This document shows, piece after piece, positions 1 through 4,461 of a stretch of 4,461 bases of DNA (position 1 is its first letter; every line of letters starts with the position of its first letter). A program made the position numbers and the translations under genes. The stretch comes from Naegleria gruberi. Taxonomy: Eukaryota. The notes beneath the pieces were generated by a model. That model ran no database searches. It saw only the letters and a list, made by a program, of their open reading frames with translations, and had not been told where the DNA came from. The stretch is from assembly GCA_000004985.1 (NCBI GenBank), contig GG739185.1; one strand, 5' to 3'.

Positions 1-1032
1 TTCATGAAAAAGTGTCTAGTTAATGGTGAATTGCCACCAATTATTATGGTATCTAGTGACAATGACCACAAGTTTGCACCATCAAACCGTAAAGGGCAAG
101 TTCGGATGGCGTTTTTGTGGGAAATATTTAATCTTGATGTTTTGATACATAGTTCCTATGCACCAAACTGTAGTAAGTATAATCGTGTAGAGAGAGAAAT
201 GGCACAACTGTCTAAAGTTTTAATAGGACATGTTGATTTAGACAGAAAACCCTTTGGAGAAGATAAAAAAGCAAAGCAAAAGAATGCTAATGCTGTGCTT
301 GAGAAGTTGAAGGAAATTTTTTTAAGAGCAGGCCCAAAGTATTTTGTAAATTCTGCAAGTGTCTACCAAACAGAACGTACACCTTTGCTTGAACATTGGC
401 CTACATTTGAGGAGATTGATTTATTTTTAGAAGGAAAGAATCAAGATGATGAAAAAATCAAAAGTTTGTTAAAAAAAATTCACACTCACTCCGAGCAAGG
501 AAATGGATTGAATCTTTTTGTTCTGAGAAAATGTGATGATCCAACATGTTGTTCACCAAAAAGAGCATCCAAATATTGGGAAATTACTAGTAGCTTTGGT
601 GGTTTTATTCCAAGTCCACTCATAGATCCTACTCGCTCCAACGAAAAGAATGAACATTTTTATTCCTATGAAGACAGAAACAAAATTTCAGGAGTTCAAA
701 TGGATGTCGACTTTCCTAGTTTGAAAGGAAATGCTGCTACTTGTGGCAAATGTAATAGAAGAATTCATTCTGAAATAGATAGGAAAATTCATGAAAATAT
801 TTGCCATCCAACAAGAACGGATTTGTTATTGGATGCTGATATTTCTTTGGAAGACAAAATATCATCTCCTGTTCCAACAGGAACAAAAGGGAGATCTTTA
901 GCAAAGCATTATTCTAACCTCGTAGAACAAGCAAAACAGAATGCACTAATTGAGGTTGAACGTGAACAACAATTAATCCAAAATTTAAACAACCCACAAC
1001 CACTGATTAGAAGAAAGAACAAAAAGAAATAG
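1..1032 (+). CDS. Hypothetical protein, 5'-partial; single C-terminal C2H2-type zinc finger plus a Cys cluster (CDDPTCC) and a basic NLS-like tail (RRKNKKK); stop TAG at 1030-1032
   Basis: The supplied ORF is 4..1032, but codon 1-3 (ttc) is in frame and not a stop, so the ORF is open at the window edge. It is 343 stop-free codons in AT-rich DNA and its composition looks protein-like. Zinc-finger pattern C-x2-C-x12-H-x4-H (CGKCNRRIHSEIDRKIHENICH) sits at nt 742-807. It is followed by an A/T-only spacer containing an AATAAA hexamer. I recognise no family-level homology by eye. Confidence 0.55.
   Translation, partial: FMKKCLVNGELPPIIMVSSDNDHKFAPSNRKGQVRMAFLWEIFNLDVLIHSSYAPNCSKYNRVEREMAQLSKVLIGHVDLDRKPFGEDKKAKQKNANAVLEKLKEIFLRAGPKYFVNSASVYQTERTPLLEHWPTFEEIDLFLEGKNQDDEKIKSLLKKIHTHSEQGNGLNLFVLRKCDDPTCCSPKRASKYWEITSSFGGFIPSPLIDPTRSNEKNEHFYSYEDRNKISGVQMDVDFPSLKGNAATCGKCNRRIHSEIDRKIHENICHPTRTDLLLDADISLEDKISSPVPTGTKGRSLAKHYSNLVEQAKQNALIEVEREQQLIQNLNNPQPLIRRKNKKK
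742..807 (+). other. C2H2-type zinc-finger motif (C-x2-C-x12-H-x4-H) inside the first ORF
   Basis: Direct reading of codons tgt ggc aaa tgt ... cat gaa aat att tgc cat. The spacing fits the classical C2H2 consensus C-x2-4-C-x12-H-x3-5-H. There is a single finger only. Confidence 0.5.
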
Positions 1033-1145
1033 AAAATATTTATTAATTATTTTATTACAACTAAATTAAATAATTTAATATAATTTAAATTAAATAAAGT
1101 TAAAATTAAATTAAAATAAATATTAATTTTATTTTTTTTTTAATT
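1033..1145. repeat. A/T-only low-complexity spacer with reiterated AAATTAAAT-like units and a T9 run
   Basis: There are only a handful of G/C bases across ~110 bp. The units ctAAATTAAATaa, ttAAATTAAATaaa and aaATTAAATTAAAAtaa recur. This pattern is typical of intergenic DNA in extremely AT-rich eukaryotic genomes. Confidence 0.6.
1092..1097 (+). terminator. AATAAA polyadenylation-signal-like hexamer ~60 nt 3' of the first ORF's stop
   Basis: Sequence match only. Such hexamers are frequent by chance in A/T-only DNA. A second AATAAA overlaps the second ORF's stop at 1840-1845. Confidence 0.2.
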
Positions 1146-1178
1146 CAGTGCCGAAACCCCCCACCCCTATGCGTGCTG
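1146..1178. other. Isolated GC/C-rich cluster GTGCCGAAACCCCCCACCCCTATGCGTGCTG at the boundary of the A/T-only spacer; function unknown
   Basis: There is an abrupt switch from ~0% GC to a ~65% GC island containing C6-A-C4 (G4TG6 on the minus strand). It is followed at 1185-1201 by the CCGTCTC..CCAAGG motif that recurs at 2063-2074. Confidence 0.5.
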
Positions 1179-1844
1179 TATTTTCCGTCTCTTCCCCAAG
1201 GATGGATTCTTCACTTACAATATTTTATAAGGTTATTAAGGGGGAATTATACTCATGATGATATTGTGTATTGTGAAAAAGTATTTACAAAATTTCAATC
1301 CATTTTTACATATTGTTTTGGCAAAGATAATTGCCAATTTCCGAATTATCATTGGGCAACACACATTTTTGAAGATTGTGTACTTTTTGGGGATGTTACA
1401 TGGTTTTGGGTGTTGATTTTTGAATTGAAACATTCTGAATTCAAACAATTTAATGATAGAAGTAATAACAAATTACTTGAAGTTAGAGGGTTGCAACATG
1501 AAGTTGGAATGAATACATTATTTGCAGATTATCCATTTACAAGACGATTAGTTGGTAAAACACTTGATGTTGCTAGAAAATCATCACTTAAGGTTGGAAT
1601 GTATATTCAATTCGATAGATTTATTGGGAAGATATCTCAATTAGGGGATAATGTTGTTTGTTGTGATGAAATTTTTACGCTTGGAGAGTTGTGTTATGTA
1701 TCATTAATGTACAAACTATTCATTCACTCAGTTGCCACTTCAGTAATTCCTCTTTCAAAGATTAATAGTGTGTGCAGTGTAATCAGATTTCCAGGTCTTA
1801 TTGCTCTCAATCAATTTTCATTCTGTATGAATTATTACCAATAA
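1173..1844 (+). CDS. Questionable hypothetical protein (223 codons from a GTG; internal in-frame ATG at 1509 would give 111 aa); F/W/C/Y-rich N-terminal half
   Basis: At roughly 6-7% stop-triplet frequency, 224 consecutive stop-free codons in AT-rich DNA are unlikely by chance. The minus strand is closed. However, the start is GTG and implausible for a eukaryote, the first in-frame ATG is far downstream, and the N-terminal half (FTYCFGKDNCQFPNYHWATHIFEDCVLFGDVTWFWVLIF) looks like translated T-rich non-coding DNA. The region 1509-1844 (MNTLFADYPFTRRLVGKTLDVARKSSLKVG...) is more protein-like. Confidence 0.3.
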   Translation: MLYFPSLPQGWILHLQYFIRLLRGNYTHDDIVYCEKVFTKFQSIFTYCFGKDNCQFPNYHWATHIFEDCVLFGDVTWFWVLIFELKHSEFKQFNDRSNNKLLEVRGLQHEVGMNTLFADYPFTRRLVGKTLDVARKSSLKVGMYIQFDRFIGKISQLGDNVVCCDEIFTLGELCYVSLMYKLFIHSVATSVIPLSKINSVCSVIRFPGLIALNQFSFCMNYYQ

Positions 1845-2136
1845 ATACTGGCAATAATTTTCAGTTAATTAATTTCAAAATAAAACAGTAATAAATAATC
1901 TAATAAAAACTGTAATTTTTATTCGTAATAATTCACATAATTTTATTAAAATTCTTCACGTCATAATATCTAATGTAATACTTCCATAATTCAAATCCGT
2001 AATTAAAAAAAAATATTTTTTGCCAGAATTTTGCGATAATAATCCACAATTAACCATAATAGCCGTCTCCAAGGTTGTTTTCTTCTCTAATTTTGGCTTC
2101 CTCTTCTGGGGTGAAATCGCTAGCATATTATGAGAG

Positions 2137-2159
2137 TATAAACATTTTCATTTTATATA
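2137..2159 (+). promoter_or_regulatory. TATAAA (2137-2142) and TATATA (2154-2159) elements downstream of a pyrimidine-rich tract (2075-2108)
   Basis: Sequence motifs only. They lie ~430-450 bp upstream of the 2591 ATG, which is far for a compact genome. They could serve an unannotated transcript or be chance matches in AT-rich DNA. Confidence 0.2.
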
Positions 2160-2496
2160 GAGACAATTATTAAAATAATCATTATCATTATCAACATGAT
2201 CATGAGCCAATGATTAGATGGAAACCTTGAAGAATGTTGGAATCTACACGCTTCAATATTAATGCATTGTAAGAACATTGGTCCATCATTTTCAAATTAT
2301 TATATTTATCATTTTTCGAAAAAAATATGGTCATCAACAGAGGTTCATTATTTGATGTGTTATTTGCATTGATTCTTGGAATGTAATAAATTTACTAGTA
2401 CTGAAGAAAATTAGAAATCGATTTTCGGTACGATCACACAATTCATATTACAATCGGGTGATGATGAAATTAATGCAGTTTTTGTGATTTTGAAAA

Positions 2497-2511
2497 TTTT
2501 GGCGCCATTTT
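2497..2511 (+). promoter_or_regulatory. E2F-like site TTTTGGCGCCATTTT (core TTTGGCGC) ~85 bp upstream of the recombinase ATG
   Basis: Matches the TTTSSCGC E2F consensus and is centred on the palindromic GGCGCC. It is the only GC-rich 8-mer in this 750-bp spacer. Short motif, not validated. Confidence 0.2.
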
Positions 2512-2590
2512 AACAAAGCCTTTCTACTAATAATTCAAATAGGAATGATAAAATTCCACCACAAACTATTTTAAAATCAAAAAAAACAAC

Positions 2591-4461
2591 ATGACAGATT
2601 CCAATCAAGATTATCACAGTCCTCCTTATGGAGAAGATGATTCAATTGATGAGGATGAGGAAGACTTGATCATTGAACAATTTCTAGCCTCTGAAGAAAT
2701 TCTCTCTGAAGCAGACATTTACATGGAGAATGATAAGGAAGTTGAATTTCTTCTAGAGCAATGTCAATACATTCAACCATCTCTCAACAAGCCTTTGGAA
2801 AATGAGGAGTTTGGAAACATGTCAAGTCAATTGGATCCATCCAACCTTGGTGCATCTTTTGGTACTGCTGCTGCTGCTACTGATAGTGCTAATGCCAACA
2901 AGGCTTATAGTAGACGAATCATCAATAGTAGTGATTATTATGAAGCTTATCAACAACTTCAAGCTAATAGCAAGGCTATGGAAGTATGGAATCCTCCACT
3001 TGAATTGCCTCCTCCTATTGACGAAAACCATACTGCTCTTATTCTCAACTCAAAGGATGATTCTAGAAAGGAAGTTTTATTCGAGGCTTTGTTTAATCAC
3101 ATTCCCTCCAATGAAATCATGCATCAATTCGTCAAGTATATAGGTGCAGAACAAGTCTTGCAAGATTTATTCTCTGTAATTGCTATCAATTCTCTCAATG
3201 ATCCTTCTCTCTTACCAAAACTGGTCGAGCAAATCAATTCCTTAGAGAAGAAGAGAAATACACAAGACAGTCTAATTTCTCAAGATTTAGAGAAACTTAT
3301 TCTTGGATACAATAGAAGAGGTGGAACATCAATTATTAGAGGTCGTAGAAGAGAAGAATATCAGCAAATGATGGATGAAGCAGCACCCTCACTCGAAGGA
3401 CTAGTTGGCGAAGAATTAATGAAAAGGAGAAATGAAATCTTTCAAAAAATTAAAAATGAAGTGTCAATCAGTGAGAGAACAAGGAGAACCTTTATGACTG
3501 GTGTTAAGAATTACTTGGCATACTGTATAGACAATAATGTACAGCCTTTTATTGCAACTGAAAATCCCAAATACAAAGGTATTGTCAATGAGATAGCCTT
3601 CAACTCATGGGCTCTATTTCTTACAGAACCAATTAATGGAAAGATTTACAAATTCAATACAGTTCTAGGCTATGCCAGAGGACTTCGAAGATGGTGCGAT
3701 AGAAATGGATATCAAAATTGTCTTCTCCCTAAAACCACAGAGTCTCTAGACCTCGCAAAAGCAGTTTCTAACATTGTTAATACTGAGGAAATAAGGGCTG
3801 CCATTATCATACCATATGAAATTTTTAGAATGGTACTATCTCTGCCACCAACAGAAACTGGTTTAAGACTCAGAGCAAGACTTCTCATTCAATACTTGAC
3901 AGGGTCTCGACCTTTTTCTATTGATTGCGTCAAAATCAAGAACCTTACCATTAGACATGTCATTAACCCAACCAAGAATACAATAGAATCATTCTCACTC
4001 GATATTTTCTATGAACATGACAAGACAACTGAAGAGTGTTATAGAACTCAAAGACTCTACTCTTTCCCTGTTCTTAGATATTGTCCAATACTCATGCTTT
4101 TAGAATATTTGGCTTTGAGAGGAATTTTCAAAAGTGGTAACTTGGAGTCATGTTTGAAAAATTGTGACTTTTCTATTAAGGAAGAATGTTTGGAAATGCA
4201 TTTATTCTCCTCTATTGGAAATGGTTTTGTACCTCACAATTTGAGTCAATTTGCTAAAGAAATTACCAATTCTAGATTATTTGTTGGAATTCAGCAACAT
4301 ATTGTTCCTTATAGTATGAGAAGATCTGGAGCTACATGGGCTGCTGTGCAAATCATGATCCAACACCAAAGTTTAAAGGTTGACGAGTTTGAATTAATCA
4401 TTCGTTGGTATGGATGGAAGTTAACACCAGGTAACAATGTCTATCGTCGTTATGTTGACAA
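2591..4461 (+). CDS. Tyrosine recombinase / integrase (Cre-phage-integrase superfamily), 3'-partial (>=623 aa), with a long acidic low-complexity N-terminal extension
   Basis: Hand translation from ATG 2591 in frame 2 to the window end gives 623 codons with no stop. The ORF is absent from the supplied track only because it has no in-window stop. The start context is aaaaaaaacaacATGa (A at -3). Ordered motifs: SxxTxxxYxxxL core-binding-like helices at aa 294-380; box I LLIQYLTGSRPFSIDCVKIKNL (R440; compare Cre TLLRIAEIARIRVKDI); PTKNT (K462); box II PYSMRRSGATWAA (R577; compare Cre GHSARVGAARDMA); RWYGW (W609); NNVYRRYVD (Y618, W-to-Y spacing 9 as in Cre GGWTNVNIVMNY). The alternate-frame ORFs 2802-3143 (+) and 2822-3031 (-) overlap it and are rejected. 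Confidence 0.85.
   Translation, partial: MTDSNQDYHSPPYGEDDSIDEDEEDLIIEQFLASEEILSEADIYMENDKEVEFLLEQCQYIQPSLNKPLENEEFGNMSSQLDPSNLGASFGTAAAATDSANANKAYSRRIINSSDYYEAYQQLQANSKAMEVWNPPLELPPPIDENHTALILNSKDDSRKEVLFEALFNHIPSNEIMHQFVKYIGAEQVLQDLFSVIAINSLNDPSLLPKLVEQINSLEKKRNTQDSLISQDLEKLILGYNRRGGTSIIRGRRREEYQQMMDEAAPSLEGLVGEELMKRRNEIFQKIKNEVSISERTRRTFMTGVKNYLAYCIDNNVQPFIATENPKYKGIVNEIAFNSWALFLTEPINGKIYKFNTVLGYARGLRRWCDRNGYQNCLLPKTTESLDLAKAVSNIVNTEEIRAAIIIPYEIFRMVLSLPPTETGLRLRARLLIQYLTGSRPFSIDCVKIKNLTIRHVINPTKNTIESFSLDIFYEHDKTTEECYRTQRLYSFPVLRYCPILMLLEYLALRGIFKSGNLESCLKNCDFSIKEECLEMHLFSSIGNGFVPHNLSQFAKEITNSRLFVGIQQHIVPYSMRRSGATWAAVQIMIQHQSLKVDEFELIIRWYGWKLTPGNNVYRRYVD
2865..2878 (+). repeat. (CTG/GCT)4 trinucleotide repeat inside the recombinase N-terminal region (encodes AAAA)
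   Basis: Direct reading: actgctgctgctgctact. It lies in the Ala/Ser/Asn-rich low-complexity stretch GASFGTAAAATDSANAN. Confidence 0.7.
3470..3730 (+). other. Putative N-terminal core-binding (SAM-like helical) domain of the recombinase (aa ~294-380)
   Basis: SERTRRTFMTGVKNYLAYCIDNN ... TVLGYARGLRRWCDRNGY resembles the S-x-x-T-x-x-x-Y...L..F / RaLsaLrsFfkyl helices of phage-integrase N domains. The alignment is by eye only. Confidence 0.35.
3890..4461 (+). other. Tyrosine-recombinase catalytic domain (aa ~434-623): R440, K462, [H571/Y574], R577, W609, Y618
   Basis: See motif list above. Codon positions: R440 cga 3908-3910, K462 aag 3974-3976, R577 aga 4319-4321, W609 tgg 4415-4417, Y618 tat 4442-4444. 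The domain is truncated by the window edge 5 codons after the presumed nucleophile. Confidence 0.75.

What the first reader, a model, noticed from the sequence alone, without database searches (positions are those of the whole stretch)
1..4461. Candidate three-gene cassette on one strand: zinc-finger protein, small ORF and recombinase; element boundaries lie outside the window
All three ORFs are co-oriented and intron-less, and are separated by non-coding spacers of ~140 bp and ~750 bp. A C2H2/NLS protein next to a YR would be an unusual accessory for a Crypton, where a single ORF is typical and a GCR1_C DNA-binding domain is sometimes fused to the YR. No RT or RNase H signature (YxDD) is present, so this is not a DIRS/Ngaro retroelement. 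If the three are a unit, this may be an undescribed YR-element architecture.
Basis: inference. Interest (0 to 1): 0.6.

Follow-up and report, generated by a model that had tools for sequence, protein, structure and literature searches.

The report
Naegleria recombinase gene beside unrelated neighbours
The three reading frames are real but are not one mobile unit: only the third, a tyrosine-recombinase gene of a small Naegleria-specific Crypton-like family, is the element. Its left edge lies inside the window, directly against a broken-off tail of the housekeeping gene Skp1.

Summary
The window is a whole 4461-bp Naegleria gruberi contig. All three co-oriented ORFs exist and are far longer than chance allows. 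ORF1 is cut by the left contig end. ORF2 has no start codon. ORF3 is cut by the right end three codons after its catalytic tyrosine.

ORF3 is a genuine two-domain tyrosine recombinase with no RT. Its only relatives are in N. lovaniensis, N. fowleri and a few metagenome contigs. None has an ORF1 or ORF2 homologue within 10 kb.

ORF2's only homologue sits at a different N. lovaniensis locus that has no recombinase. ORF1 has no detectable homologue. The cassette reading is therefore not supported.

Between ORF2 and ORF3, on the minus strand, lies a Skp1 C-terminal fragment (2050-2118), followed one base later by CTAGCAT. In N. lovaniensis two head-to-tail recombinase units abut the last ten codons of RPS23. 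Their junction carries a second, purely synonymously diverged copy of those codons, again followed one base later by CTAGCAT.

My favoured but unproven model is a Crypton-like element that integrates into the 3' ends of housekeeping genes and carries a replacement tail. The main rival is a resident or domesticated gene with local duplications.

The parts
1..1032 (+). ORF1: 3' part (343 codons) of an orphan gene, open at the contig's left edge. Annotated as N. gruberi EFC35497.1 / D2W603. Not part of the recombinase unit.
   Evidence: The only hit among 5.8 billion clusters is itself. There is no significant similarity to the ORF upstream of ORF2's homologue.
43..228 (+). Weak DDE-transposase-like stretch in ORF1 (SSDND ... 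SKYNRVERE).
   Evidence: Pfam PF07592 DDE_Tnp_ISAZ013, E = 0.069, 12.6 bits, below the 26.9-bit cut-off, profile positions 183-244 of 308. The motif reading rests on my memory of ISAzo13-type transposases and is unverified. tblastn against plasmids found nothing. The AF2 model was unusable (pLDDT 38).
742..807 (+). C2H2-like pattern CGKCNRRIHSEIDRKIHENICH in ORF1.
   Evidence: Regex match. It is not called by Pfam at E <= 1.
1033..1172 (.). Spacer of 15% GC with TAAAT-type tandem repeats.
1137..1844 (+). ORF2: start-less open frame, homologous to N. lovaniensis C9374_010212 (P0013). Not part of the recombinase unit.
   Evidence: E = 1.6e-42, 39% identity, 93% coverage. The first in-frame Met is at codon 125. 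Its AT skew (-0.11) is opposite to that of ORF1 and ORF3. The homologue's locus L005 has no recombinase.
1845..2049 (.). AT-rich non-coding stretch lying 3' of the Skp1-like stop codon. Under the favoured model it is host DNA downstream of Skp1.
   Evidence: No similarity to any fetched locus. The host-DNA assignment is inferred.
2050..2118 (-). Skp1 C-terminal fragment DFTPEEEAKIREENNLGDGYYG plus stop, with no Skp1 body upstream of it.
   Evidence: Pfam PF01466 Skp1, E = 2.2e-5, 24.7 bits, above the 22.3-bit cut-off, profile positions 31-45 of 48. PDB Skp1 chains are the top hits. No other Skp1-like segment occurs in the window. The same FTPEEEAKI peptide, with 5 of 27 bases different and all changes synonymous, lies 338 bp upstream of the recombinase ORF in L002.
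2120..2126 (+). CTAGCAT: candidate left terminus or core of the recombinase unit. Its reverse complement ATGCTAG could alternatively be read as a splice acceptor.
   Evidence: It occurs once in the window and once in the 23-kb L001. In each case it starts two bases after the last base of the host-gene-like fragment.
2119..2590 (+). Upstream non-coding region of the recombinase unit (472 bp).
   Evidence: The comparable distance is 451 bp in N. lovaniensis copy 2 (13365 to 13816) and 338 bp in L002 (8149 to 8487).
2591..4461 (+). ORF3: first 623 codons of a long tyrosine-recombinase protein (acidic N-terminus plus two-domain YR), cut by the contig end. Annotated as EFC35499.1.
3368..4461 (+). 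YR core-binding and catalytic domains. Candidate catalytic residues are R (TGSRP, 3899-3913), K (EHDK, 4013-4024), YxxR (YSMRR, 4310-4324), W (YGWK, 4409-4420) and the nucleophile Y (RRYVD, 4445-4459).
   Evidence: Family alignment and coordinates. The AF2 model has a core pLDDT of 70-90. The top 36 Foldseek hits in the PDB are all tyrosine recombinases: XerH, Cre, IntI, XerA, Flp.

Best explanation
The window is a juxtaposition, not a cassette. Bases 1 to about 2049 hold two unrelated gene remnants. ORF1 is the tail of an orphan gene, possibly transposase-like. ORF2 is a start-less copy of a gene that elsewhere follows a different ORF.

At 2050-2118, on the opposite strand, lies the severed C-terminal tail of Skp1. 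From about 2119 onward begins a separate single-gene unit. It consists of 472 bp of upstream DNA starting with CTAGCAT, then a long tyrosine-recombinase gene that continues past the contig end. By homology the full protein is about 1300 aa.

The recombinase belongs to a small, very divergent, RT-less (Crypton-like) family known only from Naegleria and a few environmental contigs.

Proposed mechanism (inferred, not shown): the recombinase excises the unit as a circle and integrates it site-specifically into the last codons of a conserved housekeeping gene. That gene is Skp1 in this lineage and RPS23 in the N. lovaniensis/N. fowleri lineage. The element carries a short copy of those codons, so the interrupted gene keeps a complete reading frame. 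The displaced or duplicate tail is left at the other end of the element or between tandem copies. On this reading ORF1 and ORF2 are simply what lies on the host side of the left junction.
For: Separate histories of the three ORFs:
- There are no ORF1 or ORF2 homologues within 10 kb of any recombinase homologue.
- ORF2's only homologue is at a locus without a recombinase.
- ORF1 is unrelated to that homologue's upstream partner.

Recombinase identity:
- R/K/YxxR/W/Y residues are conserved across the family.
- All top fold hits are tyrosine recombinases.
- UniProt labels the N. lovaniensis homologues 'Tyr recombinase domain-containing'.
- There is no RT.

Boundary and host-gene tails:
- The Skp1 tail scores above Pfam's cut-off.
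- It recurs, with only synonymous differences, upstream of the recombinase in an independent species.
- In N. lovaniensis two head-to-tail units (95.6% identical) end 30 nt inside RPS23. Their junction carries a second KGKKEKPRN-stop tail.
- Six of the nine tail codons differ, all synonymously, against pS = 0.10 in the adjacent recombinase ORFs (binomial p about 3e-6).
- The RPS23 body prefers AAG over AAA by 14 to 2, whereas the tail fused to it uses AAA four times.
- N. lovaniensis and N. fowleri RPS23 differ at 5 of 33 tail bases against 11 of 405 body bases (Fisher p = 0.004).
- CTAGCAT occurs once per locus, at the same offset from the tail, in both species.
- The distance from tail to ATG is similar in the three loci: 472, 451 and 338 bp.
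Against: - No second copy, empty site, circular junction or right end is available for N. gruberi. Mobility is therefore not shown.
- The N. fowleri and N. lovaniensis copies are syntenic next to RPS23. The N. fowleri one keeps only the C-terminal extension as an intact 537-aa ORF. Both N. lovaniensis copies are under purifying selection (dN/dS about 0.25). This looks as much like a resident or domesticated gene as like an active element.
- The N. lovaniensis tail duplication could come from a segmental tandem duplication followed by gene conversion of the ORFs.
- The window's Skp1 tail lacks the conserved Trp of Skp1 C-termini, and the L002 fragment matches over only nine residues.
- The tail excess between species is weaker if only synonymous sites are counted.
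- The CTAGCAT coincidence is one 7-mer in two loci (about p = 5e-4). It is imperfect and displaced in L002 (CTGGCAT, 19 nt away).
- The recombinase model has a mean pLDDT of only 55.
Confidence: 0.55

Rival explanations
1. Resident or domesticated recombinase gene. The YR gene is an old, immobile Naegleria gene, or a domesticated Crypton. The Skp1 and RPS23 tail fragments are by-products of ordinary local segmental duplications and rearrangements next to convergent neighbours. ORF1 and ORF2 are just neighbours.
For: - The gene is syntenic next to RPS23 in both N. lovaniensis and N. fowleri.
- The ORFs are intact and under purifying selection.
- N. fowleri retains the C-terminal extension alone as an ORF.
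- The family is tiny and low-copy in all databases.
- Domesticated Cryptons are well documented (PMC3212892).
Against: - All catalytic residues are retained.
- The gene has different genomic neighbours in different lineages: a Skp1 tail versus RPS23.
- A frameshifted pseudogene copy exists in L002/L003.
- The two RPS23 tails are far more diverged than the flanking duplicated ORFs, yet encode the same peptide.
- The CTAGCAT motif is shared at both boundaries.
- Two independent cases show a unit boundary falling inside the last 10-23 codons of a housekeeping gene.
Confidence: 0.25
2. ORF1 (zinc-finger or transposase-like), ORF2 and the recombinase form one composite element whose ends lie outside the window. 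This would be comparable to MarCry-1_FO, in which a mariner DDE transposase and a Crypton YR travel together.
For: - The three ORFs are co-oriented on a tiny unplaced contig.
- ORF1 has a weak DDE-transposase-like hit.
- A DDE plus YR composite has a precedent (PMC3212892).
Against: - The ORFs do not co-occur in any relative.
- ORF2 is start-less, and its homologue has a different partner.
- A host-gene fragment and a conserved boundary motif lie between ORF2 and ORF3.
- ORF2's base composition differs from that of the other two ORFs.
Confidence: 0.1
3. Intron-resident element. The recombinase unit sits inside an intron of Skp1, in antisense orientation. ATGCTAG, the reverse complement of CTAGCAT, is the 3' splice acceptor, and the Skp1 'fragment' is the gene's functional last exon.
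For: - Reading ATGCTAG|C GAT TTC as a phase-2 acceptor completes an AAC (Asn) codon. This gives NDFTPEEE, which is the Skp1 consensus.
- The same reading in L001 gives TG|G AAG, that is W-K-G-K, as in N. fowleri RPS23.
Against: - In N. lovaniensis the RPS23 gene reads straight through to its stop codon without any splicing, and the element lies beyond that stop.
- An intron of more than 4.5 kb would be very long for Naegleria (my general knowledge).
- No upstream Skp1 exon is visible.
Confidence: 0.1

Closest known systems
Crypton DNA transposons (YR-only eukaryotic elements; Goodwin et al. 2003; Kojima & Jurka 2011, PMC3212892)
   Same: A single long ORF encodes a tyrosine recombinase with a retained R-K-(H/Y)xxR-(H/W)-Y set. 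There is no RT and no terminal inverted repeats are detectable. A lineage-specific C-terminal extension follows the YR, as in CryptonF and CryptonS. Presumed circle-mediated integration at short shared sequences.
   Different: There is no Pfam hit to Phage_integrase, DUF3504 (CryptonA) or GCR1_C (CryptonF). The protein is much longer, about 1300 aa. The family is very low-copy. The unit boundary falls inside the last codons of a housekeeping gene, with a duplicated coding tail of 30-70 nt, rather than the 4-6 bp terminal direct repeats of Cryptons. Phylogenetic placement among Crypton groups was not tested.
Bacterial integrative elements (prophages, ICEs, genomic islands) whose attP carries the 3' end of the target gene
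   Same: The proposed logic is the same. A YR integrates into the 3' end of a conserved gene and the element supplies a replacement tail. Tandem head-to-tail copies carry an att-like site between them.
   Different: The host is a eukaryote. The targets are protein-coding housekeeping genes (Skp1, RPS23), not tRNA or tmRNA genes. No excisionase or cargo is seen. The mechanism is inferred only from junction sequences.
MarCry-1_FO (Fusarium oxysporum composite of mariner DDE transposase and Crypton YR)
   Same: A DDE-like ORF and a YR ORF lie on one strand of the window.
   Different: In MarCry the two genes lie between shared TIRs and are repeated together. Here they never co-occur in relatives and are separated by a host-gene fragment.
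Domesticated Crypton-derived genes (QRICH1, ZMYM2-4, KCTD1, Gcr1/Cbf2)
   Same: Low copy number, syntenic conservation between two species, and purifying selection. QRICH1 appears among the fold hits (rank 37).
   Different: Domesticated copies have usually lost catalytic residues. This family keeps them all. It also includes a frameshifted pseudogene copy and sits in different genomic contexts.

Membership tests
Tyrosine recombinase superfamily | Two-domain fold (core-binding plus catalytic) with the catalytic R, K, H/YxxR, H/W and nucleophile Y | tested here: met
   The family alignment conserves GxR(P), (H/E)DK, YSxRRSGATW, YGW and R(R/K)Y. The top 36 Foldseek PDB hits are XerH, Cre, IntI, XerA and Flp, E 4e-5 to 1e-3 over about 350 columns, although the model's mean pLDDT is only 55. 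Sequence profiles find nothing: no Pfam Phage_integrase hit and no PDB hit.
Crypton | Encodes a YR but no reverse transcriptase or RNase H | tested here: met
   Pfam gives no RT or RNase H hit on ORF3, P0003, P0008 or the N. fowleri ORF. No Y.DD motif occurs in any frame of the window. The 4.7-kb N. lovaniensis unit holds only the one ORF.
Crypton | Mobile and multi-copy, with short (4-6 bp) terminal direct repeats and no TIRs | not testable with these tools
   The N. gruberi genome cannot be searched here. Only one annotated copy exists. No TIR-like repeats were found in the window. The right end is outside the contig.
CryptonA (DUF3504) / CryptonF (GCR1_C) | Pfam DUF3504 in the YR region, or a GCR1_C domain C-terminal to the YR | tested here: not met
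   Neither family is reported at E <= 0.1 to 1 for ORF3, P0003 or P0008.
DIRS/Ngaro/VIPER YR retrotransposons | RT/RNase H ORF alongside the YR, with split or inverted terminal repeats | tested here: not met
   No RT or RNase H is found in the window or in the full-length homologues and their flanks.
   tblastn of ORF1 and ORF2 against every recombinase locus is negative. tblastn of ORF3 against ORF2's homologous locus is also negative. Copies within N. gruberi could not be examined.
Integrative element targeting a gene's 3' end | The element boundary lies inside the target gene's terminal codons, with a second copy of those codons at the other junction | tested here: inconclusive
   This is met in form in N. 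lovaniensis (RPS23). It is half-seen in the window, where the Skp1 tail marks the left junction only. No empty site, circular form or right junction for N. gruberi is available. A tandem segmental duplication is not excluded.
Skp1 (fragment at 2050-2118, minus strand) | Match to the Pfam Skp1 dimerisation domain above the curated cut-off | tested here: met
   PF01466, 24.7 bits against a cut-off of 22.3, E = 2.2e-5, covering only the last 15 profile positions. It is a fragment, not a gene.
C2H2 zinc finger (ORF1) | CxxC-x12-H-x3-5-H, recognised by the zf-C2H2 profile | tested here: inconclusive
   The spacing pattern is present at aa 248-269. No Pfam zinc-finger family is reported at E <= 1.
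ISAzo13 / Zator-type DDE transposase (ORF1) | Significant match to the DDE catalytic domain | tested here: inconclusive
   PF07592, E = 0.069, 12.6 bits, well below the 26.9-bit cut-off. There is no NCBIfam hit, no plasmid tblastn hit and no PDB hit. The structure model was unusable.

The most novel reading that the evidence does not exclude
This would be a previously undescribed kind of eukaryotic tyrosine-recombinase element. It integrates site-specifically into the last codons of essential housekeeping genes (Skp1, RPS23) and carries a synonymous 'spare tail' that restores the interrupted reading frame. That would be the eukaryotic counterpart of bacterial islands that insert into, and rebuild, the 3' ends of tRNA and protein genes. 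The window would then show its left attachment junction, with CTAGCAT as the conserved element terminus.
Probability: 0.35. Interest if true: 0.75.

Novelty: new variant of a known kind. Interest (0 to 1): 0.45.

Why it matters

What remains is a very divergent, RT-less tyrosine-recombinase family in Heterolobosea. I found no report of it in the searchable literature.

If the gene-tail junctions reflect integration, this would be a rare eukaryotic case of target-restoring, site-specific insertion into essential protein-coding genes. It would give a concrete system (a defined recombinase plus a defined site of about 30-70 nt) for studying how Crypton-type elements choose and repair targets, and possibly a new eukaryotic site-specific recombinase.

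If instead the gene is domesticated, it adds a protist example of Crypton domestication in which the catalytic residues are retained.

Tried and rejected
- Word-index homology searches for ORF1 and ORF3 returned only the query itself. The full HMMER search gave six clusters for ORF3.
- Pfam and NCBIfam gave nothing significant for ORF1, ORF2, ORF3 or the L005 ORFs.
- PDB sequence searches were empty or insignificant.
- Metagenome and viral scans for more recombinase relatives found none. The degenerate-pattern scan gave one chance bacterial hit, L006.
- From motifs I suspected that ORF2 together with the L005 upstream ORF is a CMC/KDZ-type DDE transposase. No profile supports this, so I do not claim it.
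- I tested whether ORF1 is homologous to that upstream ORF. It is not (BLASTP E = 0.8; Smith-Waterman z = -0.15).
- The single-sequence AF2 model of ORF1 was useless (pLDDT 38), so no fold search was run on it.
I reached N. fowleri through the cluster listing instead.
- Repeat, tandem-repeat, Rfam and tRNA scans of the window showed no TIRs, no RNA genes and no tRNA target.
- A processed-pseudogene origin for the Skp1 tail was considered. No poly(A) tract follows its 3' side.
- I could not obtain any Naegleria Skp1 gene, or the N. gruberi RPS23 locus, for an empty-site comparison.

Full report
**Provenance and observation**

The window is an entire 4461-bp contig of Naegleria gruberi. ORF3 matches EFC35499.1 ('predicted protein, partial') and ORF1 matches EFC35497.1. 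Both have a longest contig of 4461 bp.

Three + strand ORFs exist, separated by spacers of 140 and 746 bp. With a per-codon stop probability of 0.078, their open lengths have chance probabilities of 8e-13, 5e-9 and 1e-22. Three qualifications apply:
- ORF1 is open at base 1.
- ORF2 (open 1137-1844) has no ATG before codon 125.
- ORF3 runs off the right edge.

ORF1 has a CxxC-x12-H-x4-H pattern (nt 742-807) and a basic tail, but no Pfam zinc-finger call. No Y.DD motif occurs in any frame, and there is no RT or RNase H profile hit.

**ORF3 is a tyrosine recombinase of a tiny, divergent family**

A full HMMER scan of 1.84 billion representatives found only five other clusters.
- Two adjacent N. 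lovaniensis proteins of 1007 and 1305 aa, which UniProt labels 'Tyr recombinase domain-containing'.
- A frameshifted copy on two metagenome contigs (L002, L003).
- Two more distant environmental proteins.

The alignment conserves GxRP, (E/V)HDK, PYSxRRSGATW, YGW and R(R/K)Y(V/M/I)D. In the window these lie at 3899-3913, 4013-4024, 4310-4324, 4409-4420 and 4445-4459.

An AF2 model of aa 260-623 is mediocre (mean pLDDT 55, catalytic core 70-90). Even so, its 36 best PDB matches are all tyrosine recombinases over both domains. QRICH1, a Crypton-derived protein, ranks 37th.

Sequence profiles (Pfam Phage_integrase, DUF3504, GCR1_C; PDB) do not detect the protein. Homologues continue about 650-700 aa beyond the catalytic Tyr with no recognisable domain. 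The window therefore holds less than half of the gene.

**The three ORFs do not travel together**

tblastn of ORF1 and ORF2 against every recombinase locus (10-kb flanks where available) is negative.

ORF2's only homologue is P0013, N. lovaniensis C9374_010212, at 39% identity over 93% of the query. It lies at the start of another contig (L005), 146 bp downstream of a 492-aa Cys-rich ORF, and there is no recombinase nearby. That upstream ORF is unrelated to ORF1.

ORF1 has no homologue. Its only lead is a sub-threshold hit to the ISAzo13-type DDE domain over the region holding the third catalytic residue (E = 0.069). I could not strengthen this lead.

ORF2 also differs in strand composition from ORF1 and ORF3.

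A DDE plus YR composite has a precedent (MarCry-1_FO, PMC3212892). Nothing here shows such a unit.

**A host-gene tail marks a boundary inside the window**

On the minus strand, 2050-2118 reads DFTPEEEAKIREENNLGDGYYG followed by a stop codon. This matches the extreme C-terminus of the Pfam Skp1 domain above its curated cut-off (24.7 against 22.3 bits, E = 2.2e-5). Skp1 chains are the top PDB hits. No other Skp1 segment is present.

In the independent, highly diverged locus L002, the same nine residues FTPEEEAKI lie on the minus strand 338 bp upstream of the recombinase ORF. They differ at 5 of 27 bases, all at synonymous third positions. The surrounding DNA is otherwise unalignable.

**The N. 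lovaniensis locus gives the clearest anatomy**

Two head-to-tail units are present: 9834-13364, which is 5'-truncated, and about 13365-18037. They are 95.6% identical over 3.1 kb and lie between ordinary host genes.

The right-hand unit's similarity ends 30 nt inside the convergent RPS23 gene. The junction between the units carries a second KGKKEKPRN-stop. The two tails differ at 7 bases in 6 of 9 codons, all synonymous. The flanking recombinase ORFs, by contrast, have pS = 0.10 and dN/dS about 0.25.

The RPS23 body uses AAG over AAA for Lys by 14 to 2, yet the tail fused to it uses AAA four times.

Against N. fowleri RPS23, the tail differs at 5 of 33 bases and the body at 11 of 405 (Fisher p = 0.004). 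The excess is weaker if only synonymous sites are counted.

Immediately after each host-like tail comes one base and then CTAGCAT. This 7-mer occurs exactly once in the window (2120-2126) and once in 23 kb of L001 (13366-13372). L002 has CTGGCAT 19 nt from its fragment.

The distance from tail to start codon is 472, 451 and 338 bp in the three loci.

**Interpretation**

The simplest account of these recurrent junctions is that the recombinase unit begins at about 2119 in the window. What lies to its left is the host side. I favour a Crypton-like element that integrates into the terminal codons of housekeeping genes and carries a coding 'spare tail'. This is the logic of bacterial islands that rebuild the 3' end of their target. 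Tandem copies would then keep an att-like tail between them. This is inference, because no excision product, empty site or right junction is available for N. gruberi.

**Counter-evidence and rivals**

In N. fowleri, a 537-aa ORF lies at the syntenic position, convergent on RPS23. It is 59% identical to the C-terminal extension only, and the YR domain is gone.

Together with the purifying selection and the very low copy number, this fits a resident or domesticated gene. On that reading the RPS23 tail copy arose by tandem segmental duplication, perhaps with later gene conversion of the ORFs. I give this 0.25.

The reverse complement of the motif, ATGCTAG, can also be read as a phase-2 splice acceptor. 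This reading completes Asn-Asp-Phe-Thr-Pro for Skp1 and Trp-Lys-Gly-Lys for an N. fowleri-type RPS23. It suggests an intron-resident element. However, N. lovaniensis RPS23 needs no splicing. I give this 0.1.

The three-gene composite gets 0.1.

**Novelty**

I found no report of Cryptons or other YR-only elements in Naegleria. One survey listed uncertain, degenerate DIRS-like sequences in N. gruberi (PMC3266345).

The family fails the domain markers of CryptonA and CryptonF. It is best called a new, divergent variant of the Crypton kind, with a possibly new targeting mode.

Noticed in passing
L007 8839-10452 (N. fowleri VFQX01000029.1), minus strand: N. fowleri keeps only the roughly 540-aa C-terminal extension of the recombinase protein as an intact ORF, convergent on RPS23. 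This suggests that the extension has a function of its own, or that a domestication is in progress.
   Followed up: partly
L004 1-30 (Logan SRR31579443_29555): The contig carrying the distant recombinase homologue P0006 starts with a (CCCAAA)n telomere-like repeat, about 600 bp upstream of the gene.
   Followed up: no
L010 2496-2569 and L011 2067-2139: A tRNA-Ile(AAT) gene lies about 150 bp downstream of another distant relative (P0007), whose YR region is split over several reading frames (GHSMRKGCAT..., YIGW...KLYID).
   Followed up: no
L005 78-2469 (N. lovaniensis PYSW02000041.1, contig start): ORF2's homologue follows a 492-aa Cys-rich ORF containing VMLIYVDDF, FLWD and CSRC motifs. These reminded me of CMC/KDZ-type DDE transposases, and ORF2 has an H-x3-H ... 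FE-x2-H ... SNNK stretch. No Pfam or NCBIfam profile supports this.
   Followed up: partly
L005 3626-5098 and 5700-10232: Two neighbouring ORFs share an identical N-terminus of about 480 aa, with an XXXX gap in the first. This is probably an assembly duplication.
   Followed up: no
window 1033-1172: A spacer of 15% GC made of TAAAT / AATTAAAT-type tandem repeats. It ends in a T-run plus CAG that looks like a 3' splice site just upstream of ORF2's open frame.
   Followed up: partly
window 1137-1844: ORF2's coding strand is T- and G-rich (AT skew -0.11), unlike ORF1 (+0.14) and ORF3 (+0.06). An ATG at 1169 lies in a different frame from the homologous region, which suggests a frameshifted start.
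   Followed up: partly
L002 8487-11233 and L003: The environmental recombinase copy has the same frameshifts in two independent assemblies, around the first catalytic Arg region. It is therefore a genuine pseudogene.
   Followed up: partly
window 2392-2489 (+) and 1657-1759 (-): Weak C/D-box snoRNA-like Rfam matches far below the gathering scores (27.5 against 70 bits; 21.9 against 55 bits). These are probably chance.
   Followed up: no

What the first reader, a model, noticed from the sequence alone, without database searches (positions are those of the whole stretch)
1146..1201. Solitary GC cluster with a C6AC4 tract embedded in a ~2% GC spacer, directly between the ORF1 stop and the ORF2 start
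The base composition jumps from pure A/T to a ~33-bp GC-rich island. Its minus strand reads G4TG6 flanked by further G/C. One strand is a candidate i-motif former and the other may form a G-rich hairpin or partial quadruplex. In AT-rich genomes such islands are often functional, for example as processing or recombination sites, origins or protein landing pads. They can also mark insertion junctions. It is not a telomeric array, since there is only one unit and no tandem repetition.
Basis: seen in the sequence. Interest (0 to 1): 0.5.

Follow-up and report, generated by a model that had tools for sequence, protein, structure and literature searches.

The report
Transposon end, not a structural island
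The GC-rich island is the right-hand terminal inverted repeat region of a cut-and-paste DNA transposon (Zator-like) in the amoeba Naegleria gruberi, at the exact point where it inserted into another transposon's gene, which is an ordinary feature.

Summary
Positions 1146-1196 are the most GC-rich stretch of the window (59%), and they abut its most AT-rich stretch (1033-1145, 2.7% GC).

The window is a whole 4461-bp Naegleria gruberi scaffold. ORF1 is the 3' half of a DDE transposase gene. Its N. lovaniensis homologue (45% aa identity) lies in a 2545-bp element present in five near-identical copies. That element has 20-bp terminal inverted repeats, a G/C-run box about 27-47 nt from each end, and 3-bp target-site duplications.

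Downstream of the stop codon, the N. lovaniensis element has the same layout as the window: an AT-rich spacer, then AAACCCCCCTCCCC...CTGTA...TCCC at the terminus. Window 1150-1196 aligns to that terminus in register and without gaps (31/47). This is the best match in about 220 kb searched.

The element ends at 1196. From 1197 the sequence is 99% identical to the C-terminal 217 aa of an intact N. gruberi gene for a CMCT/Plavaka-like transposase. "ORF2" is therefore a gene fragment cut off by the insertion.

There is no canonical G4/i-motif pattern and no significant hairpin. The 3-bp duplications, weak PF07592 matches and a Mos1-like fold place the element nearest the Zator superfamily. It is an ordinary transposon end, of low interest.

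The parts
1..1032 (+). 3' half of the transposase gene of the element: 343 codons plus TAG at 1030-1032, cut at its 5' side by the start of the scaffold. It holds the second catalytic D (codon 58-60), the catalytic E (codon 190-192) and a C-terminal C2H2-type zinc finger (742-807).
   Evidence: - 45% identical over 324 aa to residues 415-727 of the 738-aa N. lovaniensis protein P0004, with the stop at the equivalent place.
- The D321/D434/E478 triad of P0004 is conserved in 48 relatives, and the window keeps SSD..NRVE.
- The AlphaFold model of P0004 is closest to the Mos1 mariner transposase.
- Weak PF07592 hit.
1033..1145 (+). AT-rich (2.7% GC) untranslated spacer inside the element, between the transposase stop codon and the GC-rich terminus. 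It contains AATAAA motifs and low-complexity TAAAT-like repeats.
   Evidence: - Composition. Tandem-repeat rows.
- The N. lovaniensis element has the equivalent spacer (element nt 2419-2493, 4% GC) at the same place.
1146..1196 (+). GC-rich right end of the transposon (the finding), made of a subterminal box plus the terminal inverted repeat. The element ends at 1196.
   Evidence: - In-register, ungapped match to the right terminus of the N. lovaniensis element: 31/47 identical. This is the best of all positions on both strands of 5 x 22 kb, with a next best of 26 and z about 6.7.
- Homology to the interrupted gene begins right after it.
1151..1167 (+). Subterminal C-run box CCGAAACCCCCCACCCC, which reads GGGGTGGGGGGTTTCGG inward from the terminus, 30-46 nt from the end. 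It is the probable transposase-binding site.
   Evidence: - AAACCCCCCNCCCC occurs exactly once in each 22-kb N. lovaniensis locus, always at the right subterminus.
- A G-run box lies at the same distance from both ends of the N. lovaniensis element.
- The binding role is inferred.
1176..1196 (+). Terminal repeat proper, CTGTATTTTCCGTCTCTTCCC. It is the counterpart of CTGTAATTAGTGGCTCCTCCC in N. lovaniensis.
   Evidence: - 14/20 terminal bases are identical to the N. lovaniensis right TIR. CTGTA and the terminal TCCC are conserved.
- In N. lovaniensis this 20-mer is repeated in inverted orientation at the left end (18/20).
- It is unique in the window, as expected, because the left end lies outside the scaffold.
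1197..1199 (+). CAA, the first three bases of the flanking target. This is the presumed right copy of the 3-bp target-site duplication.
   Evidence: - The N. lovaniensis copies have 3-bp duplications in 5 of 5 cases.
- CAA encodes Q415 of the uninterrupted paralogue P0003.
- The left copy cannot be seen in this scaffold.
1197..1844 (+). Interrupted target, not part of the element: the last 215 codons plus stop of a CMCT/Plavaka-like transposase gene, truncated at its 5' side by the insertion ('ORF2').
   Evidence: - 215/217 aa identical to residues 413-629 of N. gruberi P0003 (629 aa). Upstream of QGW the two sequences are unrelated.
- Nothing else in the window matches the first 412 residues of P0003.

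Best explanation
The island is the right terminal region of a single-gene cut-and-paste DNA transposon of Naegleria. The parts are:
- the transposase gene, ending at 1032;
- an AT-rich untranslated spacer, 1033-1145;
- a subterminal C-run box, 1151-1167;
- the terminal inverted repeat proper, 1176-1196.

The element stops at 1196. It is inserted in a copy of another transposon's transposase gene, whose remaining 3' part is 'ORF2'.

Shown:
- the position of the island at the element end;
- its conservation in the sister species' element;
- the inverted repetition and 3-bp target duplications of that element;
- the DDE/Mos1-like nature of the encoded protein;
- the insertion junction.

Inferred mechanism: the transposase binds the G/C-run box, which sits at a fixed distance of about 27-47 nt from both ends. 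It pairs the two ends, cuts at the outer GGGA.../...TCCC termini and integrates with a 3-bp staggered cut. The GC-richness reflects sequence-specific protein recognition in an AT-rich genome, not a special DNA fold.

The element is most like the Zator superfamily.
For: 1. Origin. The window is a whole 4461-bp N. gruberi scaffold.
2. ORF1. It is the C-terminal half of a 738-aa protein.
3. The N. lovaniensis element.
   - The gene lies at 5 genomic places.
   - The shared DNA is exactly 2545 bp, with 0-4 mismatches between copies.
   - The ends are GGGAAGTGCCACTAATTACA ... TGTAATTAGTGGCTCCTCCC (18/20 inverted).
   - The 3-bp duplications are ATA, TCT, ACA, TTG and AAT, in 5 of 5 copies.
4. Same layout after the stop codon. 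It has an AT-rich spacer (4% GC), then a 52-nt GC-rich end (58% GC) containing AAACCCCCCTCCCCCCC.
5. In-register match. Window 1150-1196 matches that end without gaps: 31/47, the best of about 220 kb, with a next best of 26. The box motif occurs only there in the loci.
6. Junction. From nt 1197 the window is 99% identical to P0003 residues 413-629. P0003 reads straight through the junction, so it serves as a paralogous empty site.
7. The protein is a DDE transposase.
   - The D/D/E triad is invariant or nearly so in 48 relatives.
8. Zator affinity.
   - The duplications are 3 bp.
   - PF07592 (ISAzo13/TP36) is the only recurrent catalytic family among relatives: 6/48 at E<=1e-3 and 9/48 at E<=0.1. 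The window's own ORF1 scores E 0.069.
   - The literature states that Zator is related to ISAzo13/TP36, makes 3-bp TSDs, and is distantly similar to Tc1/mariner (PMC10045372, PMC7386202, PMC12239620).
Against: - Only the right end of the N. gruberi copy is on the scaffold. The inverted copy at the left end and the left copy of the target duplication could not be seen in N. gruberi itself.
- Terminal identity between the two species is moderate: 14/20 in the TIR and 31/47 overall.
- The PF07592 matches are all below Pfam's gathering score, and full-length P0004 has no Pfam hit. The superfamily label is therefore less certain than the 'transposon end' reading.
- The role of the C-run box as a binding site is an inference.
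Confidence: 0.88

Rival explanations
1. It is a transposon end, but the element is not a Zator. It would belong instead to another or an undescribed lineage of the IS630-Tc1-mariner-like DDE transposons that happens to make 3-bp duplications.
For: - P0004 itself has no Pfam hit.
- All PF07592 hits among relatives are below the gathering score.
- A profile search did not reach named bacterial ISAzo13 proteins, and tblastn of a relative against plasmids found nothing.
- The structural neighbours are generic Mos1/Metnase/integrase RNase H folds.
Against: - PF07592 is the only catalytic family hit recurrently, and it is hit in the same profile region (183-247) by independent members.
- A 3-bp TSD plus Tc1/mariner-like fold is exactly the published Zator description (PMC10045372, PMC7386202).
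Confidence: 0.2
2. The island is a structure-forming DNA element, with an i-motif on the + strand and a G-quadruplex or G-hairpin on the - strand. It would act as a processing, recombination or regulatory site in its own right.
For: C6AC4 / G4TG6 tracts are present. A two-tetrad G2 pattern can be drawn at 1151-1167 on the minus strand. G/C runs are conserved in the N. lovaniensis element.
Against: - There is no four-tract G3+ or C3+ pattern, even with 30-nt loops.
- Neither strand folds better than shuffles.
- The conserved context (fixed distance from a TIR, at both ends, in inverted orientation) is what a protein-binding subterminal repeat looks like.
Confidence: 0.03
3. The island is coding sequence. 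It would be either the 5' end of ORF2, or an exon that follows an intron ending at T10AATTCAG (1131-1148) and encodes CRNPPPLCVLYFPSLPQGW.
For: The ORF2 frame is open from 1140 through the island. A polypyrimidine-CAG precedes it.
Against: - There is no in-frame ATG.
- There is no usable GT donor in phase upstream of the ORF1 stop.
- The intact paralogue P0003 has unrelated residues (..SSKKGLLY) before QGW.
- The N. lovaniensis transposase gene is a single exon ending at the equivalent stop.
- The CAG is not conserved in N. lovaniensis.
Confidence: 0.02
4. The island is filler DNA at a random rearrangement breakpoint, or an assembly chimera that joins two repeats on a tiny scaffold.
For: The scaffold is only 4461 bp, and both of its ends fall inside repeated genes.
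Against: The sequence up to 1196 matches, in register, the native terminus of the related element. The break falls exactly at that terminus, which a random breakpoint or chimera would not do.
Confidence: 0.03

Closest known systems
Zator superfamily of eukaryotic DNA transposons (relatives of bacterial ISAzo13 / TP36, Pfam PF07592)
   Same: - 3-bp target-site duplications (PMC10045372).
- A single DDE transposase gene flanked by short TIRs.
- Weak but recurrent PF07592 similarity.
- A catalytic fold closest to Tc1/mariner, as published for Zator (PMC7386202, PMC12239620).
   Different: - No match reaches Pfam's curated threshold.
- The transposase carries a C-terminal C2H2 zinc finger and a long helical N-terminal region.
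- I found no mention of Zator in Naegleria or Heterolobosea in the searchable literature.
- Direct comparison with Repbase Zator consensus sequences was not possible.
Tc1/mariner elements (Mos1, Sleeping Beauty): TIRs with internal transposase-binding sites
   Same: - The ends combine an outer cleavage site with an inner recognition box, as in Tc1/mariner TIRs (established knowledge).
   Different: - Tc1/mariner duplicates TA (2 bp); here the duplications are 3 bp with no fixed sequence.
- The spacing is D112D43E, and the protein is much larger, at 738 aa.
GC clusters of yeast mitochondrial genomes (GC-rich islands in AT-rich spacers)
   Same: There is a superficial resemblance: a solitary GC-rich block inside nearly pure A/T spacer.
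   Different: - This is a nuclear scaffold of Naegleria, read with the standard code.
- There is no palindromic hairpin.
- The island is a fixed part of a transposase-encoding element, at its terminus.

Membership tests
Terminal region (TIR) of a cut-and-paste DDE DNA transposon | The sequence lies at the boundary where independent copies of the element stop being alike | tested here: met
   In N. lovaniensis, five copies share exactly 2545 bp and diverge immediately outside ..GGCTCCTCCC. In the window, the homologous sequence ends at 1196 and unrelated (gene B) sequence begins at 1197.
Terminal region (TIR) of a cut-and-paste DDE DNA transposon | An inverted copy of the terminus is present at the other end of the element | tested here: inconclusive
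   This is met in the N. lovaniensis element: 18/20, plus a G-run box at both ends. It is not testable for the N. gruberi copy, because the scaffold starts inside the transposase gene and no inverted copy exists in the window.
Terminal region (TIR) of a cut-and-paste DDE DNA transposon | Target-site duplication flanking the element | tested here: inconclusive
   The N. lovaniensis copies have 3-bp duplications in 5 of 5 cases. In the window only the right flank (CAA, 1197-1199) is visible. It is consistent with the Q415 codon of the intact paralogue.
Terminal region (TIR) of a cut-and-paste DDE DNA transposon | The element encodes a DDE/RNase H-fold transposase | tested here: met
   [not shown]
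Zator superfamily | 3-bp target-site duplications | tested here: met
   (N. lovaniensis, 5 of 5). The defining feature is taken from PMC10045372.
Zator superfamily | Transposase homologous to bacterial ISAzo13/TP36 transposases (PF07592) | tested here: inconclusive
   - The window ORF1 scores E 0.069.
- Relatives score 6/48 at E<=1e-3 (best 8e-6) and 9/48 at E<=0.1. P0011 scores 19.5 bits against a cut-off of 26.9.
- P0004 itself has no hit.
- No other catalytic family recurs.
Zator superfamily | Groups with Repbase Zator transposases in a phylogeny or profile comparison | not testable with these tools
   No Repbase sequences or Zator profiles are available here.
G-quadruplex / i-motif forming sequence | Four tracts of >=3 G (or C) separated by short loops | tested here: not met
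   A regex scan with loops of 1-7, 1-12 and 1-30 nt found nothing on either strand. Only a G2-type pattern appears, at 1151-1167.
Hairpin-forming GC cluster (yeast-mitochondrial type) | GC-rich inverted repeat folding better than chance | tested here: not met
   DNA folding of 1140-1205 gave -2.1 and -5.4 kcal/mol, with z +0.66 and -0.62 against shuffles.
Telomere-like repeat | Tandem repetition of a short G/C-rich unit | tested here: not met
   TRF reports no array in 1146-1201.

The most novel reading that the evidence does not exclude
The C6NC4-7 / G-run box is held at a fixed distance of about 27-47 nt from both termini, and is conserved between elements whose transposases are only 45% identical. 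It could be more than a plain binding site. One possibility is a non-B DNA element (a C-rich strand fold or G-rich structure) needed for end pairing. Another is that it is the specific target of the transposase's unusual C-terminal C2H2 finger, which would define a distinct heterolobosean branch of Zator-like elements that still appears active (five copies with 0-4 differences in N. lovaniensis).
Probability: 0.07. Interest if true: 0.35.

Novelty: new member of a known kind. Interest (0 to 1): 0.13.

Why it matters
It mostly settles an annotation question.
- 'ORF1' (annotated in N. gruberi as a 342-aa predicted protein) is half of a transposase.
- 'ORF2' is a fragment of another transposase.
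- The GC island is a transposon terminus.

The finding also documents a compact 2.5-kb family that appears recently active, because its copies are near-identical. The family has 3-bp duplications and occurs in Naegleria, a lineage where DNA transposons are little described. The defined termini would let anyone mask or count these elements, or test them as a genetic tool in Naegleria. There is no new biology beyond that.

Tried and rejected
- Exon/intron reading of T10AATTCAG plus the open frame through the island. Rejected: there is no ATG or donor in phase, the paralogue P0003 diverges upstream of QGW, and the N. lovaniensis gene is a single exon.
- G4/i-motif and hairpin predictions were negative.
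- Rfam gave only two sub-threshold snoRNA-like chance hits, both elsewhere in the window.
- Fetching N. gruberi genomic DNA for P0001 and P0003 failed: they are not on record. The empty site could therefore be checked only at protein level.
- A metagenome scan with AAACCCCCCWCCCCN{1,6}ATGN{2,6}CTGTA gave two hits, both in GC-rich unrelated contexts, so both are chance matches.
- A profile search (A2) in the word-indexed protein database returned only P0004 and one fragment, with no named relatives.
- tblastn of relative P0011 against plasmids found no match.
- Pfam scans of ten ~450-aa relatives suspected to be bacterial ISAzo13 proteins gave no PF07592 hits.
- The AFDB Foldseek library was unavailable.
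- The Bao et al. 2009 and Yuan & Wessler 2011 papers are not held. The Zator definition is cited from later papers.
- A single-sequence AlphaFold model of the tyrosine-recombinase-like ORF was useless (pLDDT 37).

Full report
**1. The observation**

CCCCCCACCCC lies at 1157-1167. It sits inside a GC-rich block that follows a 113-nt stretch (1033-1145) with only three G/C (2.7% GC).

- 1146-1201 is 58.9% GC, and 1148-1167 is 75% GC.
- The island holds the highest-GC 20-, 33- and 51-nt windows of the whole 4461 nt.
- The spacer is the lowest-GC 113-mer.
- The largest GC step in the window (+0.56 between adjacent 50-mers) falls exactly after nt 1145.
- A C6NC4 tract appeared in 0 of 2000 shuffles.
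- The 20-mer is unique in the window, and there is no tandem array in the island.

One detail needs correcting. 'ORF2' starts only mechanically, at a GTG at 1173 inside the island, with no in-frame ATG nearby.

**2. Where the window comes from and what flanks the island**

The long ORF at 2591-4461 is 100% identical to a partial predicted protein of Naegleria gruberi whose longest contig is 4461 bp. The window is therefore a whole small N. gruberi scaffold.

A search with ORF1 and ORF2 joined found three proteins.

- The N. gruberi annotation of ORF1 itself.
- A 738-aa N. lovaniensis protein, P0004. Its residues 415-727 align with ORF1 at 45% identity, and it ends at the equivalent place.
- A 629-aa N. 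gruberi protein, P0003. Its residues 413-629 are 215/217 identical to ORF2.

Two conclusions follow.

- ORF1 is the 3' half of a longer gene, cut by the scaffold edge.
- ORF2 is the 3' third of another gene. Similarity to that gene starts only at QGW (nt 1197). Upstream, the window reads ..CVLYFPSLP where the intact gene reads ..DSSKKGLLY. No other part of P0003 is found in the window.

**3. The related element in N. lovaniensis**

P0004 is encoded at five places on five different N. lovaniensis contigs, each time among different neighbouring genes. Comparing the five loci gave the following.

- The shared DNA is exactly 2545 bp, with 0-4 differences between copies.
- It begins GGGAAGTGCCACTAATTACA and ends TGTAATTAGTGGCTCCTCCC, an 18/20 terminal inverted repeat.
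- A G-run box sits about 27-47 nt from each terminus. It reads GGAGGGGGTGGAGGC on the left and, read inward from the right end, GGGGGGGAGGGGGGTTTGGC.
- Every copy is flanked by a 3-bp direct duplication (ATA, TCT, ACA, TTG, AAT).
- In locus L004 the element separates two gene models that carry successive parts of a glycoside hydrolase 31 protein. It appears to have landed in a gene.

This is a typical autonomous cut-and-paste transposon. Its internal layout is as follows.

| Element nt | Feature | GC |
|---|---|---|
| 1-110 | GC-rich left end | 47% |
| 111-201 | AT-rich leader | 15% |
| 202-2418 | single-exon ORF | 41% |
| 2419-2493 | AT-rich trailer | 4% |
| 2494-2545 | GC-rich right end | 58% |

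**4. The island is the right end of the N. gruberi counterpart**

The window shows the same order after the transposase stop: an AT-rich trailer, then the GC-rich block. Anchored on the termini, the two right ends align without gaps.

- N. gruberi: GCCGAAACCCCCCACCCCTATGCGTGCTGTATTTTCCGTCTCTTCCC
- N. lovaniensis: AGCCAAACCCCCCTCCCCCCCATGTTCTGTAATTAGTGGCTCCTCCC

This is 31/47 identical overall and 14/20 in the terminal repeat. AAACCCCCC, CCCC, CTGTA and the terminal TCCC are conserved.

I slid window 1150-1196 along both strands of all five 22-kb loci. Its best match is this terminus, in register (31; next best 26; background 11.2 +/- 2.9). The motif AAACCCCCCNCCCC occurs once per locus, and only there.

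In this register the N. gruberi element ends at 1196. The similarity to P0003 begins at 1197, so two independent lines of evidence place the junction at the same base. P0003 reads uninterrupted through the site (..LLYQGWILH..) and serves as a paralogous empty site. CAA (1197-1199, codon Q415) is the presumed right copy of the 3-bp duplication.

**5. What kind of transposon**

- P0004 has 340 relatives at E<=1e-3 in an exhaustive search.
- In an alignment of 48 of them, D321, D434 and E478 (D112D43E) are invariant or nearly so. The window keeps the second D (codon 58-60) and the E (codon 190-192).
- Pfam gives no hit above threshold. The only catalytic family that recurs is PF07592 (DDE_Tnp_ISAZ013). 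The window ORF1 scores E 0.069. Among relatives, 6/48 score E<=1e-3 (best 8e-6) and 9/48 score E<=0.1. Independent members hit the same profile region, 183-247.
- C2H2 zinc fingers also recur. The window's finger is at 742-807.

According to the literature, Zator is the eukaryotic superfamily related to ISAzo13/TP36. Both make 3-bp TSDs (PMC10045372), and Zator is distantly related to Tc1/mariner/IS630 (PMC7386202, PMC12239620). The element therefore fits Zator best. I rate that label about 0.7, because the sequence link is sub-threshold and Repbase Zator sequences could not be compared.

**6. Mechanism**

Shown:
- The island is the terminus of a mobile element.
- It is conserved in position and partly in sequence across two species.
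- It is repeated in inverted orientation at the other end of the N. lovaniensis element.
- It is bounded by the insertion junction.

Inferred, from the general mechanism of DDE cut-and-paste transposition and the Mos1 paired-end complex:
- The transposase's DNA-binding domains recognise the inner G/C-run box.
- The two ends are synapsed.
- The catalytic domain cleaves at the outer GGGA/TCCC termini.
- Integration across a 3-bp stagger makes the duplication.

In a genome whose non-coding DNA is nearly pure A/T, a specific protein-recognition sequence stands out as a GC island. That accounts for the composition jump.

**7.

- No four-tract G3+/C3+ pattern exists on either strand, even with 30-nt loops. 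Only a G2-type pattern can be drawn at 1151-1167.
- Neither strand of 1140-1205 folds better than shuffled sequence (z +0.66 and -0.62).
- The exon reading (T10AATTCAG acceptor plus an open frame) is rejected. There is no ATG or in-phase donor. The intact paralogue diverges upstream of QGW. The N. lovaniensis gene is a single exon ending at the same stop, and the CAG is not conserved.

**8. Limits**

- The N. gruberi assembly could not be reached. The left end, the left copy of the duplication and other N. gruberi copies are therefore unseen.
- A metagenome scan for the box-plus-TIR pattern gave only two chance hits in GC-rich contexts.
- Attempts to connect the family by name to bacterial ISAzo13 proteins failed.

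**9. Verdict**

The finding is real, and it has an ordinary explanation. It is the right terminal inverted-repeat region of a Zator-like DNA transposon, nested in the transposase gene of a second, CMCT/Plavaka-like element. That second gene carries C(2)C and H(3)H motifs followed by E, and gives a weak Plavaka hit (motif definition from PMC12730594). It is a new member of a known kind, and of low interest.

Noticed in passing
window 2591-4461 (+): An ORF of at least 623 codons runs off the scaffold end. Its C-terminus reads like a tyrosine recombinase (LTGSRPFSI ... YSMRRSGATW ... GWKLTPGNNVYRRYVD). It has no Pfam or NCBIfam hit and no homologue other than itself among 5.8 billion proteins by word-seeded search. 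The only other signal is a weak PHROG integrase hit at E 0.026 over the last 60 residues. It may be a Crypton/DIRS-like recombinase, or part of the interrupted element.
   Followed up: partly
window 1197-1844 (+): This is a nested-transposon situation. The interrupted target is itself the 3' end of a transposase gene of the CMCT/Plavaka type. The intact copy, P0003, has ECSRC (C(2)C) and HWATH (H(3)H) motifs followed by IFELKH, and a Plavaka hit at E 0.052. It is 99% identical to the intact copy, so the duplication is recent.
   Followed up: partly
window 1845-2590: This 746-nt AT-rich stretch (26% GC) lies between the gene-B fragment and the recombinase-like ORF and has no convincing ORF. It might hold the 3' terminus of the gene-B element. 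Two sub-threshold snoRNA-like Rfam hits, at 2392-2489 and at 1657-1759 (the latter just outside this stretch, in the gene-B fragment), are probably chance.
   Followed up: no
L001-L005 9846-9876 (element nt 47-77): The left end of the N. lovaniensis element holds a perfect palindrome, GCAATTTCATCGGT-NNN-ACCGATGAAATTGC. Its 3-nt loop is TTC in two copies and GAA, the reverse complement, in three otherwise identical copies. That is a hairpin-loop flip between copies.
   Followed up: no
L004 9161-14847: One N. lovaniensis copy sits between two minus-strand gene models that carry consecutive parts of a glycoside hydrolase 31 protein. The element appears to have split a host gene, which is consistent with recent activity.
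   Followed up: no
P0083 (4269 aa) and one A2 member: Among relatives of the transposase, one 4269-aa protein matches the N-terminal residues 17-91 in ten separate stretches. Another relative carries a 7tm_1 domain. These are probably repeat or gene-model fusion artefacts.
   Followed up: no

What the first reader, a model, noticed from the sequence alone, without database searches (positions are those of the whole stretch)
2591..4461. Unreported >623-aa ORF is a Cre-like tyrosine recombinase with a ~290-aa acidic N-terminal extension, in eukaryote-like DNA
This is the longest coding region in the window, and it is invisible in the supplied ORF list because it runs off the 3' edge. Every diagnostic YR motif is present in the right order, with Cre-like spacing (RWYGW-x8-Y; box I followed by the VKIKNL hydrophobic/basic patch). 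The protein is much longer than Cre, Flp, XerCD or baculoviral VLF-1. Roughly the first 290 residues are acidic (DEDEEDLIIEQ, SEEILSEAD) and low-complexity (AAAATDSANAN) with no obvious fold. A catalytically intact YR in an AT-rich, apparently eukaryotic context points to a Crypton-type DNA transposon, a 2-micron-like selfish plasmid recombinase, a viral integrase, or a recently domesticated recombinase. These are all sparsely described classes.
Basis: partly seen in the sequence, partly recalled or inferred. Interest (0 to 1): 0.8.

Follow-up and report, generated by a model that had tools for sequence, protein, structure and literature searches.

The report
Divergent Naegleria tyrosine recombinase gene
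The long open reading frame is a real, already deposited but uncharacterised Naegleria gruberi gene fragment that encodes a very divergent tyrosine recombinase, most likely the enzyme of a rare Crypton-like mobile DNA element; this is a modestly interesting new member of a known class, not a new kind of system.

The parts
2591..4461 (+). Open reading frame, 623 codons, no stop within the contig. It is the 5' part (about half) of a gene that is 1,305 aa in N. lovaniensis.
   Evidence: ORF and chance estimate; NCBI 'predicted protein, partial [Naegleria gruberi]'; aligns to aa 220-666 of the 1,305-aa P0010
2591..3112 (+). Unconserved N-terminal region, aa 1-174. The first 100 aa are strongly acidic, followed by a low-complexity Ala/Asn/Ser stretch. 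Function unknown, probably disordered.
   Evidence: 26 D+E vs 2 K+R in aa 1-100; and (no significant similarity to N. lovaniensis before aa 175; no Pfam family)
3113..3457 (+). Conserved helical region, aa 175-289, upstream of the recombinase core. It is shared with N. lovaniensis.
   Evidence: BLASTP alignment starts at aa 175; long helices, pLDDT about 50-70
3458..3784 (+). Putative core-binding (SAM-like) domain, aa ~290-398. All-helical.
   Evidence: helical, low confidence; weak Phage_int_SAM_1/4 hits at the equivalent position of relatives P0003/P0011, E 0.07-0.1; 198 residues align to full-length Cre. The assignment is inferred, not proven.
3785..4461 (+). Tyrosine-recombinase catalytic domain, aa ~399-623. 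It is cut two residues after the nucleophile motif R-R-Y-V-D.
3908..3910 (+). Codon of R440, the box I arginine (T-G-S-R-P). Aligns with XerD R148, Cre R173 and lambda Int R212.
4022..4024 (+). Codon of K478, the conserved beta-hairpin lysine (E-H-D-K; K-E-K in relatives). It lies within one residue of XerD K172 in the alignment.
4310..4321 (+). Box II, Y574-S-M-R577. Tyr occupies the position of the usual His (H in the compact relatives). R577 aligns with XerD R247.
   Evidence: P0007/P0021 carry G-H-S-M-R-K
4415..4417 (+). Codon of W609. Trp sits at the His/Trp III position, as in Cre W315, and aligns with XerD H270.
4451..4453 (+). Codon of Y621, the predicted nucleophilic tyrosine. It is conserved as R-[RK]-Y-[VIM]-D and aligns with XerD Y279.

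Best explanation
The ORF is the first half of a large single-exon Naegleria gene, about 1,250-1,300 aa by comparison with N. lovaniensis. Its central part is a catalytically competent tyrosine recombinase: a helical core-binding domain followed by a catalytic domain with R440, K478, Y574 (in place of the usual His), R577, W609 and the nucleophile Y621. From established YR chemistry (inferred here, not shown), it would bind paired DNA sites as a tetramer. It would cut one strand of each duplex through a 3'-phosphotyrosyl link to Y621, exchange strands through a Holliday junction, and reseal without any cofactor. I think it is most likely the recombinase of a rare, low-copy Crypton-type DNA element. 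Such an element leaves the chromosome as a circle and re-enters by recombination at a short identical core sequence. The acidic N-terminus and the roughly 640-aa C-terminal extension, which is missing from the contig, have unknown roles, presumably in regulation or DNA targeting. Confidence that it is a YR-fold enzyme with an intact active site is about 0.9. Confidence that it belongs to a mobile element rather than serving the host is about 0.5; the overall figure given is the latter.
Against: No copy number, termini or target-site features could be obtained for N. gruberi, because only this contig is available. The N. lovaniensis pair lies among housekeeping genes and looks like a segmental tandem duplication. 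The upstream copy is truncated inside the ORF and there are no short terminal direct repeats, so that locus gives no positive sign of transposition. Purifying selection fits a host gene equally well. The mobile compact relatives share only about 22% identity and lack the long extensions, so their behaviour may not transfer. No Pfam family reaches its threshold, and no Crypton accessory domain (GCR1_C, DUF3504) is detected. Both structural models are low-confidence overall (pLDDT 56-57). The box II to Tyr segment has pLDDT below 50, so convergence of the active-site residues in 3D was not verified. Tyr in place of the box II His might alter or reduce activity.
Confidence: 0.5

Rival explanations
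1. It is a host, or long-domesticated, recombinase that Naegleria uses for a cellular task: an active YR retained for site-specific DNA rearrangement or for handling circular DNA, and no longer part of a mobile element.
For: The catalytic residues are retained and dN/dS is low (0.08 in the YR domain). In N. lovaniensis the gene sits among housekeeping genes on a 783-kb contig. Copy number is very low, with one 90% cluster of one member in N. gruberi and two in N. lovaniensis. The long conserved non-catalytic extensions are typical of domesticated proteins. Crypton domestication is well documented (PMC3212892).
Against: Documented Crypton domestications lost the catalytic residues, whereas this protein keeps them. 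There is no synteny between the two species. Identity between congeners is only 34-36%. Truncated and frameshifted copies exist.
Confidence: 0.27
2. ORF1, ORF2 and the YR gene, all on the + strand, form one composite transposon that carries both a DDE transposase and a YR, as in MarCry-1_FO of Fusarium or (from memory) the Tec elements of Euplotes.
For: All three ORFs share one orientation. ORF1 contains 'SSDNDHKF...YAPNCSKYNRVERE', which resembles the second-Asp and Glu motifs of DDE transposases. It gives a weak hit to DDE_Tnp_ISAZ013, E 0.069, at profile positions 183-244 of 308. There is a precedent for a Crypton fused to a Mariner (PMC3212892).
Against: The DDE hit is far below threshold (12.6 vs 26.9 bits). 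ORF1 and ORF2 have no detectable relative next to any homologue of the YR gene. ORF1 has no homologue other than itself. No terminal inverted repeats are present in the contig.
Confidence: 0.07
3. It is the integrase of an integrated virus or of a nuclear plasmid, in the manner of 2-micron Flp or a phage-type integrase.
Against: No relatives were found in 2.9 million viral contigs. There are no virus-like or replication genes in the window or in the N. lovaniensis locus. No large inverted repeats of the 2-micron kind are present; the longest is 33 nt at 73%. The N. lovaniensis copies are chromosomal.
Confidence: 0.06
4. It is an inactive YR-fold DNA-binding protein, like Ndc10/Cbf2 or the DUF3504 proteins QRICH1/ZMYM.
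Against: Both arginines, the lysine, the Trp and the nucleophilic Tyr are all present and conserved across the family. DUF3504 proteins lost the Tyr and the second Arg. No DUF3504 or GCR1_C match was found.
Confidence: 0.05
5. It is the YR of a DIRS/Ngaro/VIPER-type retrotransposon.
For: Putative DIRS1-like sequences have been reported, with uncertainty, in N. gruberi (PMC3266345).
Against: There is no reverse transcriptase, RNase H or methyltransferase domain in the window, in the 1,305-aa homologue or around it. The compact relatives are only 2.7 kb, which is too small for an RT. The gene has its own start codon and promoter-like AT-rich upstream region.
Confidence: 0.02

Closest known systems
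Crypton DNA transposons (eukaryotic YR-encoding DNA elements; groups CryptonF, S, A, I; PMC3212892, PMC13465315)
   Same: It is a eukaryotic nuclear gene encoding an intact YR, with no reverse transcriptase and no terminal inverted repeats. Like CryptonS and CryptonF proteins, it carries a long conserved C-terminal region after the YR. The family's compact relatives show the Crypton hallmark of short direct repeats (a 7-bp core) at the element ends, plus a putative non-autonomous deletion derivative.
   Different: There is no detectable sequence affinity to any described Crypton group, and no GCR1_C or DUF3504 domain. Copy number in Naegleria is extremely low and termini are undefined. The host is a heterolobosean, and my two literature searches found no paper describing Cryptons in Naegleria. 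The protein has about 290 aa upstream of the recombinase core (174 unconserved, about 115 conserved helical) and Tyr in place of the box II His.
Cre / XerD-type prokaryotic tyrosine recombinases
   Different: Sequence similarity is detectable only profile-to-profile. The protein is about four times longer and eukaryotic. Box II reads Y-x-x-R instead of H-x-x-R.
Starship 'Captain' recombinases (DUF3435, PF11917)
   Same: They are eukaryotic YRs of DNA elements. The only Pfam family that the window protein itself touches is DUF3435 (E 0.023-0.088, box I region, profile positions 31-143 of 418).
   Different: The score is 12-14 bits against a 25.8-bit threshold. Starships are giant cargo-carrying elements of Pezizomycotina fungi, and nothing comparable is seen here.
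Crypton-derived domesticated proteins (Ndc10/Cbf2, Gcr1; DUF3504 proteins QRICH1, ZMYM2-4, KCTD1)
   Different: Those proteins have lost catalytic residues. This one retains them.
Flp of the yeast 2-micron plasmid
   Different: There is no plasmid context and no large inverted repeats. The spacing from Trp to Tyr (12 residues) and the overall sequence are unrelated.

Membership tests
Tyrosine recombinase / type IB topoisomerase superfamily | Catalytic-domain fold (DNA breaking-rejoining enzyme fold) | tested here: met
   [not shown]
Tyrosine recombinase / type IB topoisomerase superfamily | Ordered catalytic residues Arg-I, Lys (beta hairpin), His/x-II, Arg-II, His/Trp-III and Tyr, conserved in homologues | tested here: met
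   R440, K478, Y574 (His in the compact relatives), R577, W609 and Y621 are conserved in alignment A6 and align to XerD R148, K172 (+/-1), H244, R247, H270 and Y279. The Tyr-for-His replacement at position II is a deviation.
Tyrosine recombinase / type IB topoisomerase superfamily | Statistically significant sequence match to a YR profile | tested here: met
   hhalign of the family profile against the XerD/XerC/Cre/lambda-Int profile: probability 84.8%, P 6.6e-6, with clean reversed and shuffled controls. Not met by single-sequence methods: Pfam PF00589 is at best E 0.039 in one member, and PDB phmmer/hmmsearch found nothing.
Tyrosine recombinase / type IB topoisomerase superfamily | Active-site residues converge in three dimensions | not testable with these tools
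Tyrosine recombinase / type IB topoisomerase superfamily | N-terminal core-binding (SAM-like) helical domain | tested here: inconclusive
   A helical region is predicted at aa ~290-398 with low confidence. There are weak Phage_int_SAM_1/4 hits in one relative (E 0.07-0.1). hhalign aligned only the catalytic domain.
Crypton (YR DNA transposon) | Encodes a YR and no reverse transcriptase | tested here: met
   No RT or RNase H domain in the window ORFs, in the 1,305-aa homologue or in its neighbours.
Crypton (YR DNA transposon) | Repeated copies with defined ends and short (4-6 bp) direct repeats matching the target | not testable with these tools
   Only this one 4.4-kb N. gruberi contig is available. 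In N. lovaniensis the feature was tested and not seen: the pair is a tandem duplication truncated inside the ORF. It is met only in distant compact relatives, with a TAGCGCC core and 98.6-99.7% identical copies.
Crypton (YR DNA transposon) | Group-specific accessory domain or phylogenetic placement (GCR1_C for CryptonF, DUF3504 for CryptonA, the CryptonS C-terminal region) | tested here: not met
   No GCR1_C or DUF3504 hit in the window protein or in the C-terminal extension of P0010. No phylogeny with reference Cryptons could be made because their sequences are not held here.
DIRS / Ngaro / VIPER YR retrotransposons | RT/RNase H (and methyltransferase) ORFs with split direct or inverted terminal repeats | tested here: not met
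Flp / 2-micron-type plasmid recombinase | Circular plasmid with a pair of long inverted repeats carrying the target sites | tested here: not met
   The longest inverted repeat is 33 nt at 73%. The homologues are chromosomal.
Starship Captain (DUF3435) | PF11917 match above threshold, at the 5' end of a large cargo element | tested here: not met
   12.2-14.1 bits against a cut-off of 25.8. No cargo context.

The most novel reading that the evidence does not exclude
The gene is not a transposon but a host-retained active tyrosine recombinase that services Naegleria's unusual rDNA replicon. All rRNA genes sit on about 4,000 copies of a closed circular extrachromosomal element, the CERE (PMC10112140, PMC5805870). 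The recombinase would resolve multimers or drive copy-number amplification, as XerCD and Cre do for bacterial replicons and Flp does for the 2-micron plasmid. Nothing here tests this. It is merely not excluded, and it fits the low copy number, the purifying selection and the large non-catalytic extensions.
Probability: 0.04. Interest if true: 0.85.

Novelty: new member of a known kind. Interest (0 to 1): 0.4.

Why it matters
Tyrosine-recombinase DNA elements are among the least described eukaryotic mobile elements. They are known mostly from fungi, oomycetes and animals. If this reading is right, the class extends to Heterolobosea (Discoba) through a lineage so divergent that Pfam does not recognise it, with only five non-self relatives among 1.84 billion representative proteins. 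It would also provide a family spanning compact 391-aa forms and 1,305-aa multi-domain forms. The compact relatives appear to integrate serially at a 7-bp core overlapping the 5' end of tRNA-Lys genes. That gives a concrete, testable eukaryotic example of the site-specific integration model proposed for Cryptons. For N. gruberi annotation, the practical result is a function for an anonymous 'predicted protein' and a corrected active-site assignment.

Tried and rejected
- Pfam, NCBIfam, PHROGs and PDB sequence searches with the single protein and with a first family profile gave no significant hit.
- hhalign of the family against Cre alone or lambda Int alone was not significant (P 0.035 and 0.093), although the register was correct. 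It became significant only against a four-sequence YR profile.
- Scans of JGI metagenome contigs (two) and IMG/VR viral contigs for relatives found nothing. One alignment was too divergent to scan with.
- I proposed that the 210-aa second ORF of the compact elements is homologous to the Naegleria C-terminal extension, because both share an 'FW[ST]S' motif. I rejected this: BLASTP E is 3.2 and 1.1.
- I proposed that ORF1 or ORF2 are conserved partners of the YR gene. I rejected this: no tblastn match at E <= 1 in any related locus.
- I looked for Crypton-like terminal direct repeats around the N. lovaniensis pair and found none.
- The apparent tRNA-Ile association of the P0006 lineage in three contigs turned out to be one and the same locus sampled three times.
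- The window has no Rfam family and no tRNA.
Full report
**What is in the window.** Positions 2591-4461 on the + strand translate into 623 codons with no stop, and the frame runs off the 3' end. The nearest upstream in-frame stop is at 2549, and the ATG at 2591 is the first start after it. With this base composition (33% G+C, stop-codon frequency 0.078), the chance of 623 open codons is about 1e-22. A word-indexed search of 5.8 billion proteins returned one hit, the protein itself. NCBI holds it as "predicted protein, partial [Naegleria gruberi]", on a contig of exactly 4,461 bp. The window is therefore a whole small unplaced N. gruberi contig. The ORF is annotated in the public record but uncharacterised.

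**Is it a tyrosine recombinase? Sequence-only tools.** Simple sequence tools say nothing. No Pfam family, NCBIfam family or PDB sequence reaches significance. The best PHROG hit is an integrase at E 0.039, at the position of box II.

**The family is tiny.** An exhaustive phmmer run over 1.84 billion representative proteins found only five non-self relatives:
- P0002, 36% identical, E 4e-67.
- P0003 and P0004, fragments of one environmental gene, 44-58% identical.
- P0005, E 8e-5.
- P0006, E 3e-4.

A profile search added the P0007/P0008 group. P0002 is a Naegleria lovaniensis protein that UniRef names "Tyr recombinase domain-containing protein". Its neighbour P0010, at 1,305 aa, is the full-length form. 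To my knowledge such names come from an automatic PROSITE-profile rule.

**What the family alignment shows.** The alignment shows the classical signature:
- box I, L-R-x-x-A-x-L-L-x-x-x-x-T-G-x-R-x-x-S;
- a conserved Lys in a strand hairpin (E-H-D-K in the window, K-E-K in relatives);
- a conserved Cys-Pro helix;
- box II, [H/Y]-S-[MF]-R-[RK]-[SG]-x-A-T;
- G-W;
- R-[RK]-Y-[VIM]-D.

Across members, four of the ten weak Pfam hits are YR families: Phage_integrase, two Phage_int_SAM families, and DUF3435.

**Formal tests.** I took XerD, XerC, Cre and lambda Int from annotated records and aligned them.
- The Naegleria-family profile matches this YR profile with hhalign probability 84.8%, P 6.6e-6 and score 49.3. 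The match covers 161 columns spanning the whole catalytic domain.
- The reversed family alignment scores 19.2, and twenty column-shuffled versions score 9.7-16.6.
- In the alignment, window R440 pairs with XerD R148, Y574 with H244, R577 with R247, W609 with H270 and Y621 with the nucleophile Y279. K478 lies within one residue of K172.
- Two AlphaFold2 models (aa 260-623 with 8 sequences, and aa 175-623 with 13 sequences) are poor overall, with mean pLDDT 56 and 57. Both have a confident catalytic core.

- R440, R577 and W609 are right.
- K462 lies in a variable loop. The conserved lysine is K478.
- Y618 is Ala in N. lovaniensis. The conserved tyrosine, which aligns with the XerD nucleophile, is Y621.
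- The His of box II is replaced by Tyr in the Naegleria proteins but is His in the compact relatives. From memory, telomere resolvases also carry Tyr there. I did not test that.
- The N-terminal "extension" is not 290 unconserved residues. BLASTP against P0010 aligns aa 175-623 with aa 220-666 (34% identity, E 8e-80). Only aa 1-174 are unconserved, and aa 175-290 form a conserved, predicted-helical region.
- P0010 continues for 639 residues after the point where the window ends. P0012 and P0005 also continue, so roughly half the N. gruberi protein is missing. That C-terminal part has conserved blocks but no recognisable domain.

**Context and mobility.**
- The window's two other + strand ORFs (1-1032 and 1173-1844) have no counterpart near any homologue. 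I treat them as unrelated neighbours.
- In N. lovaniensis the gene is a tandem pair on a 783-kb contig, between NmrA-like, translation-factor, RPS23, HROB and RRP12 genes.
- The two N. lovaniensis copies are 95.7% identical over 3.1 kb. The upstream copy is truncated inside the ORF and carries a 310-bp deletion. No short terminal direct repeats mark the unit.
- dN/dS between the copies is 0.24 overall (61 synonymous and 60 non-synonymous differences). It is 0.08 in the YR domain (9 and 3), so the protein has been under purifying selection. The counts are small.
- The environmental relative (locus L008) is broken by two frameshifts.
- None of this proves transposition of the Naegleria-type gene. 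The lack of synteny, the low inter-species identity, the truncated and broken copies and the unplaced contig lean towards a mobile element. The housekeeping neighbourhood, the very low copy number and the selective constraint lean towards a host gene.

**The compact relatives are mobile.** This distant group is about 22% identical and about 391 aa long, with no extensions. It comes from ENA assemblies ERZ25074310 and ERZ26867466.
- Its contigs are 61-837 kb with 31% G+C and carry chitin synthase, ankyrin and Ras genes.
- Units of 2.7-2.8 kb are 98.6-99.7% identical between different large contigs with different flanks.
- Every unit junction carries TAGCGCC on the same strand. About 0.2 occurrences would be expected by chance per 17 kb; 2-5 are observed per locus, all at junctions.
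- A 670-bp module made of the two ends of the full element looks like a non-autonomous derivative.
- In two loci the last unit abuts a tRNA-Lys gene, CTT in one and TTT in the other. The core overlaps the first three nucleotides of the tRNA.
- This is what serial site-specific integration at a short core would produce. It fits the Crypton model of short direct repeats that reflect homology with the target (PMC3212892; PMC13465315).
- It shows the family includes active integrating elements. At 22% identity it does not show that the Naegleria gene is one.

**Comparison with known systems.** It works like a YR, and membership of the YR superfamily is supported by fold, profile and catalytic residues.
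- Crypton: in the operational sense (a eukaryotic DNA element encoding a YR, polyphyletic) this is the best label. The defining repeat and terminus features cannot be tested in N. gruberi, and none of the group-specific domains (GCR1_C, DUF3504) is present.
- DIRS/Ngaro: it is not one, because there is no RT.
- 2-micron plasmid system: no long inverted repeats are present and the homologues are chromosomal.
- Starship Captain: DUF3435 scores 12-14 bits against a 25.8-bit threshold.
- Viral contigs: no relatives are detectable.
- Literature: two full-text searches found no paper describing a Crypton or this recombinase in Naegleria.

**Verdict.** The element type remains inferred. This is a new, very divergent member of a known kind.

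Noticed in passing
L010 14239-16947, L001 12481-15189, L010 7247-10074, L011 7250-10757 (ENA assemblies ERZ26867466 / ERZ25074310): Compact relatives of the window protein (about 391 aa) lie in 2.7-2.8-kb units that are 98.6-99.7% identical on different large contigs. Every unit junction carries the 7-mer TAGCGCC. In two loci the array ends exactly at a tRNA-Lys gene (CTT or TTT), with the core overlapping tRNA nucleotides 1-3. A 670-bp module built from the two element ends looks like a non-autonomous derivative. This looks like a eukaryotic tRNA-gene-targeting YR DNA element that integrates serially at one core site. The host organism is unidentified.
   Followed up: partly
window 1-1032 (+): ORF1 (342 aa from ATG at 4; the frame is open from base 1, so it may be cut by the contig edge) is annotated as an N. 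gruberi 'predicted protein' and has no homologue other than itself. Its start, 'SSDNDHKF...(37 aa)...YAPNCSKYNRVERE', resembles the second-Asp and Glu motifs of a DDE transposase. It gives a weak DDE_Tnp_ISAZ013 hit (E 0.069). A Cys/His-rich stretch follows. It may be the C-terminal part of a DDE transposase, which would make the contig transposon-rich.
   Followed up: partly
window 1173-1844 (+): ORF2 (223 aa, GTG start as listed) has no match in Pfam, PHROGs, NCBIfam or PDB and no counterpart in any related locus. It is unclear whether it is a gene.
   Followed up: partly
window 4310-4312 (Y574): The box II His of tyrosine recombinases is replaced by Tyr in the N. gruberi, N. lovaniensis and environmental Naegleria-type proteins (P-Y-S-[MF]-R-R-S-G-A-T-W). 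The compact relatives keep G-H-S-M-R-K. From memory, telomere resolvases carry Tyr at this position. The consequence for catalysis is unknown.
   Followed up: no
L005 5989-14183 (N. lovaniensis PYSW02000005.1): There is a tandem pair of the homologous gene, 95.7% identical. The upstream copy is 5'-truncated inside the ORF and has a 310-bp deletion. dS is uneven (0.04 in the YR domain, 0.15 in the C-terminal part), which may indicate gene conversion.
   Followed up: partly
L008 8487-11289 (ENA ERZ27315067 k141_431645): The closest environmental relative (44-58% identical) is split over three reading frames within about 250 bp, and again in an independent JGI contig (P0011 and P0012 are separate ORFs). 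It is either a real pseudogene or small introns.
   Followed up: no
window 1033-1150 and 1850-2040: The intergenic spacers are extremely AT-rich (23-26% G+C) with short imperfect tandem repeats (TAAAT and AATTAAATAAAATTAA units at 1062-1128; a 12-nt unit at 1882-1916). There is no Rfam family and no tRNA in the window.
   Followed up: yes
[not shown]
   Followed up: yes

What the first reader, a model, noticed from the sequence alone, without database searches (positions are those of the whole stretch)
4298..4461. Non-canonical box II: Tyr (Y574) at the usual His position, with an upstream His (H571) as possible substitute and a Cre/Flp-type Trp (W609) instead of His-III
Aligning by eye, ours reads QQHIVPYSMRRSGATW against Cre's GHSARVGAARDM. 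This puts Y574 where the conserved general-base His (Cre H289, Flp H305) normally sits. The nearest His is three residues further upstream. The third position is Trp, as in Cre and Flp, rather than His, as in lambda Int and XerCD. This combination hints at a distinct eukaryotic YR lineage. Alternatively, the enzyme may have altered chemistry, or may be binding-competent but cleavage-impaired.
Basis: inference. Interest (0 to 1): 0.5.

Follow-up and report, generated by a model that had tools for sequence, protein, structure and literature searches.

The report
Naegleria tyrosine recombinase with Tyr-for-His active site
The end of this Naegleria gruberi contig encodes a real but very divergent tyrosine recombinase that has a tyrosine where most relatives have a catalytic histidine; this variant is already known, occurs in about 7% of such enzymes, and works in other recombinases, so the motif is unusual-looking but ordinary.

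Summary
The ORF 2591..4461 (+), open at the contig end, is NCBI 'predicted protein, partial [Naegleria gruberi]'. It reads H570-I-V-P-Y574-S-M-R577-R578-S-G-A-T-W ... G-W609-K ... Y618-R-R-Y621. The His is 570, not 571, and lies four residues upstream of the Tyr.

Against 78 XerD sequences, P-Y574-S-M-R577-R aligns with P-H-x-L-R-H at posterior 0.7-0.9. A box II profile scan picks this register uniquely (z 5.2). H570 aligns with a non-catalytic Lys and is Lys in N. lovaniensis. W609 aligns with Cre W315 and is invariant in the family.

The 'altered chemistry or impaired' reading is not supported. Tyr is the commonest alternative at His-II (6.8%). It is required in the active fungal Starship recombinase HhpA (Y381), is present in ResT and TelA, and is among the Cre H289 replacements that still recombine in vivo.

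Verdict: a new, poorly annotated member of a known kind. The Ser at the Glu/Asp-I position and a 9-residue longer helical hairpin are rarer features than the Tyr.

The parts
2591..4461 (+). ORF of 623 codons, open at the 3' contig end. It is identical to NCBI 'predicted protein, partial [Naegleria gruberi]'. The N-terminal ~280 aa are acidic and low-complexity; the rest is a two-domain tyrosine recombinase.
   Evidence: (100% identity, contig length 4461)
3440..3790 (+). Core-binding (N-terminal DNA-binding) type helical domain, about aa 284-400. It aligns with Cre residues about 28-130.
3812..4461 (+). Catalytic domain, about aa 408-623, cut by the contig end two codons after Y621.
3908..3910 (+). 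R440, Arg-I (box I, TGSRP).
   Evidence: Pairs with Cre R173 and with XerD Arg-I (E. coli R148; residue 147 in the reference row), posterior 0.9. Invariant in the family.
3917..3919 (+). S443 at the Glu/Asp-I position. It is Ser or Thr in every family member.
   Evidence: Pairs with Cre E176, posterior 0.9. More than 95% of recombinases have an acidic residue here, and Cre E176T is highly active (PMC2943603).
4022..4024 (+). K478, candidate catalytic Lys after the second predicted beta strand (EHDK).
   Evidence: Pairs with Cre K201, posterior about 0.5. Lys in all members but P0006, which has Asn. Predicted strands.
4298..4300 (+). Not catalytic by alignment.
   Evidence: Pairs with a non-catalytic Lys of XerD. 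It is Lys in N. lovaniensis and His in the metagenome relative.
4310..4312 (+). Y574 at the His-II position of box II.
   Evidence: hhalign against XerD, posterior 0.8-0.9. Profile scan z 5.2, unique best window. Invariant in the three Naegleria-type lineages.
4319..4324 (+). R577 (Arg-II by alignment) and R578.
   Evidence: R577 pairs with XerD Arg-II, posterior 0.7-0.8. Both are invariant in the Naegleria-type clade.
4415..4417 (+). W609 at the His/Trp-III position (YGWK).
   Evidence: Pairs with Cre W315, posterior about 0.7. Invariant in all five lineages.
4442..4453 (+). Y618-R-R-Y621, the two candidate nucleophile tyrosines.
   Evidence: Y618 pairs with Cre Y324 (W+9 as in Cre), posterior about 0.5 in global mode and 0.1-0.3 in local mode, and with the Tyr of the distant subfamily. 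Y621 is the Tyr invariant in the Naegleria clade; N. lovaniensis has Ala at the Y618 position.

Best explanation
The window ends inside the gene for a divergent eukaryotic tyrosine recombinase of Cre-like two-domain architecture. It is most likely the recombinase of a low-copy Crypton-like mobile element of Naegleria.

The active site is a complete but minority-state version of the canonical seven residues: R440 (Arg-I), S443 (in place of Glu/Asp-I), K478 (Lys), Y574 (in place of His-II), R577 (Arg-II), W609 (Trp at His/Trp-III, as in Cre and Flp), and a nucleophile Tyr at 618 or 621.

Inferred mechanism, from the established chemistry of the family. The two arginines and W609 hold the scissile phosphate. 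K478 protonates the leaving 5' oxygen. The nucleophile Tyr forms a 3'-phosphotyrosyl link. The hydroxyl of Y574 takes the hydrogen-bonding and proton-shuttling role that the His-II imidazole has in most relatives, as proposed for ResT Y293 and shown to be required for HhpA Y381.

Shown here: the homology, the fold, the residue correspondences and their conservation. Inferred: activity, and the role of each residue.
For: Homology and fold:
- hhalign gives 96.6% (E 5.7e-10) against the Cre family and 92.6% (E 4.5e-7) against the XerD family.
- UniRef names the N. lovaniensis homologues 'Tyr recombinase domain-containing protein'.

Residue map:
- R440 and S443, posterior 0.8-0.9; K478, about 0.5.
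- Y574 0.8-0.9, R577 0.7-0.8, W609 about 0.7; Y618 about 0.5 in global mode only.
- The box II scan is unique at z 5.2, with a positive control on Cre.

Conservation: PYSxRRSGATW, YGW and R-x-Y are invariant across N. gruberi, N. lovaniensis and a metagenome relative that are only 36-45% identical overall.

Selection: the two N. lovaniensis copies differ with dN/dS 0.24.

Compatibility of Tyr with catalysis:
- 6.8% of recombinases have Tyr at His-II, and Cre tolerates all H289 changes but D, E, K, R and W (PMC2943603).
- HhpA Y381 is required (PMC10104507).
- ResT Y293 and TelA Y363 occupy the same place (PMC11317167).
- Cre E176T and E176N are highly active, so Ser/Thr at 443 is also compatible.
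Against: - No structural view of the pocket. The model is below pLDDT 50 from residue 577 to the end, apart from residues 594-597.
- The Cre-family alignment does not place box II (posterior 0-0.2). It pulls R578-S-G onto Cre W-S-G.
- Arg-II to Trp-III is 32 residues, against 22-23 in Cre, XerD, lambda Int and Flp. An insertion of about 9 residues has to be assumed. The XerD alignment downstream of Arg-II takes a different path, onto the non-conserved H592.
- The distant subfamily (P0005, P0012, P0013) reads TRSCR[ST]G and has neither His nor Tyr at either possible register.
- N. lovaniensis has Ala where Cre's nucleophile aligns.
- The only other relative with DNA in hand is decayed, with two frameshifts and one stop.
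- No copy number, termini or target sites are known, and nothing shows activity.
- The gene is truncated by the contig end.
Confidence: 0.72

Rival explanations
1. The protein is a catalytically dead or domesticated derivative of a recombinase. It would be a DNA-binding protein, as Ndc10, Gcr1 and the DUF3504 proteins are derived from Cryptons. On this reading, the non-canonical residues at three of seven active-site positions reflect relaxed catalytic constraint.
For: - In N. lovaniensis the gene sits between housekeeping genes as one full copy and one 5'-truncated tandem copy. It is under purifying selection (dN/dS 0.24), yet has Ala at the position aligned with Cre Y324.
- Very few relatives exist anywhere.
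- Relatives carry a conserved C-terminal extension of about 650 aa with no known domain.
Against: - Domesticated Crypton derivatives typically lose the catalytic Tyr, Arg-II and mostly the His (PMC3212892).
- Here both arginines, the Lys, the Trp and a Tyr at 621 are invariant in the Naegleria-type clade across 36-45% overall identity.
- Each deviating residue is one known to support catalysis elsewhere.
- The window copy has Tyr at both 618 and 621.
Confidence: 0.2
2. The register is shifted by one. R578 would be Arg-II, so S575 rather than Y574 would sit at the His-II position, with Y574 merely adjacent.
For: - The distant subfamily shares R-[ST]-G with R578-S-G, and has Cys where R577 would align in that register.
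- The Cre-profile scan scores the two registers almost equally (2.4 against 2.3).
Against: - The XerD profile scan gives 19.6 for the Y574 register. The shifted register is not among the top six.
- hhalign gives posterior 0.8-0.9 for Y574/His.
- P-[HY]-x-[LM]-R-[HR]-x-x-A-T matches residue for residue only in the Y574 register.
- MAFFT with eight sequences pairs Y574-S-M with R-S-C of the subfamily.
Confidence: 0.06
3. H570 reaches into the active site from one helical turn upstream and supplies the missing imidazole.
For: H570 is present in N. gruberi and in the metagenome relative (YHVMPY).
Against: - It is Lys in both N. lovaniensis copies.
- It aligns with a non-catalytic Lys in XerD.
- The window with H570 at His-II scores 4.5 against 19.6.
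- It lies in the segment preceding the predicted helix.
Confidence: 0.02

Closest known systems
Starship 'Captain' tyrosine recombinases (Pfam DUF3435), e.g. HhpA of Hephaestus, Paecilomyces variotii
   Same: - Eukaryotic transposon recombinase with a Cre-like predicted fold.
- Tyr instead of His at the His-II position. HhpA Y381 is required, and Y381H is non-functional. The His/Tyr split is an ancient division within the family (PMC10104507).
- DUF3435 is the only recombinase-related Pfam model that gives the window protein even a weak score.
   Different: - The DUF3435 score is far below threshold: 12.3 bits against a cut-off of 25.8, E 0.078, covering box I to Lys only.
- No cargo-carrying giant element is evident.
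- Different host kingdom: Heterolobosea, not fungi.
- Y574 to the candidate nucleophile is 44-47 residues, against 35 in HhpA.
Cre recombinase of phage P1 (and the Cre-like family)
   Same: - Trp at the His/Trp-III position.
- Trp-to-Tyr spacing of 9 if Y618 is the nucleophile.
   Different: - Cre has His289 and Glu176 where this protein has Tyr and Ser.
- About 13% sequence identity.
- The helix K-L hairpin is 9 residues shorter in Cre.
- Cre has no 280-aa acidic N-terminal region or long C-terminal extension.
Crypton DNA transposons (recombinase-only eukaryotic elements) and their domesticated derivatives (Ndc10, DUF3504 proteins)
   Same: - A single long ORF encodes the recombinase plus extra C-terminal sequence.
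- No reverse transcriptase nearby.
- Tandem copies in N. lovaniensis.
- Structural matches to Ndc10 and QRICH1.
   Different: - Described Cryptons carry the R-H-R-Y tetrad (PMC3212892).
- There is no sequence-level match to DUF3504 or DUF3435 above threshold.
- No Crypton is reported from Naegleria in the searched literature.
- Element boundaries were not determined.
Telomere resolvases ResT (Borrelia) and TelA (Agrobacterium)
   Same: A second Tyr in the active site, three residues before Arg-II (ResT Y293/R296, TelA Y363), proposed as a general acid/base (PMC11317167).
   Different: - The resolvases have His at position III and make hairpin telomeres. The shared Tyr is convergent, not a sign of relatedness.
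Euplotes Tec1/Tec2 elements (DDE transposase plus tyrosine recombinase)
   Same: A DDE-transposase-like ORF (window 1-1032) lies 1.56 kb upstream of the recombinase gene on the same strand.
   Different: - The transposase assignment is weak (E 0.069).
- The pairing is absent next to the recombinase gene in all three related loci.
- No Tec sequence was available to compare.

Membership tests
Tyrosine recombinase superfamily (DNA breaking-rejoining enzymes) | Two-domain fold: helical core-binding domain plus catalytic domain with a three-stranded sheet | tested here: met
   [not shown]
Tyrosine recombinase superfamily | Arg-I and Arg-II | tested here: met
   R440 pairs with Cre R173, posterior 0.9. 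R577 pairs with XerD Arg-II, posterior 0.7-0.8. Arg-I is invariant in the family; R577 is invariant in the Naegleria-type clade but cannot be placed in the distant subfamily.
Tyrosine recombinase superfamily | Catalytic Lys on the beta2-beta3 hairpin | tested here: met
   K478 pairs with Cre K201, posterior about 0.5. Lys in all members but P0006, which has Asn. It follows the predicted strands.
Tyrosine recombinase superfamily | His-II (87.3% His, 6.8% Tyr in the family) | tested here: not met
   Y574 occupies the position. This is the family's commonest alternative residue (PMC2943603), so it does not exclude membership.
Tyrosine recombinase superfamily | His/Trp-III | tested here: met
   W609 pairs with Cre W315, posterior about 0.7, and is invariant. 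An ungapped motif scan for this box was uninformative.
Tyrosine recombinase superfamily | Glu/Asp-I (more than 95% acidic) | tested here: not met
   S443 pairs with Cre E176 at posterior 0.9 and with the XerD equivalent at 0.8. It is Ser or Thr in all family members.
Tyrosine recombinase superfamily | Nucleophile Tyr about 9 residues after His/Trp-III | tested here: inconclusive
   Y618 (W+9) pairs with Cre Y324, posterior about 0.5 in global mode and 0.1-0.3 in local mode, but is Ala in N. lovaniensis. Y621 is invariant in the Naegleria clade but is Trp in the distant subfamily.
Tyrosine recombinase superfamily | Formation of a covalent 3'-phosphotyrosyl-DNA intermediate | not testable with these tools
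   Needs biochemistry.
Pfam PF00589 Phage_integrase | HMM score above the gathering threshold | tested here: not met
   No hit at E <= 10 for the window protein, four relatives or isolated segments.
Pfam PF11917 DUF3435 (Starship Captain / Crypton-type recombinases) | HMM score above the gathering threshold (25.8 bits) | tested here: not met
   12.3 bits, E 0.078, aa 430-538 against profile positions 31-143 of 418.
Crypton DNA transposons | Mobile unit with a recombinase as its only enzyme; multiple copies; defined ends or target site | tested here: inconclusive
   N. lovaniensis has one full and one truncated tandem copy, about 4.76 kb apart and 96% identical, between host genes. The contig is too short to see ends. 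The N. gruberi genome was not available for copy counts.
Telomere resolvases (ResT/TelA/TelK) | Resolvase-type catalytic domain with its characteristic additional domains | tested here: not met
   [not shown]

The most novel reading that the evidence does not exclude
The Naegleria proteins and their few metagenomic relatives may form a previously undescribed superfamily of eukaryotic tyrosine-recombinase elements, or a Naegleria-specific domesticated gene. Its marks would be a fixed triple-minority active site (Ser at Glu/Asp-I, Tyr at His-II, Trp at His-III), a K-L hairpin lengthened by 9 residues, and a conserved C-terminal region of about 650 aa of unknown function. In N. gruberi it may be paired with a DDE transposase, as in ciliate Tec elements.
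Probability: 0.3. Interest if true: 0.45.

Novelty: new member of a known kind. Interest (0 to 1): 0.25.

Why it matters
For annotation: this gene and its N. lovaniensis homologues are missed by Pfam and NCBIfam. They can now be labelled as Cre-fold tyrosine recombinases with a mapped active site.

For the biology of mobile elements: the result adds a heterolobosean example to the short list of eukaryotic recombinase lineages. It is also a further, independent case of Tyr replacing His-II, alongside the fungal Starship Captains and the bacterial ResT and TelA.

It does not open a new mechanistic question. Tyr at this position is already documented, surveyed (6.8%) and tested by mutagenesis.

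Tried and rejected
- Direct family and structure-database sequence searches gave no recombinase hit: Pfam, NCBIfam, and PDB phmmer/hmmsearch with the single protein, the family profile and isolated box segments.
- Single-sequence AlphaFold failed (pLDDT 38). The 8-sequence model is good for aa 410-570 apart from a dip near aa 470-490, but below pLDDT 50 for nearly all of box II to the C-terminus, so it cannot show which side chain fills the pocket. The tools do not return coordinates.
- hhalign against the Cre family places box II unreliably (posterior 0-0.2) in local, global and greedy modes. I rejected that local alignment because it leaves both invariant arginines unpaired.
- The XerD alignment downstream of Arg-II runs onto H592 as 'His-III'. 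I rejected this because H592 is Lys in the two closest relatives and no Tyr follows it.
- Ungapped motif scans for box III were uninformative. The box II scan of the distant subfamily found no register.
- Attempts to enlarge the family found nothing further: two metagenome scans (protein patterns, and a degenerate DNA pattern for box II plus G-W) and one viral-contig scan. The word-index search added only P0012 and P0013.
- The AlphaFold-database fold library was not available.
- The Tec2 recombinase paper (PMC141166) is not held, so no Tec comparison was made.
- A relationship to telomere resolvases was considered because of the shared Tyr. I rejected it on fold scores.
- The upstream ORF has no plasmid match.
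Full report
**What is in the window.** The window is a whole 4461-bp contig. The + strand ORF from 2591 runs 623 codons to the contig end without a stop. It is 100% identical to an NCBI 'predicted protein, partial [Naegleria gruberi]' on a contig of length 4461. Codon counting gives H570 (4298-4300), Y574 (4310-4312), R577/R578 (4319-4324), W609 (4415-4417), Y618 (4442-4444) and Y621 (4451-4453). The His is 570, not 571, and lies four residues before the Tyr.

**Is it a tyrosine recombinase at all?** Sequence-to-model searches say nothing. There is no Phage_integrase or any other recombinase hit in Pfam, NCBIfam or PDB sequences, whether for the protein, its relatives, the family profile or isolated segments. 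The only hint is a sub-threshold DUF3435 match (12.3 bits, E 0.078) over box I to the Lys.

An exhaustive phmmer scan of 1.84 billion representatives found only six proteins at E <= 1e-3, one of them the query itself:
- Two tandem N. lovaniensis genes (1305 and 1007 aa). UniRef names them 'Tyr recombinase domain-containing protein'.
- A decayed copy on a metagenome contig, with two frameshifts and one stop.
- A distant subfamily, P0005, to which P0012 and P0013 were added by the later profile search.
- An N-terminal fragment (P0006).

**Which residue sits at His-II?** Three independent lines agree on Y574.
- In the XerD profile alignment, P573-Y574-S-M-R577-R578 pairs with P-H-V-L-R-H. Posterior digits are 8-9 for Y574/His-II and 7-8 for R577/Arg-II. 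H570 pairs with a non-catalytic Lys. The result is the same with the 3-sequence and the 8-sequence family alignments.
- An ungapped scan of the 12-column XerD box II profile across all 332 windows of the protein gives VPYSMRRSGATW as a unique maximum (19.6, z 5.2; next best 6.5). The window with H570 at His-II scores 4.5. As a positive control, the same scan recovers H289 in the Cre family (10.8, z 4.6). The scan also works on the window protein alone and on N. lovaniensis alone.
- PYSxRRSGATW is invariant among three lineages that share only 36-45% identity, whereas position 570 is His, Lys, His.

The equivalence of XerD H244 and Cre H289 is established (PMC2943603, Table 1).

The Cre-family hhalign itself cannot place this box (posterior 0-0.2). 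It slides R578-S-G onto Cre's W-S-G and leaves both invariant arginines unpaired. The reason is an insertion: Arg-II to Trp-III is 32 residues here, against 22-23 in Cre, XerD, lambda Int and Flp. The helix K-L hairpin is thus about 9 residues longer. The same insertion sends the XerD alignment downstream of Arg-II onto the non-conserved H592, which I reject. The AlphaFold model predicts a helix starting at P573, consistent with the usual position of His-II and Arg-II at a helix N-terminus. Confidence there is below 50, so this carries little weight.

**The rest of the active site.**
- R440 pairs with Arg-I (posterior 0.9).
- S443 pairs with Cre E176 (0.9). It is Ser or Thr in every family member.
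- K478 pairs with Cre K201 (about 0.5) and is Lys in every member but the fragment P0006.
- W609 pairs with Cre W315 (about 0.7) and is invariant in all five lineages.
- The nucleophile is ambiguous. Y618 is at W+9 as in Cre, pairs with Y324 (about 0.5 in global mode, lower in local mode), and matches the Tyr of the distant subfamily. However, both N. lovaniensis copies have Ala there and keep Tyr at 621, which is the Tyr invariant in the Naegleria clade.

**What the Tyr means.** The literature removes most of the surprise.
[quoted passage not shown] His/Trp-III is 92% His and 4% Trp. Glu/Asp-I is 79% Glu and 16.4% Asp (PMC2943603).
[quoted passage not shown] E176T and E176N are highly active.
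- In the experimentally mobile fungal Starship Hephaestus, the Captain recombinase HhpA has Tyr381 at this position. Y381A and Y381H both fail to restore transposition. The His/Tyr split divides the Captain phylogeny at a deep node (PMC10104507).
- ResT Y293 and TelA Y363 are a second active-site Tyr at the same place, proposed to act as a general acid/base (PMC11317167).

A Tyr here is therefore the standard alternative and compatible with catalysis. It is already known in eukaryotic recombinase transposons. Of the three deviations, the Ser at Glu/Asp-I (under 5% of the family non-acidic) is the rarest.

**What kind of element.**
- In N. lovaniensis, a full-length gene and a 5'-truncated copy lie in tandem, about 4.76 kb apart and 96% identical, between housekeeping genes. 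dN/dS between them is 0.24.
- The relatives continue for about 650 aa beyond the recombinase domain, with conserved motifs and no known domain. The window lacks this part only because the contig ends.
- There is no reverse transcriptase nearby.
- This picture fits a low-copy Crypton-like element best, and a domesticated gene second. The data cannot separate the two.
- In the window, a DDE-transposase-like ORF (1-1032; weak PF07592 hit) lies upstream on the same strand. It has no counterpart beside the recombinase gene in the three related loci.

**Verdict.** The structural reading (Tyr at His-II, Trp at III, a distinct small eukaryotic lineage) is supported. The functional speculation (altered chemistry, impaired cleavage, upstream His as a substitute) is not. 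This is a new, unannotated member of a known kind with a known minority active-site configuration. Interest is low to moderate.

Noticed in passing
window 1-1032 (+): An ORF open at the 5' contig end has a weak match to the ISAzo13-type DDE transposase domain (PF07592, E 0.069, aa 15-76 against HMM 183-244 of 308). It carries an 'SKYNRVERE' motif and a Cys/His cluster, CGKCNRRIHSEIDRKIHENICH. It lies 1.56 kb upstream of the recombinase gene on the same strand, which recalls the DDE-plus-recombinase pairing of Euplotes Tec elements. No counterpart lies beside the recombinase gene in L001, L002 or L003, and there is no match in plasmids.
   Followed up: partly
window 3917-3919 (S443): Ser, or Thr in relatives, sits at the Glu/Asp-I position, where more than 95% of tyrosine recombinases have an acidic residue. 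This deviation is rarer than the Tyr the finding is about. Cre E176T is reported to be highly active.
   Followed up: partly
window 4319-4417 (R577 to W609): Arg-II to Trp-III is 32 residues, against 22-23 in Cre, XerD, lambda Int and Flp. This implies a helix K-L hairpin about 9 residues longer. The insertion is what derails profile alignments in this region.
   Followed up: partly
window 4442-4453; L003 6156-9179 and 10001-13918: Both N. lovaniensis copies have Ala at the position of Y618, which is the residue aligned with Cre's nucleophile, but they keep Tyr at 621. Either Y621 is the nucleophile in this clade or the N. lovaniensis genes are catalytically dead. The two copies are a full gene and a 5'-truncated tandem copy between housekeeping genes, with dN/dS 0.24.
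   Followed up: partly
L001 8975-11233: The metagenome relative of the recombinase gene has two frameshifts and one in-frame stop, and was called as two separate genes (P0003 and P0004). It is a decayed copy, as expected for a mobile element.
   Followed up: yes
L003 11200-13918; L001 10150-11233 (beyond the window's end): Relatives carry about 650 further residues after the recombinase domain. They share motifs such as SELPLP.N..GQ and EYGLAL[DE]WL, and match no Pfam family. The window protein presumably continues likewise beyond the contig end.
   Followed up: no
window 1033-1150 and 1845-2060: These intergenic stretches are extremely AT-rich (GC about 0.26-0.28), with short AAATTAAAT-type repeats and imperfect inverted repeats (e.g. 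1037-1069 / 1865-1897, 73%). They flank a 223-codon GTG-start ORF (1173-1844) that has no database match. None looks better than chance.
   Followed up: no
L002 1542-3143 (P0012) and relatives P0005, P0013: A distant subfamily keeps Arg-I, the Lys, G-W and a Tyr at W+9, but reads TRSCR[ST]G in box II. It has neither His nor Tyr at either possible His-II register, and its box II could not be aligned with confidence.
   Followed up: partly
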